The notes under the pieces: generated by a model | The model's database searches: none | The model's input: the letters and a program-made list of their open reading frames with translations, nothing else | Told to the model about the DNA's origin: nothing | Virus record (IMG/VR): IMGVR_UViG_3300002855_000208 | Location: 1 to 53,655 of that record | DNA length: 53,655 nt | Origin: a virus | Taxonomy: Duplodnaviria; Caudoviricetes | Direction: 5' to 3' (one strand) | Shown here: one piece after another, positions 1 to 53,655 of the stretch | Position numbering within the stretch: the stretch's first letter is position 1 | Layout: every line of letters starts with the position of its first letter | Translations under genes and position numbers: made by a program

Positions 1-1476
1 TTATCTAAAAGACACCTCTACCCGCGCCGGGAAGAAGGCGTTTTTCACTCCTTTAACATTCACTTCATCTGTAATAAGAGTTATCTTTTCAAATATTGTA
101 CTAACAGTCTGCTGTTTGTCCAAATCATCAAGGTCATCCCACAGATCAATTAATTGCAATAATTGCTCATTAGTCTGCGTACTTGTTCCAGCCATTGCAT
201 CCAATTTAGAAAGTATATCTTGCTCCGCTAAATACTCTTCATCCATCCTCATTCGTAGATCGGTTTCGTTAATCAAATCTTCGGCAAATGCATATTGCCA
301 TTTCTTTATTCTCGCTCTCACCTTTTCTAGATCGCGTTTCAGCTTCGCTGATTCTTTTTTCTTATCAGATTCTTTTCGTTCAATCTCAGTATGATGTTCT
401 TTCAATTGTTCAATTTCAGCCCGAATGCTTTGGATGTATTCCTTTATTAAATGTTCAACATGCACCTGACGAAACATGGGTTGATTGCAACTCTTGTTTT
501 CTTTTCGTTTGGAGCACCAGTAATAAGTTCCGCGCAATTCTGTTCCGTCTTTTCTGCTTCTCTTCGTTGTTAATCTTCCATACATCGCGGATCCGCAGCG
601 ACCACACCGCAATACGCCGTTAAACCAATATATTGCTTTGCGTGAGTATCCACCATCTGTACGGCGCCGCATTCGAAGAATATGTTCCTGAAACTCTTCT
701 TTCGTCCAGATCGCTTCATGGGTTCCTGTGACCTCAATTACATCTACTCGTTCTTCTCTTTTGCGTTGAGGGTATTTACCGTTTGCCATTTTGGAACCAA
801 ACCTAATAATGCCGGCATAAAACGGATTTTCTAGCGTCATTGCAACGTTTGTTGCGGTCCATTCGCCATCTCTGCGGACCTTGCCTTCTTTGTACATGTG
901 TGCAGCCACGGCCTGATAACTCATTCCGGACATGTAGAGCGTTCTAACTAAACGAATAAATTCTGCTTCATCCTCTATCAAGATTCCGTCGGAGTCATAA
1001 CCGTAAGGAAATTTTCCGCCCGGTCGTTTTCCCTCTTTCACCTTCTGTTCCATTCCAAGACGTACGCGTTCTGCAATGAGTTCACGTTCAAATTGAGCGA
1101 ACACGCCCAAGATACCAATCATTGCTCGGCCCATAGCTGTTGTAGTATCAAATTTCTCTTGCTTGGAAATGAACCCGACACTATATGACTGAAGGTATTC
1201 GAGTAACTCGTATAGATCTTTAACGGATCGAGTGAAGCGATCAAGTTTATATACCAGAACAGCATCTATTTCTTTATTACTTGCGGCTGTTAATATTTCC
1301 TGCAAACGAGGCCGTTTTGTATTCTTTGCAGAGAAGCCATCATCAATACAAATCTTAACTATTTCATAGTCGTTAACCCGGCAGTAATCAACCAATTGAT
1401 TCTTTTGAGCTCGGATTGAATAACCTTCATTGGCTTGTTCATCAGTACTTACTCGAATATACAAAGCGACGCGCAT
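1..1476 (-). CDS. Large serine recombinase (phage integrase)
   Basis: YIRVST catalytic Ser motif, DRFTR, recombinase domain, CGRCG...C...C zinc ribbon and coiled coil. Confidence 0.95.
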   Translation of the reverse strand: MRVALYIRVSTDEQANEGYSIRAQKNQLVDYCRVNDYEIVKICIDDGFSAKNTKRPRLQEILTAASNKEIDAVLVYKLDRFTRSVKDLYELLEYLQSYSVGFISKQEKFDTTTAMGRAMIGILGVFAQFERELIAERVRLGMEQKVKEGKRPGGKFPYGYDSDGILIEDEAEFIRLVRTLYMSGMSYQAVAAHMYKEGKVRRDGEWTATNVAMTLENPFYAGIIRFGSKMANGKYPQRKREERVDVIEVTGTHEAIWTKEEFQEHILRMRRRTDGGYSRKAIYWFNGVLRCGRCGSAMYGRLTTKRSRKDGTELRGTYYWCSKRKENKSCNQPMFRQVHVEHLIKEYIQSIRAEIEQLKEHHTEIERKESDKKKESAKLKRDLEKVRARIKKWQYAFAEDLINETDLRMRMDEEYLAEQDILSKLDAMAGTSTQTNEQLLQLIDLWDDLDDLDKQQTVSTIFEKITLITDEVNVKGVKNAFFPARVEVSFR

Positions 1477-1495
1477 ATCAAAACCCTCCCATAGA

Positions 1496-1509
1496 AGAAT
1501 GTATGTTCG
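1496..1509. promoter_or_regulatory. LexA (SOS) box upstream of integrase
   Basis: AGAATGTATGTTCG, one mismatch to the GAAC-N4-GTTC core. Confidence 0.6.
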
Positions 1510-1538
1510 GTATTTACTGGAAAAGAAAAGCCCTTAGG

Positions 1539-1841
1539 CTATTCTTCTTCTTTTTCTCTATGACTGTTCAGAAACTCCCTGAAAACTTCGGCCGGCATAA
1601 TGAGTTTGCTCAAGTCTGAATGGCCTAGCCGTTCCTGCAGTCGATTACGATCGATGCCGACTTTGTTTCCGTCCATAAATAGTTCTTCCGGCTCGAGGAA
1701 GTCCGTTTTGTCATCACCCAACAGTCCCATCGATACTTCGGTGAAATATGTTTTCTGTTCATCAGGGAGATGCTGCTCGTTTGGTTTGAAGATTACGATC
1801 TTTGTAAGTGGACCACGTTCAACTTGGATTCGGAATCGCAT
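1539..1841 (-). CDS. Hypothetical protein
   Basis: 100-aa ORF with AAGGAG RBS, co-oriented with integrase. Confidence 0.75.
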   Translation of the reverse strand: MRFRIQVERGPLTKIVIFKPNEQHLPDEQKTYFTEVSMGLLGDDKTDFLEPEELFMDGNKVGIDRNRLQERLGHSDLSKLIMPAEVFREFLNSHREKEEE

Positions 1842-1845
1842 GGTC

Positions 1846-2208
1846 TCACTCCTTTTTTGAATCTAGCAGAGATATGATTTTTCCGAGAGTAATTAAGATT
1901 AATGCTACTGATGAAGTAATGAATACAGGTACCAGTATTGCTTTAACCTTTACGGTGGTGGATACGTAATCACGTATGTACTTATCATTAAGTTCACTTA
2001 AATCGTTCAATCCATATATGAGTCCACCGAAAATGAAGATAACAGCAAAAAAGATGAGAACGCCTCTCCATGTAAATTGGGTTTCAGTATTTACTTCAAT
2101 CTCTATTGGAGAACCATCTGAATAGTCCTGGTGAATCTCGCAATATCCGTTTTCAAGAGCTCTGTTCGTGCATGCAGATGCAACGCACATTTTCTTAGTC
2201 GTAGTCAT
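1846..2208 (-). CDS. Membrane protein with N-terminal Cys/His cluster, possible superinfection-exclusion factor
   Basis: AAGGAG RBS before ATG at 2208; C-x4-C-x9-C-x2-H; two hydrophobic segments. Confidence 0.7.
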   Translation of the reverse strand: MTTTKKMCVASACTNRALENGYCEIHQDYSDGSPIEIEVNTETQFTWRGVLIFFAVIFIFGGLIYGLNDLSELNDKYIRDYVSTTVKVKAILVPVFITSSVALILITLGKIISLLDSKKE

Positions 2209-2425
2209 TAACTTCTCCTTGTGATTCCCGATAGGATCGGGGAGTTGCTTTAGTCTTGGTGACAAAGAACCGAATATTCAGATAACCATATTCTGACTGG
2301 AAAGCGTTTCCCGAGCGAACATATAATAATCATACAACATTCGACAGTATTAGGGCATAAGAGGAAACCACTCTTAGCTTAGAGCTAAGAATCTGATAGG
2401 GAGGGGCTGATGCCCGACCGATTAC

Positions 2426-2641
2426 CTAATTTGTGATGACTCTTTCGTACAACTCATCCATTGAACATCCAAGTAAATACGCAGCTTGGGCGGCAACCAA
2501 GTATGAAAAATATCTCTTCCCCGAAATCACCTGGGAAAGAAACCCCTCTGAGATCCCGAGTTTGTTCGCGAATTGAACTTGTGTCCAACCTTTTTTATCG
2601 ATGAGTTCAGGTAATCGGCTTCTCCCTATCAGGAGAGCCAA
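2426..2641 (-). CDS. XRE-family HTH protein
   Basis: WTQVQFANKLGISEGFLSQVISG helix-turn-helix. Confidence 0.85.
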   Translation of the reverse strand: MALLIGRSRLPELIDKKGWTQVQFANKLGISEGFLSQVISGKRYFSYLVAAQAAYLLGCSMDELYERVITN

Positions 2642-2671
2642 CCAATCACCTCATTATGGTAATTTTTAGCC

Positions 2672-2700
2672 TTGAACGGGAACTGATGTTCGTATAGAAT
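2672..2700 (+). promoter_or_regulatory. SigA promoter with LexA box in the spacer
   Basis: TTGAAC-17 bp-TAGAAT; GAACTGATGTTC at 2680-2691. Confidence 0.8.
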
Positions 2701-2738
2701 AGGGACAAAATACGAACGGTCTACTAACTTAAGAGGCG

Positions 2739-2948
2739 GTGCTCAGCATGGATAATCAAAAGCGCGTTGCTTTAATGCAATTAGCAGAAGAATTGTTTCC
2801 TGGAATGCCTGAAAATACTCTTTTGCACCTGTGCGATGCTTTTGCCTCTATACCATCAGTCTTCATCAATGAAAGCGATTTTTGCTGCACGCTTGAGTTT
2901 TTTTCTAGTCTCAGGGTCGGTAATATCGATGCCCAATCCGTTCTCTAA
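2739..2948 (+). CDS. Small SOS-controlled protein, candidate antirepressor
   Basis: Follows LexA-boxed promoter; convergent with and overlapping repressor 3' end; start may be ATG 2748. Confidence 0.5.
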   Translation: MLSMDNQKRVALMQLAEELFPGMPENTLLHLCDAFASIPSVFINESDFCCTLEFFSSLRVGNIDAQSVL

Positions 2949-3662
2949 TTCTTCAATAAATAGTATTTTCTCGTTAACTTGCTCCAAAGTCTCTTTTTTA
3001 ATAAGTAAATTCGCGGCTTTTCGTTCTTCTATTTCTTTCAATCTTTTTGCTTCGTCAGCTTGGATTGACATTTCAACAATTTCTGGGTAAGGGTTAGAAT
3101 CGAATATTGCATTTCCGTTTGGATCTACATATTTCGTAAAATCTATATCGAATGATCCATACGAGATTTTATCTTGTCCCTGAAAGAAATTACGTTTAAT
3201 TTGCGCTAAAGTTTGGGCTGCTAATTCTGGATATGATTTTAATCCATCGGTATTAAGAAAATACTTTAATTCCCTCAATACTTCTCCGTTGGCAAATTCT
3301 ATTTTTTCTAAATAATATTCATCTACAATCTCAAACTGCCTATAATATTCAAGAAAGTCGACAAGGAATTTGGTTAACATAAAAATAATGTGATATCGAT
3401 GCGCTGCTCGAAGTTGATCTTGAACTTCAGGCGGCGCTTTTTCTATATGTCCGGCCAGTAATAACGATTCCGCATCACCCCCAGTAATTTCGGCCAATGC
3501 CCGGTTGAGTTCATCGGAAGCAGGTGGAGTCTTTCCATTCTGGAGTTTACTTAGGTATTGCTTTGTCGCTGATAGCTTATAACTTGAAAGTTTCTCTGAT
3601 ATTTCGTCAAGCGTAAGATTCGACTTCTTTATATAACTTTGCAGTAATTCGGAATAATTCAT
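2856..3662 (-). CDS. Immunity repressor (CI-like, XRE HTH)
   Basis: N-terminal HTH (YLSKLQNGK); divergent from Cro-like gene; no S24 peptidase motif recognised. Confidence 0.8.
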   Translation of the reverse strand: MNYSELLQSYIKKSNLTLDEISEKLSSYKLSATKQYLSKLQNGKTPPASDELNRALAEITGGDAESLLLAGHIEKAPPEVQDQLRAAHRYHIIFMLTKFLVDFLEYYRQFEIVDEYYLEKIEFANGEVLRELKYFLNTDGLKSYPELAAQTLAQIKRNFFQGQDKISYGSFDIDFTKYVDPNGNAIFDSNPYPEIVEMSIQADEAKRLKEIEERKAANLLIKKETLEQVNEKILFIEELENGLGIDITDPETRKKLKRAAKIAFIDED

Positions 3663-3689
3663 TGGACATCATCCTCCAGTAACATTATT

Positions 3690-3812
3690 GACTGTTGTCA
3701 TAACAATATCAACATTTAAGTTGTTATTATTTTTATGGCAACAAAGTGTTGACATAAAAAGTTTAAGTTGTTATTATGATGTTAACCAAAAGTTAAACAT
3801 TTTATAACAACA
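3690..3812. promoter_or_regulatory. Divergent lysogeny/lysis promoters and operators
   Basis: 16-bp direct repeat TTTAAGTTGTTATTAT at 3715 and 3762; TTGACA at 3749; related ATRRCAAC half-sites in both orientations. Confidence 0.75.
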
Positions 3813-3824
3813 GGGGGTGAGAAT

Positions 3825-4091
3825 ATGACTTATGCCGAGATGTTAAAGTCTGCTATTAAAAACTCTGGCTTATCCCTAAACAAGATTTGCAACATGCTCC
3901 AAGAAAGGGGTCTGAAAACTGAAAAAGCACAGATCAGCAAATTGCAAAATGGCAAGATGATCCCTGCCGGAGACAGAATAAATGAAGCGCTCGCGTCTGC
4001 ATTAAATATCGACCCAATTGAATTAAAAGCCGCTGCCTACCGGGAGAAGATACCACCTGAAGTTCTTGAACGATTAAAGAATACCGCCTGA
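3825..4091 (+). CDS. Cro-like XRE regulator
   Basis: HTH (QISKLQNGK); first gene of rightward early operon. Confidence 0.8.
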   Translation: MTYAEMLKSAIKNSGLSLNKICNMLQERGLKTEKAQISKLQNGKMIPAGDRINEALASALNIDPIELKAAAYREKIPPEVLERLKNTA

Positions 4092-4095
4092 AAGG

Positions 4096-4872
4096 ATGAT
4101 GAACGTGAACAAGACTCAAATCTTCAACTTCAATGATGCAAAGGTTCGTATCGTCGAGAAGGACGGACAACCATGGTTCGTGCTGAAAGATATTGCAGAA
4201 GTTCTCGAAATCGGACATGTACCAGCTTTGAGGCAACGGCTTTCCGATGATGTAGTTTCAAACTACCCCATCCCCGACGCGCTCGGAAGGCAACAGGACA
4301 CGACGATCATCAACGAGGACGGACTATACGATGTGATTCTCGAAAGCAGGAAACCAGAAGCCCGCACTTTCCGCAAGTGGGTAACAAGTGAAGTCCTTCC
4401 TTCGATCCGCAAGACGGGTCAATACGGTATTCCAACGACACTTCCCGAGGCGCTCCGACTTGCCGCAGATCTCGCAGACAAGAACTTGCAACTTCAACTT
4501 GAAGGTGCTCAGAAAGACCAAATCATCAACGAGCTTCAACCCAAGGCTTCATACGTAGATCAAATCTTGAAAAGCAAGAGCACGGTTACTATTACCCAAA
4601 TCGCAAAGGACTACGGATTGAGCGGTCAAGAACTCAACAGAATCCTTCACGACGAAGGGGTACAGTACAAAATGAACGGCCAGTGGCTGCTATATCGCAA
4701 ACATCAAGATCAGGGATATACAAAATCGAACACCGTAGATATTCACCATTCTGATGGTTCGCAATCTGTGAAGATGAATACGCAATGGACGCAAAAGGGT
4801 CGGCTATTTATCCATGAAATATTGAGGTCCAGAAGCATCATTCCTTTCATGGATCGTCAGAACACAGCCTAA
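4096..4872 (+). CDS. Phage antirepressor (BRO-N plus ANT/KilA-C)
   Basis: PWFVLKD, INEDGLY, FRKWVTSEVLPSIRKTG; C-terminal TQWTQKGRLFI. Confidence 0.92.
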   Translation: MMNVNKTQIFNFNDAKVRIVEKDGQPWFVLKDIAEVLEIGHVPALRQRLSDDVVSNYPIPDALGRQQDTTIINEDGLYDVILESRKPEARTFRKWVTSEVLPSIRKTGQYGIPTTLPEALRLAADLADKNLQLQLEGAQKDQIINELQPKASYVDQILKSKSTVTITQIAKDYGLSGQELNRILHDEGVQYKMNGQWLLYRKHQDQGYTKSNTVDIHHSDGSQSVKMNTQWTQKGRLFIHEILRSRSIIPFMDRQNTA

Positions 4873-4885
4873 GGAGGTTCTAGTT

Positions 4886-4999
4886 ATGCACAACCCCGGA
4901 TTAAGTCCTGAAGCATGGAAACAATTTGTTCGGTTGTTAGCCCGGCTAAACATCAAATACGGGTCCAAGGCAACTGAAAGGCTTAAGAATGCAGCTTGA
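4886..4999 (+). CDS. 37-aa protein, not in ORF track
   Basis: AAGGAGG RBS; MHNPGLSPEAWKQFVRLLARLNIKYGSKATERLKNAA. Confidence 0.55.
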   Translation: MHNPGLSPEAWKQFVRLLARLNIKYGSKATERLKNAA

Positions 5000-5125
5000 T
5001 AAAAAATAGCCCGCCCAGCAGGGCAGGCACAAGCAAGGGTGTGGGTTGCTGGGTACATCATTAGATTAACACTTTGTTGATATGAAAGTCCTCTCGAATT
5101 TCGAGCGAAGGAGGTGTAAACGAAG

Positions 5126-5389
5126 GTGAATCTCAATTTTGGAGTTGTTGTAAAAGCGCTACGTGTCAGAAAAGGGTGGAGTCAGGAGGAATTTGCAGAG
5201 CACGTCCACATGTCGCGTAGCGCGATCGGAAAGATCGAGAACGACCAACAAACGCTTGATGTACCCACTTTGGTCAAGATGGTCGAGGTAACCGGTGAGC
5301 CAATAGTTGCTGTAGCGATCATGCTCGGCGCAGAAGGCATCAGCATTTTGCAAAACATTCTCGGGATGATTGGAGGCGCAGGTGGATGA
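5126..5389 (+). CDS. XRE-family HTH protein
   Basis: WSQEEFAEHVHMSRSAIGKIEN; AAGGAGG RBS. Confidence 0.88.
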   Translation: MNLNFGVVVKALRVRKGWSQEEFAEHVHMSRSAIGKIENDQQTLDVPTLVKMVEVTGEPIVAVAIMLGAEGISILQNILGMIGGAGG

Positions 5390-5581
5390 AGGTAACGGGT
5401 AGAGGTTGGATGGCACTCACTAAAGGCGAGAGAGTGGCGGTTTTAGAGTATGCGGCATACGAGAACAAGAAACGTTGGCAGCGGAAAGTGGCATAAAAAA
5501 AGACCCTTTGCAGAGGGTCGGCGGTACTTGAAAAAATTTGTTGGCTTTATCTTATCACATTTATAGGAGGGCGACAATCGG

Positions 5582-5743
5582 ATGAAAAAGCCTAAATGGA
5601 AAACGTTGAAGGCCGAGAACGTGGAATTGAAAGCAAGAATCGCTGCGCTTGAGAAGGAGAATACCTTACTTTCGTTGATTGGCCCAGAAGCTTACGCCAG
5701 AATGCAAGTTCGAACAGGAGCGAATAGTCGTGCAGGGGCTTAA
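5582..5743 (+). CDS. 53-aa coiled-coil protein, not in ORF track
   Basis: AGGAGG RBS; MKKPKWKTLKAENVELKARIAALEKEN... Confidence 0.55.
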   Translation: MKKPKWKTLKAENVELKARIAALEKENTLLSLIGPEAYARMQVRTGANSRAGA

Positions 5744-5936
5744 CGCGGGCGTCATTGTTAGGGACAAGCCATTGGACTTGGTTGCGAACTGCGCTCATCC
5801 GTTCTGCAAACGGCCCATCCACTTCACAGAGCGCTGCATACAGATCGGAAGCGATCATTACTGTTCGGAGCGCTGCTTTGTCGAGTGGCACGGCGGGTCC
5901 GTCATTATGGCAGGTACTGAACAACTCACTATCTAA
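5679..5936 (+). CDS. Small Cys-rich, probably Zn-binding protein
   Basis: CAHPFC...YCSERC; real start probably further downstream. Confidence 0.6.
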   Translation: MAQKLTPECKFEQERIVVQGLNAGVIVRDKPLDLVANCAHPFCKRPIHFTERCIQIGSDHYCSERCFVEWHGGSVIMAGTEQLTI

Positions 5937-5944
5937 CGGAGGCG

Positions 5945-6241
5945 ATGGGCTTGGAATTCAAATGGCTTAGTCCCGGGTCGGATAAAGCAGCCGTCTTTAT
6001 GATCCTCGCCAGAATGAATTGCAAGGGAATGAACCGCGGCTCCGCGATACACGAAACGTTAAACAATGGTTTGCTTTGTCGCTTTCCCGGCGAAATGCCC
6101 GAACGAGAAGTGACAAGGTTTCAAATGATGATCGATGAAGCACTAGAAAAATCAAATAAACGGAGGCAAGAACATGAAAACCCTGAAATTGCTTCGCTTA
6201 GCTCTCGATTACTTCAAAGGCGCGATCAGCTTCGTGCTTGA
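5945..6241 (+). CDS. Hypothetical protein
   Basis: GGAGG RBS, operon position. Confidence 0.6.
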   Translation: MGLEFKWLSPGSDKAAVFMILARMNCKGMNRGSAIHETLNNGLLCRFPGEMPEREVTRFQMMIDEALEKSNKRRQEHENPEIASLSSRLLQRRDQLRA

Positions 6242-8156
6242 TGCAGAAGGAAAAGAGGTACGGGTTTACGGCACGAACGAGGCCGGAAAGACAACGCTGT
6301 TAGATGCGTTCCTGTGGCTTTTTTTCCATAAGGACAGCCAGAACAAAGCGGATTTCGGAATCAAGACGCTGCAGAACGGCAAGGAATTGCACAACATGGA
6401 GCATTCAGTTGAAGGATCGTTCCTGATAGATGGCCGGCGCCGGACGTTCAAGAAGGTCTTTAAGGAAGTGTGGCAGCAAAAGCGCGGAACGGCGGCGACA
6501 AAATTCACTGGACACACGACAGATTACTTCGTCGACGGCGTTCCGGTTTCCATGAAGGAATATGACAAAGAGGTCAAAGGCATTGTCAGCGAAGACGTGT
6601 TTAAACTCCTAACAAACCCATTCTATTTTCACGAACACATGCACTGGAAAGACCGCTTGAAGGTTCTTCTCGAGGTTTGCGGCGACGTCTCGGATGCGGA
6701 AGTCATCGACGGCACAAAAAGCCTTAAAGGGCTAACCGAGATCCTTGACGGTAGATCGATCGATAGCCACCGGAAGATGGTCGTCGCTCGTCAATCGAAA
6801 ATTAACGAAGAGTTGAAGGACATCCCGGTCCGCATCAGTGAAGCGAACCGCAGCATGCCGGAGCTTCCGGAAGGTGGTAGGGAATACTTCGCTGGCCGGA
6901 TAGAATCTCTTCGGGCGAAGATCACCGAGAAGCAGGAAGAAATCGCCCGGATCCAGTCCGGCGGGGAAGTGACGGTAAAGCAAAACCGCATCCGGGAAAT
7001 CGAAGGCGAGCTGCTTCAACTTAAAAACCAACTTCAAGGCGATGTCCTTGAAACGATCGCTGCCCGGCGCGGAACGGTATCGCGCATTCAGCGAATCATC
7101 GAAGACGCTCGGCTCGATATCGACACGAAGAAAAGCCGAATCGGACGTAATGAAAGAACAATCGAGCAATTGGAAACTGATCGAGCCAATTTGCGGGCAC
7201 GATTTAACGCCCGGAATTCCGAAGCGTTCCAGCCGCAGCACGATGAAAGCTGCACTACATGCGGACAAACACTGCCGGCAGAACGGATCGTAGAAGCTCA
7301 CAGAAAGGCAGAGGAAGCGTTCAACCTCTCCAAGGCCCGCGATCTCGAATCTATCCAATCCAAAGGCAAAGCGGCAAGGGACGAATCCGAGAAACTGCAA
7401 TCCGAGAACAAACAGTTGGAAAGCGAATTGGAAGTTCTTTATGCCAAGATCGAATCCGAACGCAGTTCTCTTGAAGCGGCAAAATCCTTGTTGGCTGAAT
7501 CCGAAGCATCTGTAACTGATGTCGAGTCTCACCCGGATTACATCGCCAAGGGTTCGGAGATCGCCGCAATCAAAACTGAAATAGAAACACTTCAGCAAAG
7601 CACTTCTCAAGCTGTTGCGGCCGTCAGAGAAGAAGTCACCAACATTCAATTCAGCATTAGCGAGTTGGAACGCGAACGTGCCAAATTCGACCTTGTTGAT
7701 TCCATCCAGAAGCGTATCGCGGAACTGGTGCAGCAGGAGAAAGACTTGGCTACCGAATACGAACGCCTCGCTCACGAACTTTACCTGACAGAAGAGTTCA
7801 CCCGCGCCAAGACAGCGATGCTCGAGGATCGGATCAACAGCAAGTTCAAGCTTGCCCGGTTCAAACTCTTCAAAGATCAGATCAACGGCGGTCTGGAAGA
7901 TACATGCGTCGCCACGTACAAGGGTGTACCATTCGATGCCGGCCTGAACAACGCCGCGCAGATCAACGTCGGTCTCGACATCATTAACACTCTCTCGGAG
8001 CACTACGGCGTATCGGTTCCGATCTTCATCGACAATGCTGAATCCGTTGTCGAACTGATCGAGACGGTCGGCCAAAAAATCAGCCTAATCGTTAGCGAGA
8101 AGGACAAGAAGCTCCGCGTCGAGACAATCGGAGAATCTATTAAGGAGGCGGTGTAA
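6174..8156 (+). CDS. SbcC/Rad50-like ATPase
   Basis: Walker A GTNEAGKTT, long coiled coil with CTTC hook, Walker B IFIDNAE. Confidence 0.9.
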   Translation: MKTLKLLRLALDYFKGAISFVLDAEGKEVRVYGTNEAGKTTLLDAFLWLFFHKDSQNKADFGIKTLQNGKELHNMEHSVEGSFLIDGRRRTFKKVFKEVWQQKRGTAATKFTGHTTDYFVDGVPVSMKEYDKEVKGIVSEDVFKLLTNPFYFHEHMHWKDRLKVLLEVCGDVSDAEVIDGTKSLKGLTEILDGRSIDSHRKMVVARQSKINEELKDIPVRISEANRSMPELPEGGREYFAGRIESLRAKITEKQEEIARIQSGGEVTVKQNRIREIEGELLQLKNQLQGDVLETIAARRGTVSRIQRIIEDARLDIDTKKSRIGRNERTIEQLETDRANLRARFNARNSEAFQPQHDESCTTCGQTLPAERIVEAHRKAEEAFNLSKARDLESIQSKGKAARDESEKLQSENKQLESELEVLYAKIESERSSLEAAKSLLAESEASVTDVESHPDYIAKGSEIAAIKTEIETLQQSTSQAVAAVREEVTNIQFSISELERERAKFDLVDSIQKRIAELVQQEKDLATEYERLAHELYLTEEFTRAKTAMLEDRINSKFKLARFKLFKDQINGGLEDTCVATYKGVPFDAGLNNAAQINVGLDIINTLSEHYGVSVPIFIDNAESVVELIETVGQKISLIVSEKDKKLRVETIGESIKEAV

Positions 8157-9311
8157 TTGACTACATTTTCAACCGGACTTGTAAAAATAACTGAAACCTA
8201 TGCGCCGATGATCGAGCGGCAGCTTAGCGGAAACGGGGTCCACTTAGATCAATATAGCAAGCAATGCGTTGTGAATGCGATCTCGTCGATTAACACCGTT
8301 CTCGACTCCAAAGGATTGTCATGGAACGACGAACAACTTGACCGGAACAATGTAACGCAAATCCTTATGAACGTCGCGGCGCTCAAGTTGAATGCTGCGG
8401 CAAGCCCCCGGGAAGTTTACTTCCAGCTTCGTAATACTCAAATAAAGACAAAGGAAAACGGTAAAGACGTAACGATCTGGCGCAAACAGATCGAAATGGG
8501 CATCGAAGGCGACGGCAACGATGCGATCCTTAACAACTTCGGGCGCAATGTGAAGCAAGTCCGGCCGCACTGGTTGGTTCGCGATAAAGATCATTTCGAA
8601 TACCCCGGTTTCAATGGACTTGAAATGACGCCCCCGGTATGGCGCCCAACTGGACAGGGAGAGGTAGTCCGAATCGTTTATCCCATCATCTTTAAAGACG
8701 ACAGCATTCAATTCTTCATCGGTGAGCGCGACGACGTGGTAAAGAACCTCATCGCTCACATCAATAACAACCTCATGAATGAAACATTCGGGTTGCTCCC
8801 GGCAGGCAAGACTCGTTTTGACGCAACGCCCGACCAGAAGAAAAAGATCGCTGAGAAGAAGGCAGAGGTCTTGAAAAAAGCAAAAGAAGCTGGTCTCAGC
8901 GCTCTGGACGATCCTGAACTGCAGCAGTACATCAGCCCGGCTTGGTCTGAATTCCACAGCCGCGAACAAATGTTGATTCGCAAGATGCGGAACAACATCG
9001 TCAAGAAGATCCCGAAAGACTTCGGCAGCGCGTTCGTTGAAATTCTTCATAACAGCGTTGCAGATGAAACATATGCCTCGGTACAGCGCGAGATCGCTGA
9101 GAACGCGAACAGTGAACCGATCGACATCAAGGCTGAGGTTCGGCAAGAAGAGCAGAAACCGACGAAAGCTGAAGAACCGGACACTCCCGAAGAACGAGAA
9201 CCTGATCAAACAACTGTGAACGAAGGTTCCGAACCAGTGCAAGGCGACATTTACGCGGAGTTTGACAAGCATATGGCAGGCGCAGGAACGCCCACCGCCC
9301 CTGAATTCTAA
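8157..9311 (+). CDS. RecT-like ssDNA annealing recombinase
   Basis: LNAAASPREVYFQLR...EMGIEGDG...MLIRKMRNN; position between ATPase and MBL nuclease. Confidence 0.75.
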   Translation: MTTFSTGLVKITETYAPMIERQLSGNGVHLDQYSKQCVVNAISSINTVLDSKGLSWNDEQLDRNNVTQILMNVAALKLNAAASPREVYFQLRNTQIKTKENGKDVTIWRKQIEMGIEGDGNDAILNNFGRNVKQVRPHWLVRDKDHFEYPGFNGLEMTPPVWRPTGQGEVVRIVYPIIFKDDSIQFFIGERDDVVKNLIAHINNNLMNETFGLLPAGKTRFDATPDQKKKIAEKKAEVLKKAKEAGLSALDDPELQQYISPAWSEFHSREQMLIRKMRNNIVKKIPKDFGSAFVEILHNSVADETYASVQREIAENANSEPIDIKAEVRQEEQKPTKAEEPDTPEEREPDQTTVNEGSEPVQGDIYAEFDKHMAGAGTPTAPEF

Positions 9312-10018
9312 TGATCGAGATCAAATCATTCGGTAGCAGTTCGGCCGGAAACTGCTATCACATCACTGACGGAAAGACGCAATTACTCTTGGAAGCCGGC
9401 ATTCGATTCACGGACATCCGCAAGGCGCTGGAATTTCGCGTCTCCCGCCTTGCGGGCGTTCTGATTACCCATAACCATGGGGATCACATCAAAGCGGCCG
9501 CAGACATCGCCAAAGCAGGAGTGAACATCTACTCCAGCTCGGAGACGTTTAGAGCGGCAAAGCTTTCCGGGCATCGGTTCAAGCCAGTCCAAGCGATGGA
9601 GCAGTTCACACTCGGAACGTGGACGATTATGCCGTTCCCGGTGGAGCACGACGCAGAAGACCCATACGGCTATCTAATAGCCAATCAGGACGGAGACAAG
9701 CTGGCGTTCATAACCGACAGCTATTATTGCAGGTATACTTTCTCGGGACTTACACACCTGATGCTAGAGTGCAACTACTCACTTAGGATACTGGACGAGA
9801 ATATAGCTTCAGGGAGAGTCCACCCGGCCATGAGACCGCGGCTCTTACGCTCTCATTTCAGCTTAGAGAACGTGAAAGATTTCCTCCGGGCGAACGATTT
9901 ATCAAAGCTTCAAGAGGTTCATTTGCTCCATTTGAGCGACAGCAACAGCGACGAGGAACTGTTCAAGCGTGAAGTACAGCAGATTACCGGAAAACCAACA
10001 TACGTATGCGGGAGATGA
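9311..10018 (+). CDS. MBL-fold metallo-hydrolase (exonuclease-like)
   Basis: GSSSAGN, THNHGDH, HDA, ECNY, LHLS. Confidence 0.92.
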   Translation: MIEIKSFGSSSAGNCYHITDGKTQLLLEAGIRFTDIRKALEFRVSRLAGVLITHNHGDHIKAAADIAKAGVNIYSSSETFRAAKLSGHRFKPVQAMEQFTLGTWTIMPFPVEHDAEDPYGYLIANQDGDKLAFITDSYYCRYTFSGLTHLMLECNYSLRILDENIASGRVHPAMRPRLLRSHFSLENVKDFLRANDLSKLQEVHLLHLSDSNSDEELFKREVQQITGKPTYVCGR

Positions 10019-10022
10019 GGAA

Positions 10023-10175
10023 ATGAAACAGGGGAAAAATCCAACCAGAAAACAGAAGCAAATCATGAAGGAAAACGGACTAGACCCGGAAGTGTGGCTC
10101 GTCAGCAAATCCGAATCCCACGCATTATTACTTATCCATCGCTACACTGATCGTCCTAAACAAGTGTGGCTGTGA
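10023..10175 (+). CDS. Small conserved phage protein
   Basis: MKQGKNPTRKQK, GAGG RBS. Confidence 0.65.
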   Translation: MKQGKNPTRKQKQIMKENGLDPEVWLVSKSESHALLLIHRYTDRPKQVWL

Positions 10176-10381
10176 CGGAAGTAGTCAACCCGGACGAGTT
10201 TGGAAGACCACTCACGACCTTCGGAGTAGGCGATAGCATTTGGAATCTGGCCAAGACGGACAAGCAGAAGTTTAAGGAGCATACAGAGGGCTATGTCGCC
10301 CTCTGTATGCTGGGATATCGGATCGTTAAGTTGGCATATCCGAATGTTCTTTTGCAGGAAGACAGACAGCCGAAAGGGTGA
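10166..10381 (+). CDS. Hypothetical protein
   Basis: Translationally coupled ORF. Confidence 0.6.
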   Translation: MAVTEVVNPDEFGRPLTTFGVGDSIWNLAKTDKQKFKEHTEGYVALCMLGYRIVKLAYPNVLLQEDRQPKG

Positions 10382-10743
10382 TGATCGTGCCGATCGGTGA
10401 TTTCAATCCATACTCAAAAGAAATGCAGCTCTACGACAAGCCAGTGAAGCTTTCGCAGAAGCAAATGGGCGATATTAGCCATTCAGTCGATCGTCAGCTC
10501 AAGGAACGCTCAGACGGAAAATGCGAGATCAGGGAGAAGTGTAGCGGTGCTCGAGCGGTCGTGCGATGCCATACAACCGGACGGCGCATTATACCGCGGA
10601 AGACAACCGTTGACGACCTGTTTCATGGCTGCGCCGCTTGCCACGTATGGTTCGATGAAACCGTTGAAGGGATTCGGTTTAAAAGGCGAGTGAGGCGGAT
10701 TGGGACTACGACGTATCTGAAATCAAGGAGTAAAGCGCTTTAG
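10378..10743 (+). CDS. HNH-like Zn-binding protein
   Basis: RSDGKCE...CH...CAACH. Confidence 0.6.
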   Translation: MMIVPIGDFNPYSKEMQLYDKPVKLSQKQMGDISHSVDRQLKERSDGKCEIREKCSGARAVVRCHTTGRRIIPRKTTVDDLFHGCAACHVWFDETVEGIRFKRRVRRIGTTTYLKSRSKAL

Positions 10744-10755
10744 GGGGCTCGGCGA

Positions 10756-11691
10756 ATGGCAAATCCTCAAACGGAGAATGGTTTTCTTCAAATCGCAAAC
10801 GAGATATGGAATGAAGTCATTCGCCGCGACTTCTCCAAGCGACAGAAGGACATCATTCTCTTCATCTGGCGTCTTTCATATGGCTGCAAGAAGAAAGTAG
10901 CTTGCATCCCTATGCTAAAAGACTTCGAATTGTGCGGTGTTGGTCCACAAAACATTACAAAGGAATTGAATTATCTAGTCACTTCCAGAGTGATTGAATG
11001 GAACAAAATCGACAACATTTTTATCGTAAATAAGGATTATGAGCGGTGGCAAATTAGTCCCGTTAAGGGATGGGACGAAGAACGATTCAAGAAATTAGTC
11101 CATCATAACATAGGCAAAACCACTTCTCAAAACGAGAAGTTAGAGCAAAAAGCGAAGCCACAACCAATCGTCATAACTTCTCGAAATAAGAAGTTACAAC
11201 TTCTTAAAACAAGAAGTTATCGCTTCTTAAAACAAGAAGTGAGGGGACTTAATATCCCTTGTCGCTCTAAGGTAGAAAGGGTGTCTAAAGAAAGGTTTAA
11301 AGACATTATTAAAAAAAGATTTACTACTACAACAACATACGCGAGTGATGATCCCGAAACTGTAACAGCTGCATACGCCCTTGTCTTCGGTGGAGGGACA
11401 CTTCCGGGAATATTTCAAAAAGAGCTCGTCCCCATCATGGTGTCATTTGGAGAAAAGTATGTAGTCGAACTTATTCTCGAATCTGGCGAGTCTGGAAGCA
11501 AACCAAGCCTAAGACATATCCTCTCAATCCATGAATCTTGGAGTCAACGAGGAGTTCGATCGCGAGAAGAAGCGAAGGCGGGGAGGGCATCAAACCAGTT
11601 GGTTGGTAAGTCAAAGCTACAGCAAGGGCTTGAAGAACTCGAACGAATGCAGGAGGAGGAGCGACGACGTGAACAAGTCGGAAGTCATTGA
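10756..11691 (+). CDS. Replication initiator (lambda O-like N-terminus)
   Basis: MANPQTENGFLQIANE, RLSYG, NKDYERW; internal iterons. Confidence 0.88.
   Translation: MANPQTENGFLQIANEIWNEVIRRDFSKRQKDIILFIWRLSYGCKKKVACIPMLKDFELCGVGPQNITKELNYLVTSRVIEWNKIDNIFIVNKDYERWQISPVKGWDEERFKKLVHHNIGKTTSQNEKLEQKAKPQPIVITSRNKKLQLLKTRSYRFLKQEVRGLNIPCRSKVERVSKERFKDIIKKRFTTTTTYASDDPETVTAAYALVFGGGTLPGIFQKELVPIMVSFGEKYVVELILESGESGSKPSLRHILSIHESWSQRGVRSREEAKAGRASNQLVGKSKLQQGLEELERMQEEERRREQVGSH
11122..11240. repeat. Replication origin iterons
   Basis: Four 19-bp imperfect palindromes RCTTCT-N7-AGAAGT at 11122, 11176, 11199, 11222, followed by an A-rich tract. Confidence 0.85.
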
Positions 11692-12010
11692 ACTCTTGAA
11701 AACATTAAGACGCACTTATCCGGTCGTAGATACATCCGTCGAAGGTGTCGAGCACTATTACAAGTACCTACGAGATTTTCCATATGCGACAGCTCGAGAA
11801 AACATTGACCGCTATATCCTGACTGAAAAGTTCCCGCCAACGATCGCAGACATCCGCGGCCGTCTCGGGGATCAATTGGACAGCCAGAGAAGCAAGGAAG
11901 AGGCGGATGCCTACTTTGCTCAGATCGACCTTTGGAACAGAACGGGAAGCCCTCCGCCCGATGGATATTGGGAGAACGTTCGAGCGAAACTGCGAGGTGA
12001 TGCCGGTTGA
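11669..12010 (+). CDS. Helicase loader/inhibitor (SPP1 G39P-like)
   Basis: GTG start after GGAGG; KFPPTIADI motif; precedes DnaB. Confidence 0.75.
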   Translation: MNKSEVIELLKTLRRTYPVVDTSVEGVEHYYKYLRDFPYATARENIDRYILTEKFPPTIADIRGRLGDQLDSQRSKEEADAYFAQIDLWNRTGSPPPDGYWENVRAKLRGDAG

Positions 12011-13422
12011 ATCAAATGACAGCAATGGACGAATTCCTTGATACGCGACCGCCGAACGATCTACAAGCGGAGCAAGCAATACTTGGCGCCGTGCTACTTG
12101 AATCAGACACGATCGACATCGTGCGCGAGAAACTGAACGGAAACGAATTTTATTCCGTACCTCATACCCGCATATTGACCGCAATGTTCGCGATGCACGA
12201 GCAAGAAGAACCAATCGATCTGGTGACGATTGCAGATCGCCTAACCGTTTCCGGACACTTGGAGGATGTTGGAGGAATTACATATCTGACATCGCTTGCG
12301 GGAGCAGTTCCGACAGCGGCGAACGTAGATCATTACATCGGTATCGTGCAGGAAAAGCATTTGCTAAGGCAAGCGTTGGACACAAGCAAAATGATCGTAA
12401 ACGCGGTGAAAGGCGGCGATCCCCGCACGGTAATATCCAGCATGGAGTCGGCGGTAACTCGGTTATCGGACCAAGCGGCGCCGTCAAGAGAGTTCCATCC
12501 GATTCGCGATGTTCTTGTTGAAGTATTCGAACAAGCGGAAGTGAGATGGTTGAACAAAGAAACGAATCGGGGAATTACCGGAGTCGAGTCACACTTTCCT
12601 GATTTGGACAAGATGACATCCGGATTCCAAAAAAACGACCTCATAATCGTTGCCGCTCGTCCGTCCGTAGGGAAAACAGCATTCGCGCTGAATATCGCCC
12701 AAAATGTGGCTATCAAGTCAACCGAGACTGTTGCGGTGTTCAGCCTTGAAATGTCTGCCGCTCAACTTGTACAGCGCATCATCTGTTCGGAGGCGAACAT
12801 CGATGCAAGCCGCATGCGTACCGGCTACTTTGATGGTAATGACTGGGAACGTATGAGTGTGGCGCTCGGGACTCTCTCGGAAGCGAAAATTTTTATCGAC
12901 GATACGCCGGCTCTAACGGTTTACGACATTCGGGCCAAGTGCCGACGCTTGAAAAAGGAACATGGGCTTGGAATGATCGTGATCGACTACCTCCAACTCA
13001 TCGCGGGTCGCGGCCGTCGTGGGGCCAACCGGCAAGAGGAAGTATCTGAAATATCCCGGACGCTCAAGCAGATCGCTCGCGAACTAGAAGTTCCGGTTAT
13101 CGCCCTATCACAGCTCTCCCGCGGCGTAGAACAACGCCAAGACAAGCGGCCGATGATGAGCGACCTTCGGGAGTCGGGAGCGATCGAACAGGATGCGGAC
13201 ATCGTTGCTTTCCTCTACCGCGACGATTATTACGACAAGGAATCCGAGAAGAAGAACATTATCGAAATCATCATCGCCAAGCAGCGGAACGGACCGGTCG
13301 GCACGGTCGAGCTCGCATTCCTGAAGAACTTCAATAAGTTCGTAAGCCTTGACCGGTCGCATGCAGAATCGTATAACCCTTCCGGGCGCGGCCCCGACAT
13401 GGAAGCGAGGTACGGGGCATGA
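12007..13422 (+). CDS. dnaB: Replicative DNA helicase
   Basis: AARPSVGKT, FSLEM, IDYLQL, LSQLSR, DLRESGAIEQDAD. Confidence 0.97.
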   Translation: MNQMTAMDEFLDTRPPNDLQAEQAILGAVLLESDTIDIVREKLNGNEFYSVPHTRILTAMFAMHEQEEPIDLVTIADRLTVSGHLEDVGGITYLTSLAGAVPTAANVDHYIGIVQEKHLLRQALDTSKMIVNAVKGGDPRTVISSMESAVTRLSDQAAPSREFHPIRDVLVEVFEQAEVRWLNKETNRGITGVESHFPDLDKMTSGFQKNDLIIVAARPSVGKTAFALNIAQNVAIKSTETVAVFSLEMSAAQLVQRIICSEANIDASRMRTGYFDGNDWERMSVALGTLSEAKIFIDDTPALTVYDIRAKCRRLKKEHGLGMIVIDYLQLIAGRGRRGANRQEEVSEISRTLKQIARELEVPVIALSQLSRGVEQRQDKRPMMSDLRESGAIEQDADIVAFLYRDDYYDKESEKKNIIEIIIAKQRNGPVGTVELAFLKNFNKFVSLDRSHAESYNPSGRGPDMEARYGA

Positions 13423-13628
13423 GACTAGATCCGATTTTTCAAACAAGAAATCGTTACCTTGTGATCGAGGATGGACAAGTCATCGGAGAAGTGTATACGC
13501 TGCCCGAACGTATGTCGGAATGGAAGGGGAAGGAATATGCGACTGACGGAAGAAGAATTTCGGCGCATCACTGGACAGACGCCAGAACCGAAGCGAAGCA
13601 AATACAGAAATATTCGAACCGTCGTTGA
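13419..13628 (+). CDS. Hypothetical protein
   Basis: ATGA-coupled to dnaB. Confidence 0.55.
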   Translation: MRLDPIFQTRNRYLVIEDGQVIGEVYTLPERMSEWKGKEYATDGRRISAHHWTDARTEAKQIQKYSNRR

Positions 13629-13929
13629 CGGCATTTCCTTTGACAGCCGGGCCGAAGCGAACCGTTATTGTGAACTCAAAAACCTGATGAAAGCCGGCGT
13701 TGTAAAGTTATTCATTCGACAGCCGCGGTTCCTTTTGCAAGAAGGTTACGAGAAAGACGGGGAATGGTTCGGGAAGCTGGAATACGTCGCCGACTTCCTA
13801 GTCTGCTATATGGACGGCCGGTCTGAAATCGAGGATGTTAAGGGCAAGAAGACACGGACGTATATCGATAAACGGAAACTGTTTGAACGGAAGTACCCAC
13901 ACCTAAAAATCGTCGAGGTGAGCGTATGA
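13537..13929 (+). CDS. DUF1064-type PD-(D/E)xK nuclease, putative resolvase
   Basis: SKYRN...DGISFDSRAEA...YVADF...EDVKG. Confidence 0.85.
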   Translation: MRLTEEEFRRITGQTPEPKRSKYRNIRTVVDGISFDSRAEANRYCELKNLMKAGVVKLFIRQPRFLLQEGYEKDGEWFGKLEYVADFLVCYMDGRSEIEDVKGKKTRTYIDKRKLFERKYPHLKIVEVSV

Positions 13930-14093
13930 ACTGGAAGCAGGCTTCGGACAAGGAGTTGCTAGCGATCATCACTTCGGATCCGGCCGCAAGATTATCCGAC
14001 GTCGCACAGGCGCATGCGGAGTATGAACGAAGAAATCGGAAGATTCCGAGAACTCGGACACAATTCAAACAAAAGAAGGTGTATCCGCGATGA
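13926..14093 (+). CDS. 55-aa protein, not in ORF track
   Basis: ATGA overlaps on both sides; MNWKQASDKELLAII... Confidence 0.6.
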   Translation: MNWKQASDKELLAIITSDPAARLSDVAQAHAEYERRNRKIPRTRTQFKQKKVYPR

Positions 14094-14299
14094 ATATCAA
14101 CGGGCCAATAAGTATCTGGTACGGAAGAACAGACTACACGCCGGGTATGGAGTTGGGGAAGCCAGACAGGATTGTCGAACCGGGTACGTTGGTTGTAGCC
14201 GGTCCATTCCATCCTACTATCGTGACGGAAAATAGCATAAAGCGGACGAGGAAAAATCGGAAAACTGCTAAGAAGCCGACTTTAGAGGCGATGCAATGA
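14090..14299 (+). CDS. Hypothetical protein
   Basis: Coupled ORF. Confidence 0.55.
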   Translation: MNINGPISIWYGRTDYTPGMELGKPDRIVEPGTLVVAGPFHPTIVTENSIKRTRKNRKTAKKPTLEAMQ

Positions 14300-14327
14300 G
14301 CGCCAAGCAATAAGGGAGACGGCCCAA

Positions 14328-14555
14328 ATGGACATACACCACTTCGTCGGCAAGAAAGCCCACACAGAAACATGCTGGGTATATACCCAAAAAGGATACG
14401 AGGAATCAAAGGAAAGTCCGTACCTCACGCCAAACGATCTGGAGCTAAGAAAACCCGGCATGCCAGTAGGAGAGTATTACCGCCAATCCTGTCCTATGTG
14501 GTGGGTATATAACGGATGGGTGACGGAGGCAGAGGGGCAACTAACACTATTTTAA
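14328..14555 (+). CDS. Hypothetical protein
   Basis: GGGAG RBS; C-terminal GQLTLF clamp-binding-like motif. Confidence 0.6.
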   Translation: MDIHHFVGKKAHTETCWVYTQKGYEESKESPYLTPNDLELRKPGMPVGEYYRQSCPMWWVYNGWVTEAEGQLTLF

Positions 14556-14571
14556 CGAGGAGTAGGATTCA

Positions 14572-14823
14572 ATGACTAACCTTGAAAAAATGATCGAATT
14601 AACCGGACATGAAGCAGATAAGAAACAAGTAATGGAATGGGCTTACATGAACCGTATATGGGTGCTTGATTTACAGGATCACGATCCCTTTCAGACGATG
14701 GAAGCATCCGTTAACCACTGGATCGAAAACAACGCTTATTGCGGAGATGAGCATGAGAACTGGCCTAGATTCTTAGATGCGGAATATGTTCCGGGAGAGG
14801 AAGGGTTGAAGGATGAAGGTTGA
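14572..14823 (+). CDS. Hypothetical protein
   Basis: GAGGAG RBS. Confidence 0.65.
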   Translation: MTNLEKMIELTGHEADKKQVMEWAYMNRIWVLDLQDHDPFQTMEASVNHWIENNAYCGDEHENWPRFLDAEYVPGEEGLKDEG

Positions 14824-15067
14824 TGTTGCCCAAGTCGGAAAGCGATGGTTTTTAGTCAAAGCCAACGGAATCGATGTGGAAGCAAGTTATGTAGTCAGTA
14901 CTAAATTCGTTAAAAACGAAACGGATTCCCGAAAGGCCGGATACAGCGTTTACGATCATGTACCATTTCGAAAATGGATACTTACAGGCAAAGGCGCAAG
15001 GAAGCACCGTGAGGAGATCGTAAAAGAACTCGCGCGCAGCGCCCCCGATCCGACCGAATCCACTTAG
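14813..15067 (+). CDS. Hypothetical protein
   Basis: Coupled ORF. Confidence 0.6.
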   Translation: MKVDVAQVGKRWFLVKANGIDVEASYVVSTKFVKNETDSRKAGYSVYDHVPFRKWILTGKGARKHREEIVKELARSAPDPTEST

Positions 15068-15236
15068 GGCGAAAGCCCGGAGGCCGATACCCTATATTTT
15101 CTAAGGAGTGAATAGAAGAATGATAGAGCGTAAATTGTGCCGCAAGTGCGGAGAAAAGATTGAAGGTCATCGCGTGTTGTACCGGTTACGTCCATTCCGA
15201 GTCAAATTATTATGCGGTCAAGGAGTGAATAGATAG

Positions 15237-15482
15237 ATGAGCAAACAAAAAGAAATCAATAAGCGACTCGAACCATTCGGCGATCTTCTTTACAAACTAT
15301 ACGAAGACGCGAGAGCGATTCTGATGAAAAAAACTGACGATGAATTGAAACAACTGATCGAAGATACCCAAACACTAACAGCAACGAATTGCGGATGGAC
15401 AGCATATCATATGCGCGAAGTTGTGGCATATGAGGCGAAGATCATTCTACAAAACCGCGAGGAGGCCCAATCCCATGAATAA
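15237..15482 (+). CDS. Hypothetical protein
   Basis: AAGGAG RBS. Confidence 0.65.
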   Translation: MSKQKEINKRLEPFGDLLYKLYEDARAILMKKTDDELKQLIEDTQTLTATNCGWTAYHMREVVAYEAKIILQNREEAQSHE

Positions 15483-15903
15483 ACCCATAGGAACAATAGA
15501 CGGAGACTTGTTGTTGGAGTGGTTAAAGCAGAGGACGGAATGGTTTGAAGCTCGGATGCCAAACGAACAATACGGCGAAACAACTTGGATTTATTAAGAC
15601 GAATGGACGCAACACGATGAAATTGTCAAAGAAATCGAATCAGGCAACTTCACCATCCCATCCGATCAGGGAGAATCCATAAGGCTAAGAGAGGCGTTGA
15701 AAAGAGTCCGAATACACCTCATTGCCGGGATGAGTGAGTTTGCAGCCGAAGAAGCCCGATATATCGTCGACGAAGCCCTCTCATCTCCCCATAGAGAGGA
15801 TGGGAAGCCAGGATCAAACGAATGGTACTGTCACAAATGCGATCAAGTAATACCTTGCAGCCACATTCACAATCATAAACCAGGAATCACGGAGGAGAGA
15901 TAG
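15475..15903 (+). pseudogene. Hypothetical gene interrupted by in-frame TAA
   Basis: GGAGG RBS and ATG at 15475; single TAA at 15595-15597; same frame continues into the listed 15697-15903 ORF. Confidence 0.6.
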
Positions 15904-15906
15904 GAC

Positions 15907-16119
15907 ATGAAGAAATCCGATCTCGCCAATATCACACTCGAACTGTGGGCACACGTAGACCAAGCTGACTACGATCTAGCTATCAAGGAGGCATTCGCAA
16001 ACATGCCGATTGGATGGCAAAAAGAATTCATAAAGAGAATGATCGAAAACGGCTTTGAAAGGGAGCCGGATGACGGGATTTTGAAAAAGGCGCAACGTCT
16101 CACCGGCCTAGAGGAATAG
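15907..16119 (+). CDS. Hypothetical protein
   Basis: GGAG RBS. Confidence 0.6.
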   Translation: MKKSDLANITLELWAHVDQADYDLAIKEAFANMPIGWQKEFIKRMIENGFEREPDDGILKKAQRLTGLEE

Positions 16120-16182
16120 GACAACGGGATAGAGCCGATCTATCCCTGATGCACTAACGACCAATTAAGCGACAGAGGGAGG

Positions 16183-16380
16183 ATGGGAGTTTTGCCAGTA
16201 CCTTTTTCGAACGTGCAAGACATCATCTATTTCCACGATGAAGAAATGGCTAAAGAAATATTCCAATATCTCGTTGAAAAAGGTCACTCAGTAAGTTTGT
16301 CCAGTTCTCAAATCATTACTGGAACTCACGGTGAACAAAGTGTAAAGCGATTAGATGTCTATAAAAATAAAAATGCTTGA
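16183..16380 (+). CDS. Hypothetical protein
   Basis: GGGAGG upstream. Confidence 0.55.
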   Translation: MGVLPVPFSNVQDIIYFHDEEMAKEIFQYLVEKGHSVSLSSSQIITGTHGEQSVKRLDVYKNKNA

Positions 16381-16396
16381 AAAAGGAGCGATTGAA

Positions 16397-16573
16397 ATGA
16401 ATCCAAGAACGGCGATGAAAGAAACTATCAAATTTATGTTGGATCAGCTCGGTGTTGGTGATGCTGAATCTGTAGCCGAAAAAATGCACGACGATCCTAC
16501 TTTTCTGGAGCAATTAGAAGATTTCTTCCAGGAGCATCTTGATGACTTCGGAGAAAATTACGGACTTTATTAA
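16397..16573 (+). CDS. Small acidic protein
   Basis: AAGGAG RBS, ATG 16397. Confidence 0.6.
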   Translation: MNPRTAMKETIKFMLDQLGVGDAESVAEKMHDDPTFLEQLEDFFQEHLDDFGENYGLY

Positions 16574-16615
16574 TTAGCTGAAGTACAACGATTAATCCAA
16601 GGAGGTCTATAGGAC

Positions 16616-16900
16616 ATGACCAATAACCTTGTTGAACGATTGAAAGGCATTCCCGCAGGCACACAATTAACGCTCGTACTTAAAGACATTTTCGGAAACC
16701 CGTTCAACTTCAAATCCACCCATGGTGGAAAAGTGGAACAACGTGGGTACTACACCAAAGGTGGCGGATGGGGGATGTATAAACACGAAGGAGATGTTGA
16801 GTGCTATCTAATCCTCGTTAAGCCGTACAAAAAGCGCAATCCCATTTGGCTAAAGATCGGTCAGAAGGTAATTGATTATAAATTGGGATGGGTGGATTAG
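16616..16900 (+). CDS. Hypothetical protein
   Basis: AAGGAGG RBS. Confidence 0.65.
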   Translation: MTNNLVERLKGIPAGTQLTLVLKDIFGNPFNFKSTHGGKVEQRGYYTKGGGWGMYKHEGDVECYLILVKPYKKRNPIWLKIGQKVIDYKLGWVD

Positions 16901-16903
16901 GAC

Positions 16904-17293
16904 ATGACCAATAAAGGAGCGGATAACATGAATAAGCAAGCAATACTGGATGTATTGAACAGCCTTGAAGTAACGGACTCGCAAGGCGGAGAAGATGCGT
17001 ATGCTCTCGTTGATAATACGCCGGAGGTTCGCGATGAACTTAACGCTCTTGGCATTACAGACGAGACAATCGAGGGATACGGAGACAAAGAGTCGTTTTG
17101 CATCCTAGCACTCGCGTTTGGCGAAGGATATGCAGATTATCATCAAAGCGGTAAATTGTTCCTGTTCGGCCCTATCGACGACGATCTACGCCAACGTGTA
17201 GTTAATGGGGAGGGCACAGCGATCGATGCAGAACGCCTTCTTCGCGCACTAGAACCGGAGTTATTCGGGGAGGTATCCCATGACCCAACCTAA
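16904..17293 (+). CDS. Acidic hypothetical protein
   Basis: ORF; AAGGAG RBS suggests start at MNKQ (16928). Confidence 0.65.
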   Translation: MTNKGADNMNKQAILDVLNSLEVTDSQGGEDAYALVDNTPEVRDELNALGITDETIEGYGDKESFCILALAFGEGYADYHQSGKLFLFGPIDDDLRQRVVNGEGTAIDAERLLRALEPELFGEVSHDPT

Positions 17294-17780
17294 TGAGCAG
17301 TTAATAGAGATAGCCAATAAACTAGCTAACGCGAAATATTGGCCCATGGAGGACGTTGAGAAGGTTCCAGACATACTCCGCGCCCTACTGGAAGAGAACA
17401 AACTACTTCGTGAGTCGAAATTAAATGTCGAGCATAACCGCCAGTTGTTGTCCGATGAACTCCAACAGACAAGGGAAGAGTTAGAACAGGTCAAGTTTGA
17501 ACGAGAACACTGGCACAAGTATTACATGCAGGAGCGTGAACTCGGAAGTGGTCAGAAGGATCGTTTGCGTAAGGAACTCGAATCCATCCATACCGAACTA
17601 GCCGCTAAGGATAAGGTACTGCAATGGTATGCAGACGAAGAAAACCATGAAAATGTCGATGCTTGGGGAGAGCGGATTAATTCAAACGTGAGGGAAGATG
17701 CCGGAGATCGTGCTCGCGAAGTCCTATCATCCTATCCCCCAAGGGAGAAGGGAGCAACAGCGAATGGCTCGGATTTTTAG
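17280..17780 (+). CDS. Coiled-coil hypothetical protein
   Basis: GGGAGG RBS; LQWYAD...DAGDRAR. Confidence 0.65.
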   Translation: MTQPNEQLIEIANKLANAKYWPMEDVEKVPDILRALLEENKLLRESKLNVEHNRQLLSDELQQTREELEQVKFEREHWHKYYMQERELGSGQKDRLRKELESIHTELAAKDKVLQWYADEENHENVDAWGERINSNVREDAGDRAREVLSSYPPREKGATANGSDF

Positions 17781-17949
17781 AACATACAGCGATACGGAAG
17801 TACATTCCTTGGCTGTCGCCGTACAATGCCCGTACTGCGGCGAAGAATGGAACGAAATCGATCTAACGGAATGCGGTCAAACATACAACCTCACCTGTGA
17901 AAATGAAGAATGCGAGAAAGAATTCGAAATGTACTTTGACGCCAGTTAG
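17764..17949 (+). CDS. Zn-ribbon protein
   Basis: CPYC...CENEEC. Confidence 0.6.
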   Translation: MARIFRTYSDTEVHSLAVAVQCPYCGEEWNEIDLTECGQTYNLTCENEECEKEFEMYFDAS

Positions 17950-17966
17950 GGAGAAGGGAGCAGACA

Positions 17967-18176
17967 ATGGCTGATTTCTACAAAAATAAACACGTATCCC
18001 AAACTCGCAAGGATCACAATTGCTATGATTGCGGTCACGTCATTCCAACAGGTTCAGAAGCCGCCAAATCATGTACGGTACTGGAAGGGCAATTTCTCCA
18101 CGGATATTTCTGTTATTCATGCGTACCGGACAAGCATCCATCCCTATTAGGGGAGAAGGGAGAGGGGCAGGGGTGA
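17967..18176 (+). CDS. Zn-finger protein
   Basis: RKDHNCYDCG...CYSC. Confidence 0.65.
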   Translation: MADFYKNKHVSQTRKDHNCYDCGHVIPTGSEAAKSCTVLEGQFLHGYFCYSCVPDKHPSLLGEKGEGQG

Positions 18177-18973
18177 TACGGAGTCCGCTCATTTGGTTCG
18201 GAGGAAAGAGTAGGGTAGCAACACACATCATTTCAAAAATGCCTCCTCATACGTGCTACGTTGAACCATTTGGGGGGGCGGCGCATGTGATTGCACAGAA
18301 ATCCCCGGTATACAGCGAAGTATATAACGACATAGACGGGGAAGTCGTAAACTTCCTGCTTGTGGCCAGAAGCGAACCAGTTAGATTCAAAGAGGCTTGC
18401 GAGTCTCTGCCATATAGCCGGGCGATCTATGAAAAGTGGAAGAGAGAAGCGCCGCTGGAAGATAACTTCGAAAAGGCCGTTAGATTCTTCTATGTGAATC
18501 GGTCAGGGATCACAAAGGGAAATTCAGATTCGGTATTTTCCACGGACACGGGCTGGAGGCACAGCAAGGAACACAATACAGCGCGAACGTATCAATCGGC
18601 TTGTGAGGTCATTACAGGGTTTGCGGAAAGAATGAAGACGGTCATGATCGACAATCGAGACTTCCGGGAGATATTCAGGGTTTACGACTCACCAGGAACT
18701 TTGTTCTACGTTGATCCTCCATACATCGGCAGAGAAAAGTATTACGCCGGGGGATTCACTGATAAGGATCATCGCGATTTAGCGGAAATCCTGAATAAGA
18801 TTCAAGGAAAAGCAATCCTATCATATTACGATGATCCCCTGTTGAGCGAACTGTACCCGAACTGGCATCGCGAAACGTATCAAGTGGCGCGGCAAGTGGT
18901 CAACGGGAACAACAACAAGGCAGAAGAACTTCTGCTCATGAACTTCGATAACGGACAGATGACGCTTTTCTGA
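18173..18973 (+). CDS. Orphan DNA adenine methyltransferase (Dam/D12 class)
   Basis: WFGGK, YVEPFGG, ND, YVDPPY motifs; GTG start at 18173. Confidence 0.92.
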   Translation: MIRSPLIWFGGKSRVATHIISKMPPHTCYVEPFGGAAHVIAQKSPVYSEVYNDIDGEVVNFLLVARSEPVRFKEACESLPYSRAIYEKWKREAPLEDNFEKAVRFFYVNRSGITKGNSDSVFSTDTGWRHSKEHNTARTYQSACEVITGFAERMKTVMIDNRDFREIFRVYDSPGTLFYVDPPYIGREKYYAGGFTDKDHRDLAEILNKIQGKAILSYYDDPLLSELYPNWHRETYQVARQVVNGNNNKAEELLLMNFDNGQMTLF

Positions 18974-18985
18974 GGAGGGAATAGC

Positions 18986-19195
18986 TTGGGAGTATGCGGC
19001 ATGCATGCAGGTAATCCAGTTACGATTTATCACCAGTGCATCGGATGCGAACTTGAGTGGTATCAGAAACGGGTCAAGGAACTCGAAGAAGAAAACAGTA
19101 TCTTAAAACGGCCGGAGGCCATCGAATCGACCGAATCACCCAGCGTAAGCGGCAGCCGTATAAGCCCTAAATACCCCAAGGAGGAAGAAATATAG
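18986..19195 (+). CDS. Hypothetical protein
   Basis: GAGGAGG RBS. Confidence 0.5.
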   Translation: MGVCGMHAGNPVTIYHQCIGCELEWYQKRVKELEEENSILKRPEAIESTESPSVSGSRISPKYPKEEEI

Positions 19196-19197
19196 AT

Positions 19198-19386
19198 ATG
19201 ATCATAGACGTAAAACCAGAACACATTGTCGGAAAGACTATTGTCGAGGCATTAATTACCGGCAATTCCATTGAACTGAAGTTTACTGATGGAACAGAGG
19301 CTGTCTTTAATCTGACGCAATTCGGGTACGATGGCGCTAGAATCGACAGTTCGTTTTGGCCTGTTCAACCCGAAGGAGGCCAATAG
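19198..19386 (+). CDS. Hypothetical protein
   Basis: AAGGAGG RBS. Confidence 0.6.
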   Translation: MIIDVKPEHIVGKTIVEALITGNSIELKFTDGTEAVFNLTQFGYDGARIDSSFWPVQPEGGQ

Positions 19387-19388
19387 AT

Positions 19389-19763
19389 ATGATCAACGAT
19401 AAGCCGGGACGGGATTTAGATTCGAAGATAGCGTTTAAGGTGTTCGGATATCCCGAACCATATGAGTCACCTTTCAACGGAGAATGGTGCATTAAGTTTC
19501 CTGAGGCGTGGAAAAAGGTTATACGTCTACCCCAATACTCCACCACATGGAACGGAATGCAATTAGTGGTGGAAGAGATGCAGCGGAGGGGATATTCGTA
19601 CAGATGTGGTTCGTATGAAACGGTAAGTAGTACGTGGAAACACTGGGCTAATTTTGAGGATGAATTGAAAGAATGCAATACGGTTGTGTCCGACACACTT
19701 CCCCATGCCGTCTGTAAGGCCGCACTAAAAGCCCTGGAGGATGATAATAGTGCTGACACGTGA
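19389..19763 (+). CDS. Phage ABA-sandwich domain protein
   Basis: PGRDLD...YST...LVVE...AVCKAAL. Confidence 0.75.
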   Translation: MINDKPGRDLDSKIAFKVFGYPEPYESPFNGEWCIKFPEAWKKVIRLPQYSTTWNGMQLVVEEMQRRGYSYRCGSYETVSSTWKHWANFEDELKECNTVVSDTLPHAVCKAALKALEDDNSADT

Positions 19764-20124
19764 ATCTATATTGGCAATGGAGCCCGGGAGAGAGTTGGAC
19801 GCGTTGGTTGCTGAGAAAGTGATGGATATTCCAATAATCTGGCGTGGCCCCTACGTCGCTGGAGGACCGCTAGGACTTGGGACACCGCATAAGTATTCCA
19901 CCGACATGTCCGCAGCGTGGGAAGTGGTGGAAAAGTTCGATAAGAACACATTCAATCTAAACTGGCTTGATGGATCAAATATTTACGGAATAGGTTGGCA
20001 TTGCAAACTTGGCAACGAACACGCACATAAATGTAGTACACCAACTGAAGCCATCTGCAAAGCAGCTCTATTAACCACTCTGGAGGATGATAGGGGAGAA
20101 AAAGAAAAAGCCCCGAAGGGCTAA
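19741..20124 (+). CDS. Phage ABA-sandwich domain protein (paralog)
   Basis: PGRELDALVAEKV...YSTDMSAAWEVVEK...AICKAAL. Confidence 0.8.
   Translation: MIIVLTRESILAMEPGRELDALVAEKVMDIPIIWRGPYVAGGPLGLGTPHKYSTDMSAAWEVVEKFDKNTFNLNWLDGSNIYGIGWHCKLGNEHAHKCSTPTEAICKAALLTTLEDDRGEKEKAPKG
20101..20123 (-). terminator. Intrinsic terminator of the moron
   Basis: Minus strand AGCCC-TTCG-GGGCT followed by TTTTCTTT. Confidence 0.7.
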
Positions 20125-20588
20125 TCATCTAAGTATGGTTGATGATACTTTTCTTCACCGGCCTTTCGAGCAGCGATCGCATCATCCTTGTTAGTGTACG
20201 AACCAAGCGAAATACTTTTTCCTTGAAAACCGATGTATGCTTTCCATCGTTGTTTACTTTCTTGCCACATAACACCTTTGTGACCGCTCTTGTTAGCCTT
20301 GTGAATCTTTGCCTTAAGCGCTGTCTTCCTGGTTCCGTCAACACGGTCGGAACTTATATGTGCCCTTACTCCGCGATCACGTTTGGAATTACGCTTACAA
20401 CCGCAACTCTTATAGGTTCCAGCGCGGAGTGATCCTCCAGGAACATATATTATTTTATCGCATGAACAAATGCATTCCCAAAGCAAAGTATTGTGTTCGT
20501 TGCGATGATCCGAAAGCTTGATGACCTTCAATTCATCAAATTGTTGTCCAGTAAGGTCGATACGACGAGAGTCAACACGCTTAACCAT
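20121..20588 (-). CDS. AP2-domain DNA-binding protein
   Basis: DLTGQQF, WECICSC, SCGC, NKSGHKGV...WKAYI...LG...AIAARK. Confidence 0.85.
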   Translation of the reverse strand: MVKRVDSRRIDLTGQQFDELKVIKLSDHRNEHNTLLWECICSCDKIIYVPGGSLRAGTYKSCGCKRNSKRDRGVRAHISSDRVDGTRKTALKAKIHKANKSGHKGVMWQESKQRWKAYIGFQGKSISLGSYTNKDDAIAARKAGEEKYHQPYLDD

Positions 20589-20757
20589 TATTTATCACCC
20601 AATACGGTTTTCCTAAATGATATCCACTAGGTTCAGGCACACGCCCCTCGTATGCGCGACCTTGTTGTTTGGCTCTCTCTTGAGCTTTAAGTGCTTGACT
20701 AATGTGCGCCCGGCTTACTCCAAGTTGTGAAGCAAGCTGGGCAGCGTTGAGGGGCAA
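20581..20757 (-). CDS. 58-aa HTH protein (Aca-like), not in ORF track
   Basis: TTG start; LNAAQLASQLGVSRAHISQAL; overlaps AP2 start. Confidence 0.7.
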   Translation of the reverse strand: MPLNAAQLASQLGVSRAHISQALKAQERAKQQGRAYEGRVPEPSGYHLGKPYWVINNG

Positions 20758-20759
20758 AA

Positions 20760-20930
20760 TTACTTTTCCGAGTAGTCCATGCGGAAGTCGTTGTAGTCAA
20801 TATCGTCGAAGCCATTTTCAGATACAAACTCTTCTTCGTTAAAACCGATAAGTTCGAGTGCTTCGCCGATCGTTAAACTTCTGTTTGTAACGACTTCGCC
20901 AACTAGAATATCGTCATAGTACACTTGCAT
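20760..20930 (-). CDS. 56-aa highly acidic protein, anti-defence candidate
   Basis: AAAGGAG RBS before MQVYY; 15 D/E versus 3 K/R. Confidence 0.7.
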   Translation of the reverse strand: MQVYYDDILVGEVVTNRSLTIGEALELIGFNEEEFVSENGFDDIDYNDFRMDYSEK

Positions 20931-20987
20931 TTGGATCGTCTCCTTTGTGACCGTCGCCATGTTGCGACCGCATCAACCTTATGACTT

Positions 20988-21019
20988 AATAATACACCAT
21001 GTATTAACAAATGTTAATA
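20988..21019 (-). promoter_or_regulatory. Moron promoter with palindromic operators
   Basis: TTAACA-17 bp-TATTAT; inverted repeats TATTAACA-aa-TGTTAATA (21002-21019) and AATACA-cca-TGTATT (20991-21005). Confidence 0.7.
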
Positions 21020-21053
21020 GGACTATAGAACTATATTTGGAGGATGATAGGGA

Positions 21054-21218
21054 ATGAGAGAGATCGATCTAAACAAACGTCTTATCGCTCAAGAAAAAGG
21101 CGGAGAACCCATAGAGATAGACGGTTACAAGCTTATTGAACCGGATGGAGTAATGATCTATATGGGACAACGAACATTAATCCTTCCGAAATCAGACGTT
21201 AAGATCACCCAACAATAG
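21054..21218 (+). CDS. 54-aa protein, not in ORF track
   Basis: GGAGG RBS; MREIDLNKRLIAQEKGGEPIEIDGY... Confidence 0.55.
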   Translation: MREIDLNKRLIAQEKGGEPIEIDGYKLIEPDGVMIYMGQRTLILPKSDVKITQQ

Positions 21219-21258
21219 CAAAAACCCCCGATCCTGAGCTGGGGAGCCGGTCGGGGGT

Positions 21259-21272
21259 AGAACGTAAGTTCC
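21259..21272. promoter_or_regulatory. LexA box upstream of late regulator
   Basis: AGAACGTAAGTTCC. Confidence 0.7.
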
Positions 21273-21309
21273 TACACACCAATTATATCATAAAAGGGCG
21301 TGGGGGAGC

Positions 21310-21690
21310 GTGGGTACATTGCAATTAGAACTTTATCCGAGTGCAACAGAGGCAGATAAGAAAATTGCAAAAGCGCTGCTTAAAAAGTATAGAAAGAATA
21401 AGAAAATCGTTGCAGAGTTTGAACGCAAAGGAACGGGCGGGCTTGCTAAAGACCAACTAAAGATATACAATACGGCAAAGAAGCAAGCCGAGTCCGTGGA
21501 AAGTGCCGTTAGATTGATACTCGATCCGGAGATCCGCGAGATGGTCGAGCACAAGTACATCAATGGCGAGCTACGCCGGCACAAAGACACGTTAATCAGA
21601 TTCAGCACTTGGGACCAGTCAACGGTTGGTCGAAAGCTCAATGAAGGCATCGAGTCTGTTGCGGAAAGTCTTATACTTTTTAACTACTAA
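21310..21690 (+). CDS. ArpU/RinA-like late transcriptional regulator
   Basis: Size, position before late genes, sigma region 4-like C-terminus (REMVEHKYI...STVGRKLNEGIESVAE). Confidence 0.7.
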   Translation: MGTLQLELYPSATEADKKIAKALLKKYRKNKKIVAEFERKGTGGLAKDQLKIYNTAKKQAESVESAVRLILDPEIREMVEHKYINGELRRHKDTLIRFSTWDQSTVGRKLNEGIESVAESLILFNY

Positions 21691-21695
21691 AACTT

Positions 21696-21721
21696 GCACA
21701 TAATTAGCACGTTTACGGCAC
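21696..21721 (+). promoter_or_regulatory. Phased activator boxes of putative late promoter
   Basis: GCAC at 21696, 21707, 21718, exact 11-bp period. Confidence 0.55.
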
Positions 21722-21750
21722 ACGATAAGAGAATAAACCACACGTTATAT

Positions 21751-22153
21751 AGGGATACAGTAGAGTCAAATAGGGCAGACGCCCGGGCGACTCCGCTGTA
21801 TCCCTTATTACTTTGCGGACCCGGCCATGCGGTGGGAGAGTGTGCGGTCTCTCCTTAGGCGCCACCGATAAGGTGATCAGTCGCCGAGCGTGTGGAGATG
21901 GGAATGGGGTTCGAAGCCCCAAGTTTATCTTTTCTTCTCTGCGCCGGATCCATCCGTATTGGAGAAGAGGTGATAATCCTCTAAAATAAACCCCTCGACC
22001 GGCACGGTATGTATAGTGACGCATCATATCGGCGGGAGGTGGTCTATGAATGGAAGTCGAAGCGGTGAGCCTGCCGCAGAGAGCGGAAGCACATATTATA
22101 GGCAGCGGCTACAAACCGCAAAGCAGGATGGCTTAACGGCCATCCTTATTTTT
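21751..22153 (+). ncRNA. Candidate large structured non-coding RNA or late leader
   Basis: Many nested stems, no convincing ORF, ends in an intrinsic terminator. Confidence 0.5.
22125..22153 (+). terminator. Intrinsic terminator
   Basis: AGGATGGC-TTAACG-GCCATCCT followed by TATTTTT. Confidence 0.7.
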
Positions 22154-22173
22154 ATATTAGGAGGTGGCCCGCC

Positions 22174-22362
22174 GTGGTACAGGGAAAGAAGCTGCGTCGT
22201 AAGGGCGGGCTTAACCTTTATCGAGACCGTAAAATGATATTTCCGGAACTTCCGCCAGAGAAATGCATCGGCTGTCCATATGGACAGTGGAGAGATATAG
22301 TACATTACTGCCCGTGGATTACCTGTCCGAAGGAGGCCAATCATGTTAAAGCGGCTAAATAG
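22174..22362 (+). CDS. Small Cys-rich protein
   Basis: AGGAGG RBS; CIGC...CPWITC. Confidence 0.6.
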   Translation: MVQGKKLRRKGGLNLYRDRKMIFPELPPEKCIGCPYGQWRDIVHYCPWITCPKEANHVKAAK

Positions 22363-22437
22363 TTGGGTAATTCGTAAACTTACGCCATTCGCTGGCCAAA
22401 TGCCGCGGAATCGGAAGGAACGGAGAGTGAGGGGGAA

Positions 22438-22821
22438 ATGATTCATCAGTTCCAACCTCCGGGTTCTAGTTTATGCGGACAAACTTGTGTGGCAATGATT
22501 GCAGGGATTTCACTGGAAGAATCCATCCAAGCATTTGACGGCAAGAAAGGCGGAACAAGGACTCGAGACGTCGTTTCCGCCCTTAGAAAACTCGGGTTCA
22601 GGACACCTGATCGCTTGATTCGCTTTGATGGAGATTGCTTTCCGTCTGACACTGTAATAGTAAAACTTCACTTTTCAGATTCAAAAGATACGCATTGGAC
22701 GCTTTGGCATGAAGGGAGATTCTTCGATCCTTCTAGATACGGTCATGGGACGCTGAATGAAGCGAGAAACATGTACCCAGACGGTGTTCGGATAACATCT
22801 TATCTCCCGATCTATAACTAA
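22438..22821 (+). CDS. Stand-alone C39-like cysteine peptidase
   Basis: Q-x5-CGQTCVAM, GT, HW, FDP papain-like motifs. Confidence 0.75.
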   Translation: MIHQFQPPGSSLCGQTCVAMIAGISLEESIQAFDGKKGGTRTRDVVSALRKLGFRTPDRLIRFDGDCFPSDTVIVKLHFSDSKDTHWTLWHEGRFFDPSRYGHGTLNEARNMYPDGVRITSYLPIYN

Positions 22822-22935
22822 GGGTGTCTCTTCCTCATGTTTTATACGATCGGCCCCTCGGGAAGAGGCTTCGACAAATAAAGAGGGGAATCCTTCCTTT
22901 CGTCGAATTTATGTTGTAAGGAGAGGGGGGATAAA

Positions 22936-23268
22936 GTGAGAGATCCAATGTTGTCCGAGTTGAGAACGTGGCGAAGTGAACTTGATGGAGAATTAAGAAG
23001 TTTAGAAAACAAGTTGTCTCAAGAACGAGAGAATAAAGAACGACTTGAATTGAGAGACAGAATTCTTAACAAAGTTATCCGGGGATATAGTCGCAATGAA
23101 GAAATAGTAGAAAACTTACATGAACAACAAAGAAATGTAAAAGACAGGATAGCGGAAACAAATAACCTTATTCAAACGCTAAAAGTAGAATACGAAATAA
23201 GGTCAACGATTTTGACTCCGTTGTTGGAAGAAATACAAAATGAAATTGATAGGTATGAAGAGGATTAG
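22936..23268 (+). CDS. Coiled-coil moron protein
   Basis: AT-rich; own RBS; followed by terminator near 23267-23292. Confidence 0.6.
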   Translation: MRDPMLSELRTWRSELDGELRSLENKLSQERENKERLELRDRILNKVIRGYSRNEEIVENLHEQQRNVKDRIAETNNLIQTLKVEYEIRSTILTPLLEEIQNEIDRYEED

Positions 23269-23310
23269 CGCCAAATAGGCGCTTTTTCTTTTGCCAAAAT
23301 TGATAGCGAG

Positions 23311-23880
23311 GTGGTGGTAATGAAGTTCGTTCAACCGATCAGAGACCCGAGAAAGGTCGAGGCGATCAAGGATTTTCTATTAATGCGTAATGAGAGAGAT
23401 TTCGTGATGTTCGTCCTCGGGATTAATACCGGGCTTCGTATTTCAGATATCCTTCCTCTTCGCGTGATTGATGTTAAAGGGATATACATTGATATTTACG
23501 AAGAAAAGACAGGAAAGCATCAGCTCATTAAAATTAATACAGTTCTTCGTAAGGTTCTTGACGCTTATATCAAAGGGAAGTCCGATTATGAATATTTATT
23601 CAAGAGTCGGAATAAGAAGCACAAAACTGGAAAAATCAACGAACCAATCAGTTCGAGCATGGCATATAAGATTCTAAGCGGAGCTGCAAAACACTTCGGC
23701 TTAACGAGTATCGGGACGCATTCCATGAGGAAAACGTTCGGGTACTTTTTTCATATGAGGGAGAAGGACATAACGTTACTAATGGACCACTTCAACCACG
23801 ATGAAGAATCGATCACATTACGCTATATCGGCATTAAACAAGACACCTTAGACGAGGCGATTGACCGTCATGGACTATGA
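23311..23880 (+). CDS. Catalytic-domain-only tyrosine recombinase
   Basis: GLRISD, EKTGK, HSMRKT, NH, LRYIG. Confidence 0.92.
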   Translation: MVVMKFVQPIRDPRKVEAIKDFLLMRNERDFVMFVLGINTGLRISDILPLRVIDVKGIYIDIYEEKTGKHQLIKINTVLRKVLDAYIKGKSDYEYLFKSRNKKHKTGKINEPISSSMAYKILSGAAKHFGLTSIGTHSMRKTFGYFFHMREKDITLLMDHFNHDEESITLRYIGIKQDTLDEAIDRHGL

Positions 23881-24134
23881 TTAATTACCTTAAATCAGGT
23901 TCATAGAGAATTCATCTGAGGGCGAATGGTTAAAACCTTAGAACGATCAGTTAAAAACGAAGGAAAATGAATTCCATACAATATGTAATAAGAATAATCC
24001 TAGAGCCAGTTTTTAGGAGAAAACTAAGAAAAAAATAAGAAGCTGTCTCGGTCATTTGGGAGATAACCCGGCGTCGTAGGTACGCAAACGTCAAAACAGA
24101 CTCAATTCGGTCGGAGGTGGGGGTTGATGGACTG

Positions 24135-24887
24135 ATGTCGAAAGAGCAAAGCCCCATTCAGAAGAAGGCATTCAAACTATGGTGTGAACTCGGTAGACCT
24201 CGCAGTTCTAAGGAAATTGCCGAGAAATTGGATGTATCTCAAGAGCTCGTTCGGAAGTGGAAAAACTATTACAAGTGGACGACGCTTCCAGATCCCAAGC
24301 CGGGGGCGCCAAGAGGAAACAGAAACGCTAAGGGTAATAAAGGTGGGAATGGCGCACCGTTAGGAAATGATCGAGCCGTCAGGCATGGTCTCTTTCGGAA
24401 AATACTCCCGGACGACCAAGAAACAAGAGAAATCTTCGATGCTACTGAGGAAATGTCGGCGCTAGACATGCTTTGGTATCAAATCCGAATAGCATGGACG
24501 AACATCATGCGCTCCCAGAAGATTCAATTCGTCAAGGATAAAGACGACATGACGAAGGAAATCAAGAAAACTAAGGAAATCGACGCAGGTGGTTTCAGTA
24601 CGCTAGAGACGGATTTTGAAATCCAATTCGCTTGGGATAAGCAAGGTGTCGCTCTAACAACACAGGCAGCTGCTATGACGGCCGTTACGAGGATGCTCAA
24701 GCAATACGACGATATGTTACGAGCGCTTCCGCCTGAAGATGTTAAAGAAGAGCAACGTCAGCGTTTTGAACTGCTTAAGGCTCAGGTCGAGAAGACAAAG
24801 AACGAAGCTAAACTTGCTGGGAAAGGTCAGAATAAAGAACCTCTCCGCATCGAAATCGACTACGGCCACGAGGATAACGAGTCATGA
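24135..24887 (+). CDS. Terminase small subunit
   Basis: N-terminal HTH (VRKWK), GAPRGNRNA/GAPLGN, HGLF; precedes TerL. Confidence 0.88.
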   Translation: MSKEQSPIQKKAFKLWCELGRPRSSKEIAEKLDVSQELVRKWKNYYKWTTLPDPKPGAPRGNRNAKGNKGGNGAPLGNDRAVRHGLFRKILPDDQETREIFDATEEMSALDMLWYQIRIAWTNIMRSQKIQFVKDKDDMTKEIKKTKEIDAGGFSTLETDFEIQFAWDKQGVALTTQAAAMTAVTRMLKQYDDMLRALPPEDVKEEQRQRFELLKAQVEKTKNEAKLAGKGQNKEPLRIEIDYGHEDNES

Positions 24888-26146
24888 GCGCGGCGGTGAA
24901 AGTGCAGTTCAACCGTCATTTCATGTGGGTCAATCGCTCGCATCATCGTTACCGGGCATTGCGTGGAAGCGCGGGATCGGGAAAGTCAGTAAACATCGCT
25001 CAGGATTTCATCTTAAAGCTTGGCGATCCGAAGTATGCCGGCGCCAACCTATTGTGCGTTCGGAAGGTCAACGAGACTAACCGTAACAGCACATTCGCTG
25101 AGCTTACTGGCGCTATCAACCGTATATATGGCGAACGAGTCGATGACTATTGGGAGATTCTTCGTTCTCCGCTGACGATCCGCAGCAAGGTAACGGGCAA
25201 CGAGGTTATATTCCGCGGCATGAACGACGTTCGGGACCGGGAAAAGGTCAAATCGATCAACTTCGCTCACGGTAAACTGGTTTGGATCTGGGTAGAGGAA
25301 GCGACTGAGCTGCAGGAATCAGACGTCGATATTCTCGATGACCGGTTGCGCGGCATACTGCTGAATCCGAACCTATACTATCAGATCACATTTACGTTCA
25401 ACCCGGTATCCGCCCAACACTGGATTAAGCGAAAGTACTTCGACTACGCTAGCCCGGACGTTCTGACGCATCATTCCACCTATCGCCAGAACCGATTCAT
25501 TGATCCGGCTTACTATCGTCGGATGGAACGCCGGAAGATTGAGGACCCGGAAGGTTATGCAATCTATGGCGAAGGCGAGTGGGGCGAGCTTGGCGGCCTG
25601 ATCTTCAAGAACTTCGTCATCCACGATTTCGATACATCGTTCGATATGTTCGACAGCATGCATCACGGGCAAGATTTCGGTTTCAACCATGCAAATGCGA
25701 TTCTCACCATTGGCGTTAAAGATGGTGAGTTTTTTATTTGCTCCGAAATCTATGTGCATGAACTGCCTACGGATCAGATCATTGAAATTGCGGACAGGCA
25801 AGGGCTGAGCAAGTACCTTGCGATGTATTGCGACTCCGCTGAGCCGGACCGCATTCAAATGTGGCAGAACGCCGGGTACAACGCTTCGGCGGTCGTCAAA
25901 GAGCCGGGCAGCGTGCAGGCGCAGATTGATTATCTGAAGCAACGGAAAATCCACATCCATCCTGATTGCGTCAATACGATCAAAGAGATCCAGCAATGGT
26001 CGTGGCGCAAGGACCCGAAGACGGGCTTATATTTGGACGAGCCTGTCGGCGTATTTGATGATGCTATGGCTGCGCTCCGTTACGCTGCTGAGCCGCTGAG
26101 ACGACCAGAGATGGTATACAGCAATCAACGTCCTGCGGGATGGTAA
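24884..26146 (+). CDS. Terminase large subunit (PBSX family)
   Basis: GSAGSGKS, WVEEA, TFNP, DFG, DDAMAALRY. Confidence 0.95.
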   Translation: MSAAVKVQFNRHFMWVNRSHHRYRALRGSAGSGKSVNIAQDFILKLGDPKYAGANLLCVRKVNETNRNSTFAELTGAINRIYGERVDDYWEILRSPLTIRSKVTGNEVIFRGMNDVRDREKVKSINFAHGKLVWIWVEEATELQESDVDILDDRLRGILLNPNLYYQITFTFNPVSAQHWIKRKYFDYASPDVLTHHSTYRQNRFIDPAYYRRMERRKIEDPEGYAIYGEGEWGELGGLIFKNFVIHDFDTSFDMFDSMHHGQDFGFNHANAILTIGVKDGEFFICSEIYVHELPTDQIIEIADRQGLSKYLAMYCDSAEPDRIQMWQNAGYNASAVVKEPGSVQAQIDYLKQRKIHIHPDCVNTIKEIQQWSWRKDPKTGLYLDEPVGVFDDAMAALRYAAEPLRRPEMVYSNQRPAGW

Positions 26147-26162
26147 GAAAGGAGAGAAACAC

Positions 26163-27656
26163 TTGACCATCGAATACGTCAAAAAAACATTCCCACCACC
26201 GCCATATGACCAGGAAGTCGCGAACATGCTCTATTATCGCTTATTGTACGAGGGCGAACATGCTGAGATATTCCCCCGGGCAAAGACTCTCGGCAATACC
26301 AAGCGCTTTCGAATGAAGCGAGTGGGTATCAGATCATGGAAACAGATCGAAGAAACGGTTGAGTCCAACGATCAGTATATCGTGGCAAACTTCGCCGGGC
26401 TGATTGCGGAAATTCCGGCCGACTTGCTCAACAGAGCGATTGGAAATATCTCTGCGGACACCGAAGAAGGCCCGGAACTCGAGTTCGTGTCCAACGTCGT
26501 CACAGCTTCTAAGCCGGGTGAAAAGATGTGGGCCGCAGTTACGCAACATCAAGTGGACGGGCTTGTCGCCTACCGGGTGCGTCGTGACTCGAAAGGGAAA
26601 GTGTGGTTCGAATGGATGTCTGGCGACAGGTACTTCCCGCACGATGACAACAATGGCGCCGACATTGCATGGGTCGAAGAGTGGGGCGAGGACAACAACA
26701 AAGACAAGTATCTCAGGGTTGAACGCCAAAGGCTTACTGATTCCGGCCTAGTGGTTAAACAAATGGTGTTCACGATGGAAGGAGATACCGTTAATGAGGA
26801 GATGGAGATTAAAGCGTATATGGAGAAATATACGCTTGATATTCCTGAAGACCGTGAGTTGTCCGGCGTCACCGAACTACTATGCGACTTCATACCGAAC
26901 GACGAAACACTTCTCAAGAAGCGCGGCCGATCGGCTCTTCGGAACATCGACGGAATCCAGGAGGAGATCAACTGGACGATCACCCGGGACTCTATTGTCT
27001 TTGAGAAGCACGGGAAACCAAAGCTTGCGATTCCGCGCAGTCTATGGGACACGGTAGCGAACAAAAACAACAAAGACTATGGCCAACGATTCGTCCGGAA
27101 CGCCGATCTTGAGGTTGTTTCCTACGACGAGAATAAGGGTGCTGTTCCGATGTACATCGTTTGGGACGCTAAGACGGATCAGTCCTTCAAACATGTCGAG
27201 CGCCTTATCAAGTACATGCTTTCCGTGTCCAAGACTTCGCCGCAAGCTGCCGGGCTCGAGGAAGGAACGGGAGCCAAAGCCGCGGTTGCGATGCTCTATG
27301 AGTGGATGGTCTCGGTCATCAAGGCCGAGGCTGTTAAATCCAAGTTCGACGCGGCAATCAAGGATGCCATTCGAAAGTGCATGATCTTGGAGAATGCTTT
27401 AGGATCAGCCAACCTTGAAGTGAAAGACCCTGTAATCGAGTGGGGCGATATGCTGCCGAAGGCAGAGTCTGAGATTGCAGCCGAAGAGATGGCAAAATAC
27501 GAATCCGGCGTCCAATCACTTGAAACAACAGTTCGTAAAATACATCCGGATTGGTCGGAGGAAGCTATTCAGGAAGAGATTAAGAAGATTCAGGAAGAAG
27601 AGGCCGCAAGGTCTTTGAATCCTACTTACCAACAGCCGCCAAAGGTGACGGTGTGA
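26163..27656 (+). CDS. Portal protein (SPP1/A118-like)
   Basis: Size and position after TerL; C-terminal IHPDWSEE..EEIKKI. Confidence 0.85.
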   Translation: MTIEYVKKTFPPPPYDQEVANMLYYRLLYEGEHAEIFPRAKTLGNTKRFRMKRVGIRSWKQIEETVESNDQYIVANFAGLIAEIPADLLNRAIGNISADTEEGPELEFVSNVVTASKPGEKMWAAVTQHQVDGLVAYRVRRDSKGKVWFEWMSGDRYFPHDDNNGADIAWVEEWGEDNNKDKYLRVERQRLTDSGLVVKQMVFTMEGDTVNEEMEIKAYMEKYTLDIPEDRELSGVTELLCDFIPNDETLLKKRGRSALRNIDGIQEEINWTITRDSIVFEKHGKPKLAIPRSLWDTVANKNNKDYGQRFVRNADLEVVSYDENKGAVPMYIVWDAKTDQSFKHVERLIKYMLSVSKTSPQAAGLEEGTGAKAAVAMLYEWMVSVIKAEAVKSKFDAAIKDAIRKCMILENALGSANLEVKDPVIEWGDMLPKAESEIAAEEMAKYESGVQSLETTVRKIHPDWSEEAIQEEIKKIQEEEAARSLNPTYQQPPKVTV

Positions 27657-27657
27657 T

Positions 27658-28707
27658 ATGGCGACCGCCGAACAGTTAATCGCCCTATACGTAGCCGCCG
27701 ACGAACGCCTCCGCGCCCTTATCCAGTCCCTTGAAGAAGGGAACATAAGCCGCAGGCGCAAGGAAGAACTGCTCCGTCAGGTCGAGAAGATCATTGAGGA
27801 ACTGACAAGCAAGTCCGGGCAACGAATGGCCGAAATCGTTGGCGATGAGTATCGATCCGGTGCCGCGGCAGCTGTTAATCAAATGATTAAAGTGGGCGCT
27901 GTCGCTGAATCGATCGACCGCACGTTGAAGCCAATCATCCACCAACGGGCAGCGCAGGCGATCATGGACGAAGCCTTTTATTCAATCCTTGAAGCTTCCG
28001 AACACATGTCCAGGGACGCGAAGAAACGGATTGAGGATGCGGTAAGGCAAGCGAACGAGCGGTCGTTGGTTGAGGGGGTTAGCCGCCGTCAAGCGACGAA
28101 GCAAGCCGTCGCAGAACTCAACGAACGCGGAATAACTGGAATGATCGCACGAAATGGTGCTCTCATCCCGGCCGACAAGTACATGTCCGGCGTTGTTCAC
28201 TTCCATCTTCGTAAAGCGCATGTAACCGGTAGCAAGAACATGTCCGTCCAGAACGGCTATGACCTAGTTTATATCAATGAGGTCGGGATTACTTGCGAAT
28301 ACTGCGCGGTCTATCAAGGCCGGGTATATTCGATCAGCGGTGACGATCCGCGCTTTCCGAAGCTTGAGGAAGAGCCGCCGTACCATGCGCATTGCGTCCA
28401 TTCTATGACGCCTTGGATTGAGGAATACCAGAAGCCGGAGGATGTCGAGAAGATGATCGCAGCTTCTGGACGGCCGTTTACAGACAACCGGACGCAGGCG
28501 AACATTCGCCGTTACAAGGAAATTCAGACGCTCAAGTCCCGGAAGAACGAGACGCGCAAGCAATGGATTCGATACAAAGCCGCGATGCCGGATGGTACTC
28601 CGAACCTTAAACAGTTTGCGAGCATGAAGGCGCGGAATACGCAGGCGTACCGGGATTTGCTAGAGGATTACCGGAAGGTGAGTGCAGCGGCTAAGTCGGA
28701 GGGGTGA
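27658..28707 (+). CDS. Minor capsid/head morphogenesis protein
   Basis: CEYCAVYQGRVYS...PPYHAHCVH. Confidence 0.85.
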   Translation: MATAEQLIALYVAADERLRALIQSLEEGNISRRRKEELLRQVEKIIEELTSKSGQRMAEIVGDEYRSGAAAAVNQMIKVGAVAESIDRTLKPIIHQRAAQAIMDEAFYSILEASEHMSRDAKKRIEDAVRQANERSLVEGVSRRQATKQAVAELNERGITGMIARNGALIPADKYMSGVVHFHLRKAHVTGSKNMSVQNGYDLVYINEVGITCEYCAVYQGRVYSISGDDPRFPKLEEEPPYHAHCVHSMTPWIEEYQKPEDVEKMIAASGRPFTDNRTQANIRRYKEIQTLKSRKNETRKQWIRYKAAMPDGTPNLKQFASMKARNTQAYRDLLEDYRKVSAAAKSEG

Positions 28708-28709
28708 AG

Positions 28710-28862
28710 GTGAAAAAGCAATTTATCATCGAGGTCGATGTTGTCGAAGGCTCTGTTGATTATCAGAACCCGGACGAACTCAGCTTTTTCGAAGTTCTTG
28801 GCGCAATGGAATATGTGAAGTTGATGATATCCAATAAGTTTGACGAGGAAGTCGCTGAATAG
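28710..28862 (+). CDS. 50-aa acidic protein, not in ORF track
   Basis: GGAGG RBS, GTG start, MKKQFIIEVDVVEGSVDY... Confidence 0.5.
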   Translation: MKKQFIIEVDVVEGSVDYQNPDELSFFEVLGAMEYVKLMISNKFDEEVAE

Positions 28863-28876
28863 GCGGCTTTTTCTTT

Positions 28877-28941
28877 TGTCCAAACCGTGGCATGACGCAA
28901 AACTGCTATTCGAGGATGTCCACCCGGACGTAAAACAGGAG
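28877..28941 (+). promoter_or_regulatory. Tandem pseudoknot-like leader of scaffold gene
   Basis: Two TGTCC...GACGYAAAAC units. Confidence 0.5.
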
Positions 28942-28947
28942 GTCATT

Positions 28948-29637
28948 ATGGAAAAGTATAAATCGAAATTTGCCCTGAAGATGGATTTGCAGACGTTTGC
29001 TGAACCGAACCCCAATCCGGATCCGAACCCTAACCCAAATCCCAATCCGAATCCGGAAAAAACGTTCACGCAAGCGGAATTGGACGCTGCGGTCACATCA
29101 CGTCTTTCCAGGGCAGAGAAAGCAGCGAAGACGGCTCTCGCAAAGGAACTTGGATTCGATTCTATTGAGGCGATGCAAGCGGCCTTAAAGAAGCCGGAAG
29201 GCGGCAGCAAGGGCAAAGGTGAAGAGGGAACGGCGCTTTCGATGGAAGACGTTGAGAAGCGCGCCAAAGAACTGCTCGAAGCTGGCCAAAAGGAACAAAA
29301 CGAGAAGACGTTCAAGCGTCTGCTCGCCGCCGAGGTTAAGGTTTTGGCAAGCGAACTCGGGTTTGCCGATTGGGAAGATGCTCATGCACTCGCCGATCTA
29401 TCGAAGGTCGAAGAAGACGACAAGGGCAATCTGACCGGGGTGAAAGAAGCGCTTGAAGACTTGTTGAAGAAGAAGCCGCATCTGGGAAAGCAGAAGCTGG
29501 GCGGTGCTTTTGGCGCTCACGTTGGTGGTACGGGCAGCGGTGGAAGCGACAAGAAGGCGAGACTCGAACACATGAAAAAGATGGCTCAAGAAGCCGGAAA
29601 TGTTACATCGGCCGCAAATGACCCATGGAAACGATAA
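28948..29637 (+). CDS. Capsid scaffolding protein
   Basis: MDLQTFAE, NP repeats, KTFTQAELD, coiled coil. Confidence 0.88.
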   Translation: MEKYKSKFALKMDLQTFAEPNPNPDPNPNPNPNPNPEKTFTQAELDAAVTSRLSRAEKAAKTALAKELGFDSIEAMQAALKKPEGGSKGKGEEGTALSMEDVEKRAKELLEAGQKEQNEKTFKRLLAAEVKVLASELGFADWEDAHALADLSKVEEDDKGNLTGVKEALEDLLKKKPHLGKQKLGGAFGAHVGGTGSGGSDKKARLEHMKKMAQEAGNVTSAANDPWKR

Positions 29638-29652
29638 GGAGAGTGAAATCAA

Positions 29653-30030
29653 ATGAGATTGCAACCAAAGAAACAGTTCGAAGTCGATTCGGACTACGAA
29701 ATTCTCGCTTCACTGGACGTTGTGCGCGAGGTGACGAACGGCATCACGGTCGATTCGGCAAAGGTGATCGCTGATTCAAATGGCGACAAGATCATCTCGA
29801 AGGGCATGCCTATGGCAAAGGTAACCGCATCTGGTAAATACGTACCTTACAATCCTTCCGGAACGGATGGCAGCGAAAACCCGACTGTCATCTTGAAACG
29901 AACTGTTAACGTCAAAGACGGCGATCATGTTGTCGGCGGATACGAGGTTGCCAAGGTCATCGCGGCCCGTATTCCTGTCACTGTTGACGATACGCTGCGT
30001 GAAAAGATGCCGCACATTGTATTTGCTTAA
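29653..30030 (+). CDS. Head decoration protein
   Basis: Between scaffold and MCP; GKYVPY...DGSE. Confidence 0.8.
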   Translation: MRLQPKKQFEVDSDYEILASLDVVREVTNGITVDSAKVIADSNGDKIISKGMPMAKVTASGKYVPYNPSGTDGSENPTVILKRTVNVKDGDHVVGGYEVAKVIAARIPVTVDDTLREKMPHIVFA

Positions 30031-30067
30031 CCCGAAAAAGACGCAAACGGAAAGGGATGAATAATCA

Positions 30068-31153
30068 ATGAGTGAAGAATTGTTGATGCTTGAAGATGCA
30101 TTGTCCGGAGAAGAGTTGCTTACGTATGCGAGCAACGTCACTGTTCCTAGCGACTATTGGCAAAGCGTTTTGTTTCCGCCGCGGCAAACCGATGAATTGA
30201 CCGTCGACGTAATTAAGTCATCTTCTCGCCTGCCGGTTATGGCGCAAATCGCTGAGCTTGGCACGGAAACGGTATACGGATCGCGTGAAGGCGTATCCGG
30301 GACGCAAGTAGAAATTCCGAAAATCCAACGCGGTCGATGGATGGATGAGAAGCTAATCCGTCTATTGTTGCAAGCGAACCAAGGCGGCGGGCTTCGTCGC
30401 CAAGAAGTCGCCCGGATTGTTCGCGAACAACTGGATGATGGCAAATATGCAGTCGATGCGATTCGCGCTCGTCGTGAATGGATTGCGATGCAGGCCGTCA
30501 GCGTCGGCGCTATCAGCTACGCTGAAGGTAACGTTAAGATCAGTGTGGATTATGGCTACGTGAACGATCAGAAGCCGGTTTTGAGCGGTACTGACCGTTG
30601 GAACGACACTGAAAACTCGAAGCCACTTGAGGACATTCAGACCTGGTTCCAGTATCAGGCAGATCGCGGTGTGAAACTGACTCGCGCCTTCACAACACAG
30701 AAGATCATCGCTCTTCTGTTGCAGAACAAATCGGCTCGGATCGCTTATCACGGTGACCCGTCCGGAAGCGCAAACCCACCGCAGCTCACCAAGGCTCAAT
30801 TGGATTCGGTGACAGATTCCCTTGGCCTGCCGCGCATTGTCGCGTATGACACGCAGGCGCGCACCGAGAACGAGGCATTGACGGGCGGCAAACTTGCCTT
30901 CACGACTGTTCGCATGGCTCCTCAAGATCGTTTCGTAATGCTGCCAGAAGGTCCACTCGGGAACTACCTTTGGGCTGAGACGACGGAATCGATGGTAGAC
31001 GGCATCGACGCCGAAATGACCGGGGACATGGGAATCTATGTATTCCGGGATCTCACAAGCAAGCATCCGCTGCGCTTGCGTACGGTCGGCGTGAACCTTG
31101 CGTTCCCGGTATTTCCGTATGCTGATTCGGTTATGTCGGCCACGGTCATTTAA
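30068..31153 (+). CDS. Major capsid protein (lambda E-like family)
   Basis: 361 aa; RREWIAMQA...VDYG...W; position. Confidence 0.9.
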   Translation: MSEELLMLEDALSGEELLTYASNVTVPSDYWQSVLFPPRQTDELTVDVIKSSSRLPVMAQIAELGTETVYGSREGVSGTQVEIPKIQRGRWMDEKLIRLLLQANQGGGLRRQEVARIVREQLDDGKYAVDAIRARREWIAMQAVSVGAISYAEGNVKISVDYGYVNDQKPVLSGTDRWNDTENSKPLEDIQTWFQYQADRGVKLTRAFTTQKIIALLLQNKSARIAYHGDPSGSANPPQLTKAQLDSVTDSLGLPRIVAYDTQARTENEALTGGKLAFTTVRMAPQDRFVMLPEGPLGNYLWAETTESMVDGIDAEMTGDMGIYVFRDLTSKHPLRLRTVGVNLAFPVFPYADSVMSATVI

Positions 31154-31200
31154 TGGAGCGCCTTCGGGCGCTCTTTCTCATTAAGAAAGGGTGAATCAAG

Positions 31201-31530
31201 GTGAAAATCAAAGTAACCGGTGTTGTTAAATACGGCGGACAATGGCGAACGCCCGGAGACGTTCTTGACGACGTTTCCGATGAGATCGGCAAACAGATGA
31301 TCGGTCAGGATGTCGGCGAAGAAATCGCTATGACCCCTGAAGAGATAGCCGCGGAAGAAGCTGCTAAAAAGGCAGAAGAAGAGGAGAAAGCGGCTGCAGA
31401 AGCAGCGAAGCAGGCCGAGAAAGAACTTAAGGCGCTCCGGAAGAAAGCCGAGAAGCTTGGAATTGAAGGTTTCGGAGAAAAGGATGCCGAAACGCTTGCC
31501 GTGGAGATCGCTGCGGCTGAGCAAAAGTAG
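31201..31530 (+). CDS. Small head-associated protein
   Basis: Follows MCP; Ala/Glu/Lys-rich. Confidence 0.65.
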   Translation: MKIKVTGVVKYGGQWRTPGDVLDDVSDEIGKQMIGQDVGEEIAMTPEEIAAEEAAKKAEEEEKAAAEAAKQAEKELKALRKKAEKLGIEGFGEKDAETLAVEIAAAEQK

Positions 31531-31926
31531 GTGATCCAAATGGACCCCCAAGAAGTAGAGGACTGGATTTCCGCGAACATGCTAGACACTGACGCCTGGG
31601 ATAGAGCGACTGAACACAAGCGAAATGTTGCTATTGTTCAAGCCGATCGCAATCTCTCACAATGGTATCCCGACGTGTCACCGACAGTCGAAATCGTCTC
31701 TTATCAGGCCGTTTGGGAGCTTCAGGGCATTGATCCGGCGCTCAAATACCAAAAGCACAACGTCAAACAGGTGACAGACAATGGCGAGTCCGTCAGCTAC
31801 AAGGACGGAGAGCGCCCTGTCGTCGCTCCAGACGTGCGCGAACTGCTTGGACCTACCGCTGATGAGTTGGCGGAAATGGAAGCCGAGAAAGACGCGCAGA
31901 GGCAATATGGCGGTGCGTTGGTATGA
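31531..31926 (+). CDS. Head-tail adaptor
   Basis: Position and size. Confidence 0.65.
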   Translation: MIQMDPQEVEDWISANMLDTDAWDRATEHKRNVAIVQADRNLSQWYPDVSPTVEIVSYQAVWELQGIDPALKYQKHNVKQVTDNGESVSYKDGERPVVAPDVRELLGPTADELAEMEAEKDAQRQYGGALV

Positions 31927-32240
31927 GTCTCTTCGGATATCCGGCAAAGGTCGTACATTGGCACTCCGGGAAAGACGATTGGGAACGGCCGCTCCCCCCG
32001 ATTGAGACGGAAAAGGCCGCGAAAATCATCGAAGAGCAGCGCTTGATTCGTAACGCCAAAGGCGAAGAGGTGCAGATCGCCTATACCATTTTCCTTGAAG
32101 GCGTTAATGCGCTCAGTCTCGACGATTATTTCGAGTACAAAAACGCGCTTGGTGAAAAGATCACGATCCGAGTCTCTCATTACGAGGTACGAAAGTTTCT
32201 CGGAACGGATGACGTGAAAGAGGTCGTCGTCTATGGCTGA
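31923..32240 (+). CDS. Head closure protein
   Basis: Position; DDWER...LIRNAKGEEV. Confidence 0.65.
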   Translation: MSLFGYPAKVVHWHSGKDDWERPLPPIETEKAAKIIEEQRLIRNAKGEEVQIAYTIFLEGVNALSLDDYFEYKNALGEKITIRVSHYEVRKFLGTDDVKEVVVYG

Positions 32241-32676
32241 GGGGTTTAGCTTTGAACTCAATGGTTTGGAAGCTATTGTGTCGGGGTTGGATAACTGGGT
32301 TAAAGACTTCGACGAACGTTTAGATGTCACGCTGACAAGGATCGCCCTGAAAATCATTGATGACGCTAGACGTTTGGCGCCGATCGATGAGGGAGACCTT
32401 GAGGCCGCATTAAACGTCGGAGAAGTCAAAAAGATGGTTAACTCCATGTACATCGATCTCGGCGCAAGCCCCGAAGTGGATTCGTACGCCACCGTCCAAC
32501 ACGAGGGGTTCAGAAAAACCGCAAGTGGAACCATCGTCGCAATGACGCCGGGCAAGAAGACGCTCAGCAAAGGAATGCACGGTGGATATATGCCGGGAAA
32601 GAAGTTCCTCGAAAATGCGCTAAAGATGAACGAGCAGTACATCATCGAAGAACTTTCAAAAATCCTCAAGGGGTGA
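32233..32676 (+). CDS. HK97 gp10-like neck protein
   Basis: APIDEGDL, YATVQHEG, KFLENA. Confidence 0.85.
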   Translation: MAEGFSFELNGLEAIVSGLDNWVKDFDERLDVTLTRIALKIIDDARRLAPIDEGDLEAALNVGEVKKMVNSMYIDLGASPEVDSYATVQHEGFRKTASGTIVAMTPGKKTLSKGMHGGYMPGKKFLENALKMNEQYIIEELSKILKG

Positions 32677-33086
32677 TGCCATTGCTTGCATCCGAACTGA
32701 TTACTTATCTGACCGCAGCAGGCTACACTGTTTATCCGGATGCAAACTTTCTTCCGGCCGACCTACCGGAGTCAAAGCTGCCTTGCCTGTTTGTGTTCGG
32801 AACTGGCGGATACGCGCCACAAAACTACGTTCCGACAGAGCGACCGACGTATCAAGTCATTATCAAGGGTAAGTCTTACAAGACTAACCCTGCGAATATG
32901 GCCACGACCGAGGCGCTGGCAAAGAAGTTAATCAAGCACTTGCACAGACGATCGAACTATCGCGTCGGATCGGCAAGTGTTTTTTCATCGTTGGCGCTGC
33001 AATCGAGCCCAATTCCACTTGGTCTGGATGACAAGGGCATGCCAATGTACTCTACAAATTTTGTTTTTTACACAAGGGAGGAATAA
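32673..33086 (+). CDS. Tail terminator
   Basis: PTYQVIIKG...LGLDDKG...STNF. Confidence 0.75.
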   Translation: MMPLLASELITYLTAAGYTVYPDANFLPADLPESKLPCLFVFGTGGYAPQNYVPTERPTYQVIIKGKSYKTNPANMATTEALAKKLIKHLHRRSNYRVGSASVFSSLALQSSPIPLGLDDKGMPMYSTNFVFYTREE

Positions 33087-33089
33087 CCC

Positions 33090-33641
33090 ATGAGTGACGT
33101 AAAGAAGATTTATGCCGGCCCCGGAATCTTTATCTGGGGTGTCGATGACAAGGGCGCAGAGGACGCCGACTCGGTCGTCATTGACCTAACGCAAGGAGGC
33201 ATTCGGTTTTATACCGAATCTACTTACTTTGAGCCTACGACGGATCAAACCGGGACGGCTCCAGTCAAGTCGATCTATACCGGAACGGTCGGCCGGGTTG
33301 AGTTTGAAACGCCGGACGTTGATTTTGAACCGGTCATCAAGTTTAACCCGAACGCTTCTAAAGTTATCGATTCCACGGACCCGGATACGGTCAAGTATCA
33401 AGTAACTGGACTTGCCGGGCAAGAACTTCCGCGCAAACGCGCGGTTATCAAGCCGCTCGGAATCGATGATCCATCGCGCTTTATTTATCTCGAGTCCTGC
33501 GGTGTTAAGTTTGACGCCAACGCGCAGTTCATGCTTGACGACAACCAAAAGTTCTCGATCAACGCGACGGCGTATCCTGACCTGGATGCAACGCCGAAAG
33601 GTCTGCTCTACACTTGGGGCGACATTAAAGCAACCGCATAA
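33090..33641 (+). CDS. Major tail tube protein
   Basis: Position; GPG, TQGG, DQTG; followed by terminator 33644-33668. Confidence 0.8.
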   Translation: MSDVKKIYAGPGIFIWGVDDKGAEDADSVVIDLTQGGIRFYTESTYFEPTTDQTGTAPVKSIYTGTVGRVEFETPDVDFEPVIKFNPNASKVIDSTDPDTVKYQVTGLAGQELPRKRAVIKPLGIDDPSRFIYLESCGVKFDANAQFMLDDNQKFSINATAYPDLDATPKGLLYTWGDIKATA

Positions 33642-33692
33642 TAGAGGGGGCTTCGGCCCTCTCTTTTTCATTTCATCCCAATAGGGGGAATC

Positions 33693-34094
33693 ATGATGTT
33701 TAACTTCTTCCGCAAAGAACTTGTACAGCTTGGAAATAAACGAGTTGAAGTACCGAAACTGACCCGAGCACGCCTAAAGAAACTGACCGAACATATCGGA
33801 ACCATCGGCGACTTGCTCGTTAAGCTTTTTATGACACCCGAAAATGACCGTGCGGTTTTTCTAGTAGCAGCCGCCGACGTGACTATAGATGAGATTTACG
33901 AACTGACCTCGCTTCTGAGTGATATTCCAATTGACTACTTGGATGATCATGCCGGACTTTCCGAATGCACCGAATTCCTCCGGCTGACATGGGAACGTAA
34001 CGACGTGAACAAAGCCTTGGGAAACGTCAACAGCCTGATACCTCAACTGGCTCAGGAGTTCGTGAACAGTCTGGTAAATCAGGCAAAAGAATAA
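33693..34094 (+). CDS. Tail assembly chaperone (G-like)
   Basis: Between tail tube and tape measure. Confidence 0.8.
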   Translation: MMFNFFRKELVQLGNKRVEVPKLTRARLKKLTEHIGTIGDLLVKLFMTPENDRAVFLVAAADVTIDEIYELTSLLSDIPIDYLDDHAGLSECTEFLRLTWERNDVNKALGNVNSLIPQLAQEFVNSLVNQAKE

Positions 34095-34390
34095 CCCAAG
34101 ATGAATTCGTAAACATCTGCTGCATTGTACTGGGAAAGACGCAGTACGAGGTGGAGAACGAATACGCCTTTATCGATCTTCCCGGTCTACTGGAGATCCG
34201 GACTGAGCGCCGGGCGATGGAACTGCTCGAGAATATCGAAATCATACAGTTCCCGCATCTATCCGAGAAAAAGGACCGCGAAGGAATTATCAAGAAGTTG
34301 CAGGATCGAATATCGAAAGAACCTCCACCGCCGCCGAAGACGGCAGAGGAGCAATATCAGGCTCTAAAACTAAGCATGGGGGCGGGTTAA
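34019..34390 (+). other. -1 programmed frameshift and GT-like extension
   Basis: G GGA AAC at 34019-34025; -1 frame open to TAA 34390, includes listed 34151 ORF; CCTGA/TCAGG stem downstream. Confidence 0.8.
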
Positions 34391-37300
34391 ATGACGGTTG
34401 AAATCGGAGAATTGAGAGCCCGCCTTACAGCGGAAGCATCGCAGATGAAACAGGAAGTAAAATCGGTAAAGGCTGAGTTTGTAGGCTTAGGCGAGCAGGG
34501 GAAGAAAACTGCCGGAGAACTCAAAGACGTTACCGACGCAGTTAATCAGGTTGCTAAGACTAAAGATCAAATCGCCAAGTTGACTGCTTCGTTGGATATT
34601 GTCAATGCCAAGATCGAGATTCAGCAGAAGAAACTTGCCGCCTTGAAAGGCTCTTACGAAAGTGCCTTTAATGACGAACGTAAGAACAAGCTGCAAGAAC
34701 GAATCGTGAACACGGAAGCCTCTTTGTTGCGACTCACCCAAACATCGGATACTACGGCGCAGAAGATTTGGAGTTTGGAAGATAGCCTTAATCAACTTGG
34801 GGCGAGTGGGAATAAGGCTGATTCCAGTATTGAGAAGTTGGATTCGGCGCTTAAAGATGCAAATAAGCAAACGGGAGACTTCAAGTCCCAACTTTCGTCC
34901 CTTAACACCTCGTTGTCTGACGTCGGTTTGAACTCGAAGCAAATCCAGAAGATCAACGACGAGATCAAGAAGGGTAATCCCCAAATTCTTGAACAGCAAT
35001 TGAAATCGATTCGCGAACAGCTTCAAGCGCTTGGGGTAGATTCAAAAGAAATCGCTAAAATTACAGCCGAGATTGATCGCGCTGATCCAAAGGCAAAAGA
35101 ACACGAAGCGACGATTAAACGCCTGGCAATTGCATATACGGCTCTATCGGCCGCAATTGCCGCGGTGATCGTAAAGTCGGTACAAGCCGCGGCATCTTTC
35201 GAACAGGACGCCGCGGACCTAGCAGCCGCGATGAATCTCCCGATCGAAAAGACGGACGAACTGAAGCAATCGATCGTCGATCTATCCTTGCATGCAAAGC
35301 AGACCATTCCCGAAATAACCGGGACAATGGAGCAGCTAAACATCAGTTTTGGAGTTGTGGGATCCGAGCTCGAGAATTTGACTAAACAAACCCTTGAATA
35401 CGCTAGAGCCAACAAAGCAGACGCAGCACCGTCCACGTCGTTACTAACCCGCGCTGCACAAGCTTTGGGCCTGCAATACAAGGATTTGCCGGATCTGATG
35501 GACAAACTGACGTACGCTTCTCACTCGTCCGGTATTAGCATTAACGAGTTGTCCACTCTCATCATCAGTTCCGGACCGGCATTTAAGCAGTTGGGACTTA
35601 ATATCGATCGACAGATCGGATTGTTCTCTCAACTATATAAAATGGGTTCCATCCCAAGCGAAGTAATTAGTCCGCTTAACGTCGCCTTGAACAACATGGC
35701 TCAGGATGGCGCCATGAACGCGGAAGAGGCATTCAACGCCCTGATTGATCAAATCAAAAACGCGCCGGATATCCTGACGGCAACAGCAATTGCGAGTGAT
35801 ACATTCGGGTCCCGGGCAGGGGCAAAACTGGCGGGCAACATTCGAGCAGGCCGCTTTGAAGTCAATGAATGGGAAAAGTCGATCAAGAATGCTGGGGGAA
35901 CAGTTGAGAGAGTCGCCGGGACGCAAATGGATACGTTGCAGACAGCCACGACAGAGTTTAAAGCGGCACTAACGGCCGCCGAGATCGAGGTTGGAGAGAA
36001 GTTTGTTCCGACAGTTAAGATTGCGACGGAAGCCGTAACGAATCTCTTGCTTGGATTTAAAGATATGAGCTCCGCGAATCAGAACGCGGTGATTACGTTC
36101 GCTACCGTTACGGCTGGAGTGGGTATGGTAGCGACGGCTATTTCTGGATTAATCACCGCTCTTAAACTTCTTCGCGTTGCTGGGATCGCAGCCGGGGCAG
36201 CGCTAGGATGGATAACAGGCATCGCATTAGCTATAGGGGCTGTTACTGCGGCGTTTGTTAAGTACAAGACAGAGGTTCAAGAGGCGGCAAAGGCGCAAGC
36301 GGAATTTAATGATCTTGTGAGCAAAACACCCTATGCCATGACAACAAGCGAGCTTCAAACGCAACAGCAAAATCTCAAGGAAGTTAATGAACTTTTGGAA
36401 AAGAGAAGTCGCCTAGAAAAAGAGATAGCGGAGAACCAAGTGTCGATACACGCGCTCTCTCAGGCACGCGGCGGAATGTCAACAGAGTTACAAGAGATGG
36501 TCAAGAAATCGGGCAAGCTGAACAAGGAGTTAACTGATCTCGATAAAAAGCTAAAGGTTTTTGGGATCGATACTCCCGAAAAAGCCCCGGATGTGGTGGC
36601 ACGCTTAAATAAGCAAGTCAACGAAGCTTTACCTGCGCTTGTACAACTTGAGCGCCAGAGCAAGCAGGAAGCTGTCTCCCATGCTGACAACACAAAACAG
36701 TTGATGGCGCTCGTTGATGAGTACAACAAGTTAAACGCAACAGCTAAACTCACCGAGGAACAAAAGCTACGACTCGAACAAGTCTTGAAGCGTCTGAAAG
36801 AAGAATACCCGGATTTACAGGTCGAACTGGACAAGGAGCATCGGGCGCACATCAAGAACAAAGACGCTCTCAACGAATACATTACGGCCGAGAAGAACAG
36901 GGTCATCGCAACCGGCGAAGCATCCATTAAGACACTGGAAATCGCGAAAACCGAGGCTGAAAAGCGGATCGAGATCGCGAAGCAAACTCTTAAAAAGATT
37001 GAAGACTTGGAAAACGGTAAGACGAAGTCGGAAGGTAGCGGATTTAAGTTTGACGCGCCCGGCTTGGACGGCATGCGCAAGATGAGCGATCAAATGATTA
37101 AACGCGCTACCGATGCGGCTAAAAAAGAGATCAAGGAACAGATTGACAGCGAAACCGTCGCTATCAATGACGCTACTCAACTCATCCGAGATTTGTCTTT
37201 GGACAACTGGCAAGATTACATCACGAAGTCGTTTTCGAGTGCTCCAGATAAGACAAAAGCCGCGAAGGACGGCAAAGCGAAAACACTCGAACAGATTCAA

Positions 37301-38728
37301 CAAGAAGAATACCAAGCTGCTCTGAAATACATCCAGTACAAAAAAGACCTGAACCAAATGAACGAAAAGCAAGAACTTGCCGCACTCGAGAGATTACAAC
37401 AGAAGTATAAAGAGATCGCCGATATCCGTATGGATCTCGAGGTAAAGGTTTACAAACTTAAAGATCAAATGCAGGCATCATCGTTCAAGGCTTCTCAAGA
37501 GTGGATCGAGCAGGAAGAACGCCGTATGACGTTGGCCGGCAAGACAGAAGAAGAAATCACGCAGATGAAGCTCGATGCATGGACCCGGGTACGCAATCGG
37601 TATCAGAAAGATTCCGAACTGTACAAACAGGCAGACACCCAGGTTTATCAAGCTAAACTGGCCCAACTCAAAGCAGCTACCAAAGCCGAGGAAGAGGCTG
37701 CTAAGGAGCGCGAAAAACTCTCGAAGGAAAACACCAAGAGAGCACTCGACGCGATCGAGAAGGCCAAGAAAGCGGAGCTCGCCGCGTTGGATGAACGTCG
37801 GAAAGCGATCGACGATTTTTACCGGGACGCTAACCGGGCGATCGACGATAAAGAGCGCTTGAAAGAGCGAAACGATCTCATTGCCGAAATGGAGAAGTAC
37901 CAATTTGCAACTTCCGAGAAGGGTCAGAAGCATTATCTCGAGTTGCAAGAGAAACTTCGGCAGATGGACATTGAGGATCAAAAGCTAGCGTTACAGGACG
38001 AGCGCGATCAGAAACTCGAAGCTTTGGACAAGGAGAAGAAAGACATCGAGTCCTGGTACGACGAGTTGAAAGACGCGACTAACGATCTGACTAAGGATCT
38101 CACTAAACTGTACAAGCTCGCTGATGACGAGAGGCTGAAATCGTTCCGGGAGACTAACGCGCTCATTATTCAGGAGATGCAGAACCTACAGCGGGAGATG
38201 TCGGGGGGCGTGCAGGTTAATGTCGGAACCTCCGGGAATTCCGGAAATTCAGGGAATGCCATTAATCCATCCGTAATCTCGCAGATGATGGCAAACAGCG
38301 CGGCGTGGTCCGGGGCTTCCGCAGCGGAAAAGCAACGCCTCGAACAAGACAACATGCGACTCGGAACGTCTCAAGGATGGATGCGCAAACCAGATGGTCA
38401 TTGGTATACACCAGATGGACAGCTCGTCTACCACACCGGGGGAATCGCGGGGGAAATGAACTTCCGATCCGCGGACAACCTTATGCCCGATGAGGTCCAA
38501 GCAGTATTGAAGCGCGGTGAGCCGGTACTGACACCGCAACAGGTCGGCAGTCTCGTGTCCGCCGGTGGAGGCGGTGCAAAAGTCACGATCGAGAAGATTG
38601 TAGGTGTTGAGATGCACGATGTTGTTATGGAGGACGAGATCGATTTGCGGGCATACGAACGGACCGGTGGAAACGAAGCCGTCGATATTCTGCGCAAGAA
38701 ATTATCTGGAGGTGGGGGCACTGGCTAA
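34391..38728 (+). CDS. Tape measure protein
   Basis: 1445 aa, helical, hydrophobic mid-segment. Confidence 0.92.
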   Translation: MTVEIGELRARLTAEASQMKQEVKSVKAEFVGLGEQGKKTAGELKDVTDAVNQVAKTKDQIAKLTASLDIVNAKIEIQQKKLAALKGSYESAFNDERKNKLQERIVNTEASLLRLTQTSDTTAQKIWSLEDSLNQLGASGNKADSSIEKLDSALKDANKQTGDFKSQLSSLNTSLSDVGLNSKQIQKINDEIKKGNPQILEQQLKSIREQLQALGVDSKEIAKITAEIDRADPKAKEHEATIKRLAIAYTALSAAIAAVIVKSVQAAASFEQDAADLAAAMNLPIEKTDELKQSIVDLSLHAKQTIPEITGTMEQLNISFGVVGSELENLTKQTLEYARANKADAAPSTSLLTRAAQALGLQYKDLPDLMDKLTYASHSSGISINELSTLIISSGPAFKQLGLNIDRQIGLFSQLYKMGSIPSEVISPLNVALNNMAQDGAMNAEEAFNALIDQIKNAPDILTATAIASDTFGSRAGAKLAGNIRAGRFEVNEWEKSIKNAGGTVERVAGTQMDTLQTATTEFKAALTAAEIEVGEKFVPTVKIATEAVTNLLLGFKDMSSANQNAVITFATVTAGVGMVATAISGLITALKLLRVAGIAAGAALGWITGIALAIGAVTAAFVKYKTEVQEAAKAQAEFNDLVSKTPYAMTTSELQTQQQNLKEVNELLEKRSRLEKEIAENQVSIHALSQARGGMSTELQEMVKKSGKLNKELTDLDKKLKVFGIDTPEKAPDVVARLNKQVNEALPALVQLERQSKQEAVSHADNTKQLMALVDEYNKLNATAKLTEEQKLRLEQVLKRLKEEYPDLQVELDKEHRAHIKNKDALNEYITAEKNRVIATGEASIKTLEIAKTEAEKRIEIAKQTLKKIEDLENGKTKSEGSGFKFDAPGLDGMRKMSDQMIKRATDAAKKEIKEQIDSETVAINDATQLIRDLSLDNWQDYITKSFSSAPDKTKAAKDGKAKTLEQIQQEEYQAALKYIQYKKDLNQMNEKQELAALERLQQKYKEIADIRMDLEVKVYKLKDQMQASSFKASQEWIEQEERRMTLAGKTEEEITQMKLDAWTRVRNRYQKDSELYKQADTQVYQAKLAQLKAATKAEEEAAKEREKLSKENTKRALDAIEKAKKAELAALDERRKAIDDFYRDANRAIDDKERLKERNDLIAEMEKYQFATSEKGQKHYLELQEKLRQMDIEDQKLALQDERDQKLEALDKEKKDIESWYDELKDATNDLTKDLTKLYKLADDERLKSFRETNALIIQEMQNLQREMSGGVQVNVGTSGNSGNSGNAINPSVISQMMANSAAWSGASAAEKQRLEQDNMRLGTSQGWMRKPDGHWYTPDGQLVYHTGGIAGEMNFRSADNLMPDEVQAVLKRGEPVLTPQQVGSLVSAGGGGAKVTIEKIVGVEMHDVVMEDEIDLRAYERTGGNEAVDILRKKLSGGGGTG

Positions 38729-39266
38729 CGGATTTACATTCCGGGGGCAACACTGCTCCCTCTTTGGCGTTAATCTCTTATCCTACGTGATTAACTCGCC
38801 GGAACTTAGAGAATATGAGGACGAGGCGGCAGGGCGCCCAGGAGCGCTTGACTACGGCACGGAACTGGGGAAACGGGCAATCGATATCAAGATCGACATA
38901 ACGACCAACGAAACGCCGTTTAAGACGCGGCAATCACAAATTTATAACTGGCTCAAACCGACACTGCCGGCCGGGATACTCATTTTTGATGAGATACCGG
39001 ATCGGTTTTATTATGCCAAATTGAGCAGTAAGTTGACCCCGGAGCAATTCAATAGGTACGGAACGTTCGAACTGACGTTGAAATGCACAGATCCCTTTGC
39101 TTACGGACCAGAGCGCATCGAGGAATTAACCATTACAACGTCTCCAACGGCGATCGACATTCGTACCGACGGTACGGAGCCGACACCACCGTATATCGAA
39201 TTAACGAACAACGGAACAACGACAATTAATCGACTCAAATTACAGGTCGAATACCAAGTTGAATAG
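38712..39266 (+). CDS. Distal tail protein (Dit)
   Basis: GFTFRG, LIFDEIPDRFY, CTDPFAY; start uncertain. Confidence 0.8.
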   Translation: MGALANGFTFRGQHCSLFGVNLLSYVINSPELREYEDEAAGRPGALDYGTELGKRAIDIKIDITTNETPFKTRQSQIYNWLKPTLPAGILIFDEIPDRFYYAKLSSKLTPEQFNRYGTFELTLKCTDPFAYGPERIEELTITTSPTAIDIRTDGTEPTPPYIELTNNGTTTINRLKLQVEYQVE

Positions 39267-39278
39267 GAGAGATCAAAC

Positions 39279-39680
39279 ATGGCAATGGCAGTTAGTAACT
39301 ATCTCGCGACGGCGATCTTAAATCAAGTATTCCGGAATACCGCATATACACGTCCGACGACCGTTTACCTCGCCCTTTATACCTCAAACCCAACGGGGTC
39401 CGATACGGGAACCGAAGTCGCAGGAGGCGGCTATGTACGCCAAGCGGTAACGTTCGGCGCCCCTGCGTTGGTGGGAGGCAAAGAGACGATCAAGCCAACA
39501 TCAGATATTCAACTCCCTGTCGCATCTGCGGATTGGGGGAATATCACGCATGCCGGGATTCGCGACGCTGCGACAGGAGGAAATCTGCTCTATTACGGCC
39601 CTCTCGATTCAGCGAGGACGATCCTTAACGGAGACAGGCTCATGATCCAAAAAGATTCATGCGTGCTCACATTAAGCTAA
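39279..39680 (+). CDS. Tail tip/baseplate protein
   Basis: YLALYT, EVAGGGYVRQ, WGNITH, DAATGGNLL. Confidence 0.75.
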   Translation: MAMAVSNYLATAILNQVFRNTAYTRPTTVYLALYTSNPTGSDTGTEVAGGGYVRQAVTFGAPALVGGKETIKPTSDIQLPVASADWGNITHAGIRDAATGGNLLYYGPLDSARTILNGDRLMIQKDSCVLTLS

Positions 39681-39693
39681 GGAGGGGTTACGG

Positions 39694-41841
39694 ATGGCAC
39701 AACAACCAATGTACCCGGGTATGATCAATAGCCCGCAAACTGAGCTATCCGCGGCGATCAGTGATACAGCCGTCTCGATCTCCGTTACAGACGCATCAAA
39801 ACTACCTCCGGCCCCGAACCTTGCGACAATCGGAACGGATGAGACGGCCGAGACTATCCTTTATACCGGCAAGAGTGGAAATAATTTGACCGGAGTCACA
39901 CGGGCATTTGAAGGAGCGGCGAAGTCGTGGAGCGCTGGCGCGAAGATTGCCCGGAATTTTACTAATCGTGATTTTGAATCTATTCTGAACAACATTGAAG
40001 ATCACGAAACGCGCATCGTTGCTTCATCCGGTGAAATTGCCAACGTGAGTACCGAGGTTTCTGCACAAAAGGCGGAAACGGTGACACGCATATTCAATGT
40101 TGTAACGGGATACGGTGCAGATCCGACAGGTGTGGAAGATAGTACCGCAGCAATCCAAGCGGCATTGGATGAAATCGAAGCAGCTGGGGGCGGTATCCTC
40201 TATTTTCCGAGGGGAGTATACAAAGTAACGTATAGCCTGTTCTATGGATCAAACCTGACGATTCAAGGATACGGCGCAATGATCATGTTCACGCCCTCTC
40301 AAGCAAACGCCACTTGCTTCGTTCCGATCACATATACATCGGCCACGGAGTACATCGAGAATATCGTCATGGAAGGGTTTAAACTAAACTCGTCCTCCGA
40401 TAAAGGGAATGGCATCGGTACTCCAAAGGTAAAGAACATGGTTGTCCGCGATGTTTATACAGACCAACTCCATTGGCATCTCGTTGATATGGCAGGCGGT
40501 AAAAACATCACGGTTGAGAATTGCCACGCCGAGAATCTAAGCACTGCTGCATTTCAGGCGGACAACTTATCTGTAGAGGGCGGAATGTACGCGGAGCTTT
40601 CGGACGGGTCACTTGTAAGTGCAATCATCGACAACGATAACTGCGATGTGATTCGTGTGCTTAATTGTTCGGTTAAGAATGGAACAGGTTACGGAGTCCA
40701 CATGCACCGTACCGGAGGGAAGGATATTTTGGTGCAAGGATGCACCTTCGAAAACCTGGGGATTGCAATAGTATCTGATGAAAATACCGTTTGGCACAAT
40801 GTATCAATCGTCAATAACACAATCAGGAATTGCGTTAATGGGATAGATATGAAAGCTTGCCACCACGGCGTAAAAATTGATGGTAATGATATAAGCGAGA
40901 TCACAGGGCCGTTTAATTTCGGGATCGCAGTCAGGCAAAACATGAGCCAATCAATCATTGGTGGAGGAAGTAAAAATCACCGTATAGTTAATAATACGGT
41001 GAAAAACGCGCCGCGTGGAATCGCTCTTGATTGGTCTCTTAGCGGAATTGTAGCAAATAACATTCTGGAAGGATGCGGCATTGGTCAAACAACAGACTAT
41101 AACGGATCAAAGTCTCCGAGTCACTACGGCGTTAGTATTTATCTTTGCAGCAACATCGAAGTTAAAGACAACATTTTCTTGGATTGTCCAATATGCGGCA
41201 TTCGAGTCAATGTAGATTCAACAACCAGAAAAAAACTAAGTATAACAGGGAATACCTTTGAAAATTCAGGGAACGCAATTGTGTTTATGGGCTTCACTCT
41301 ATCTGCAGCAGCCTACACCACACCAAATTATACAGATGTAATTGTATCAGATAATATCGTAGGTCTTGGACAATACGGATTTATCGCGTTCGTTTTGGGT
41401 GGGATAAAGAAGGTAAAAGTAATTAACAACATCGTCAAAACGAATAACAATATCGGGCTGGAACTGGACTATTGTAGTGACATCAACGTGCAAGGTAATG
41501 ATGTAAGCATATCAACCTTGGCAACATCAGGATCTAGGTTCGGAATCTCGTTATTTGGATCTAGAGGATGGATTGAAAATAATAAAGTATCAGGGTGGGA
41601 GAGCTTGTCTACAAACATCGGAATCCGAACCGCCGACGATCTAATTGAAGGAAAAACGGATGAACTACCTAACGTGGCGTTTGGAGGAACTACAAAAATT
41701 GAGTATCCAGCAAGCTCAATACCAACAACGGCATTACTTAAGGTTGGATCTACAGCGAGAAATACCGCCCCGGCATCGGCTGGTTATATTGGTTGGGTTT
41801 ACACGTCAAGTGGGTGGAAGGGGTTCGGTTTGATTGCTTAG
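39694..41841 (+). CDS. Tailspike with pectin-lyase-like beta-helix (polysaccharide depolymerase)
   Basis: YGADPTGVEDSTAAIQAA, YFPRGVY, repeated IxxN beta-helix turns. Confidence 0.85.
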   Translation: MAQQPMYPGMINSPQTELSAAISDTAVSISVTDASKLPPAPNLATIGTDETAETILYTGKSGNNLTGVTRAFEGAAKSWSAGAKIARNFTNRDFESILNNIEDHETRIVASSGEIANVSTEVSAQKAETVTRIFNVVTGYGADPTGVEDSTAAIQAALDEIEAAGGGILYFPRGVYKVTYSLFYGSNLTIQGYGAMIMFTPSQANATCFVPITYTSATEYIENIVMEGFKLNSSSDKGNGIGTPKVKNMVVRDVYTDQLHWHLVDMAGGKNITVENCHAENLSTAAFQADNLSVEGGMYAELSDGSLVSAIIDNDNCDVIRVLNCSVKNGTGYGVHMHRTGGKDILVQGCTFENLGIAIVSDENTVWHNVSIVNNTIRNCVNGIDMKACHHGVKIDGNDISEITGPFNFGIAVRQNMSQSIIGGGSKNHRIVNNTVKNAPRGIALDWSLSGIVANNILEGCGIGQTTDYNGSKSPSHYGVSIYLCSNIEVKDNIFLDCPICGIRVNVDSTTRKKLSITGNTFENSGNAIVFMGFTLSAAAYTTPNYTDVIVSDNIVGLGQYGFIAFVLGGIKKVKVINNIVKTNNNIGLELDYCSDINVQGNDVSISTLATSGSRFGISLFGSRGWIENNKVSGWESLSTNIGIRTADDLIEGKTDELPNVAFGGTTKIEYPASSIPTTALLKVGSTARNTAPASAGYIGWVYTSSGWKGFGLIA

Positions 41842-41902
41842 TTCTTAAATCCGTTGTAACTGGAAATATTTCGTGATATATTTGGTCGAAAAAGGACTGA
41901 AT

Positions 41903-42559
41903 ATGTTGTTTAAGTATTTTAAAGCAATCTTCATGTATCCCAAAAGCATACTTTACTCTTTCCTTTATGCCAGAGGAAAGTTCATGACTGCTCCCATCGT
42001 TTCCAAATTCAATTGTTACGTCAAAGCACATAAAACCTCACGCTTTGAAATTGGTAGAAAGCTATTTCTAGGTTTTAGAACTTCGAGATACGGCGATGTT
42101 GCGCATAGCAAGTACGATAAAACAGTAATACAACTGGCACAAAACAGTAAGCTGATAATTACGGAAACTGCCGATTTTGGGCCTGGTGTAAGGGTTGTAA
42201 TCGGACAAGATGCTAAGATGATAATCGGAAATAATAGTTTTATTACGGCGAACAGTTTAGTTTTATGTGCGGAATCCGTTAGCATTGGAGACAACTGCGC
42301 AATATCTTGGGGTGTCCAGATAATGGACTCAGATATTCATCAAATTGCATCTCCGTCTCGTAGCAATTCAGTAAAGCCTATTTCTATAGGAGATAACGTT
42401 TGGATTGGTAGTCGGGCAACAATTCTAAAGGGAGTAACTATTGGCGACGGGGCTATTATTGCAGCGGGGGCCGTTGTCACAAAAGATGTACCACCGAATA
42501 CAGTCGTGGGAGGTAATCCCGCAAAAGTAATCAAAGAAAATGTTGAATGGGTTTTGTAA
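41903..42559 (+). CDS. Left-handed beta-helix O-acetyltransferase
   Basis: Hexapeptide repeats, [28 protein letters not shown]. Confidence 0.9.
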
Positions 42560-42589
42560 CCGAAACAAAAGGATCATTTTGTGCAACAA

Positions 42590-42620
42590 GGCTCACGCTT
42601 CGGCGTGGGCTTTTTATTTT
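42590..42620 (+). terminator. Intrinsic terminator
   Basis: GCTCACGC-TTCG-GCGTGGGC followed by T run. Confidence 0.8.
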
Positions 42621-42638
42621 GAAAGGAGCTGATGCTCC

Positions 42639-43151
42639 ATGTTCAACCGCGGATCATTTAACCGGCTACCGTTTAACCGGACGAGTTCCATTGAAATACT
42701 TGCCTCCTTCTCTTGGTACGGTGAAGGAGAGGTGTCGGTCCATGCTTCCGTCGAGTACTTAGCCATAATCACCATGCATGGTGAAGGTGAGTTCAACCTT
42801 TCTGCTATCAGAGAAAAATTCGGTTCACTAACTTGGGACGGACTCGGACAGATGAGCATCGGCGCCATTCGCGAACGTCTCGCCTCGATCAAGTGGGACG
42901 GTGAAGGCGAGTTCAAGATCAACGCCGGCAAGTTTCACATCGAAGAGATCGAAGTCCTCGGACCGTTCGCTCCGGGCGATAAGATCGTTGTTGATACGGC
43001 TAAGCTTCGTGTAACGAAAAATGGCTCGACGATCGGATACGAAGGAGAATTCTTCGAACTCAACCCGGGCAACAACCACATCGTTTATACCGACACCGCG
43101 TCCGGACGTACAGTTCAGGTCCGCATAACGTATAGGGACAAATTCATATGA
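42639..43151 (+). CDS. Tail component (Dit C-terminal-like)
   Basis: FNRGSFNRLPFNR; FFELNPGNN. Confidence 0.7.
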   Translation: MFNRGSFNRLPFNRTSSIEILASFSWYGEGEVSVHASVEYLAIITMHGEGEFNLSAIREKFGSLTWDGLGQMSIGAIRERLASIKWDGEGEFKINAGKFHIEEIEVLGPFAPGDKIVVDTAKLRVTKNGSTIGYEGEFFELNPGNNHIVYTDTASGRTVQVRITYRDKFI

Positions 43152-43157
43152 TAGGGG

Positions 43158-45173
43158 GTGATTCCTATCGCCAGAAAATTCGAATCGCGCTTACAACTAT
43201 ACGCCGGCAACATTCGCCACATCCTCGCGGCCGCGTTTGAGGTCAGGGTCCGCGAAGAGGTAAACGGCGAGTATTACACACAGTTTATTTACCCGCGTAT
43301 GGAGGACGACGCAGAACGCTACGCAGCACTTGTTGAGGGTAACGATGTAGTCTTTCCAAAAGACGTTGAGCGAGGTCAGAAATTTCGAATCAGGCGCGTC
43401 GAAGAACAGCGAGACGGGAAAAAGGTCTTTAAGATCGTCGAAGCTCACCATATCGCCTACACGCTAAACAATTACTTCCTGGACGACTATATCGACTTTG
43501 CCGCGGCAAAGACCCTCCCACAGATGCTTGCGATGCTCGGCAAAGGGACACCCTTTACCTTTAAGGTAGAGGGTTCTTTTGATCCCCAAGATATTTTCGA
43601 CTTCGGAGAAAAACAGCGCTACGACCTTCTGCAGGAGCTCCGGCAACTCTACGGTGCGGAGATCGCCCAAGACAACTACACGATCACGTTGACGACGCGT
43701 AAAGGCGGAAACTACGGCGCCCGGGTCCGGTACGCGCATAATATGAAGGGCATCCGGCGGACAAGCCATGACATGGAGAGAATTACAAGACTCTATGGCT
43801 ACGGAAAGAACGGGTTGACGATAGAGGGGTACGGCGGGCGCTCGGTCAAGTACATTGATTCCCCTTACCTCGACCCTTCTAATCCATTTATGGTCTCTAT
43901 GGAATGGCCGGAGGTTGAAACTCAAGCCCGGCTCTTACAGGAGATGGAAAAGTATCTCAAGAAGTACGAACTTCCGAACGTCTCTTACCAGACTGATTTT
44001 GTGCAGATGGAAAAGATTGACCCAGACTTTGAATCGGAGCGGATCCGAGAGGCCGGCGACACGGTTACGGTATTGGATACGGAGCTCGGATATTCATTCG
44101 ATGCCCGGGCAATAGAATACGATCGCTATCCTTTTGAGCCAAAGCGCGGCAGCGCGACACTCGCGAACTTCCGTCCCATGAAGACATCGGATTATATCTT
44201 CCAGGCCACAGTTGCCAGTCAAAAGGCGATTGTCTACACGTCCGAAAATGCCGTGCTCAAGGGAGTTAAGTACGATGATTCGTTGACGCTCGTGGATGGA
44301 CTCGGCATGAAGGTAACCGACGATCACGCCCGCGAACGACTTCGGATCGGACAGACTGGTCCGGGCGAGTACGGATTGGCGATGTTCAACAAAGTCGGAG
44401 ACAAAACGATCTGGCAGGATGCCCAGACCGGCGATGCGAGATTCCGTGGGCTTATCCAAGCGTCGGCGTTCGAGGGTGGCACGATCGCGATCGGCAGCGG
44501 AAACAATATCTTCAAGGCCGATGCTAACGGCATTTACTTAGGGAATGCTGTTTTTTCATCGGCGCCATTTAGAGTCAATATGGCGGGTCACTTTGTGGCT
44601 GTTGGTGGAGAGTTTTCGGGGACAATTTCGGCTTCGATCATCACAGGTGGGCAGATTAATGGTTCAACGATAACGGGTGCTTTGATTCAAACGTCCGCAT
44701 CTTATCCTAGATCCGAAATGAGCGCATCTGGAAACCTGTTCGGTGGGTATGCTTCCGCGGATAAGAATATAAGGATAGAGGCTTTTAATGGGACAGCAAG
44801 TGCACCAGCGATAATAATAAGAGATGGGACTAGAAATAGTACAACGCTTATTTACCACGACACAATTTCTGATGAAGTTGTTTTAACCTCAACAAAAACA
44901 ATTCAAATTAGCTCCGGAATTGTAAATGATATAAGGTTGTATGGTCGTAGGGTTAGAGTTGAGAATTGGAACAATCTGTTCAGTGACGGCGGTGCCGGTG
45001 GTTCCGGGCAATCGATGCAACAAGCGCTCGATTCAAAAGCAAATAAATCATCCGCAACTAGCTCCGCAGGGTCTGCAAACGGTGGGATACCGATTGGAAC
45101 GCAGTTTAAAGATGTGAACGGAATGACTTGGACATGGAACGGCATCCCCGCCCATACACACACTATAAACTAA
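43158..45173 (+). CDS. Tail hub/spike (Tal, prophage endopeptidase-tail family)
   Basis: EEVNGEY, ITRLYGYGKNGL, GDTVTV. Confidence 0.8.
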   Translation: MIPIARKFESRLQLYAGNIRHILAAAFEVRVREEVNGEYYTQFIYPRMEDDAERYAALVEGNDVVFPKDVERGQKFRIRRVEEQRDGKKVFKIVEAHHIAYTLNNYFLDDYIDFAAAKTLPQMLAMLGKGTPFTFKVEGSFDPQDIFDFGEKQRYDLLQELRQLYGAEIAQDNYTITLTTRKGGNYGARVRYAHNMKGIRRTSHDMERITRLYGYGKNGLTIEGYGGRSVKYIDSPYLDPSNPFMVSMEWPEVETQARLLQEMEKYLKKYELPNVSYQTDFVQMEKIDPDFESERIREAGDTVTVLDTELGYSFDARAIEYDRYPFEPKRGSATLANFRPMKTSDYIFQATVASQKAIVYTSENAVLKGVKYDDSLTLVDGLGMKVTDDHARERLRIGQTGPGEYGLAMFNKVGDKTIWQDAQTGDARFRGLIQASAFEGGTIAIGSGNNIFKADANGIYLGNAVFSSAPFRVNMAGHFVAVGGEFSGTISASIITGGQINGSTITGALIQTSASYPRSEMSASGNLFGGYASADKNIRIEAFNGTASAPAIIIRDGTRNSTTLIYHDTISDEVVLTSTKTIQISSGIVNDIRLYGRRVRVENWNNLFSDGGAGGSGQSMQQALDSKANKSSATSSAGSANGGIPIGTQFKDVNGMTWTWNGIPAHTHTIN

Positions 45174-45183
45174 ATGTGATATC

Positions 45184-45741
45184 ATGGTGGAAAATGGGGA
45201 AGGGATGATTATTATGCGAAATCTCAGCAAGTATTTCGCGGTACTTATCGCTGGAGCATTGATGGCATTCTCCGGACAAGCTCTAGCAGACTCTGTTTCT
45301 AAAGTGGGCAAGAGGGTTCAAGCCGAATATGAAGTTGTTGTCGACGGCAAGACACTTGAAGCGAAAGCGTGGGCCATTGATGGACAGACTAATAGCCCGA
45401 ATAGAGCATTAGGAAACGCGCTCGGGTATGATGTTCAATTTAAAGACAATCAGGTTGTTTGGACAAAGAAAGAAGGTGCTAAAGTGCCTGAAGTACCAAT
45501 CGAGGAGCAAGTAACACCATCCCCAGAGTCAAAAGAACCGCAATATACACTAGAGTCTATTACTAAACTTATTGAAAGTAGAGAGAGCGCATTACGTCCT
45601 GTGAGGGTAATTATCGACGCCTCTGTAGCGGAAGGCGCGAGTGAAGAAGAACTAATTGAAGTTAGAAAAGCTCTCAAAGAAAAAGAAGATGAGCTAAACG
45701 AACTCAAAGCAATCAAAGCTGAATTAGAATCACAAAAATAG
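45184..45741 (+). CDS. Exported moron protein
   Basis: Signal peptide ending ALA-D; coiled-coil C-terminus; terminator near 45746-45773; start may be 45205 or 45214. Confidence 0.65.
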   Translation: MVENGEGMIIMRNLSKYFAVLIAGALMAFSGQALADSVSKVGKRVQAEYEVVVDGKTLEAKAWAIDGQTNSPNRALGNALGYDVQFKDNQVVWTKKEGAKVPEVPIEEQVTPSPESKEPQYTLESITKLIESRESALRPVRVIIDASVAEGASEEELIEVRKALKEKEDELNELKAIKAELESQK

Positions 45742-45786
45742 CAAGAAGGCGCTCCGATATGGGGCGTCTTTTTAATTTCGGAAAGG

Positions 45787-46029
45787 ATGATATTTATGGC
45801 AACCATTAACAGCAAAATCCTAATCGAAGCAGATCCTAGACAGCCCGTTGTCGAAATTTGCTCAGTCATTTCCCATTTCATACAGATGTGGCCCGGTAGT
45901 GAACAGTTGGTTTTAGAAGGAGTGAAAAAAGAAATTGACGGATTCCTTACCAACTTTGAAGAAGCGAATAAGGCGCCAGTGCCGGCCGCGAGACCGGCCA
46001 TAAACAGAAGACACAAGAAGAGAAGATGA
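45787..46029 (+). CDS. Hypothetical protein
   Basis: AAAGGA RBS. Confidence 0.6.
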   Translation: MIFMATINSKILIEADPRQPVVEICSVISHFIQMWPGSEQLVLEGVKKEIDGFLTNFEEANKAPVPAARPAINRRHKKRR

Positions 46030-46069
46030 TCCCCATTGAGGGATTTTTTATTTTGGGGGTGGGGCTCGG

Positions 46070-46435
46070 GTGAATCCGGAGATGCAAGAATTAAACAAAT
46101 TGAGCGTTGGACTAGCCAAAGTAGAGGTCGCACAGGAACAGACAGCCGCGGCTATCGTGCGAATGTCGGGCAGTATTGATCGACTTGTTGACCGGCTTGA
46201 AAAGTCAGACGACATCGCTCGAGAAGCTTTCGAAAAAGTGAAGTCGGCACAGTATCAAATAAACGAACAAAAAAGTCGGCTGGATGAAACCAATCGCCAC
46301 TATGACAGTGAGATCCGGGCGCTTAATTCCAGGTTTGAAACAGAGACGGAAAAGCGGAAGCAAGGAAATCGTTGGATTATCGGCATGGTATTTACGGCTG
46401 CGAGCTTTGTTGTGGCTGTCATTAAACTATTTTAG
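46070..46435 (+). CDS. XhlA-like membrane-anchored lysis protein
   Basis: Coiled coil plus C-terminal TM after RWIIG. Confidence 0.7.
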   Translation: MNPEMQELNKLSVGLAKVEVAQEQTAAAIVRMSGSIDRLVDRLEKSDDIAREAFEKVKSAQYQINEQKSRLDETNRHYDSEIRALNSRFETETEKRKQGNRWIIGMVFTAASFVVAVIKLF

Positions 46436-46448
46436 GAGGAAAATAATC

Positions 46449-46805
46449 ATGCAAGCATATATCGATCAAATCGTGCAGGCCCTCGTTGGCCTGCTTGTTG
46501 TTTTTGTCTTGGGAGTTGTCGCTTCCCTGAGGGTGAAGGTCAATGTGTGGCTATCGTCCAAGACGAGCGCACAGCAGCGCGAAATCCTCCATAGGATCGC
46601 CGCTGAAGGGTTTGCGCTCGTAGAGGTCACATACAAACAGATGGACGGTCCGGCGAAGTTAAACAAGGCACTTAAATACGTGAGTGATCGCGCCATATCG
46701 TACGGGCTTGATTTTTCCATTGATACGATCCGGGCCGTAGTTGAAAAGGCAGTTCTCGAGTACAACGCCAAGGTAAAAGGGAGTGGCAAGGAGCTGGGTG
46801 AATGA
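46449..46805 (+). CDS. Holin (LL-H-like)
   Basis: AGGAGG RBS; N-terminal TM; GPAKLNKA...VEKAV. Confidence 0.8.
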   Translation: MQAYIDQIVQALVGLLVVFVLGVVASLRVKVNVWLSSKTSAQQREILHRIAAEGFALVEVTYKQMDGPAKLNKALKYVSDRAISYGLDFSIDTIRAVVEKAVLEYNAKVKGSGKELGE

Positions 46806-48385
46806 TTAAGCATACTCGCGTCCGAGTTAAAGATAAGAAGTTAGAGGAAGGGCCGCTACAATATAGCGGCTCTTTTTCAAAGTCCAACGGATGGACAGAC
46901 ATCAGGGTCTTGGATATTCCGCCCGTAGCCGTTATAAAAACCGAATTAGTAATTTCCAAGGGCAAATCAGCTTCATCCATTCTTGCCGATCTAGTAGCCA
47001 AGTACGGCGGAAACTGGGTTGTGTTTAATGCGTCGTATTTTAGCTCATCCGGTGACTTGATGGGAAAAACTTTTCAAAACGGCAAGGTCATATTCCAAGA
47101 CGTGGCAGGAAAGACAGAGCAGCGCCCTCATTTGTATCGAAAGGCTGGACGTTTCGGTGTTGGACGTCAAGGCGACCCTGCGGGGATCGATTGGGCTGTC
47201 GTAGGTGTTCCGACGCTAACGGCCGGAGGAAAGGCAATCAATCCACCAAGAGCAGAAGAAAAGACACCGCCAGACGTGCCGGGCGTTAACCCTCGCATGA
47301 TCGCCGGAATCAAAGCAGACGGAACGCTTGGCATTATTGCGGTGGATGGTCGAGGAAGCTCGGATCGGGGATTAACAACCGAGGAATCCGGTATTATGGC
47401 GATCTCTCTCGGTTATGCCGATTCGATAAATCTGGACGGTGGAGGATCCTCGACGATCGCCACAAATAATCGCCAGTTGCTCGATGCTCTCGAGATCGAC
47501 AAGACCAATAAAAAGCGCAATTATCATGTTAGCGACATAAGCCAAAATCAAGTTCAACGTATTATTCAACATGCCGTTGCGATTCAATTCGATCCGGCCG
47601 TTCTATTCCCTAAGCCGAATACGCTATTCGGGATTGATTGTGCCAACCCACTCAAAACGGTCACGGCAAAGGCGGTAGCTGCCGAAGGCGCTAAGTTTGC
47701 CGTTCGCTATTTGGTGCCGCCAGCTTATGCATGGAAGCGCCTCACGCGCCCGGAAGTCGACGCCATTCAAGGCGCCGGAATGAAGGTGGCTTCGGTCTTC
47801 CAAAAAGGCACTGATCGTGTAACGGGTGGAAAAAGTGCCGGTCAAGTGGATGGCCGGGAGGCTTTCGCCGAGGCAAAACTTATTAATCAGCCGCTCGGCA
47901 GCGCGATCTTCTTCGCAGTGGACTATGATGCACATCCGAAGGATTATGACGCTATAGAGGCTTACCTTCGCGCAGCTCAAGCGGAGATCCTGGGATATCA
48001 TGCCGGCGTATACGGTCATTATGCTGTAATCGAGGAAATGGCTAAACGTGAGGCATGCAAATACTTCTGGCAGACTTATGCTTGGTCTGGCGGCAAGAAG
48101 AGCGACAAGGCGCACTTGTACCAATACAAAAATGATACTAAACTCGGCGGTGTCTCCGTGGATTTCAACGAGGCTTACACTGAAGAGATTTTCTGGAATG
48201 AAAAGAAGGTGGAGCCGGTGGAGAAGTCAGCGAATAATGACGTAACCGCTATTGTATTTGGAAAGAAGATCGAAGGAGCAATCGTTATTGACGGCGTTAC
48301 GCTGCTACCTTTACGAGCTGTAGGGAATGCGATCGGCGGCAAGGTTACATGGGATCAGAAAACCATGACTGCAACAATCGAGTAA
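46802..48385 (+). CDS. Endolysin: phosphodiester glycosidase (NAGPA-like), DUF1906/GH25-like and C-terminal surface domain
   Basis: FNASYF, NPR, VDGR, NLDGGGSS; FAVRYL, FFAVDYD, GVYG, WQTYAWS; LPLRAVG...VTWD. Confidence 0.8.
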   Translation: MIKHTRVRVKDKKLEEGPLQYSGSFSKSNGWTDIRVLDIPPVAVIKTELVISKGKSASSILADLVAKYGGNWVVFNASYFSSSGDLMGKTFQNGKVIFQDVAGKTEQRPHLYRKAGRFGVGRQGDPAGIDWAVVGVPTLTAGGKAINPPRAEEKTPPDVPGVNPRMIAGIKADGTLGIIAVDGRGSSDRGLTTEESGIMAISLGYADSINLDGGGSSTIATNNRQLLDALEIDKTNKKRNYHVSDISQNQVQRIIQHAVAIQFDPAVLFPKPNTLFGIDCANPLKTVTAKAVAAEGAKFAVRYLVPPAYAWKRLTRPEVDAIQGAGMKVASVFQKGTDRVTGGKSAGQVDGREAFAEAKLINQPLGSAIFFAVDYDAHPKDYDAIEAYLRAAQAEILGYHAGVYGHYAVIEEMAKREACKYFWQTYAWSGGKKSDKAHLYQYKNDTKLGGVSVDFNEAYTEEIFWNEKKVEPVEKSANNDVTAIVFGKKIEGAIVIDGVTLLPLRAVGNAIGGKVTWDQKTMTATIE

Positions 48386-48392
48386 ACATTCT

Positions 48393-48422
48393 CCCGAGGG
48401 CTTCGGCTCTCGGGCTTTTTTT
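48393..48422 (+). terminator. Intrinsic terminator of lysis cassette
   Basis: CCCGAGGGC-TTCG-GCTCTCGGG followed by T run. Confidence 0.85.
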
Positions 48423-48429
48423 ATTTCAC

Positions 48430-48458
48430 TTTACATAATTGGGTATATTACGTATAAT
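48430..48458 (+). promoter_or_regulatory. SigA promoter
   Basis: TTTACA-17 bp-TATAAT. Confidence 0.75.
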
Positions 48459-48482
48459 GACTTTACACTCATATGTTCAAGA

Positions 48483-49163
48483 ATGGAGATGATAATTGTG
48501 GAAGATATCTCGTTTGCTGAAAAAGCCTTTAAGAATGACTTTCCAAATGATAGCCTCGTTCATCTGAAGACTGCTGTCAATCATGGTTACATACTTGCTA
48601 ACAAATGCATCGCTGACAATGACTTCTTGAAATCCGCTATAGGTAAAAGAGATTGGGCTAGGCTTCAGAATACTGCCGTGGAATTCGCCATTAAAGATAG
48701 GGCGGAACGGATGAATATTGAATTAAGAATTGAAGAAGCTAATAACATCCGAGGGAGTTTCCCACATTACAACTTCTTTTTGGGAAACTGTGTCTTCACG
48801 ACGAGCCGCACGGAATATTATGATGCGTTTCCAAGAGATGCAATGTTCCGGAGCATGAATAGTGCCTTAAATTCTCAAATTAAAATGATTCAAAACAGCG
48901 GAATCCTCGAAGTTGGAGTTGAGCAAGAAAATACCGAAAGATATTACGGGATTCTAACTTACGGCGGGCGCTATGATATTGAATTTATTCATTTTGGAAT
49001 TCCAAATAGCGAAATTAATAATTGGTTATATCAATGCAATATTGCAAAGTCAATTGTTTTAGCCGATCGTACTCTCGCAGAAAGAGAGAATATTGCGGCT
49101 TCCACTGTTGCAGCTGTTAAAGATCAGTTTTTAAAACGTCAGGAAGTGGCTAACGGTGAGTAA
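48483..49163 (+). CDS. Putative toxin/effector (RmrT-like position)
   Basis: AT-rich; overlaps downstream HTH-peptidase gene. Confidence 0.55.
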   Translation: MEMIIVEDISFAEKAFKNDFPNDSLVHLKTAVNHGYILANKCIADNDFLKSAIGKRDWARLQNTAVEFAIKDRAERMNIELRIEEANNIRGSFPHYNFFLGNCVFTTSRTEYYDAFPRDAMFRSMNSALNSQIKMIQNSGILEVGVEQENTERYYGILTYGGRYDIEFIHFGIPNSEINNWLYQCNIAKSIVLADRTLAERENIAASTVAAVKDQFLKRQEVANGE

Positions 49164-50340
49164 AATTGAAGAATTTAAAGGAAGTAAAAAGGGAACTAAC
49201 CACAAGAACGCTTTTATTCCGGAGAGACTTCGACAGGTAAGAATAGCGCTTGGCTATTCGACCATAGACTTTTCAGAAGACATTGGTGTTACGCGTCAAG
49301 CTCTAAATCAGTTCGAAACCAACAGAATAACTCCAAGTTACGAAACGCTCTTAAAGATAGAAAAAACGACTAATTTCCCAGTAGATTATTTTTTCAAACC
49401 AATCTTGCCCGTAAATGATGGACCATTCTTGTTTAGGGCGAATCGCACTTCTTTAAAGAAAACAAAAGAGTTTTCGAGGTTTATTGTCCAGCAAATGAAG
49501 GAAAGTTACGATTTCTTTTCTGAATATCTTGACTTTACTCCTGTGAACGTGCCTTTACTTGAGTTTGATGTGAATAGTTCGCTTGATGAAATTGAGGATA
49601 TCGCAGTGGCTTTACGGAAGCACTGGGGTCTAGGATTAGGTCCAATAAGTCATGTATACAGGCTTCTTGAGAATAATGGGATTATTATTTCCCAACTTGA
49701 CAAGCGTTTGGATAAAATAGATGCATTTTCACAGTGGAAAGATGGTAGACCGTTTGTCTTGGTTGGTTCACAAGAATTTACTGCATGTCGTCTGAGGCTT
49801 AATGCAATGCATGAATTTGGACACATACTGCTTCATACTGATGCTGAATACGAAGAAAGAGCAAATAAAGATGCCGAATTTTACGATGTTCTTGAAAGTC
49901 AGGCATTCCGTTTAGCCGGAGCCTTCATGTTTCCAAGAGAGTCTTTTCTTGACGAATTGTTTTCGACGTCGCTGCCCCATCTGATTGAGCTTAAACAACG
50001 ATGGGGAGTGTCCTTGGCATTTATAGTTAGACGTTGCAAGGAGCTCGAGATCATTTCTGATTCTAAGTACGAGACCTTAATGAGGCAAATAAAAAAGTTT
50101 GGGAAAATGGAACCCTTGGACGACAAAATTGAGAAGGAGCAACCGCGCGCATTGAATCAAGCTGCAAATCTATTGATGGAACACGGTGTTAAAACTCGTC
50201 AAGAAATATTAAGCGGCCATAAGCTTCCTCGGACGCTCGCTGAATCAATAATCGGTGTCGAACCAGGATTTTTTTCGGAGCATATCCCAGAAGAAAAAAT
50301 TGTTGAATTCCGATCAAAATCGCAAAATAAAGCTAATTGA
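49156..50340 (+). CDS. XRE-HTH fused to ImmA/IrrE Zn metallopeptidase (RmrA-like)
   Basis: HTH; LRKHWGLG; DAFS; HEFGH; E..A..LAGAF. Confidence 0.88.
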   Translation: MSKIEEFKGSKKGTNHKNAFIPERLRQVRIALGYSTIDFSEDIGVTRQALNQFETNRITPSYETLLKIEKTTNFPVDYFFKPILPVNDGPFLFRANRTSLKKTKEFSRFIVQQMKESYDFFSEYLDFTPVNVPLLEFDVNSSLDEIEDIAVALRKHWGLGLGPISHVYRLLENNGIIISQLDKRLDKIDAFSQWKDGRPFVLVGSQEFTACRLRLNAMHEFGHILLHTDAEYEERANKDAEFYDVLESQAFRLAGAFMFPRESFLDELFSTSLPHLIELKQRWGVSLAFIVRRCKELEIISDSKYETLMRQIKKFGKMEPLDDKIEKEQPRALNQAANLLMEHGVKTRQEILSGHKLPRTLAESIIGVEPGFFSEHIPEEKIVEFRSKSQNKAN

Positions 50341-50370
50341 AAGCGGAAGGCGTAAGCCTCCGCTTTTTTT
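50341..50370. terminator. Terminator between convergent genes
   Basis: AAGCGGAAGGC-GTAA-GCCTCCGCTT followed by T run. Confidence 0.75.
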
Positions 50371-51232
50371 ATACAATGAAGCCTACAAACTCTGGACTCC
50401 GCAGCATCCCCTTACGCGTCCAATTCCGGAACCGCACCCGCGCGTTTATCCTCGGCTCTAAATAAACGAAATCCCGATCTTCTCTAGAAACTAGGCTACG
50501 AGCGACGCCATAGAACGCCTGCTTATGTTTCAACGGAACCAATGTCGGATGTTCGAGAAGTCCGACCGGTCGACCCCGATGAGACAGCAGCCATCCAAAT
50601 TGATTTTTCCGGTATCCGGCAATTTGCACGACATCATAAGTGTAGTTAATAATTTTGATCCAGCTTGGGGCGCGACGACCGACATACCGACTCTTTTGTA
50701 GCTTGGCTACAATTCCCTCGAGTTTCTTTTCCTTGATCGCTTCGAACAATGCCACGCCAGTTCCAGGAACACTCAACACCGGGGAGAAGAATTTATTTGC
50801 CGATAGAACTTGCTGCAGGATCCGCTTGCGCTCCGTTAGCGGTAGAGGCCGCAAGTCACGTCCATTGTACCGCAGGATATCAAACACATAGTAATGGACC
50901 GGCTGCCGAACCATAGCTTGGCGTATAGCGAGCGGTTTCCGCTTCAAAAATCGCTCCATGACCAATTCAAACTCAATGGCCCCATCTTCATTTTGGCATG
51001 CGACTTCGCCGTCAAGCACAACGTCGGAACTGTCATCGATCGGAACGTCATGCAGCTCGGGATACTGCAGCGTCACGTCGTTATTGTGGCGTGTAAAAAG
51101 ACGGACCTGTCCGGCCTCCATCGATAAGATGAGGCGGTGTCCGTCTATTTTGGGTTCAAATATATACCGATCGTCATCGAAAGGATTCTCACGCTTTTCC
51201 AGGAGCATAGGAGGGAGGAACATTTCGCACAC
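50369..51232 (-). CDS. ATP-dependent DNA ligase (LigD ligase-domain type)
   Basis: EPKIDG, LDGE, FDIL, EGIVAK, WIKI, G.LR.P.F. Confidence 0.92.
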   Translation of the reverse strand: MCEMFLPPMLLEKRENPFDDDRYIFEPKIDGHRLILSMEAGQVRLFTRHNNDVTLQYPELHDVPIDDSSDVVLDGEVACQNEDGAIEFELVMERFLKRKPLAIRQAMVRQPVHYYVFDILRYNGRDLRPLPLTERKRILQQVLSANKFFSPVLSVPGTGVALFEAIKEKKLEGIVAKLQKSRYVGRRAPSWIKIINYTYDVVQIAGYRKNQFGWLLSHRGRPVGLLEHPTLVPLKHKQAFYGVARSLVSREDRDFVYLEPRINARVRFRNWTRKGMLRSPEFVGFIV

Positions 51233-51305
51233 CGTCCGTATATCTAAGCTGATATACTGATTGTATCATTCGGGTATGCATGACGAAGCCGGTAAGTAAT
51301 GGGAG

Positions 51306-51479
51306 TCAATCAATGATCCGCAGGGTAAACTTGTCCTTATAATAGTACATCCCGTCGTCGAGCTTGATTGTGTCTTTTGTATGCAGCAAGATCTTCCCGC
51401 GGCCGATAAGCTCTTCCTCGTCGTAAATCTCGACGGTTTTTCCGTACATAAATGCATGGTTAATCAATTGGACATCCAT
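51306..51479 (-). CDS. Small beta-rich protein
   Basis: GGAGG RBS before MDVQL. Confidence 0.6.
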   Translation of the reverse strand: MDVQLINHAFMYGKTVEIYDEEELIGRGKILLHTKDTIKLDDGMYYYKDKFTLRIID

Positions 51480-51565
51480 GAAGATCCTCCAAATTGCCAA
51501 GCGTTTGGGAATATCATATTGTCAAAGTGCATCTATGTAAAGGCCAGCCATGCACGGCCAGCTCG

Positions 51566-51640
51566 TGGCGGATATCCGCGACCATCCCGGCAGTAGCCGG
51601 TAGGTTTCGGCCTCCTCCGCAGGAGGCCATCGTCAGGCGG
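51566..51640 (-). ncRNA. Type I hammerhead ribozyme
   Basis: CCGC-CUGACGA-U-GGCCUCCU(GCGG)AGGAGGCC-GAAACC...CCGGC(UACU)GCCGG...GGUC-GCGG; complete core and three stems. Confidence 0.85.
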
Positions 51641-51806
51641 GTGTGTATGCTTCCAGTGCCTCAAGTGCTTGTTTGATTCGATTGATTTTTTCTTCGCCTG
51701 AACGATCCGACTCGATGATCGCTTCGATCACGCCGACCGTGTAATACGTCGCGGCAGTCTGATCCTCTTTAACGTCTCTTTGGAGTCTTTCCAGTAAATC
51801 ATTCAT
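51633..51806 (-). CDS. 57-aa protein whose stop codon lies in the ribozyme core
   Basis: GGGAGG upstream of MNDLLE; TGA is part of CUGACGA. Confidence 0.6.
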   Translation of the reverse strand: MNDLLERLQRDVKEDQTAATYYTVGVIEAIIESDRSGEEKINRIKQALEALEAYTPA

Positions 51807-51855
51807 ATCCTCTTTCCCTCCCATCGGGGGGAGACCCGAAGGTCTCCAGTTATTA

Positions 51856-52089
51856 TTAAGCAAGTTTCCGAGCCTGTGACCTGATCCGGATCATTTCCCA
51901 CTCACTGACGTGCACCAAATTTGCACCGAGTCCGATAAGAACTTCGTTAAGCGATTGAATGCGTTCTTCTGTCGTACTGCCATACGTCGACAGCTTGTGA
52001 ACTGATCCCGGATATTCTTTCGTTGGGAGAATCTCGTAACATACGTCCCTGCTTTCCTTGGCGTCCCAAATATAAACTTCCTTAGCCAT
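51856..52089 (-). CDS. Hypothetical protein
   Basis: GGGAGG RBS before MAKEVY. Confidence 0.6.
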   Translation of the reverse strand: MAKEVYIWDAKESRDVCYEILPTKEYPGSVHKLSTYGSTTEERIQSLNEVLIGLGANLVHVSEWEMIRIRSQARKLA

Positions 52090-52118
52090 CCTCATTACCT
52101 CCCTGCCCAATGGGCTGC

Positions 52119-52202
52119 TTATTTTCTCCTTGCGTTCCTAATCAGTGCCGCCATCGTGATGACCAACGCCGCGATGCTGATGACCATTGTCGCCATTTGC
52201 AT
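52119..52202 (-). CDS. 27-aa hydrophobic peptide (type I toxin-like)
   Basis: GAAAGGAG RBS; MQMATMVISIAALVITMAALIRNARRK. Confidence 0.65.
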   Translation of the reverse strand: MQMATMVISIAALVITMAALIRNARRK

Positions 52203-52297
52203 CCAATTTGCTCCTTTCGGATTCTTGATATATAAGATCGAATGGATTATGATGGGTAGTAAGAGGGGCCGCTTGCTCGCCCCGCTTACCGTGTGTG

Positions 52298-52438
52298 TTA
52301 GTTCTTCCAACGATGCAGGCCGTTCCCGCGGTCTGCATCTTTCATTTTCTTGAGTTCTCGCATCGTCCGGTAATTCACGATTGCGATGATCAAGTTAATG
52401 AAGGAAGTTACTAAGCCCATCAGTTGTTCCATTCGCAT
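52298..52438 (-). CDS. 46-aa single-TM peptide, not in ORF track
   Basis: GAAAGGAG RBS; MRMEQLMGLVTSFINLIIAIVNYRTMRELKKMKDADRGNGLHRWKN. Confidence 0.65.
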   Translation of the reverse strand: MRMEQLMGLVTSFINLIIAIVNYRTMRELKKMKDADRGNGLHRWKN

Positions 52439-52481
52439 TCTCCTTTCCGAAGGCGTGTCCTTAACCTTCTGATTTCATTAT

Positions 52482-52547
52482 ACAGCATTTTAAATGCTGT
52501 GTAAATAGGTGAATTATAAATATTGCAAAAGTATTTTTAATGCTGTA
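52482..52547. promoter_or_regulatory. Palindromic operators between divergent genes
   Basis: ACAGCATTT-T-AAATGCTGT at 52482-52500; partial second copy ending TAATGCTGTA near 52538-52547. Confidence 0.7.
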
Positions 52548-52575
52548 ATATTGAACTAAAGGAGGATGGTTTTCT

Positions 52576-52743
52576 ATGGCGGGTCGTCCTAAGAAGGCTG
52601 AGGAAGATAAGAAAATTCGCGAGGCGATATATTTTGAACCGGCATTACTTGAATGGCTTAAGGGAGTAGCTGATGGGGAAGGATGCACGGTCAGTGTCAT
52701 CGTAAATCGAATGGTAAAGAAAGCAAAAGAGCAGGAGGGGTAA
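52576..52743 (+). CDS. 55-aa ribbon-helix-helix regulator, not in ORF track
   Basis: AAGGAGG RBS; MAGRPKK...REAIYFEPALLEWLKGVADGEGCTVSVIVNRMV. Confidence 0.75.
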   Translation: MAGRPKKAEEDKKIREAIYFEPALLEWLKGVADGEGCTVSVIVNRMVKKAKEQEG

Positions 52744-52765
52744 CCCCGCTGCTTTTTTTGTTCGC

Positions 52766-52810
52766 TTGATAAGAACATAAGTTCGTATTATAATAACGAA
52801 CAAATGTTCC
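52766..52810 (+). promoter_or_regulatory. SigA promoter with two LexA boxes
   Basis: TTGATA-17 bp-TATAAT; GAACATAAGTTC at 52773 and CGAACAAATGTTCC at 52797. Confidence 0.88.
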
Positions 52811-52828
52811 TATTTGGAGGCAAACAGC

Positions 52829-52990
52829 ATGGAAGAGCTCTTAACGCTGTCGTATAATTTTAGCTTGCCGATCGTGCTTATTGTCGGCAACGCCAAAGTG
52901 GCCGGTATCGTTGAGCAACTGGACGACGATCACGCTAGGATCGCCGGTGAGTGGTATGCGATTGGAGACATAAAGGGGGTACCGCGATGA
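52829..52990 (+). CDS. 53-aa protein, not in ORF track
   Basis: GGAGG RBS; ATGA-coupled to next gene. Confidence 0.6.
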   Translation: MEELLTLSYNFSLPIVLIVGNAKVAGIVEQLDDDHARIAGEWYAIGDIKGVPR

Positions 52991-53373
52991 GCGTGCAGAC
53001 CACTGGGCGGATCACGATAGAAGAGCTCACCATGGTACGAGATTTCATTATGCTTCCGCATATGCTGACGATGTGTCAGAACAGTTTAGATGATCTACGT
53101 ATCTCCAGAAACCTATTTAAAGACCAGTTCGCCGGAATGGTGCAACTAATCATGGACGCAATAACGCGAGATTTGGCTCAACTTAGACGGGAGTTCTCAA
53201 AGCGTAAAATCAAAGTGTGGGACGATGGTGTGGTGGATGGGATTATCTATAGTAGATACAACTGCAGGGGCTACGAAGATCGTTTCGGAGTTGTCCGGGA
53301 GGCGCTCCGGTCGGAGATTAGCGTTAGGCTAAAGCAGTACGCGAGCGGCGTCATCATCAAGCCAACACATTAA
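52987..53373 (+). CDS. Conserved SOS-operon hypothetical protein
   Basis: ATG at 52987; Y.CRGY motif; upstream of YolD-like gene. Confidence 0.7.
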   Translation: MSVQTTGRITIEELTMVRDFIMLPHMLTMCQNSLDDLRISRNLFKDQFAGMVQLIMDAITRDLAQLRREFSKRKIKVWDDGVVDGIIYSRYNCRGYEDRFGVVREALRSEISVRLKQYASGVIIKPTH

Positions 53374-53388
53374 AAGGAGAGATATATC

Positions 53389-53655
53389 ATGCCGGCAGTA
53401 GCAAAGCCAAAGAAAGTAGCTAAAACTAAACGACCCACCCGTGATGAGTTTGAACTTGAGGAATTGGGTGAAGTGTTAGTTGAAGCGTTACGTGAAGAAA
53501 ATGAGGTCGCTTTAACTGTCTGGGGAGAAGAGGAACAAGTACGCGGGTGGATCCTGGAAATGAACGCTAGAACGAAACTCGTACATGTTGAGAAACACGG
53601 TGAAATAACTAAGGTGCCGTTTATGGATATAATGAAGGTAGGAAGCCCCGAGTGA
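53389..53655 (+). CDS. YolD-like protein
   Basis: KRPTRDEFELEE...VRGWI...VPFMDI; in LexA-boxed operon. Confidence 0.8.
   Translation: MPAVAKPKKVAKTKRPTRDEFELEELGEVLVEALREENEVALTVWGEEEQVRGWILEMNARTKLVHVEKHGEITKVPFMDIMKVGSPE

Follow-up and report, generated by a model that had tools for sequence, protein, structure and literature searches.

Does a small minus-strand gene cluster, placed between two plus-strand phage genes, protect the prophage from the CRISPR immunity of its host? Such a cluster lies in the window (the whole 53,655-bp stretch of viral DNA that was analysed), and an initial annotation had described it as a moron with an acr/aca-like architecture. Our results agree with this description: a related phage (L051) shows the corresponding junction without an interruption, and the cluster has its own promoter with operator-like palindromes, followed by a gene for a small protein and then a gene for a helix-turn-helix (HTH) protein. 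With a probability of roughly 55%, we interpret the cassette as a self-contained accessory unit (moron) and, in function, as an anti-CRISPR locus in which three parts are at work. Protection of the prophage against host CRISPR immunity is its probable role, given that it encodes a relative of the CasPR proteins, a small regulator of a rare family, and an acidic protein that is conserved. The cassette and its surroundings comprise the following features:

19741..20124, plus strand: flanking Phage_ABA_S gene (PF18066, E 1.4e-12, Pfam)
20081..20095, plus strand: left 15-bp direct repeat, with the LEDDR codons of the Phage_ABA_S gene, shortly before its end
20109..20122, minus strand: intrinsic terminator hairpin AGCCCTTCGGGGCT, then a T-run reaching into the left repeat
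20121..20588, minus strand: CapR+AP2 protein, CasPR-family homologue, 155 aa, with Cys39, 41, 43, 62, and 64
20581..20757, minus strand: HTH58, candidate Aca-like autorepressor, 58-aa winged HTH, TTG start
20760..20930, minus strand: acid56, candidate conventional inhibitor, 56 aa, 15 D+E, 3 K+R, pI 4.05
20952..20967, minus strand: 5′-leader hairpin GTCGC-AACATG-GCGAC, present, no better than shuffles
20989..21017, minus strand: predicted sigma-70-type promoter TTAACA-17-TATTAT, 10/12 consensus positions
20991..21019, no strand assigned: two operator-like inverted repeats, from the −35 element across the spacer to the edge of the −10 element
21038..21052, plus strand: right 15-bp repeat, with the Shine-Dalgarno sequence GGAGG for orf54 (ATG at 21054); ends a relic frame
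21054..21218, plus strand: orf54, flanking gene for 54 aa, followed by the ArpU-like late regulator
21310..21690: ArpU-like late regulator, downstream of orf54

An accessory cassette at a conserved gene junction

Phage morons have their own promoter and terminator and separate genes that are neighbours in related phages. Both characteristics were found here, with a promoter and a terminator predicted by consensus scan and an insertion between genes that are adjacent in L051. The minus-strand unit is flanked by two exact copies of TGGAGGATGATAGGG (20081-20095 and 21038-21052). The window contains exactly these 2 copies, and 0 of 100 shuffles reached 2 matches, even when up to 2 mismatches were allowed, which confirms the earlier claim that identical 15-mers bound the unit. 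The 15-mer belongs to the flanking genes: read on the plus strand, its codons specify LEDDR, in the 3′-terminal part of the Phage_ABA_S gene, and it includes GGAGG, the Shine-Dalgarno sequence of the gene that follows. The last 9 codons of the Phage_ABA_S gene (GEKEKAPKG and the stop) are now derived from the insert, and at the right junction, which reads ...TGGAGGATGATAGGGAATGAGAGAG, a relic frame (20947..21057) terminates in LEDDRE-stop.

In L051 the same junction is uninterrupted and holds a single 15-mer. It reads ...CTGGAGTATGATAGGGATTGAAGAGAG; the Phage_ABA_S gene ends with LEYDRD-stop and overlaps the following small gene by TTGA, and the late regulator comes after it. On its left side, 48 of 49 nucleotides are identical to window positions 20047-20095. 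The cassette is therefore an insertion, and the empty-site allele with a single 15-mer that had been proposed as a check is present in this phage. In L013, a homologue of orf54 (56% identical) is followed by a late regulator with 93% identity, and two different plus-strand genes occupy the same junction in this relative (L013/L049). The 15-mer was not found at the cassette borders of other loci; apart from the L051 junctions, a single site in L034, unrelated to a border, matched with up to 2 mismatches. Positions 19300-21800 gave no blastn match in the phage collection, and a peptide pattern search among viral contigs found no relatives of orf54. The G+C content of the cassette is slightly lower than that of the flanks (43.4% versus 46-47%).

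The flanking 15-bp duplication of a coding and ribosome-binding motif points to integration through short homology, with an intermediate that was circular or looped. The cassette entered in antisense orientation at the conserved junction of the Phage_ABA_S gene and a small gene ahead of the late regulator. The recipient was probably a temperate phage of spore-forming Bacillota, and the 15-bp junction motif was left on both sides. The filled and the empty site with the duplicated 15-bp motif make a tidy example of cassette movement between phage genomes.

Transcription signals and a rare HTH protein

The site TTAACA-17-TATTAT was the best of 6 promoter-like sites within positions 19300-21700, and by consensus scan it supports the view that the unit has its own promoter. 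Inverted repeat 1, TATTAACA-tt-TGTTAATA, has perfect 8-nt arms and lies over the −35 element (21002-21019), while inverted repeat 2, AATACA-tgg-TGTATT, overlaps the spacer and the −10 element (20991-21005). The two inverted repeats that had been noted over the promoter are thus real. The same applies to the terminator: the hairpin at 20122-20109 on the minus strand was the sole terminator-like site in 19300-21700. The 5′ hairpin that was also noted is present in the leader, but it is no better than chance, and we rejected it as a significant structure (z = −1.12 for the 61-nt leader; 34 of 200 shuffles folded equally well or better). Among related loci, most have a sigma-70-type promoter upstream of acid56, and the palindrome at this promoter differs by type of neighbouring regulator.

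The annotation had also pointed to an unlisted 58-aa HTH protein (HTH58), and this proved to be a member of a real but rare family. Only 7 homologues were found among 1.84 billion representatives, two of them with 56-57 aa at 63-72% identity; a further genome match (L048) was rejected as a chance match inside an acetyltransferase-like ORF. The gene starts 5 nt after the acid56 stop, without a clear Shine-Dalgarno sequence. Pfam matches to HTH families were weak (best E 0.0016), and the AF2 model shows a helix-turn-helix with a beta-hairpin wing (pLDDT 91.6). When this model was compared to the PDB by Foldseek, the top rows were all winged-helix DNA binders, none of them significant. No neighbourhoods of HTH58 homologues were recovered from viral, genome, or metagenome contigs. 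As in the layout of an Aca, HTH58 is encoded in an operon with inverted repeats over the promoter. From position and anatomy, HTH58 may bind both promoter palindromes and autorepress the operon as Acas do. A precedent for such control has been reported for the acrIIA3-AP2 operon, which is controlled by Aca11 via promoter inverted repeats (PMC12658196).

The CapR+AP2 protein resembles CasPR anti-CRISPRs

CasPRs were described in 2026 as anti-CRISPRs that combine a CapR zinc finger with an AP2 DNA-binding domain and silence cas genes in lysogens (bioRxiv 10.64898/2026.02.23.707548). According to this preprint, the family members are CasPRIB1/AcrIB14, CasPRIB2/AcrIB12, and CasPRIIA1; those described are directed only against type I-B and type II-A of Listeria and Streptococcus, and other specificities are proposed by its authors. 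The preprint reports that CasPRs are active in lysogeny and mostly adjoin other Acrs, and it applies BLASTP to CasPRIB1 (QDA75636.1) with E ≤ 1e-4 and at least 70% coverage as the criterion for the family. We judged the relation by two proxies with the residue numbering of CasPRIB1, namely Listeria phage A006 gp22 and the multispecies Listeria AP2 protein P0107.

The AP2-domain protein named in the initial annotation was recovered by Pfam, profile, and PHROG matches. Its Pfam match was under the 33.3-bit cut-off (18.6 bits, E 0.0024), a profile of the alignment of its homologues (A6) matched the AP2 domain of plant WRI1 with E 1.9e-5, and the PHROG matches span residues 92-151 for the AP2 region. 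BLASTP aligned the protein end to end with A006 gp22 (4e-33, 37% identity) and over 94% of the length of P0107 (3e-33), both being pairwise E-values; coverage was 95% for phiCDHM13 gp27 (5e-11) and 91% for S. dysgalactiae prophage proteins. Cysteines 39/41/43/62/64 are spaced identically to C33/35/37/56/58 of CasPRIB1 and are invariant in 12 of 12 homologues. The equivalent of CasPRIB1 R149 is R141, which is nearly invariant in A6. According to the preprint, R138 and R149 are required in CasPRIB1 and are conserved among Listeria homologues, the conservation being stated for those only (bioRxiv 10.64898/2026.02.23.707548). The position of R138 is occupied by a serine here, an observation that speaks against the anti-CRISPR reading. 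In phage A006, gp22 is encoded directly downstream of gp23, which matches PDB 5Y6A with E 1.6e-92. This structure is AcrIIA1 (PMC5758886), and A006 gp22 is therefore an AP2 protein encoded beside AcrIIA1.

AP2 genes are common in acr loci (PMC10732046). The same preprint on CasPRs reports that AP2 genes from acr loci of Listeria and C. difficile had earlier shown no inhibition of type II-A or I-B, and that CapR domains are also found in ordinary repressors of phage satellites (bioRxiv 10.64898/2026.02.23.707548). The earlier treatment of the AP2 protein as a bystander was not confirmed: by full-length homology and CasPR architecture it forms the strongest anti-CRISPR link of the cassette. Of the three proteins of the cassette, this one of 155 aa is the anti-CRISPR candidate with the best support. 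By homology and architecture it would be a CasPR-type protein, produced by the prophage, that attaches to a site within a host cas gene, blocks transcription, and thereby lowers Cas in the lysogen.

Of 25 loci, 21 have a gene containing CapR at a distance of no more than about 1 kb from acid56, and this gene encodes CapR+AP2 in 19 of these and CapR only in 2 (L034, L040); a further locus from a Gammaproteobacteria MAG (L047; 23 aa at 52% identity) was left out of the locus counts as spurious. In the relatives the cassette adjoins lysis genes on the opposite strand, and so does the acr locus of A006. No known acr homologue was recognised in the window cassette by Pfam and PHROG. Pfam likewise revealed no acr among ten neighbouring genes of related cassettes, five of which matched Gp111, HTH, or DUF families only and five of which had no match.

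The acidic 56-aa protein is a candidate inhibitor

The gene for the 56-aa protein (acid56) is preceded by AAAGGAG, and the 15 acidic residues (D+E) that had been noted were counted again, together with 3 basic residues (K+R). The acid56 family comprises 55 clusters, every one unnamed. It is conserved, with 57-80% identity over at least 6 genera, and has a median net charge of −10. Four lineages carry acid56 fused to, or abutting, a ribbon-helix-helix domain. The predicted model is compact and confident (pLDDT 87.4).

Searches for relatives of acid56 gave no family in Pfam and PHROG, no match in tblastn against 50,697 phage records, and only unnamed clusters (at 0.75-0.76) in the ESM Atlas. No match to PDB sequences was found with the single sequence, and the profile search had 0 matches at E up to 10. 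At the level of fold, the best Foldseek row was ArdA (E = 4, probability 0.03), and the best VIA Z was 3.0. The profile and structure search against known inhibitors that had been suggested as a check thus left acid56 without sequence or fold similarity to any of them in the libraries searched. Prediction of a complex of acid56 and the AP2 protein had a score of 0.00 versus a mark of 0.32, which weighs neither way.

Two further observations go against an anti-CRISPR reading: acid56 is unusually conserved for an Acr, and of the 15 genomes that carry it, 5 lack Cas1.

As a candidate inhibitor, acid56 owes its case to guilt by association and to the type I-C spacers by which two genomes with related cassettes target their own prophages. 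From its association, acid56 may act as a conventional protein inhibitor produced from the same transcript. Its likeliest target would be the type I-C effector, because the CRISPR type of the hosts of the acid56 family is I-C.

Type I-C systems and self-targeting spacers in related genomes

Cas1 was found in 10 of 15 acid56 genomes, and all 10 have Cas8c and are thus of type I-C. A CapR gene is adjacent to acid56 in 10/10 Cas1-positive versus 1/5 Cas1-negative genomes (Fisher p = 0.0037). When CasPR-like genes were compared with type I-C in an unbiased sample of 201 genomes, the difference between carriers (6/11) and non-carriers (68/190) was not significant (p = 0.22), and 4 of the 11 carriers had no Cas1.

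In genome G004, 5 of 61 type I-C spacers perfectly match its own cassette-bearing prophage, and in G002 the same is true for 2 of 83 spacers, with 8 kb of prophage compared. All 7 self-targeted protospacers have a 5′-TTC flank, and TTC is reported as the type I-C PAM (PMC7913775). Both genomes contain complete open cas3-cas5c-cas8c-cas7-cas4-cas1-cas2 operons. The combination of perfect TTC-flanked self-spacers and complete operons implies that type I-C is inhibited in these genomes with related cassettes, and the spacers do not single out one cassette gene as responsible. No self-targeting was found in G003 (60 spacers against the prophage copies and 20 kb on each side) or in G008 (79 spacers). 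The self-match in G064 is imperfect, with 31/35 nt and 4 PAM-proximal bases unaligned. For the window itself, 466 spacers from 11 arrays in 12 cas1 regions gave no match beyond 17 nt.

Alternative explanations

The cassette could also be a moron with regulatory or other purposes, in which the CapR+AP2 and HTH proteins are ordinary phage transcription factors (repressing, e.g., competing phages, satellites, or phage genes), acid56 modulates another process, and any connection with CRISPR is incidental. The first CapR domains to be described were those of satellites, where they repress phage genes, and the AP2 genes of acr loci had once been regarded as Aca-like regulators lacking Acr activity (bioRxiv 10.64898/2026.02.23.707548). 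The lack of Cas1 in 4/11 sampled carriers of CasPR-like genes and in 5/15 genomes with acid56 would fit this explanation, as would a conservation of acid56 far above that of typical Acrs. We nevertheless regard it as doubtful, considering the full-length homology and identical cysteine geometry that the AP2 protein shares with AP2 proteins of Listeria acr loci, the 7 perfect TTC-flanked self-spacers by which two genomes with intact type I-C target cassette-bearing prophages, and the position of related cassettes beside lysis genes on the opposite strand, as in the A006 acr locus. The initial annotation had placed the activity elsewhere: acid56 itself would be a DNA-mimic inhibitor of CRISPR-Cas or restriction enzymes, the HTH protein its Aca, and the AP2 protein accessory. 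AcrIC5 sets a precedent, being described as a small, highly acidic protein that inhibits type I-C and, by prediction, blocks access to the PAM site of Cas8c; its orthologues are reported across phyla including Firmicutes, and one homologue adjoins an AP2 gene (PMC7913775; bioRxiv 10.1101/2025.06.06.658234; PMC10732046). The charge of acid56 and its family (15 acidic and 3 basic residues, pI 4.05, median −10), the confident compact model (pLDDT 87.4), the position as first gene behind an operator-bearing promoter in most loci, and the ribbon-helix-helix domains in four lineages are consistent with such a function. Type I-C is also more frequent among carrier genomes (11/16) than in the background (74/201; binomial p = 0.0096), but this background rate was measured in a single family, and the carriers belong to two or more. 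Negative charge is by itself insufficient for a DNA mimic, five carrier genomes have no Cas1, and acid56 has no similarity to solved or catalogued inhibitors (0 matches for the PDB profile, E = 4 for ArdA, best Z 3.0). Taken together, we find this version rather unlikely.

Many phage records annotate homologues of the AP2 protein as HNH endonuclease, and all 7 matched PHROG families carry this label. The protein could accordingly be seen as the relic of a homing HNH-AP2 endonuclease that once drove the insertion and then decayed. This identity was rejected, since Pfam detects the AP2 domain only and no HNH nuclease domain. Within the longer endonuclease profiles of PHROG the matches are confined to CapR and AP2, the nuclease-free form of 150-165 aa is conserved end to end in many phages, and homing does not produce a target duplication at the flanks, all of which renders a homing relic highly improbable. 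We give just as little credit to a toxin-antitoxin or addiction module with acid56 as antitoxin. Its fusion to a ribbon-helix-helix domain in some lineages does recall the layout of type II antitoxins, but a toxin-like partner is absent, the neighbours being DNA-binding proteins, and acid56 is often alone behind its own promoter; for these reasons this identity was rejected as well.

Returning to the cassette as a moron and anti-CRISPR locus, a more specific proposal can be made, which is tentative and in its full extent improbable. The cassette would be a portable two-layer inhibitor of type I-C. In one layer acid56 would represent a new AcrIC family that blocks the DNA-binding site of Cas8c/Cascade, functionally like AcrIC5 and with an unrelated fold. 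In the other, the CapR+AP2 protein would be the first CasPR against type I-C and silence cas transcription in the lysogen. The palindromes and HTH58 would make the unit self-regulating, and it would move by short-homology integration at conserved gene-junction motifs. Should acid56 prove active, type I-C would gain a new small inhibitor, one that could matter for the control of Cas3-based genome editing. The CapR+AP2 proteins form a distinct clade in prophages of Paenibacillus, Heyndrickxia, Weizmannia, and relatives, in which the CRISPR-positive hosts are of type I-C, and the two sequenced strains that tolerate perfect PAM-flanked self-targeting of a prophage, Paenibacillus haidiansis M1 and Weizmannia acidilactici PP-18, provide a ready test bed.

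Comparison with known systems

Like phage morons, the cassette has its own promoter and terminator, is antisense to the flanking operon, and corresponds to an uninterrupted junction in a relative. Unlike these, it has on either side one copy of a directly duplicated 15-bp junction motif with coding and ribosome-binding sequence. Acid56 shares with AcrIC5, as described, the small size, the highly acidic composition, and, in the case of one AcrIC5 homologue, an AP2 gene nearby, and differs from it in having no detectable sequence relation: its profile has no PDB match, and 0 of 55 family clusters bear that name.

The CapR+AP2 protein has, as reported for CasPRs, one CapR with CxCxC...CxC at identical spacing and one AP2 domain, and its gene is carried by a prophage, in an accessory cassette together with small genes of no known function. 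It is slightly shorter than the Listeria proteins (155 versus 165-166 aa), with which it shares only 37-39% identity. No recognised acr gene adjoins the AP2 gene in the window, whereas CasPRs mostly adjoin other Acrs, and the hosts of related cassettes are of type I-C rather than I-B or II-A. The gene is found here at the junction of early and late phage genes, whereas the CasPR genes described lie beside lysis genes.

The solved Acas are described as HTH dimers with a helical bundle (PMC12658196), whereas HTH58 is winged, with a shape like that of RacA/MerR/BldC/Xis, although these matches were non-significant. The succession of a promoter under inverted repeats, a gene for a small protein, and a gene for a small HTH protein is the same as described for acr-aca operons (Aca1, Aca2, Aca7, Aca10, Aca11; PMC12658196), and the order acid56-(HTH)-AP2 resembles the acrIIA3-AP2 operon under Aca11 (PMC12658196).

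Organization of the cassette and its surroundings

The window (53,655 bp) corresponds to a complete provirus record of IMG/VR. In it, the cassette lies antisense between the second of two Phage_ABA_S genes and a 54-aa gene. The following features are relevant:

1..1476, minus strand, serine recombinase at the left end
between this recombinase and the end of the early region, Bro/KilAC antirepressor
18029..18973, plus strand, D12-class N6-adenine DNA methyltransferase, near the end of the early region
19356..19763, plus strand, first Phage_ABA_S gene, in tandem with the second and closing the early region
19741..20124, plus strand, second Phage_ABA_S gene, left neighbour of the cassette
20081-20095 and 21038-21052, 15-mer TGGAGGATGATAGGG
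20122-20109, minus strand, terminator (hairpin and T-run)
20121..20588, minus strand, 155-aa CapR+AP2 protein (AP2 protein)
20581..20757, minus strand, 58-aa helix-turn-helix protein (HTH58)
20760..20930, minus strand, 56-aa acidic protein (acid56)
20991-21005, inverted repeat AATACA-tgg-TGTATT, over the promoter
21002-21019, inverted repeat TATTAACA/TGTTAATA, perfect 8-nt arms
21017-20989, minus strand, promoter TTAACA-17-TATTAT
21054..21218, plus strand, 54-aa gene, right neighbour of the cassette, just upstream of the late regulator
21310..21690, ArpU-like late regulator (PHROG 21810), followed by packaging and structural genes
46802..48385, endolysin-like gene
50369-51232, minus strand, ATP-dependent DNA ligase, after an HTH-peptidase M78 gene

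The anatomy described in the initial annotation is confirmed. The 15-mer occurs exactly twice in the window, and two matches were found in 0/100 shuffles, with up to two mismatches allowed. The promoter (10/12 consensus positions) is covered by both inverted repeats, and promoter and terminator enclose three minus-strand open frames. As had been claimed, acid56 has 15 acidic residues (D+E), with 3 K+R and a pI of 4.05; its 56-aa start is preferred to a 66-aa start because of the family alignment and an AAAGGAG box. The leader hairpin was borne out in part: it is present, and its folding is not above chance (z = -1.12; 34/200 shuffles fold at least as well).

Other elements of the window were also noted. 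The D12-class methyltransferase is phage-borne with no partner nuclease seen nearby, and may be an additional counter-defence function, separate from the cassette and directed against restriction. Both tandem Phage_ABA_S paralogues (19356-20124) end in ...LEDD, and the same pair is present in L051, a related viral contig. An epsC (EAR) RNA motif (RF01735; 48.7 bits for a gathering threshold of 42, E = 2.6e-6) maps to 21786-21920 on the plus strand. It lies after the late regulator and before the packaging genes, within about 750 bp that contain no long plus-strand ORF and are kept at the DNA level in contigs L049 to L054. EAR is a processive antitermination element, and the motif may let late-operon transcription pass terminators. 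A Phage_integrase (tyrosine recombinase) domain is present in a 189-aa protein encoded at 23311-23880 (plus strand), immediately before the terminase genes; this protein has counterparts in L050 (97% identity) and in L052 and L053 (71-72%), and its location and size are odd for a recombinase. Past the endolysin-like gene, 48483-50340 (plus strand) holds an unknown 226-aa gene and a 394-aa fusion of HTH_3 and peptidase M78 (ImmA/IrrE-like). The ligase is probably host DNA. A ligase resembling it borders locus L024 at the end that bears the cassette, and the two may mark a common integration neighbourhood.

The cassette interrupts a gene junction

On the plus strand the 15-mer is a functional sequence: it specifies LEDDR close to the C-terminus of the ABA_S product and includes a GGAGG that serves the next gene. 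A short frame (20947..21057) ends in ...LEDDRE and a TGA that overlaps the ATG of the 54-aa gene. We therefore predicted an ancestral junction at which an ABA_S gene ended in ...LEDDRE, its stop overlapping the next start. An empty-site allele with a single 15-mer, which the initial annotation had proposed to look for, was found in L051. This contig matches the predicted arrangement exactly: its ABA_S gene ends in ...PEAICKAALLTTLEYDRD, with a stop codon overlapping the TTG at which a small gene begins, and the late regulator comes next. Its 49 nt including the single 15-mer (14/15 identical) are 96% identical to window 20047-20095, and the bases past the 15-mer (ATTGAAGAGAG) resemble the right junction of the window (AATGAGAGAG). 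The cassette is very probably a true insertion.

Another relative (contig L013/L049, late regulator 93% identical) has two other plus-strand genes at this place, which makes the junction a hot spot for recurrent cargo. These cargo genes (L013:4405-5114) encode 142 aa (YopX-like by eye) and 107 aa. A weaker third copy of the motif (12/15) at 19735-19749 lies at the junction of the two ABA_S paralogues; thus, the 15-mer motif is a natural gene-boundary sequence. The G+C content of the insert is 43.4% versus 46-47% in the flanks, and no transposase, terminal inverted repeats or nuclease were found in the insert. Circular or looped DNA may have integrated via the short 15-mer homology, an event expected to place a copy of the motif at either border.

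acid56 is a conserved companion of CapR genes

The acid56 family comprises 55 clusters (50-97 aa) from Paenibacillus, Heyndrickxia, Weizmannia, Neobacillus and relatives, with 57-80% identity to the window copy and a near-invariant GFDDIDYNDF motif; named members are all "hypothetical". The AlphaFold model, which is confident (pLDDT 87.4), shows a beta-hairpin, two helices and a strand. The best Foldseek row was ArdA (E = 4, probability 0.03), VIA gave a best Z of 3.0 over 48,161 chains, and a profile search of the PDB returned 0 matches. There was no Pfam or PHROG family and no match in 50,697 phage records. No paper on the family was found in the literature, where published text is searchable by subject and not by sequence.

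We compared 25 acid56 neighbourhoods (8 viral and 17 genomic; L047 was dropped as spurious). In 21/25 loci, a gene with a CapR domain is found no more than about 1 kb from acid56 (CapR+AP2 in 19, CapR only in L034 and L040), the loci being partly non-independent: the cassette proteins of L027, L028, L036, L037 and L038 are identical, and near-duplicates occur in two further sets, L022/L023 and L024-L026. The usual order is a Gp111-like gene, CapR+AP2, a variable HTH (HTH_17 or HTH_59 type) or RHH gene, promoter and acid56, in several loci with more small unknown genes after acid56; the order of the window (acid56, then the CapR gene) occurs in L034, L040 and L045. In four lineages (P0009, P0030, L043:3394-3702 and L045:1869-2192) acid56 carries an RHH domain fused in frame at its N-terminus, which suggests that regulator and effector can merge. 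L042 has a separate 47-aa RHH gene upstream of acid56. acid56 is an uncharacterised, tightly linked co-passenger.

Promoter palindromes vary with the adjacent regulator

Most loci have a near-consensus promoter upstream of acid56, and a palindrome separates or overlaps its hexamers. As listed below, the palindrome tracks the type of the neighbouring regulator, a co-variation that was read by eye.

Regulators and promoter palindromes at acid56 loci
HTH_59-like (L029, L041): AAACCTT..AAGGTTT
81-aa HTH_17-like (L027, L030): CCTATACA..TGTATAGG
98/105-aa HTH_17-like (L022, L024, L039): ACATGTA / ACATATAA-type
RHH (L042): GTATATCATATGATATAC
HTH58 (window): its own pair of inverted repeats

Binding of the acid56 promoter by the small regulator next to it would be expected to produce such a pattern, by analogy with Aca proteins, which are described as binding acr promoters; Aca11 does so at the acrIIA3-AP2 operon (PMC12658196). 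The unlisted HTH58 reported by the initial annotation is, judged from its homologues, a real gene: HMMER, run exhaustively against 1.84 billion representatives, retrieved 7 relatives, among them two of 56-57 aa with 63-72% identity and matching ends, and three longer proteins sharing the domain at the C-terminus. None of these relatives was located on a contig in the collections searched. Its model (pLDDT 91.6) has a helix-turn-helix and a beta-hairpin wing; the top fold rows were RacA, MerR-family proteins, SmtB and BldC, none significant.

CRISPR-Cas systems and self-targeting in carriers

Cas1 was found in 10/15 species genomes with an acid56 locus, and in 10/10 Cas1-positive genomes tested the adjoining large-subunit gene is Cas8c, i.e., type I-C. 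A CapR gene lies beside acid56 in 10/10 Cas1-positive versus 1/5 Cas1-negative genomes (Fisher p = 0.0037, for a small sample and with kinship ignored). In a background sample of 201 genomes from the family of one carrier, 74 have type I-C and 5 have acid56, 4 of these with type I-C; the CapR+AP2 clade occurs in 11 (6 with type I-C, 7 with Cas1), and its association with type I-C in this sample was not significant (p = 0.22). Genomes G003 and G004 have a second CRISPR locus (L060, L062) with Cas3 and a 650-aa large subunit not assigned to a type; the repeats of this second locus are distinct from the type I-C repeat (GTTTTATCTGAACGTAGTGGGATATAAAG-type), and its spacers did not match the prophage sequences compared.

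We compared 466 spacers from arrays beside the cas operons of carriers with all loci of the study. Perfect matches to the genome's own cassette-bearing prophage were found for 5/61 spacers of Paenibacillus haidiansis G004 (type I-C array L061 versus L079/L080/L041) and for 2/83 of Weizmannia acidilactici G002 (array L058 versus L033, 8 kb of prophage compared). All seven protospacers (7/7) are flanked by 5'-TTC, given as the type I-C PAM (PMC7913775), and both genomes have complete, open cas3-cas5c-cas8c-cas7-cas4-cas1-cas2 operons. Self-targeting is described as an accepted sign of CRISPR inactivation (PMC7913775). One G004 spacer falls within the CapR+AP2 gene and aligns to the same gene of eight other loci over 27-33 of 34 nt, with 3 mismatches. 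Counting against an anti-CRISPR function, no self-targeting was seen in G003, where 60 spacers were compared with two prophage copies and their 20-kb flanks on either side, nor in G008 among 79 spacers, and the independent carrier G064 gave a single match of 31/35 nt with PAM-proximal bases unaligned. For the remaining carriers, 8 kb of prophage was compared. None of the 466 spacers matches the window.

The CapR+AP2 protein as candidate inhibitor

We put at 0.55 the probability that the cassette is an anti-CRISPR locus, with the AP2 protein and/or acid56 inhibiting CRISPR-Cas. The acr/aca reading of the initial annotation is reasonable and has gained firmer ground. The strongest candidate inhibitor of the cassette is the CapR+AP2 protein, ahead of acid56; that annotation did not implicate it. 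That acid56 itself is a direct defence inhibitor, with type I-C as the obvious first target, seems rather unlikely; the DNA-mimic role first proposed for it is hypothetical.

The AP2 frame is present as claimed. Pfam gave a sub-threshold AP2 match only, and the family profile matches plant WRI1 in its AP2 domain (E = 1.9e-5). Seven PHROG families matched are labelled HNH endonuclease, with matches covering non-nuclease segments only; these family names are misleading.

The protein fits the description of CasPRs in a 2026 preprint, phage proteins with a zinc-finger-like CapR domain (conserved C33, C35, C37, C56, C58) and an AP2 domain, which are reported to silence transcription by binding inside the cas8b or cas9 coding sequence, to act in lysogeny and not in lytic infection, and usually to be encoded next to conventional acr genes (10.64898/2026.02.23.707548). 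Its cysteines 39, 41, 43, 62 and 64 have identical spacing and are invariant in 12/12 homologues from related cassettes. Over its whole length it can be aligned with gp22 of Listeria phage A006 (BLASTP 4e-33), and it aligns with 94% of the length of the multispecies Listeria AP2 protein P0107 (3e-33), at an identity of only 37-39%. Both Listeria proteins have cysteines and arginines exactly at the positions quoted for the reference member CasPRIB1; compared via these published positions and proteins, the AP2 protein differs in having a serine at one of the two essential arginines. It also aligns with S. dysgalactiae prophage proteins and with phiCDHM13 gp27 (95% coverage), reported to have served as the AP2 marker in the discovery of AcrIB2 (PMC10732046). 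In A006, gp22 directly follows gp23, which matches PDB 5Y6A (E = 1.6e-92), an entry listed under the AcrIIA1 structure paper. Many acid56 loci adjoin lysis genes on the opposite strand, and the A006 acr locus has the same position beside lysis genes.

Follow-up and report, generated by a model that had tools for sequence, protein, structure and literature searches.

The gap between activator gene and late operon

The sequence analysed, hereafter referred to as the window, covers a provirus record of IMG/VR in full (53,655 bases). It contains a stretch of 483 nt, located between the ORF at 21310-21690 and the ORF at 22174-22362, in which we found no convincing gene (Table 1). ORFs that overlap this stretch (21813-21989, and 22016-22237 of 73 aa) had no match in Pfam or PHROG, and the loops of two helices in the RNA described below, P3 and P4, vary in length among homologs by amounts that are not divisible by three. 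Both observations speak against a hidden ORF, which a preceding sequence-only reading of this DNA had named as a finding that would refute its own interpretation. The other apparent gap, at 14.4-16.6 kb, turned out to be full of small + strand ORFs, in agreement with the claim of that reading that long gene-free stretches are rare in this genome.

Table 1. Coordinates of the features in and around the 483-nt stretch (MFE, minimum-free-energy).
Feature	Position	Strand	Description
Late activator candidate, 126 aa	21310-21690	+	phrog_21810, PHROG E 3.6e-25
Five 11-bp-phased direct repeats, candidate activator sites	21690-21744	+	..TTGCACA, ..TAGCACG, ..CGGCACA, one degenerate, ..CCACACG
H0, long 5' hairpin	21751-21805	+	Inner hairpin 21773-21784
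TACAGT, -10-like TAnnnT hexamer	21756-21761	+	11 nt after the last repeat
EAR/epsC-type RNA core	21786-21920	+	RF01735 match; covariation in P2, P3, P4 and the pseudoknot pairing
EAR tail	21786-91	+	RF01735 model positions 1-6
P1	21792-96/21815-19	+	5 bp in the window
P2	21820-31/21889-96+21899-902	+	CCATGCG/CGTGTGG junction of the sequence-only reading
P3	21834-41/21848-55	+	GGAGAG/CTCTCC
P4	21858-61/21882-85	+	GGCG/CGCC, with an inserted CACC/GGTG hairpin at 21863-75
P5	21906-20	+	T-arm-like hairpin
Conserved 3' hairpin	21925-21976	+	21925-42 with 21959-76; inner CCGG/TCCG, 21945-48 with 21953-56
Poorly conserved hairpin-rich spacer	21977-22124	+	Hairpins in the MFE fold
Intrinsic terminator	22125-22155	+	Hairpin 22125-22146 with a 9-bp stem including 5 G-C pairs, then the T-rich tail TATTTTTAT; just before the first late gene
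Late operon	22174-48414	+	Pfam and PHROG names; small Cys-rich ORF, terS 24117-24887, terL 24884-26146, portal, head, tape measure, tail, endolysin 46802-48385

The sequence-only reading had described the region as a series of consecutive stems, all of which could be read directly in the sequence and most of which were also present in the MFE fold. The long 5' hairpin pairs AGGGATACAG.AGAGTC with GACTC.GCTGTATCCCT and holds GGGC-AGAC-GCCC inside. It is followed by a junction closed by CCATGCG/CGTGTGG that contains GGAGAG/CTCTCC and GGCG..CACC/GGTG..CGCC, and then by a T-arm-like hairpin, GGGGTTCGAAGCCCC (21906-21920). A scan of the 53,655-nt window for tRNA and tmRNA genes identified none, and the T-arm-like hairpin was rejected as part of a tRNA since it corresponds to helix P5 of the EAR RNA. 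The stem TCTTCTC/GAGAAGA proved to be a section of the longer 3' hairpin, and TCGAC/GTCGA, which can be read as sequence, was absent from the MFE fold and had no comparative support.

The 483 nt at 21691-22173 folded with a z-score of -3.55 on the + strand and -4.40 on the - strand, and none of 100 shuffles was as good on either strand. Since both strands fold better than their shuffles, the energy alone shows neither function nor strand. The earlier picture of one structured RNA of about 400 nt did not hold. Rather, the region is a composite of repeats and a promoter-like hexamer at the DNA level, a masking or terminator-like hairpin, an EAR core, a 3' hairpin, a run of about 150 nt in which the hairpins are poorly conserved, and a terminator.

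The 3' hairpin was recovered by RNAalifold from seven sequences of the window's clade, with 24 pairs of which 10 had changed on both sides, and was also present in the MFE fold. The sequence of the spacer that follows could be aligned by eye only with the closest relative, L002. A strict purpose-made finder, applied to 40 related loci, placed a terminator-like site no more than 500 nt beyond P5 in 28 of them. Strong intergenic terminator-like hairpins on the + strand were also located at 23267, 28845, 31155, 33643, 42588 and 48393, and a late operon with this many terminators is a setting in which a processive antiterminator would be useful.

The 126-aa protein encoded upstream of the region is a candidate Ltr/ArpU/RinA-type regulator as judged from its position and the C-terminal fold of its model. 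It matched no model in Pfam or NCBIfam, including TIGR01637 (ArpU) and TIGR01636 (RinA). For an AF2 model with a pLDDT of 84.7, the best fold matches in the PDB were to region 4 of ECF sigma factors (TM 0.68-0.72, target; rmsd 2.5-3.2 over 70-81 columns), but these were weak (E 0.25-1.5), and Foldseek reported nothing at E <= 0.001. A search of PDB sequences with the activator profile yielded the sigma factor 8x6g_H at E 0.022. Bona fide Ltr members were present upstream of two EAR loci, one of the RinA family in L058 (65.8 bits) and one of the ArpU family in L062 (83.9 bits). The latter gave a pairwise BLASTP E value of 0.008 over 26 residues with the window protein. The sequence-only reading had labelled the gene ArpU-like, which fits its position, shared with the Ltr activators, and the repeats that follow it, but not the protein itself, which reaches no ArpU or RinA model.

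The EAR/epsC core RNA and its distribution

A scan of the whole window against Rfam yielded a match to RF01735 (epsC) at 21786-21920 on the + strand, with 48.7 bits (gathering score 42 bits), E 3.1e-5, and model positions 1-117 covered. The sequence-only reading had found no Rfam family to assign, and was mistaken on this point, as the model matches over its full length and above the gathering score. RF01735 was the sole family matched in the window; weak rows for pemK, isrG and a trypanosome snoRNA were far below their cut-offs and were dismissed. The score is only 6.7 bits over the cut-off, as compared to 90-115 bits for chromosomal copies, because of insertions in P3 and P4. The pseudoknot, formed by the 5' tail and the P1 loop, has three pairs in the window instead of four.

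The epsC motif of Weinberg et al. 2010 was independently found as EAR, for which antitermination activity is reported (PMC2864571). According to a review citing Irnov and Winkler 2010, EAR is required for transcription of the whole operon, and the B. subtilis EAR antiterminates distal as well as heterologous terminators (PMC7858274).

We estimated covariation from a MAFFT alignment of 38 phage-type sequences. The Rfam helices together with the outer helix of the 5' hairpin were paired in 93.6% of the cells, as compared to 41-54% when the partners were slid by 1-3 columns. Changes on both sides were observed for 13 pairs in 118 cells, a level reached by 0 of 500 shuffles, which ignore the relatedness of the sequences. 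Six of the double-changed pairs were in P2 (94.3% paired), four in P3 and one in P4 (A-U in 20 sequences, G-C in 18), while P5 was 93.7% paired. For the pseudoknot, 98.7% of the cells were paired and two pairs had double changes, the same disregard of relatedness applying to the shuffles. Ten further loci carried the P4 variant GACGU/AUCGUC instead of GACGC/GUCGUC. Two pairs, at alignment columns 108-178 and 113-137, were G-U in 38 of 38 sequences. As these would be A-C on the other strand, the + strand is the RNA strand, which upholds the earlier suggestion that G-U pairs favour this strand. Two of the checks proposed in the sequence-only reading, a search of Rfam and a covariation analysis of homologs, gave a positive outcome, the former with RF01735 on the + strand and the latter with core helices that covary across the 38 phage-type homologs.

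We also compared the pairing of cognate arms with that of arms swapped between sequences, using 37 distinct sequences and 5000 shuffles, uncorrected for relatedness. For P1, the longest run was 5.51 with cognate and 3.96 with swapped arms (0/5000 shuffles), and for the pseudoknot the values were 3.95 and 3.87 (4/5000). Compensation in P1 could be seen between close relatives, CCUAC/GUAGG in L202 versus CCUGC/GCAGG in L210, and the window's clade has CCGC/GCGG. In the pseudoknot, GGGU/ACCC is replaced by AGGC/GCCU in L072 and by AGGA/UCCU in L068.

Dozens of (pro)viruses in IMG/VR, as well as Paenibacillus genomes, had this RNA 3' of the same small activator gene. Homologs of the 126-aa protein were identified in five IMG/VR contigs (48-93% identity), and all five of these protein-first viral loci contained RF01735 at 55-73 bits, about 95 nt after the gene and on the same strand. 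A DNA pattern for the core recovered 38 viral contigs, including the five from the protein search, and 31 of the 37 records searched were above the RF01735 cut-off. One of the 31, L045, is a regular eps-type copy from a chromosome, located at the border of a provirus record. With a second DNA pattern, designed on the 5' hairpin, we obtained 16 new contigs, 10 of which contained the RNA over the cut-off; the other six were chance matches in coding DNA and were discarded. BLAST links placed the window's protein in one family with the product of the ORF ending about 85-100 nt upstream of the RNA in 26 of 31 EAR loci (30 and the window).

In the bacterial family to which Paenibacillus selenitireducens belongs, the activator family was present in 86 of 401 sampled genomes, and RF01735 in 102 of 151, mostly as eps-type copies of 90-115 bits. 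RF01735 was located just downstream of the activator homolog in 8 of the best 12 protein-first bacterial loci and was absent from the remaining 4, which suggests that the activator works without EAR in some phages. Identical layouts were found in L107 and L144, which are contigs of Paenibacillus selenitireducens and P. daejeonensis. The RNA had the same placement in all loci examined, after the activator gene and before the late genes, on the coding strand. The copy in the window is flanked by the phage activator gene on one side and the terS, terL, portal, head, tail and lysin genes on the other, and not by an exopolysaccharide or capsule operon. The missing polysaccharide-operon location is a feature of the context and not of the RNA.

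Searches of GenBank phage records gave no match to the leader (blastn, three queries) or to the activator (tblastn), and for terL only relatives of 60-71% were found, in Bacillus and Clostridioides phages. Among the abstracts and text passages searched, no paper placed an EAR/epsC RNA in a phage, and EAR was described there only in polysaccharide operons of Bacillales.

By model match and covariation, the core of the region is a phage member of the EAR/epsC RNA family in a previously undescribed setting. In common with EAR of B. subtilis and other Bacillales (RF01735), it has a full-length match above the cut-off, the helices P1-P5, a tail-to-loop pseudoknot and the conserved loop core UACC(G/C)UUAUCA, and it is located upstream of several intrinsic terminators in a long operon. 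It differs in being located in a prophage late operon, where it is preceded by a phage activator gene and a repeat array, and in having a masking 5' hairpin, a conserved 3' hairpin, the insertions in P3 and P4 and a lower score.

Repeat array, promoter-like hexamer and 5' hairpin

The repeat array begins at the last base of the activator stop codon. Every clade contained four or five direct repeats upstream of H0 with a period of 11 bp, and this period was the best in 36 of 38 distinct upstream regions, with a mean hexamer identity of 4.07 of 6 as compared to 1.9-2.05 at periods 9, 10, 12 and 13. The repeat motif is clade-dependent, TGCACG-like in the window and TGCGAC, TGTCCA or TGACGG elsewhere. 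The distance from the array to the TACAGT hexamer is fixed, usually at exactly 11 nt after the last repeat, with phase 0 in 18 of 38 regions and an offset of 1-2 nt in most others. Within the hexamer, the T, A, C and final T were invariant in 38 of 38 sequences, even where the pairing partners have changed, and the variants TACCAT and TACATT retain the TAnnnT pattern. The 11-nt spacer before the hexamer is A/T-rich and TATA-like in some loci including the window, and is CAGGAGCAGGG, TGGAAGCAAGG or CGAAACAGGGG in several loci.

This layout resembles that of phages with Ltr activators (RinA, ArpU, LtrA, LtrB, LtrC) and terS promoters, in which a small activator gene precedes the late genes and repeats follow directly after its stop codon. 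As described in PMC3753634, the direct repeats just after the ltr gene are proven binding sites for RinA, ArpU and LtrC. In staphylococcal and enterococcal phages these repeats are both necessary and sufficient for the activator to bind, and in the studied Ltr phages a terminator separates ltr from the late promoter (PMC3753634). The region differs from these systems in that the window's protein reaches no RinA or ArpU model. The main text of PMC3753634 does not mention antitermination (0 occurrences), and no comparable leader RNA is described there.

With TACAGT as the -10 element, late transcription would start near 21768, inside H0 and just before its inner hairpin, and the late RNA would not include the 5' arm of H0. 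The best support for a start inside the hairpin comes from two loci without EAR. In L261, the same array and the same 11-nt spacer lead to a TACAGT that forms part of the 5' arm of a hairpin (-29.8 kcal/mol, z -7.5). This hairpin is followed by U7 and in form is a canonical terminator. A late transcript that started upstream of it would be terminated at once. In L260, a different and unrelated hairpin is associated with the same array, and TAAAGT is located at the same spacing.

H0 was the MFE fold in 39 of 40 phage-type loci, with energies of -24 to -43 kcal/mol. Among 60 EAR-bearing loci in bacterial genomes, H0 was observed only in the phage-type locus L107. Its 3' arm comprises the EAR tail, the 5' strand of P1 and the P1 (pseudoknot) loop, so that H0 and P1/pseudoknot are mutually exclusive. 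H0 is far more stable than P1 and the pseudoknot combined, and RNA folded from 21745 formed H0 and not P1, whereas RNA folded from 21769 formed P1. With H0 in place, the MFE fold still contained P2-P5.

The outer helix of H0 was paired in 93.4% of the cells, but its sequence is near-invariant and only one of its 10 pairs had changed on both sides, such that the support for this helix comes mostly from conservation together with a few compensations. In the arm-swap comparison, again uncorrected for relatedness, cognate and swapped arms scored 9.32 and 9.08 for the outer helix (1/5000 shuffles), 5.00 and 4.24 for the middle part (0/5000), and 5.05 and 4.08 for the inner hairpin (0/5000). Compensations include CCAU/AUGG in L058 and one additional A-U pair that the window shares with L069 (GGGAUACAG/CUGUAUCCC). 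Both folds, H0 and P1/pseudoknot, seem to have been kept by selection.

There is no terminator between the activator gene and the array, and transcripts from the activator gene must therefore run into H0. The tail after H0 is moderately U-rich, with at least five T in eight positions in 14 of 38 loci and five in the window, which suggests that masking may matter more than termination in loci that carry EAR.

A proposed leader mechanism and its alternatives

We consider it likely that the region is a cis-acting antitermination leader of the EAR type and serves as the control region of the prophage late operon. A leader of this kind at the head of the late genes was the second of two alternatives in the sequence-only reading, and is now supported by the EAR/epsC membership and the genomic context. 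We infer a start at the late promoter, an active RNA and a function for H0; by analogy with the B. subtilis EAR, the core probably lets RNA polymerase ignore terminators across the 26-kb late operon. In the proposed sequence of events, the upstream-encoded activator would bind the five phased repeats and turn on a late promoter with TACAGT as its -10 element. The nascent leader would then fold into the EAR structure, with P1-P5 and the pseudoknot, and would render the transcribing polymerase resistant to intrinsic terminators, as for the B. subtilis EAR. This would enable the polymerase to run through the 22125 terminator and then, over about 26 kb up to the endolysin gene, through six or more others. 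Transcripts from the activator gene would carry both arms of H0, by which the EAR tail, the P1 strand and the pseudoknot loop would be locked away, and H0 may itself terminate read-through from this gene. Late-promoter transcripts would start inside H0 and, without the 5' arm, adopt the active EAR fold.

We give about even chances to the more specific proposal that H0 is a dual-use insulator, with a 5' arm that provides the -10 and start site of the late promoter in the DNA and that in read-through RNA masks EAR or ends the transcript, and that L260 and L261 use the same promoter-in-terminator design in front of a second leader RNA, one with no Rfam match. The explicit conflict between H0 and P1/pseudoknot and the model of a promoter inside the hairpin, with its EAR-less counterparts, are new to this study.

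The main alternative, which we regard as rather unlikely, is that late transcription starts from a promoter upstream of 21751 and covers the whole leader with both H0 arms, such that H0 is present in the working RNA and P2-P5 still antiterminate. H0 could then replace P1 and the pseudoknot, be a 5' stabiliser or RNase III site, or act as a switch opened by a factor from phage or host. The retention of H0 as a stable fold in nearly all phage-type loci, the presence of P2-P5 in the MFE fold even with H0 and the TATA-like spacer in some loci including the window are all consistent with such a promoter. However, the compensations in P1 and the pseudoknot of the phage copies are unexpected if these pairings never form, the A/T-rich spacer is not general, as seen from CAGGAGCAGGG, TGGAAGCAAGG and CGAAACAGGGG, and the U7-tailed terminator that is homologous to H0 in L261 would stop transcripts with two arms. 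If late transcripts did carry the 5' arm, there would be no canonical EAR fold, and the RNA would work differently or need a factor. The two mutually exclusive folds, both apparently under selection, could also indicate a switch in which a ligand or protein chooses between H0 and EAR, and epsC is listed among the riboswitch candidates of Weinberg et al. 2010 (PMC2864571). Yet the same paper considers that antitermination probably occurs via the elongation complex and that the motif may not bind a metabolite (PMC2864571), the chromosomal eps-type copies have no H0, indicating that the alternative fold is not a feature of the family, and no candidate ligand or binding protein emerged from our analyses, all of which make a switch quite improbable.

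It is very improbable that the region encodes independent small RNAs, one or several, that end at the 22125 terminator or past H0 and act in trans (with host or phage targets, or as an RNA polymerase decoy) rather than in cis on late transcription. The terminator that closes the leader does predict an RNA of about 360-400 nt when antitermination fails, as for other terminated late leaders, and the 3' hairpin and the spacer have no assigned role, but the family of the core is known to act in cis and the invariable placement of the RNA on the coding strand, between activator and late genes in the loci examined, argues for the same here. Least probable of all, to an extreme degree, is that the region consists of DNA-level signals near the terminase genes, such as a packaging site, an origin or recombination sites, or of a hidden small gene. 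Its location 2 kb upstream of terS, the equally good folding of the minus strand by energy and the small ORFs that overlap it would fit with these ideas. Speaking against them are the invariant G-U pairs and the strand-specific Rfam match, the out-of-frame variation in loop length and the ORFs without family match, and the repeats, which are better explained as activator sites.

The EAR-type leader that we favour has functional counterparts in other mobile elements. The put RNA of phage HK022 is likewise a nascent phage RNA that alone makes RNA polymerase resist pausing and termination, as described in PMC9378689 and PMC11658703. It differs in consisting of two stem-loops unrelated in sequence and structure and in serving the early operons of a phage of E. 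coli; no Rfam match of the put type was present in the window, and the likeness is functional only. The conAn system of plasmid pLS20 and canT of Tn916 are likewise processive antitermination systems that include an RNA component and stand at the start of long operons in mobile elements of Firmicutes (PMC8191782; PMC11658703). They belong to conjugative elements and not to phages, and conAn needs a protein partner. With the Q/qut/tR' system of lambda, the region shares the logic of a late promoter with a terminator close behind it and of a very long late operon made accessible by processive antitermination. However, Q is a protein that is loaded at a DNA site in the promoter and derives its promoter specificity from this, whereas the agent here is an RNA, for which promoter specificity would come from the start site inside the masking hairpin.

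To our knowledge, EAR is one of very few RNAs that reprogram bacterial RNA polymerase by themselves. If the proposed mechanism is correct, such an RNA-only antiterminator gains specificity for the promoter of origin, which lambda achieves by loading Q at the promoter. A covarying EAR branch in prophage late operons would represent a Gram-positive phage RNA counterpart of lambda Q and HK022 put, and would account for transcription through the many terminators of Ltr-activated late operons. With promoter, terminator or mask, and antiterminator overlapping, the region would also constitute a compact and testable design that could be reused as a genetic part, and the dozens of natural variants provide material for working out how EAR acts on the polymerase.

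Leader variants at the head of the late genes

Two related loci, L260 and L261, match the loci bearing EAR (the epsC RNA, Rfam RF01735) in activator family, in repeat array and in having the candidate promoter inside a hairpin, and are without EAR itself. A different leader sequence, conserved between the two, follows the hairpin (L261:1980-2100 and L260:1955-2090). This post-hairpin leader includes a T-loop-like GGTTCAGAT and gave no matches to Rfam even at E <= 1; it may represent a second class of late-leader RNA.

Another variant was seen in L062, a locus with an ArpU-family activator upstream, where H0, the phage-specific 5' hairpin, is absent and the EAR tail is sequestered by a different hairpin. 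The hexamer TAAACT is located at the start of the 5' arm of that hairpin and is preceded by repeats of GGA(C/T)AAAA. Judged by eye, L062 would appear to be the same design made from different sequence.

The region 3' of EAR and the neighbouring genes

Many phage-type loci, in which EAR is located at the head of prophage late genes, contained a hairpin, GAAGGG(C)UUGUCCCUUC, directly 3' of P5, the 3'-most EAR helix, and then a U-rich run. The CUUGUCCC loop of this hairpin is conserved, and the hairpin competes with the long 3' hairpin. Together with the U-rich run it looks terminator-like; it does not occur in the window. Some loci contained tRNA-like fragments 3' of EAR, in the form of T-arm pieces.

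The integrase-family gene of the window lies inside the late region, with the leader before it and terS after it. The product of the first late ORF yielded no family matches and is kept 3' of the terminator in L002 and L003. The HNH endonuclease gene is found a short distance before the activator gene, on the opposite strand.

Features of the late-gene control region and its surroundings, in the window unless placed relative to P5
Feature	Position	Strand	Details
HNH endonuclease with AP2-like domain	20121-20588	-	phrog_374, E 5.8e-28
First late ORF, 62-aa Cys-rich protein	22174-22362	+	CxxC ... CxxxxC
Terminator-like hairpin	23267-23283	+	just 5' of the integrase-family gene
Short tyrosine-recombinase/integrase-family protein, 189 aa	23311-23880	+	Pfam Phage_integrase, E 4.6e-16; phrog_216, E 4e-58
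GAAGGG(C)UUGUCCCUUC hairpin	3-20 nt 3' of P5 (L063, L068, L071, L072)		L063, L068, L071, L072; also in many other loci, directly 3' of P5
tRNA-like T-arm pieces GGTTCGAATCC / GGTTCAACTCC	~20-70 nt 3' of P5		L210, L052

Chromosomal and additional EAR copies

Many EAR copies of the chromosomal eps type have GTTCTTTATAAAGAAC-type palindromes within ~60 nt upstream (among them L079, L081, L088, L091, L112, L128 and L140). These palindromes resemble SinR operator half-sites, so that the EAR of these species would belong to the leader of an eps promoter under repressor control.

Two copies on Paenibacillus chromosomes (L102 and L146) display the phage-type P1 and loop, with CCUAC..GUAGG and CUGUACC or CUGCACC. 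The 5' arm of H0 is absent from both, as is an activator gene nearby, and these copies may be displaced or domesticated phage elements. In the viral record G006, the main epsC match is accompanied at a distance of ~2.5 kb by another that scores below threshold (38493-38602, minus strand; 32.9 bits).

What the first reader, a model, noticed from the sequence alone, without database searches (positions are those of the whole stretch)
51541..51650. Hammerhead ribozyme fused to the stop codon of a small phage gene, with a possible conformational switch
Seen: the minus strand reads CCGC CUGACGA U GGCCUCCU-GCGG-AGGAGGCC GAAACC UA CCGGC-UACU-GCCGG GAU GGUC GCGG. This is the full hammerhead core (CUGANGA, GAAA, GUC) with stems I-III and one extra U before stem II. 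Predicted cleavage is between 51580 and 51579. The UGA stop of the 57-aa ORF is the UGA of the core. A downstream CCGC could pair with loop II (GCGG), or capture the stem I strand as the hairpin GCGGAUAUCCGC and switch cleavage off. Known: bacterial hammerheads occur in phage regions, and their function there is unresolved. Inference: cleavage may be coupled to translation termination and may separate the peptide operon from the downstream ligase genes.
Basis: partly seen in the sequence, partly recalled or inferred. Interest (0 to 1): 0.85.

Follow-up and report, generated by a model that had tools for sequence, protein, structure and literature searches.

The report
Pseudoknotted hammerhead ribozyme at prophage gene junction
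The motif is very probably a real self-cutting hammerhead RNA of a kind common in phages; it sits at the end of a small gene and probably cuts the long message between two gene blocks, which is ordinary for phages although its purpose has never been tested.

Summary
The minus strand 51640-51576 carries a complete type I hammerhead: core, three stems, one extra U after A9, and predicted cleavage between 51580 and 51579. The core UGA (51635-51633) is the stop codon of a 57-aa ORF. Rfam 15 finds no hammerhead here. The motif nevertheless belongs to a very large family. One pattern hit more than 117 viral and more than 120 bacterial stretches. Stems II and III and a pseudoknot between loop II and the 3' tail show strong compensatory variation. 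A covariance model built without the window scores this site 57.7 bits, E 1.7e-13; the next best site scores 10.6 bits. The core UGA is the stop codon in 20 of 83 clear cases. A downstream CCGC that can recapture the stem I strand occurs in 134 of 220 members against 9 of 220 in a control window. Function is inferred: the ribozyme processes the leftward transcript at a unit boundary, ahead of a hairpin and a promoter-like site. Self-cleavage, the switch and translation coupling are untested. The kind is known (Perreault 2011), and this scan noted the same family before on other DNA.

The parts
51633..51806 (-). 57-aa ORF of unknown function. Its UGA stop codon (51635-51633) is U4-G5-A6 of the ribozyme core.
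   Evidence: No Pfam or PHROG match.
51637..51640 (-). Stem I 5' strand, CCGC (positions 2.4-2.1).
   Evidence: The pair columns are 97.7% paired in A1. This strand was not part of the search pattern, yet stem I of at least 3 bp is present in 106 of 111 distinct hits.
51629..51636 (-). Core strand CUGACGA (C3-A9) plus one inserted U before stem II.
   Evidence: The inserted nucleotide is present in 248 of 274 family copies found with a looser descriptor.
51609..51628 (-). Stem II with loop II (GCGG). By comparison with relatives L115 and L150 it is effectively 7 bp plus the loop U-GCGG-A.
   Evidence: Compensatory changes occur in 5 of 7 stem II pairs and in 6 of 7.
51581..51608 (-). G12-A13-A14 and stem III: A15.1-U16.1, two G-C pairs, an internal loop, and CCGGC/GCCGG with loop UACU.
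   Evidence: Stem III pairs change on both sides in 4 of 6 pairs. For example, columns 46-75 read CG 55, GC 49, AU 7, UA 2 and unpaired 0 of 113.
51579..51580 (-). Predicted scissile bond: C17 (51580) | G1.1 (51579).
   Evidence: This follows from hammerhead geometry, which is established knowledge, applied. It has not been tested experimentally.
51576..51579 (-). Stem I 3' strand, GCGG. It would be the first four nucleotides of the 3' cleavage product.
   Evidence: This strand is GCGG in 266 of 274 family copies.
51568..51575 (-). Linker AUAU plus CCGC. The CCGC is the pseudoknot partner of loop II, or alternatively the 3' arm of a hairpin that captures the stem I strand.
51544..51561 (-). 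Second hairpin, CUGGCCGU-GC-AUGGCUGG, preceded by CGAG. It belongs to a conserved module downstream of the ribozyme.
   Evidence: The arms differ but stay complementary in L044, L063, L134, L215, L226, L231 and L248.
51513..51541 (-). Promoter-like site, TTTACA-17 nt-TATGAT. The TTTACATA box is conserved 37-39 nt after the cut in 22 of 227 family copies.
   Evidence: (10 of 12 consensus matches).
51306..51479 (-). Downstream 57-aa ORF (ATG at 51479, preceded by GGAGG). Function unknown.
   Evidence: No Pfam or PHROG match.
50369..51232 (-). ATP-dependent DNA ligase gene, the last gene of the leftward block.
   Evidence: Pfam PF01068, E 2.5e-29. PHROG 114.
52477..52505 (-). Promoter-like site, TTTACA-17-TATAAT. 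It would start the leftward small-gene unit that ends at the ribozyme.
   Evidence: 11 of 12 consensus matches. This is a consensus match only.

Best explanation
This is a type I hammerhead self-cleaving ribozyme in which stem I is open and stems II and III are capped. It belongs to a very large family carried by phages and prophages of Clostridia, Paenibacillaceae and cyanobacteria. The family has a near-invariant 4-5 bp stem I (CCGC/GCGG) and usually one extra U between A9 and stem II. Its tertiary contact is a short pseudoknot between loop II and the strand just 3' of stem I. In the window that pseudoknot pairs GCGG(A) with (U)CCGC.

The proposed mechanism is inferred from hammerhead chemistry and is not shown here. 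The leftward transcript of the small-gene unit reads through the 57-aa ORF. The ribozyme then folds and cuts after C17 (51580). Because the ribozyme is type I, nearly all of it stays on the 3' end of the upstream message, as two G+C-rich hairpins ending in a 2',3'-cyclic phosphate. The downstream RNA starts with 5'-OH-GCGG.

Stem I is only 4 bp, so it can dissociate. Its 3' strand can then be captured by the downstream CCGC as a hairpin at the very 5' end of the product. I infer that this makes the cut irreversible and shields the 5'-OH end, which in Bacillus subtilis is otherwise a substrate for RNase J1 (known for glmS). The design resembles the synthetic RiboJ insulator.

In the window the ribozyme marks the boundary between the small-gene unit and the unit made of the 57-aa ORF and the ligase, which has its own promoter-like site. 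The stop codon inside the core is best read as tight packing. Ribozymes of this family typically fill the whole intergenic space.
For: Anatomy.

Covariation in A1 (113 sequences): 90.0% of cells are paired against 73.3% in shuffles. There are 363 double-change cells against 134.6. None of 500 shuffles reaches the observed value, and slid controls give 28.5-44.3%. In A3 (146 distinct bacterial copies): 93.9% against 74.8%, 447 against 140.2 double-change cells, 0 of 500.

Independent model: R2 scores the window site 57.7 bits, E 1.7e-13.

Pseudoknot: at least 4 Watson-Crick pairs in 135 of 220 true loop/tail pairs. Swapped pairs give a mean of 53.3 and a maximum of 68. Column pairs 32-86 and 33-85 change on both sides in 37 and 34 sequences. 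Stem II length correlates weakly with linker length (rho 0.21, p 0.018, n 128).

Recapture hairpin: CCGC lies 3-16 nt after the stem I strand in 134 of 220 copies, against 9 of 220 in a control window. Other 4-mers of the same composition reach at most 49 of 220. L031 and L129, whose stem I strand and following sequence are identical, have stem I GUGGG with CCCAC downstream. By my reading of the sequence, L046 has stem I GUGG with CCAC downstream. The two folds are nearly isoenergetic (mean difference -0.5 kcal/mol, n 232).

Packing: in 81 of 83 clear cases the upstream ORF stops within 40 nt of the core or at the core. The next start codon with a Shine-Dalgarno sequence lies 30-55 nt after the cut in 86 of 108 cases.

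Boundary: hairpin plus a promoter-like site.

Literature: pseudoknots in all three hammerhead types and hammerheads flanking genes in prophages (PMC3088659, passages and section 8 read); RNase J1 attack on the 5'-OH product of glmS (PMC3328962, passage read); the RiboJ hairpin (PMC6206723, passages read).
Against: No Rfam hammerhead model matches the site. There is no match at gathering threshold, none at E<=10 on 401 nt, and none on 96 nt. RF00163 scored 9 candidates in the record and matched none.

There is no experimental cleavage or expression evidence for this locus or, as far as I could see, for this subfamily.

Stem I is only 4 bp, and the minimum-free-energy fold of the window RNA prefers the alternative hairpin to stem I.

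Loop II is nominally a 4-nt loop, so the pseudoknot requires the top U-A pair of stem II to open.

The core positions, the GG of stem II and the GCGG of stem I were fixed by my search pattern. Their invariance in A1 is therefore partly ascertainment.

Covariation evidence for the recapture hairpin is thin. Only 8 of 274 copies have a stem I strand other than GCGG, and 3 of those 8 have the matching downstream complement. In the window the CCGC is already explained by the pseudoknot. The protective role against RNase J is inference only.
Confidence: 0.8

Rival explanations
1. Translation-gated or folding-gated switch. The alternative hairpin (GCGG with the downstream CCGC) is an off-state. A ribosome terminating at the stop codon in or next to stem I strips away the stem I 5' strand. 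Cleavage would then happen only on untranslated, or only on translated, messages.
For: The two folds are nearly isoenergetic across 232 copies. The stop codon is the core UGA in 20 of 83 clear cases and abuts stem I in 22 of 83. The downstream complement is enriched, in 134 of 220 copies.
Against: Stop-codon position varies from +1 to -40 within the family, so no fixed register with the ribosome is kept. Tight packing alone predicts stop codons next to the ribozyme. The ribozyme is fully transcribed before the competing CCGC appears, and the pseudoknot, which the energy model does not count, favours the active fold. There are no data on kinetics or translation.
Confidence: 0.15
2. A conserved structured RNA or DNA element that no longer cleaves or never cleaved. 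It might be a 3'-end stabiliser or terminator-like double hairpin, or a decayed hammerhead kept only as structure.
For: Rfam models do not recognise it. It has an extra core nucleotide and a 4-bp stem I. The fold shows two strong hairpins directly after a stop codon. Some family copies carry C at core position 4.
Against: All catalytic-core positions are intact in the window. The unpaired core positions are kept even in family copies found by the model rather than by the pattern. The pseudoknot, which matters only for the active fold, covaries. From recall, an extra U at this position is tolerated in natural viroid-type hammerheads (De la Pena and Flores 2001; I saw only its title, in the reference list of PMC6155905).
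Confidence: 0.04
3. A chance resemblance to the hammerhead consensus.
For: Short core motifs are frequent. Five of 111 distinct pattern hits in viral contigs were stemless chance hits.
Against: R2 gives E 1.7e-13 against a next best of 10.6 bits. The same architecture appears in homologous prophage regions and in hundreds of other loci with compensatory changes.
Confidence: 0.01

Closest known systems
Type I hammerhead ribozymes with a stem I/stem II pseudoknot, clustered around genes in prophages (Perreault et al. 2011, PMC3088659)
   Same: The catalytic core and three-way junction are the same. A Watson-Crick pseudoknot replaces the loop-loop tertiary contact. The location is intergenic, next to small phage genes of unknown function. 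Related phages carry several copies per phage: six R1 hits within 3.3 kb in one viral record.
   Different: In the text I read, the paper does not mention three features of this family: the extra U after A9, the near-invariant CCGC/GCGG stem I, and the downstream complement that can recapture the stem I strand. The window has a single copy, not a cluster.
Rfam Hammerhead_1 (RF00163) and the other hammerhead-clan models
   Same: Same ribozyme class and, for RF00163, the same topology (type I).
   Different: The models do not score this family. RF00163 matched 0 of 16 sites that R1 finds in five viral records. No hammerhead reached gathering threshold in ten family-bearing loci. The best sub-threshold match was RF00008 at 19.5 bits against a cut-off of 48.5.
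RiboJ and related synthetic ribozyme insulators (PMC6206723)
   Same: A hammerhead is followed by a hairpin. After cleavage the downstream message begins with a short hairpin-bearing leader in front of the ribosome binding site.
   Different: RiboJ is engineered from a type III satellite-RNA hammerhead, with a separate 23-nt hairpin added. Here the hairpin is natural and reuses the stem I strand itself. Its effect on message stability or translation is untested.
glmS ribozyme and RNase J1 (Collins et al. 2007, as summarised in PMC3328962)
   Same: Self-cleavage leaves a 5'-OH on the downstream mRNA in a Firmicute.
   Different: In glmS the 5'-OH end marks the message for RNase J1 decay. Here I propose the opposite outcome, because the new 5' end can fold into a hairpin. 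This is inference only.
Natural hammerheads with an extra nucleotide between A9 and G10.1 (De la Pena and Flores 2001, J Biol Chem 276:34586)
   Same: One inserted nucleotide at the same place in the core.
   Different: Those are viroid and satellite RNAs. I saw only the title, in the reference list of PMC6155905.

Membership tests
Hammerhead ribozyme | Conserved core: C3 U4 G5 A6 N7 G8 A9, G12 A13 A14, the A15.1-U16.1 pair, and H17 before the cut. | tested here: met
   all positions are present (N7 = C, H17 = C). One U is inserted between A9 and G10.1. The same insertion occurs in 248 of 274 family copies.
Hammerhead ribozyme | Three helices around the core, supported by compensatory changes. 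| tested here: met
   90.0% and 93.9% of cells are paired, 363 and 447 cells change on both sides, 0 of 500 shuffles reach these values, and slid controls give 28-44%. Stem I hardly varies, so it is supported mainly by conservation of a strand that was not in the first search pattern.
Hammerhead ribozyme, type I | Stem I is open; stems II and III are closed by loops. | tested here: met
Extended (natural) hammerhead | A tertiary contact between stem I and stem II elements. Here it is a pseudoknot between loop II and the 3' tail. | tested here: met
   (matched 135 of 220 against a swapped mean of 53.3). In the window the pseudoknot is GCGG:CCGC, or 5 bp if the top U-A pair of stem II opens, as in relatives L115 and L150.
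Rfam Hammerhead_1 (RF00163) | Covariance-model score of at least the gathering score, 34 bits. | tested here: not met
   no match even at E<=10. The same holds for other family members, so the failure is a property of the model for this family.
Hammerhead ribozyme | Site-specific, divalent-ion-assisted self-cleavage that gives a 2',3'-cyclic phosphate and a 5'-OH. | not testable with these tools
   This needs in vitro transcription or end-specific RNA sequencing.
Prophage gene-flanking hammerhead arrays (Perreault 2011) | Several ribozymes flanking single genes or short gene blocks. | tested here: not met
   Only one copy exists in the 53.7-kb provirus. Arrays do occur in other members: six R1 hits in L033 and six in G001.

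The most novel reading that the evidence does not exclude
The family is a natural 'cut-and-cap' insulator. It would be a bistable type I hammerhead in which the 4-5 nt stem I strand is handed over, after cleavage, to a conserved downstream complement. Every downstream phage message would then begin with a 5'-OH hairpin that resists RNase J. The upstream message would keep the ribozyme body as a 3' stabiliser. Placing the stop codon in or against stem I would let ribosome traffic tune how much is cut. This would give bacterial and phage hammerheads a concrete, testable function after 15 years without one.
Probability: 0.3. Interest if true: 0.6.

Novelty: new member of a known kind. Interest (0 to 1): 0.4.

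Why it matters
Hammerheads next to phage genes have been known since 2010-2011. The reviews I read still call their role open (PMC6155905, PMC6765202). This locus adds one more copy, so on its own it is ordinary.

Three family-level regularities came out of checking it, and each turns a vague idea ("processing of polycistronic messages") into a specific experiment on message ends and half-lives. The first is ribozymes that fill the whole space between a stop codon and the next ribosome binding site. The second is a stop codon inside the catalytic core in about a quarter of clear cases. The third is a conserved complement that can recapture the stem I strand.

There is also a practical point. 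The current Rfam hammerhead models miss this very abundant family completely, so annotation pipelines that rely on them under-count phage ribozymes.

Tried and rejected
Rfam. cmscan on the whole window at gathering threshold, and on 401 nt and 96 nt at E<=10, gave no hammerhead. RF00163 on the record gave none. I do not take this as evidence against the motif, because the same models miss every family member tested.

Homologues through neighbouring proteins. The 76-aa reading of the upstream ORF found no relative in viral contigs. The ligase found 13 loci, and 2 of them carried the motif by my first regex. L009 was added later by the pattern.

blastn of 50300-52200 against the phage collection gave no match.

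Expression. No RNA holder was listed for 51200-52200.

Chance hits. L018, L055, L085, L092 and L096 matched the pattern but have no stems. I dropped them before building A1. In genome contigs, L144, L152 and L182 look like the same kind of coding-region chance hit. L144, L152, L182, L141 and L178, and the close relatives L138, L150 and L180, were left out of the sources for A3.

Covariation test of the recapture hairpin. Only 8 of 274 copies have a stem I strand other than GCGG, and 3 of those 8 have the matching complement. That is too few to decide.

[quoted passage not shown] I rejected it as the closest relative.

The idea that the downstream GCGG-loop-CCGC hairpin is the true, closed stem I (type II or III topology) is rejected. 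The core strand CUGANGA does not follow it.

A sigma-54 reading of the downstream box was rejected on spacing. The TTTACATA box as a plain sigma-A promoter is uncertain. In some relatives the -10-like hexamer overlaps the ribosome binding site.

Supplementary files of Perreault 2011 were not available. They may already contain this family and the extra U.

Full report
**What is in the sequence.** Read on the minus strand, positions 51640-51576 spell a complete hammerhead.
- Stem I 5' strand: CCGC (51640-51637).
- Core strand: CUGACGA (51636-51630), followed by one extra U (51629).
- Stem II: GGCCUCCU/AGGAGGCC, with loop GCGG (51620-51617).
- GAAA (51608-51605).
- Stem III: ACC/GGU, extended past a small internal loop by CCGGC-UACU-GCCGG.
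- U16.1 and C17 (51581, 51580), then the stem I 3' strand GCGG (51579-51576).

The ORF that the ORF listing ends at 51633 (57 aa from the ATG at 51806) uses the UGA at 51635-51633, which is U4-G5-A6 of the core. Downstream, AUAU-CCGC (51575-51568) can pair with loop II or with the GCGG of stem I. The minimum-free-energy fold chooses the second option (-36.9 kcal/mol, z -3.15).

**Rfam says no, and why that does not count.** No hammerhead model matches the site.
- The whole window at gathering threshold gave only an epsC RNA elsewhere.
- Searches at E<=10 on 401 nt and on 96 nt gave no hammerhead.
- RF00163 run on the record scored 9 candidates and matched none.

The same models also fail on every relative I tested. 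No hammerhead reached gathering threshold in ten family-bearing loci. None appeared at E<=10 over a 2.3-kb stretch holding four copies. RF00163 matched 0 of the 16 sites that my model finds in five viral records. The best match anywhere was a type III model at 19.5 bits, against a cut-off of 48.5, on one canonical copy. The negative result is a gap in the models.

**Relatives.** The window is a complete provirus record. It has a serine integrase at the left end, structural and lysis genes on the plus strand, and an accessory block at the right end. The ligase gene below the motif retrieved 13 viral loci. A simple descriptor found the same architecture in L003 and L013, with different stem II and stem III sequences.

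The hosts were mostly Clostridia, Paenibacillus, Cohnella and filamentous cyanobacteria. Among 111 distinct viral hits, 106 have a stem I of at least 3 bp, although that upstream strand was not in the pattern. Five hits are stemless chance matches, and I dropped them.

**Covariation.** On 113 distinct viral copies (A1):
- 90.0% of cells form pairs, against 73.3% in shuffles.
- 363 cells change on both sides, against 134.6.
- None of 500 shuffles reaches the observed values.
- Sliding the partner by 1-3 columns gives 28.5-44.3%.

One stem III pair reads CG 55, GC 49, AU 7 and UA 2, with none unpaired. On 146 distinct bacterial-genome copies (A3) the figures are 93.9% against 74.8%, and 447 against 140.2, again 0 of 500. 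A3 was fitted to the model's structure, which favours pairing; A1 was a plain MAFFT alignment.

A model built from A3 did not include the window. Its three closest relatives in the bacterial-genome set (L138, L150, L180) were also left out. That model scores the site 57.7 bits, E 1.7e-13, and nothing else in the window exceeds 10.6 bits. The provirus therefore carries one copy. Other members carry arrays, for example six hits in 3.3 kb in one record.

A caveat applies. The core letters, the first GG of stem II and GCGG were fixed by my pattern, so their invariance in A1 is partly ascertainment. The extra copies found by the model rather than the pattern keep the core. They also show that 26 of 274 copies lack the extra U.

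**The tertiary contact.** Loop II and the strand 2-5 nt after stem I are complementary, and they change together: UGGC with GCCA, UGGU with ACCA, GGGA with UCCC, GACU with AGUC, and GCGG with CCGC. At least four Watson-Crick pairs are possible in 135 of 220 true loop/tail pairs. Swapped pairs give a mean of 53.3 and a maximum of 68. Two pseudoknot columns change on both sides in 37 and 34 of 113 sequences. Longer stems II go with slightly longer linkers (rho 0.21, p 0.018, n 128).

This is the kind of pseudoknot that Perreault et al. reported for all three hammerhead types and showed to be needed for fast cleavage (PMC3088659; passages and section 8 read). In the window the nominal 4-nt loop cannot pair fully. 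Relatives L115 and L150 have a 7-bp stem with loop AGCGGA. The window's top U-A pair therefore probably opens, giving GCGGA:UCCGC.

**The alternative hairpin.** A CCGC lies 3-16 nt after the stem I strand in 134 of 220 copies. In an equally sized window further downstream the count is 9 of 220. Other 4-mers of the same composition reach at most 49 of 220. In most copies this CCGC is separate from the pseudoknot partner, which then sits in the hairpin loop. In cyanobacterial copies the hairpin is longer and its inner pairs vary. Without counting the pseudoknot, the ribozyme fold and the hairpin fold are nearly isoenergetic (mean difference -0.5 kcal/mol over 232 copies).

Direct covariation is thin, because stem I is almost invariant. 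Only 8 of 274 copies differ, and 3 of those 8 have the matching complement. The clearest case is GUGGG with CCCAC. In the window the single CCGC serves both roles, so here the hairpin could be a by-product of the pseudoknot.

**Position relative to genes.** Of 210 copies examined, 83 have one clearly open upstream frame. In 20 of these the ORF ends at the core UGA, as in the window. In 22 the stop codon abuts stem I. In 81 the stop lies within 40 nt of the core or at it. The next start codon with a Shine-Dalgarno sequence is 30-55 nt after the cut in 86 of the 108 cases where one was found.

The ribozyme thus usually fills the whole intergenic space. The stop-codon fusion is recurrent but not obligatory. 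In L003 and L013 the stop lies upstream.

**Surroundings in the window.** Three elements follow the ribozyme:
- CGAG.
- A second hairpin (51561-51544), whose arms differ but stay complementary in relatives.
- A TTTACATA box that the consensus scan reads as TTTACA-17-TATGAT (51541-51513).

After these come a 57-aa ORF (51479-51306) and an ATP-dependent DNA ligase. The same layout, with the box 37-39 nt after the cut, occurs in 22 of 227 family copies, in front of unrelated genes. In L226 it stands directly in front of a ligase. A second promoter-like site at 52505-52477 would drive the small-gene unit that ends at the ribozyme. The ribozyme thus sits at a boundary between two leftward units.

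**Mechanism.** The following steps are inferred, not shown.
- The ribozyme cuts after C17.
- Because it is type I, its body stays on the upstream message as a structured 3' end with a cyclic phosphate.
- The downstream RNA begins with 5'-OH-GCGG and can fold that strand into a 5'-terminal hairpin.
- In Bacillus subtilis the 5'-OH product of the glmS ribozyme is degraded by RNase J1 (PMC3328962; passage read). A terminal hairpin would plausibly counter this.
- The synthetic RiboJ insulator uses the same ribozyme-plus-hairpin logic (PMC6206723; passages read).

The variable distance between stop codon and ribozyme argues against a fixed ribosome register.

**Comparison and novelty.** Reviews still call the function of bacterial and phage hammerheads open (PMC6155905 and PMC6765202; passages read). 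This copy is a new member of a known kind. I did not find three family features in the papers I read: the universal extra U, the invariant stem I, and the recapture complement. The supplements of the 2011 paper were closed, so I cannot claim these features are unpublished. Earlier notes of this scan already describe this family on other DNA (e1-5344182) and a stop-codon link at other phage hammerheads (e1-3481804).

Noticed in passing
window 21786-21920 (+): An epsC (EAR) RNA match of 48.7 bits, above the gathering score of 42. It lies inside the provirus, between the early region and the late structural operon. This RNA class is known from exopolysaccharide operons of Bacillales, where, from recall, it promotes antitermination. 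A phage copy in front of late genes would be worth a look.
   Followed up: no
window 51513-51567 (-); also L044, L063, L126, L134, L138, L155, L184, L186, L205, L215, L226, L231, L248: A conserved module follows the ribozyme: CGAG, a G+C-rich hairpin with varying but complementary arms, CC, then a TTTACATA box 37-39 nt after the cut, with a second conserved CTTTGAnAA stretch. It is promoter-like in the window (TTTACA-17-TATGAT). In some relatives the -10-like hexamer overlaps the ribosome binding site, so its nature (terminator plus promoter, operator, or RNA element) is unresolved. It precedes unrelated genes.
   Followed up: partly
L059 3805-3890 (-): A twister-P1-like match (45.1 bits, E 6e-08, below the gathering score of 67.2) lies in the same 4-kb stretch as six hammerhead copies. 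This fits the known clustering of different self-cleaving ribozymes.
   Followed up: no
L115 10509-10592 (+): A c-di-GMP-I riboswitch (80 bits) lies on the viral contig whose hammerhead and downstream module are closest to the window's among the viral loci.
   Followed up: no
L033 857 and 1781; L065 2313; L068 8733: These family copies have C instead of U at core position 4 (CCGAUGA) but otherwise intact stems. They may be weakened or inactive variants, or a tolerated substitution.
   Followed up: no
L033 (six model hits in 3.7 kb); L140 (ten model hits in 8 kb); G001 34414-37742: Dense arrays of this hammerhead family, one per small gene, contrast with the single copy in the window.
   Followed up: partly
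window 52477-52505 (-) and 52576-52743 (+): A strong promoter-like site (TTTACA-17-TATAAT) faces left towards the small ORFs that end at the ribozyme. I found no Pfam or PHROG match for the small ORFs.
   Followed up: partly

Follow-up and report, generated by a model that had tools for sequence, protein, structure and literature searches.

Organization of the locus

The DNA analyzed here, a stretch of 53,655 nucleotides from a virus record (the window), contains a small gene for a putative DNA-binding protein that diverges from a leftward operon of very small genes. A check of the sequence found in place every feature that a preliminary description had listed for this region. These features, together with those added in the present analysis, are as follows, in the direction of the leftward operon.

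52576 to 52743, plus strand: gene for a 55-aa ribbon-helix-helix (RHH) regulator
near 52730 to 52757: terminator of the RHH gene, a hairpin followed by TTTTTTT
52528 to 52546: operator candidate O2, an imperfect second site with 3 mismatches
52482 to 52500: operator candidate O1, a perfect 19-bp palindrome, ACAGCATTTAAAATGCTGT
52477 to 52505, minus strand: leftward promoter of the sigma-A type, TTTACA-17-TATAAT, 11/12 matches
52449 to 52469, minus strand: stem-loop GAAGG...CCUUC in the 5' UTR, immediately ahead of the peptide A Shine-Dalgarno sequence
52298 to 52432, minus strand: peptide A, 44 aa, with a hydrophobic N-terminal helix and a basic tail, a candidate type I toxin
52225 to 52351, plus strand: predicted gene for an antisense small RNA
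52312 to 52339, plus strand: antisense terminator hairpin of 12 pairs, then TTTCATTTTCTT
52265 to 52283: hairpin GGGGC/GCCCC, which with its GTAAG/CTTAC extension covers 52259 to 52289, the 5' hairpin of the predicted antisense RNA
52225 to 52253, plus strand: antisense promoter TTGATA-17-TATGAT, 10/12 matches, with a predicted start near 52260
52119 to 52202, minus strand: peptide B, a hydrophobic 27-aa peptide ending in a basic tail
51856 to 52089, minus strand: 77-aa ORF, variable cargo; the spacing of its ribosome-binding site favors the ATG at 52089
51830 to 51847, minus strand: hairpin between cistrons, GGAGACC-UUCG-GGUCUCC
51633 to 51806, minus strand: 57-aa ORF, variable cargo
51560 to 51644, minus strand: type I hammerhead, core 51640 to 51576, stem I CCGC/GCGG
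51629 to 51609, minus strand: hammerhead stem II; stem III has an internal loop, and cleavage is predicted after C 51580
51513 to 51579, minus strand: conserved 3' extension of the hammerhead
50369 to 51479, minus strand: downstream genes, for a second 57-aa protein (51479 to 51306) and an ATP-dependent DNA ligase (51232 to 50369)

Distribution of the cassette

We found peptide A in 50 of 401 Paenibacillaceae genomes (∼12% of the sampled species, about one in eight). A tblastn search of 50,697 phage records with the relative from locus L100 as the query recovered it in 13 records of Paenibacillus larvae phages; the matches in this collection were limited to Paenibacillus phages, and the window's own peptide A had no tblastn match there. 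The same cassette is present in phages Dragolir and Yyerffej.

The relative positioning of the genes was evaluated in 30 fetched peptide-A loci, including 3 that had contributed to the query alignment. All 30 have a divergent regulator gene 88 to 191 nt upstream of peptide A, peptide B is found downstream of peptide A in 27/30, and this trio is kept while everything downstream is swapped; a hammerhead accompanies 7/30. The preliminary description had proposed a recurring module composed of the regulator, the two peptides, the 77-aa and 57-aa proteins, and the ribozyme. The co-occurrence check, run in Paenibacillaceae and phages, upholds the part concerning the regulator and the two hydrophobic peptides, which do recur together in other genomes, and removes the hammerhead and the two small proteins from it. 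Both ORFs are present in the window and neither is conserved, since no relative was seen in any related locus: a phmmer search of 1.84 billion representatives with the 77-aa protein returned the protein itself and two weak repeat-type hits, we found no relative of it in the genome or viral contigs, no match in Pfam, NCBIfam, PHROGs, or PADLOC, and no usable match in the Atlas, and the 57-aa ORF ending at 51633 had no relatives in the fetched loci. The hairpin that the preliminary description placed between these two ORFs was confirmed at 51830 to 51847, and the syntenic copy in Cohnella (L001) has a counterpart, GGAGCCC-UUCG-GGGCUCC, that differs by one compensatory pair and separates two small ORFs not homologous to those of the window. 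Judging from these comparisons, the conserved unit consists of a small regulator gene and the genes for peptides A and B, followed by small ORFs that vary.

In temperate phages, the cassette is located in accessory regions, between lysis or toxin genes and the integrase, and in complete phages it is a small insert, with their own integrase and switch regions elsewhere. A RosmerTA defense pair adjoins it in the window (PADLOC). Two other Cohnella species preserve the order ligase, cassette, SOS operon and lack RosmerTA and endolysin genes beside the ligase, and for this reason the cassette may lie outside the prophage proper. A blastn search with positions 50300 to 53655 gave no match among phages and, among plasmids, matched a fragment of the ligase only.

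Regulator gene and candidate operators

The preliminary description had proposed an unlisted 55-aa RHH gene; the ORF was confirmed at 52576 to 52743 on the plus strand, and a structure model backs the RHH fold. The Pfam model RHH_5 matched the protein weakly and under the cut-off (E 0.019; 15.2 bits versus 26), and a profile search of PDB sequences with the RHH profile gave AvtR at an E value of 0.33 plus an endoplasmin match that looks like chance. The monomer model has an extended N terminus followed by helices at residues 22 to 35 and 39 to 54. Its best Foldseek matches were Arc, CopG, ParG, and MatP (probability 0.9 to 0.99, E values of at least 0.056), and PutA RHH domains were also among the top matches, with TM scores up to 0.84 by target. 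In the homodimer model, residues 14 to 20 of both copies pair across the interface, with a score of 0.56 versus 0.00 for the best of 3 controls; in the calibration, the mark used here was reached by 20/30 proteins whose solved structures pair two copies of one chain and by 1/23 solved as single chains. The runs agreed in at least 96% of contacts, with a partner pLDDT of at least 75. As RHH dimers are among the solved structures, passing the mark may reflect no more than likeness to them. The model places the 55-aa protein among beta-alpha-alpha folds that dimerize through an antiparallel ribbon. RHH homologues occupy the same position in loci L172, L187, and L195. Across the 30 loci, the regulator is a Cro/C1-type helix-turn-helix (HTH) protein in 22 (Pfam), and the remaining 8 are RHH-like by eye.

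The perfect 19-bp palindrome reported between the RHH gene and the leftward unit was confirmed at 52482 to 52500. O1 is the sole full copy in the window, where 0.01 would be expected by chance, and it lies between the -35 (TTTACA) and -10 (TATAAT) elements of the leftward promoter. In the three other loci with this RHH type, AGCATTT(T/A)AAATGCT is conserved at the equivalent place in the promoter; in Arc-type loci, that place is taken by TATACTGGTACCAGTATA, and the palindrome type tracks the regulator type in 9 loci. Since it sits inside the promoter and changes with the type of regulator, the palindrome behaves as an operator in these comparisons. The second site, O2, overlaps another leftward promoter-like site (52540 to 52513) and the region where the promoter of the RHH gene itself must lie; L172, L187, and L195 have an equivalent second site.

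Peptides A and B

The preliminary description had noted two hydrophobic peptides with basic tails and a shared ribosome-binding sequence. Both are present and both are preceded by GAAAGGAG, with a correction to the length of the first: the ATG at 52438 is located only 1 nt past the GGAG, while that at 52432 has a 7-nt spacing, so peptide A likely starts at 52432 and has 44 aa, not 46. The stem-loop in front of its Shine-Dalgarno sequence has equivalents by eye, built from different stems, in L001 (GAAGGUG/CACCUUC) and L100 (GGAAGUU/AACUUCC). Peptide A is 98% identical in Cohnella cholangitidis, and peptide B has 26 to 32 aa and one hydrophobic segment across loci. The spacer between them is 80 to 130 nt long, and the other gene junctions are tight. 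Peptides of this size are too short for ordinary gene callers.

The maximum hydropathy over 15 residues is 2.3 for peptide A and 2.8 for peptide B. With their basic tails, both are predicted to be small, hydrophobic, membrane-directed peptides, as type I toxins are. Searches of Pfam, NCBIfam, PHROGs, and PADLOC gave no family match for either, and all 17 database relatives were named "hypothetical protein" or unnamed. Two other roles were considered. Arbitrium-like peptide signaling is unlikely, as peptide A has no signal-peptide-like N terminus and the 394-aa HTH protein matches RmrA; a two-peptide bacteriocin is unlikely, as there is no leader and no transporter.

A predicted antisense RNA at the 3' end of peptide A

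In 29/30 loci, the strand opposite the peptide A gene carries a terminator-like hairpin followed by a T-run within the 3'-terminal part of that gene; sense-strand terminators were seen in 1/30. A -10-like box, mostly TGTTAAGAT, is present on the antisense strand at a fixed distance in 28/30 loci. We therefore predict an antisense RNA of ∼90 nt that overlaps the last ∼17 codons of peptide A, as in yonT-yoyJ/SR6 of Bacillus subtilis. A simple terminator scanner with a limit on loop size detected the antisense terminator of L100, gave a weak signal for that of L109, and missed those of L077 and L093, whose loops exceed that limit. The antisense strand folds more stably in 26/29 loci (177 versus 54 G-U pairs), an asymmetry that could partly reflect composition rather than selection because lysine codons in the basic tail supply the T-run of the terminator.

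The terminator and -10 layout predicted for peptide-A loci is new in this analysis. The preliminary description had seen the GGGGC...GCCCC hairpin between the two peptides, in an operon taken to be RNA-processed; the hairpin is there and is more likely part of the antisense RNA than an element that processes the sense transcript. The likeness to type I toxins that had been suggested is strengthened by this predicted gene, which had been missed.

Hammerhead ribozyme

On the minus strand, positions 51636 to 51580 read CUGACGA-(U)-stem II-GAAA-stem III-GUC, which is the conserved hammerhead core with one extra U after A9; 40/91 relatives have the same extra base. The core agrees with the consensus C3-U4-G5-A6-N7-G8-A9 and G12-A13-A14, with the A15.1-U16.1 pair and with H17 at the cleavage site. 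As expected of a type I hammerhead, stem I holds the open 5' and 3' ends, and stems II and III are closed. Stems II and III appear in both the minimum free energy and centroid folds of the window sequence. Rfam scans of the window at the gathering score, and of 1.8 kb and 131 bases of it at an E value of 10 or less, gave no hammerhead, and the syntenic copy in L001 matched Hammerhead_1 (RF00163) with 30.1 bits (E 6.5e-6), under the gathering threshold of 34 bits. Because the scans gave no hammerhead, we built our own covariance model, R1, from 91 relatives that excluded the window. The search pattern used to gather these came from the window and L001, and sequences with fewer than 3 pairs in any stem were filtered out beforehand, so that the invariant core and part of the pairing are present by construction in the model that scores the window at 51.5 bits (E 4.7e-11; the sole hit in the window) and L001, also outside the training set, at 50.5 bits. 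Pairing, partly built in as stated, is seen in 93.6% of cells in the 91 relatives versus 71.3% in shuffles. Cells with a double change number 322 versus 98 ± 7.7 in shuffles, and none of 500 shuffles reached 322. Changes on both sides affect 10 of the 17 pairs, with covariation in the three helices; among the five stem I pairs, variation is limited to the outermost (column 4 with 83), and the CCGC/GCGG pairs are uninformative because they were fixed by the search pattern. Stems II and III differ wholly between the window and L001, yet remain paired. In addition, the loop II sequence GCGG (51620 to 51617) can pair with CCGC in the 3' tail (51571 to 51568), as it can in L001, and a loop II-tail helix of at least 4 bp was present in silico in 54% of the 91 relatives versus 21% with permuted tails (maximum 35% in 500 permutations). 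Score and covariation indicate that the window hammerhead is genuine.

The UGA stop codon of the 57-aa ORF (51635 to 51633) coincides with U4-G5-A6 of the hammerhead core. Cleavage would leave downstream a conserved extension of ∼65 nt, composed of a 5'-terminal hairpin GCGGAUAUCCGC, CACGAG, a second hairpin, and then UUUACAUAGAU...CUUUGACAA, which overlaps a promoter-like site (51541 to 51513). The preliminary description had regarded the ribozyme as the end of the unit. Because the downstream 57-aa gene and the ligase (Pfam DNA_ligase_A_M, 2.5e-29) are on the same strand and no minus-strand terminator is predicted between them and the ribozyme, the hammerhead is probably located between cistrons; the two genes may be co-transcribed with the operon, as we infer from this arrangement, and then released by the ribozyme. 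Nor does the hammerhead define the module, as had been thought: besides its low frequency at peptide-A loci, peptide A is upstream in just 3/30 hammerhead loci of this class in the family, and bona fide phages carry the cassette without it. On these comparisons, the hammerhead is a generic phage element placed between cistrons at stop codons and is not specific to the module.

Other assignments for this element were rejected. An intrinsic terminator formed by the stem II hairpin was set aside because no U-run follows stem II on either strand, and a type III hammerhead because the order of the elements does not fit. A link to the "drum" RNA motif as an element downstream of hammerheads was dropped; such a placement is not described in the available text of PMC5737381, and Rfam gave no drum match.

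Relationship to known systems

In the accessible text of PMC5848175 and PMC6562991, the prophage-borne yonT gene is on a polycistronic mRNA, the toxin genes of this type of Bacillus system have no terminators after them, so that the transcripts are processed, and SR6 is an RNA of ∼100 nt with an extended -10 box that overlaps the yonT 3' end by ∼65 nt. The cassette shares with yonT-yoyJ/SR6 (and with txpA/RatA, bsrG/SR4, and bsrE/SR5) a prophage location and a toxin, here a candidate, that is shorter than 60 aa and combines a transmembrane segment with a basic tail. With yonT-yoyJ/SR6 as described there, it further shares a polycistronic mRNA on which the toxin gene is followed by another gene for a small membrane protein, toxin genes that no terminator follows, and, as a prediction here, a promoter in the spacer with an extended -10 box for an antisense RNA of ∼100 nt over the toxin 3' end. 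The two have no detectable sequence similarity. They differ as well in that YoyJ has 83 aa and two hydrophobic segments, whereas peptide B is much shorter and has one, and in that SR6 reaches the yoyJ ribosome site, whereas the predicted antisense RNA stops short of that of peptide B. Each cassette locus also has a divergent repressor gene of its own, the predicted operator of which lies within the toxin promoter, and about a quarter add a hammerhead. To our knowledge, a dedicated protein repressor is not usual in type I systems. The SOS-controlled E. coli toxins tisB, dinQ, and symE, as presented in the accessible part of PMC6562991, likewise combine an antisense RNA with a repressor operator that overlaps the toxin promoter, but their repressor is the global LexA, whereas the cassette has its own small RHH or Cro/C1-type regulator and operator type.

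Arc/Mnt repressors act on a palindromic operator within a promoter. The 55-aa protein resembles Arc/Mnt and CopG in size, in the beta-alpha-alpha fold and antiparallel ribbon dimer of the model, and in the palindromic operator candidate within the promoter; it differs in scoring below the cut-off of the Pfam RHH models, and its DNA binding is a prediction.

In prophage-associated bacterial hammerheads, a pseudoknot that joins stems I and II replaces the loop-loop contacts, and such ribozymes were proposed to divide the long transcripts of phages into smaller mRNAs (Perreault et al. 2011, PMC3088659); the available text of PMC6765202 still describes their role in bacteria as open. The window hammerhead has the type I topology, canonical core, predicted pseudoknot, and intergenic position in phage operons of this group (PMC3088659; RF00163) and differs by the extra U after A9, by a long stem III with an internal loop, and by falling below Rfam detection. 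It additionally starts on the stop codon of the upstream ORF and carries the conserved 3' extension, two properties for which we found no description in the available text of PMC3088659.

Proposed function and alternative explanations

The anatomy of the region, the co-occurrence of regulator and peptides, the covariation of regulator and operator, and the structure of the hammerhead are read from the sequence and its comparison, and from them we infer a scheme that includes repression by the RHH protein, an acting antisense RNA, toxic peptides, and in vivo cleavage with its consequences. We propose that the dimeric RHH protein would bind the palindrome inside the leftward promoter and, more weakly, the second site, holding the operon down, and it probably also regulates its own gene. 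The operon would begin with membrane peptide A, followed by peptide B. A promoter in the spacer between them would drive the antisense RNA, ending at the terminator within the last codons of peptide A, and pairing of this RNA with the 3' portion of the peptide-A message would bring about the decay of that message, as in Bacillus subtilis yonT-yoyJ/SR6. The hammerhead would cut directly after the last small ORF, whose stop codon is in the catalytic core. The upstream message would then end in stems II and III with a cyclic phosphate, and the downstream RNA, once released, would begin with a 5'-OH hairpin and comprise the conserved extension along with the genes for the 57-aa protein and the ligase. 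The interpretation that we consider probable is that of a type I toxin-antitoxin-like cassette that is gated by a repressor and belongs to phages and prophage-like islands of the Paenibacillaceae, carrying in this instance a generic phage hammerhead. The cassette looks like an undescribed relative of the prophage type I toxin-antitoxin systems.

The placement of the cassette in temperate-phage accessory regions, in the window beside the RosmerTA pair, could also suit non-toxic phage membrane proteins that serve in superinfection exclusion or in membrane or lysis tuning. The peptides would then be part of a repressor-controlled accessory operon, and the hairpins after peptide A would stabilize or process the sense strand, with no antisense RNA. 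The peptides have no sequence similarity to known type I toxins, and a protein regulator, present in all loci, could suffice as control. However, the hairpins have no downstream U-run on the sense strand and do have one on the antisense strand in 29/30 loci, the -10-like box keeps its distance in 28/30, the spacer after peptide A is long while the other junctions are tight, and the geometry matches characterized Bacillus type I systems as far as these are described in the sources cited above. We hold this explanation to be unlikely, if still plausible.

A different origin is suggested by the hammerheads of this class, most of which (27/30 loci) are found in phage-like operons without the peptides, some of these operons starting beside Cro/C1-type regulators (L095, L106, L148, L159), by a serine recombinase next to the regulator in L100, and by L057, where an Arc-like RHH gene faces an 82-aa gene and a hammerhead with no peptides. 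The regulator and leftward operon might accordingly be the immunity switch and early operon of a degenerate or satellite element, with the peptides as incidental early genes and the hammerhead merely processing an early polycistronic transcript. The persistence of the regulator, peptide A, and peptide B trio amid exchanged downstream genes speaks against this, as does the presence of the cassette as a small insert in complete phages with separate integrase and switch regions, and we regard it as quite improbable. A mere coincidence of unrelated features, or of ORFs and hairpins that arose by chance, might be argued from the lack of relatives of the 77-aa and 57-aa ORFs and from the shortness of the peptides; it is already contradicted by the comparative data, namely, the co-occurrence counts, the regulator-operator covariation, and the score and covariation of the hammerhead, and we give it hardly any credence.

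The type I-like cassette might also be read more ambitiously, as a toxic or exclusion cassette of Paenibacillaceae phages with three cooperating layers: a private repressor, an antisense RNA, and the ribozyme. Ribosomes terminating at the stop codon would switch the hammerhead, and its cleavage would both determine how long the toxin message lasts and release a conserved small RNA of ∼65 nt with a 5'-OH end and a function of its own (hairpin, CACGAG, hairpin, UUUACAUAUAUUGUUCUUUGA). We find this extension rather doubtful.

Implications

The peptide families and the predicted antisense RNA are unannotated or labeled "hypothetical," and they would represent a new family if the cassette is a type I toxin-antitoxin system. 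Such a system would have an extra layer of control, a private repressor whose operator type is swapped along with the regulator, and its carriers include phages of the honeybee pathogen Paenibacillus larvae. The role of bacterial hammerheads has been open since 2011, going by the available text of PMC3088659 and PMC6765202, and the cassette offers a compact 1.3-kb context for a test, in which a ribozyme-dead mutant should give a readable phenotype in the level of the toxin message or in the expression of the downstream gene. The recurring placement of the ribozyme at a stop codon and its conserved 3' extension provide concrete mechanistic leads, and the three-layer reading, if true, would give bacterial hammerheads their first defined biological role.

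A recurrent two-peptide cassette with a divergent regulator

All the features that the preliminary description had listed for the cassette (a divergent ribbon-helix-helix [RHH] gene, a palindrome, two hydrophobic peptides with basic tails, hairpins, 77-aa and 57-aa ORFs, and a hammerhead) were found in the sequence, with the hairpins and both small ORFs as it had drawn them. The Shine-Dalgarno motif GAAAGGAG indeed precedes both peptides, but its spacing favors ATG 52432 over 52438 as the first start, which gives 44 aa rather than 46.

Elements of the cassette:
52576-52743 (+), 55-aa RHH regulator
52528-52546, second palindrome site, with 3 mismatches
52482-52500, 19-bp palindrome, filling the spacer of the leftward peptide-A promoter TTTACA-17-TATAAT
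52298-52432 (-), peptide A, 44 aa
52312-52339 (+), 12-pair hairpin, then TTTCATTTTC, inside the last peptide-A codons
52259-52289 (+), GGGGC/GCCCC hairpin
52225-52253 (+), predicted antisense promoter TTGATA-17-TATGAT, in the spacer after peptide A
52119-52202 (-), peptide B, 27 aa

Pattern-derived loci from Cohnella cholangitidis, C. silvisoli, Paenibacillus popilliae, P. contaminans, and Paenibacillus sp. y28 share a common layout, in which a divergent small regulator is followed by a 27- to 44-aa hydrophobic, basic-tailed peptide, a 26- to 29-aa hydrophobic peptide, one or two unrelated ORFs, and a hammerhead. Both peptides could be aligned as families (A2 for peptide A and A3 for peptide B). 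A peptide-A profile retrieved from the protein databases only 17 proteins, from Paenibacillus or unnamed, all annotated as hypothetical and none with a Pfam domain; a six-frame search found the peptide in 50 of 401 genomes of the family, with up to six copies per genome, and tblastn gave matches in 13 P. larvae phage records. The copies in phages Dragolir and Yyerffej face a Cro/C1-type regulator and lie between the toxin/lysis region and the integrase, with peptide B present yet unannotated (3192-3290 in the Dragolir locus, L164) and no hammerhead, the best score of our hammerhead covariance model (R1) being 7 bits. A 28- to 53-aa "putative holin-like toxin" is annotated beyond the same HTH regulator in L164 and L165.

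We then fetched 30 peptide-A genome loci, including 3 that had supplied sequences to the query alignment. All 30 have a regulator ORF in divergent orientation 88 to 191 nt upstream of peptide A. Peptide B was encoded downstream of peptide A, in the same orientation, in 27 loci (25 at E < 0.001); of the remaining three, one is truncated by a contig end. The expected synteny thus held for the regulator and the peptides, but a hammerhead of at least 42 bits was present in only 7/30 loci (4 of them new). A hammerhead within 1.5 kb in 7 of 30 loci is far above chance, at a family density of about one per 25 Mb, and the ribozyme is an optional part of the cassette. The 77-aa and 57-aa proteins are not conserved in the module, with no counterpart in any related locus or in the databases searched.

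Regulator and operator

Pfam assigned 22 of the 30 regulators to the Cro/C1-type HTH proteins; by eye, the other eight are five Arc-like proteins and three homologues of the window 55-aa protein (57 to 75% identity). The 55-aa protein itself fell below the cutoff of the Pfam RHH models. Its structure model, an extended segment and two helices, matched Arc, CopG, ParG, and other RHH proteins with probabilities of 0.9 to 0.99 but E values of at least 0.056. The homodimer prediction scored 0.56 versus 0.00 for the best of three controls (contacts agreeing at 96% or more between runs; pLDDT of at least 75), at a mark reached in calibration by 20/30 proteins solved as pairs of one chain and 1/23 solved as single chains, and residues 14 to 20 of both copies form an antiparallel ribbon in the model. 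Because RHH dimers have already been solved, this score would indicate likeness to RHH dimers and is not proof of binding.

The 19-bp palindrome is perfect, as originally noted, and is the sole full copy in the window, versus 0.01 expected by chance. In the loci with a window-type regulator, AGCATTT(T/A)AAATGCT always lies between the -35 and -10 boxes, with a second site upstream. The same promoter position holds TATACTGGTACCAGTATA or a close variant in four of the Arc-like loci and TATATACTCACGTGAGTATATA in the fifth (L173). That the operator covaries with the regulator is the strongest evidence at hand for regulator binding at the palindrome, and we propose that the RHH protein would act there as a repressor.

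A predicted antisense RNA

The antisense layout of the window, namely, a -10-like box, a GC-rich hairpin, and a hairpin with a T-run, is the same in six sequence-diverse cassettes and in the two phages, the box often being TGTTAAGAT, an extended -10. Among the 30 peptide-A loci, the -10-like box was found in 28 and the terminator-like element in 29, the exception being cut by a contig end, and the same criteria yielded a sense-strand terminator in a single locus. In 26 of 29 distinct loci, the antisense fold of a 130-nt segment was more stable than the sense fold (mean difference, 6.4 kcal/mol; 177 G-U pairs antisense versus 54 sense), a comparison in which the T-run is also the complement of lysine codons and a U-rich strand tends toward better folding anyway. 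With a simple terminator scanner, confirmation of the antisense terminator was limited to the window, L100, and L109, the last with a weak signal. These elements point to an antisense RNA as a candidate component of the cassette.

Structure of the hammerhead

On the minus strand, the window hammerhead reads CCGC-CUGACGA-U-(8-bp stem II, loop GCGG)-GAAA-(stem III with internal loop)-GUC-GCGG. Rfam did not match it at the gathering threshold, nor with the limit relaxed to E ≤ 10, even when the query was only 131 bases. The syntenic copy in C. cholangitidis (L001) keeps the core, with both closed stems swapped for different, still complementary sequence, and scored 30.1 bits against Hammerhead_1 (E = 6.5e-6; gathering score, 34). 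A pattern from these two copies, run on public genomes, gave more than 120 stretches among the matches listed, with 4- to 5-copy arrays in Clostridiales contigs and others in cyanobacteria and Paenibacillaceae. R1 was built from 91 of 146 distinct flanked matches, those with three or more closing pairs in each of the two stems; the 55 excluded included chance matches in coding DNA and also true bulged copies such as L001.

Paired cells made up 93.6% of the 91-sequence alignment versus 71.3% in shuffles (32 to 43% in slid registers), and double-change cells numbered 322 versus 98 ± 7.7, a value reached by 0/500 shuffles; the prefilter and the fixed pattern artificially raise the pairing figure close to the core, and covariation further out is independent of both. 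R1 scored 51.5 bits (E = 4.7e-11) on the window hammerhead, its sole match there, and 50.5 bits on that of L001, both lying outside the training set. The extra U after A9 is common to 40/91 relatives. Loop II (GCGG) could form a pseudoknot with a CCGC eight bases 3' of the predicted cleavage site, and 54% of the 91 relatives have a loop-tail helix of 4 bp or more, versus 21% with permuted tails. Comparative evidence thus argues strongly for the window hammerhead, which would be expected to cleave. It belongs to the pseudoknotted, prophage-associated class of Perreault et al., who suggested that these ribozymes process long phage transcripts and regarded the role as open (PMC3088659); in a 2019 review, the role of bacterial hammerheads is still undefined (PMC6765202).

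Placement of the hammerhead between cistrons

R1 gave 37 matches in 24/151 sampled Paenibacillaceae genomes, from which 30 hammerhead loci were analyzed for placement. An ORF ended within 60 nt before, or inside, the ribozyme start in 24 of the 30; in 6 of these, as in the window, the ORF stops at the UGA within the CUGA core, and in 11 more the ORF end fell within -1 to +3 nt of the first model position. The next ORF began within 200 nt downstream in 21/30 loci, and peptide A lay upstream in only 3/30. From these positions we conclude that the hammerhead is a generic element between cistrons, at stop codons. The preliminary description had placed the ribozyme at the end of the unit; it is probably internal to a longer transcript, since a 57-aa gene (51306-51479) and the DNA ligase gene follow and no terminator was predicted between them. 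The UGA-in-CUGA stop codon was seen at 51633-51635 in the window and in L199, L200, L204, L210, L212, L223, L095, L127, and L148, and the ORF stops only a few bases from stem I in many further loci. Such placement suggests that terminating ribosomes may be coupled to ribozyme folding.

A conserved extension of ∼65 nt lies 3' of some hammerheads, at 51513-51579 (-) in the window and also in L001, L057, L109, L047, L173-L175, L185, L198, L210, and L220. The new 5' end forms the hairpin GCGG-NNNN-CCGC, which is followed by CACGAG, by another hairpin that contains G-U pairs only on the hammerhead strand, and by UUUACAUAUAUUG(U/C)UCUUUGA(A/U/C)AA. Found in Cohnella, Paenibacillus, and Desulfosporosinus, it follows most peptide-A-linked hammerheads and a minority of the others; it might act as a weak terminator, as a promoter, or as a small RNA released by the ribozyme. 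In the Cohnella lubricantis locus L057 (oriented 1986-2607), the gene for an Arc-like RHH protein lies opposite an 82-aa gene that ends at the hammerhead; peptides A and B are both absent, and the locus adjoins the 128-aa and YolD operon that is also seen in the window.

Prophage setting

The window record (53.6 kb) is a Cohnella-type prophage with SbcC-like, DnaB-like, large terminase, portal, and tape measure genes.

Neighbors and landmarks:
1-1476, serine integrase
46802-48385, endolysin
48483-49163 (+), RmrT of a RosmerTA pair, 226 aa (PADLOC, 1.6e-26)
49156-50340 (+), RmrA of the pair, 394-aa HTH protein (PADLOC, 5.7e-108)
50369-51232 (-), ATP-dependent DNA ligase
52766-53655 (+), operon: 53-aa ORF, 128-aa protein (phrog_34234), YolD-like protein (Pfam, 1.7e-10)
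52773-52809, two LexA-type boxes carried by the operon promoter TTGATA-17-TATAAT

The RosmerTA anti-phage defense pair lies directly 3' of the endolysin (48483-50340, +); PHROGs labels the RmrA match merely "transcriptional regulator." The 57-aa protein at 51306-51479 (-), encoded immediately upstream of the ligase, gave a weak PUA-like match in Pfam and is kept together with the ligase in Cohnella phaseoli (L004, 5326-5490; 56% identity). An epsC (EAR) RNA match at 21786-21920 (+), upstream of the packaging genes, scored 48.7 bits (E = 3.1e-5), above the Rfam gathering score. This RNA class has a role in processive antitermination, and the window copy may have one in late transcription.

The cassette lies just past RosmerTA, flanked by the ligase (-) and the plus-strand operon. 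The LexA-type boxes at the operon start, CGAACTTATGTTC (minus-strand reading) and CGAACAAATGTTC, are the same in L001, and the operon looks like an SOS-controlled yolD-type operon cut by the record end. The window ligase is 76% identical to that of C. cholangitidis. Because C. cholangitidis (L001) and C. silvisoli (L093), where neither RosmerTA nor the endolysin adjoins the ligase, retain the order ligase-cassette-SOS operon, the cassette may belong to a conserved prophage-border island instead of being cargo of the window prophage.

Relation to type I systems

Among the article texts searched, none connected hammerheads to type I toxin-antitoxin systems or reported the cassette. The geometry of the cassette, as predicted here, matches that of Bacillus subtilis type I systems, above all SPβ yonT-yoyJ/SR6. 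In that system (PMC5848175; PMC6562991), a toxin of <60 aa shares its polycistronic mRNA with the gene for a second membrane protein, which lies downstream; SR6 is an antisense RNA of ∼100 nt with an extended -10 promoter and an overlap of ∼65 nt with the toxin 3' end; and the toxin genes have no terminators downstream, with decay being RNase III dependent. By this likeness, the peptides would be toxic. The sequence and its comparison establish the anatomy, the co-occurrence of the parts, the regulator-operator match, and the ribozyme structure; repression, the antisense RNA, toxicity, and cleavage are inferred. The cassette is most likely a repressor-gated, type I toxin-antitoxin-like two-peptide unit, mobile among Paenibacillaceae phages and islands, which in the window would be separated from the downstream genes by a generic phage hammerhead.
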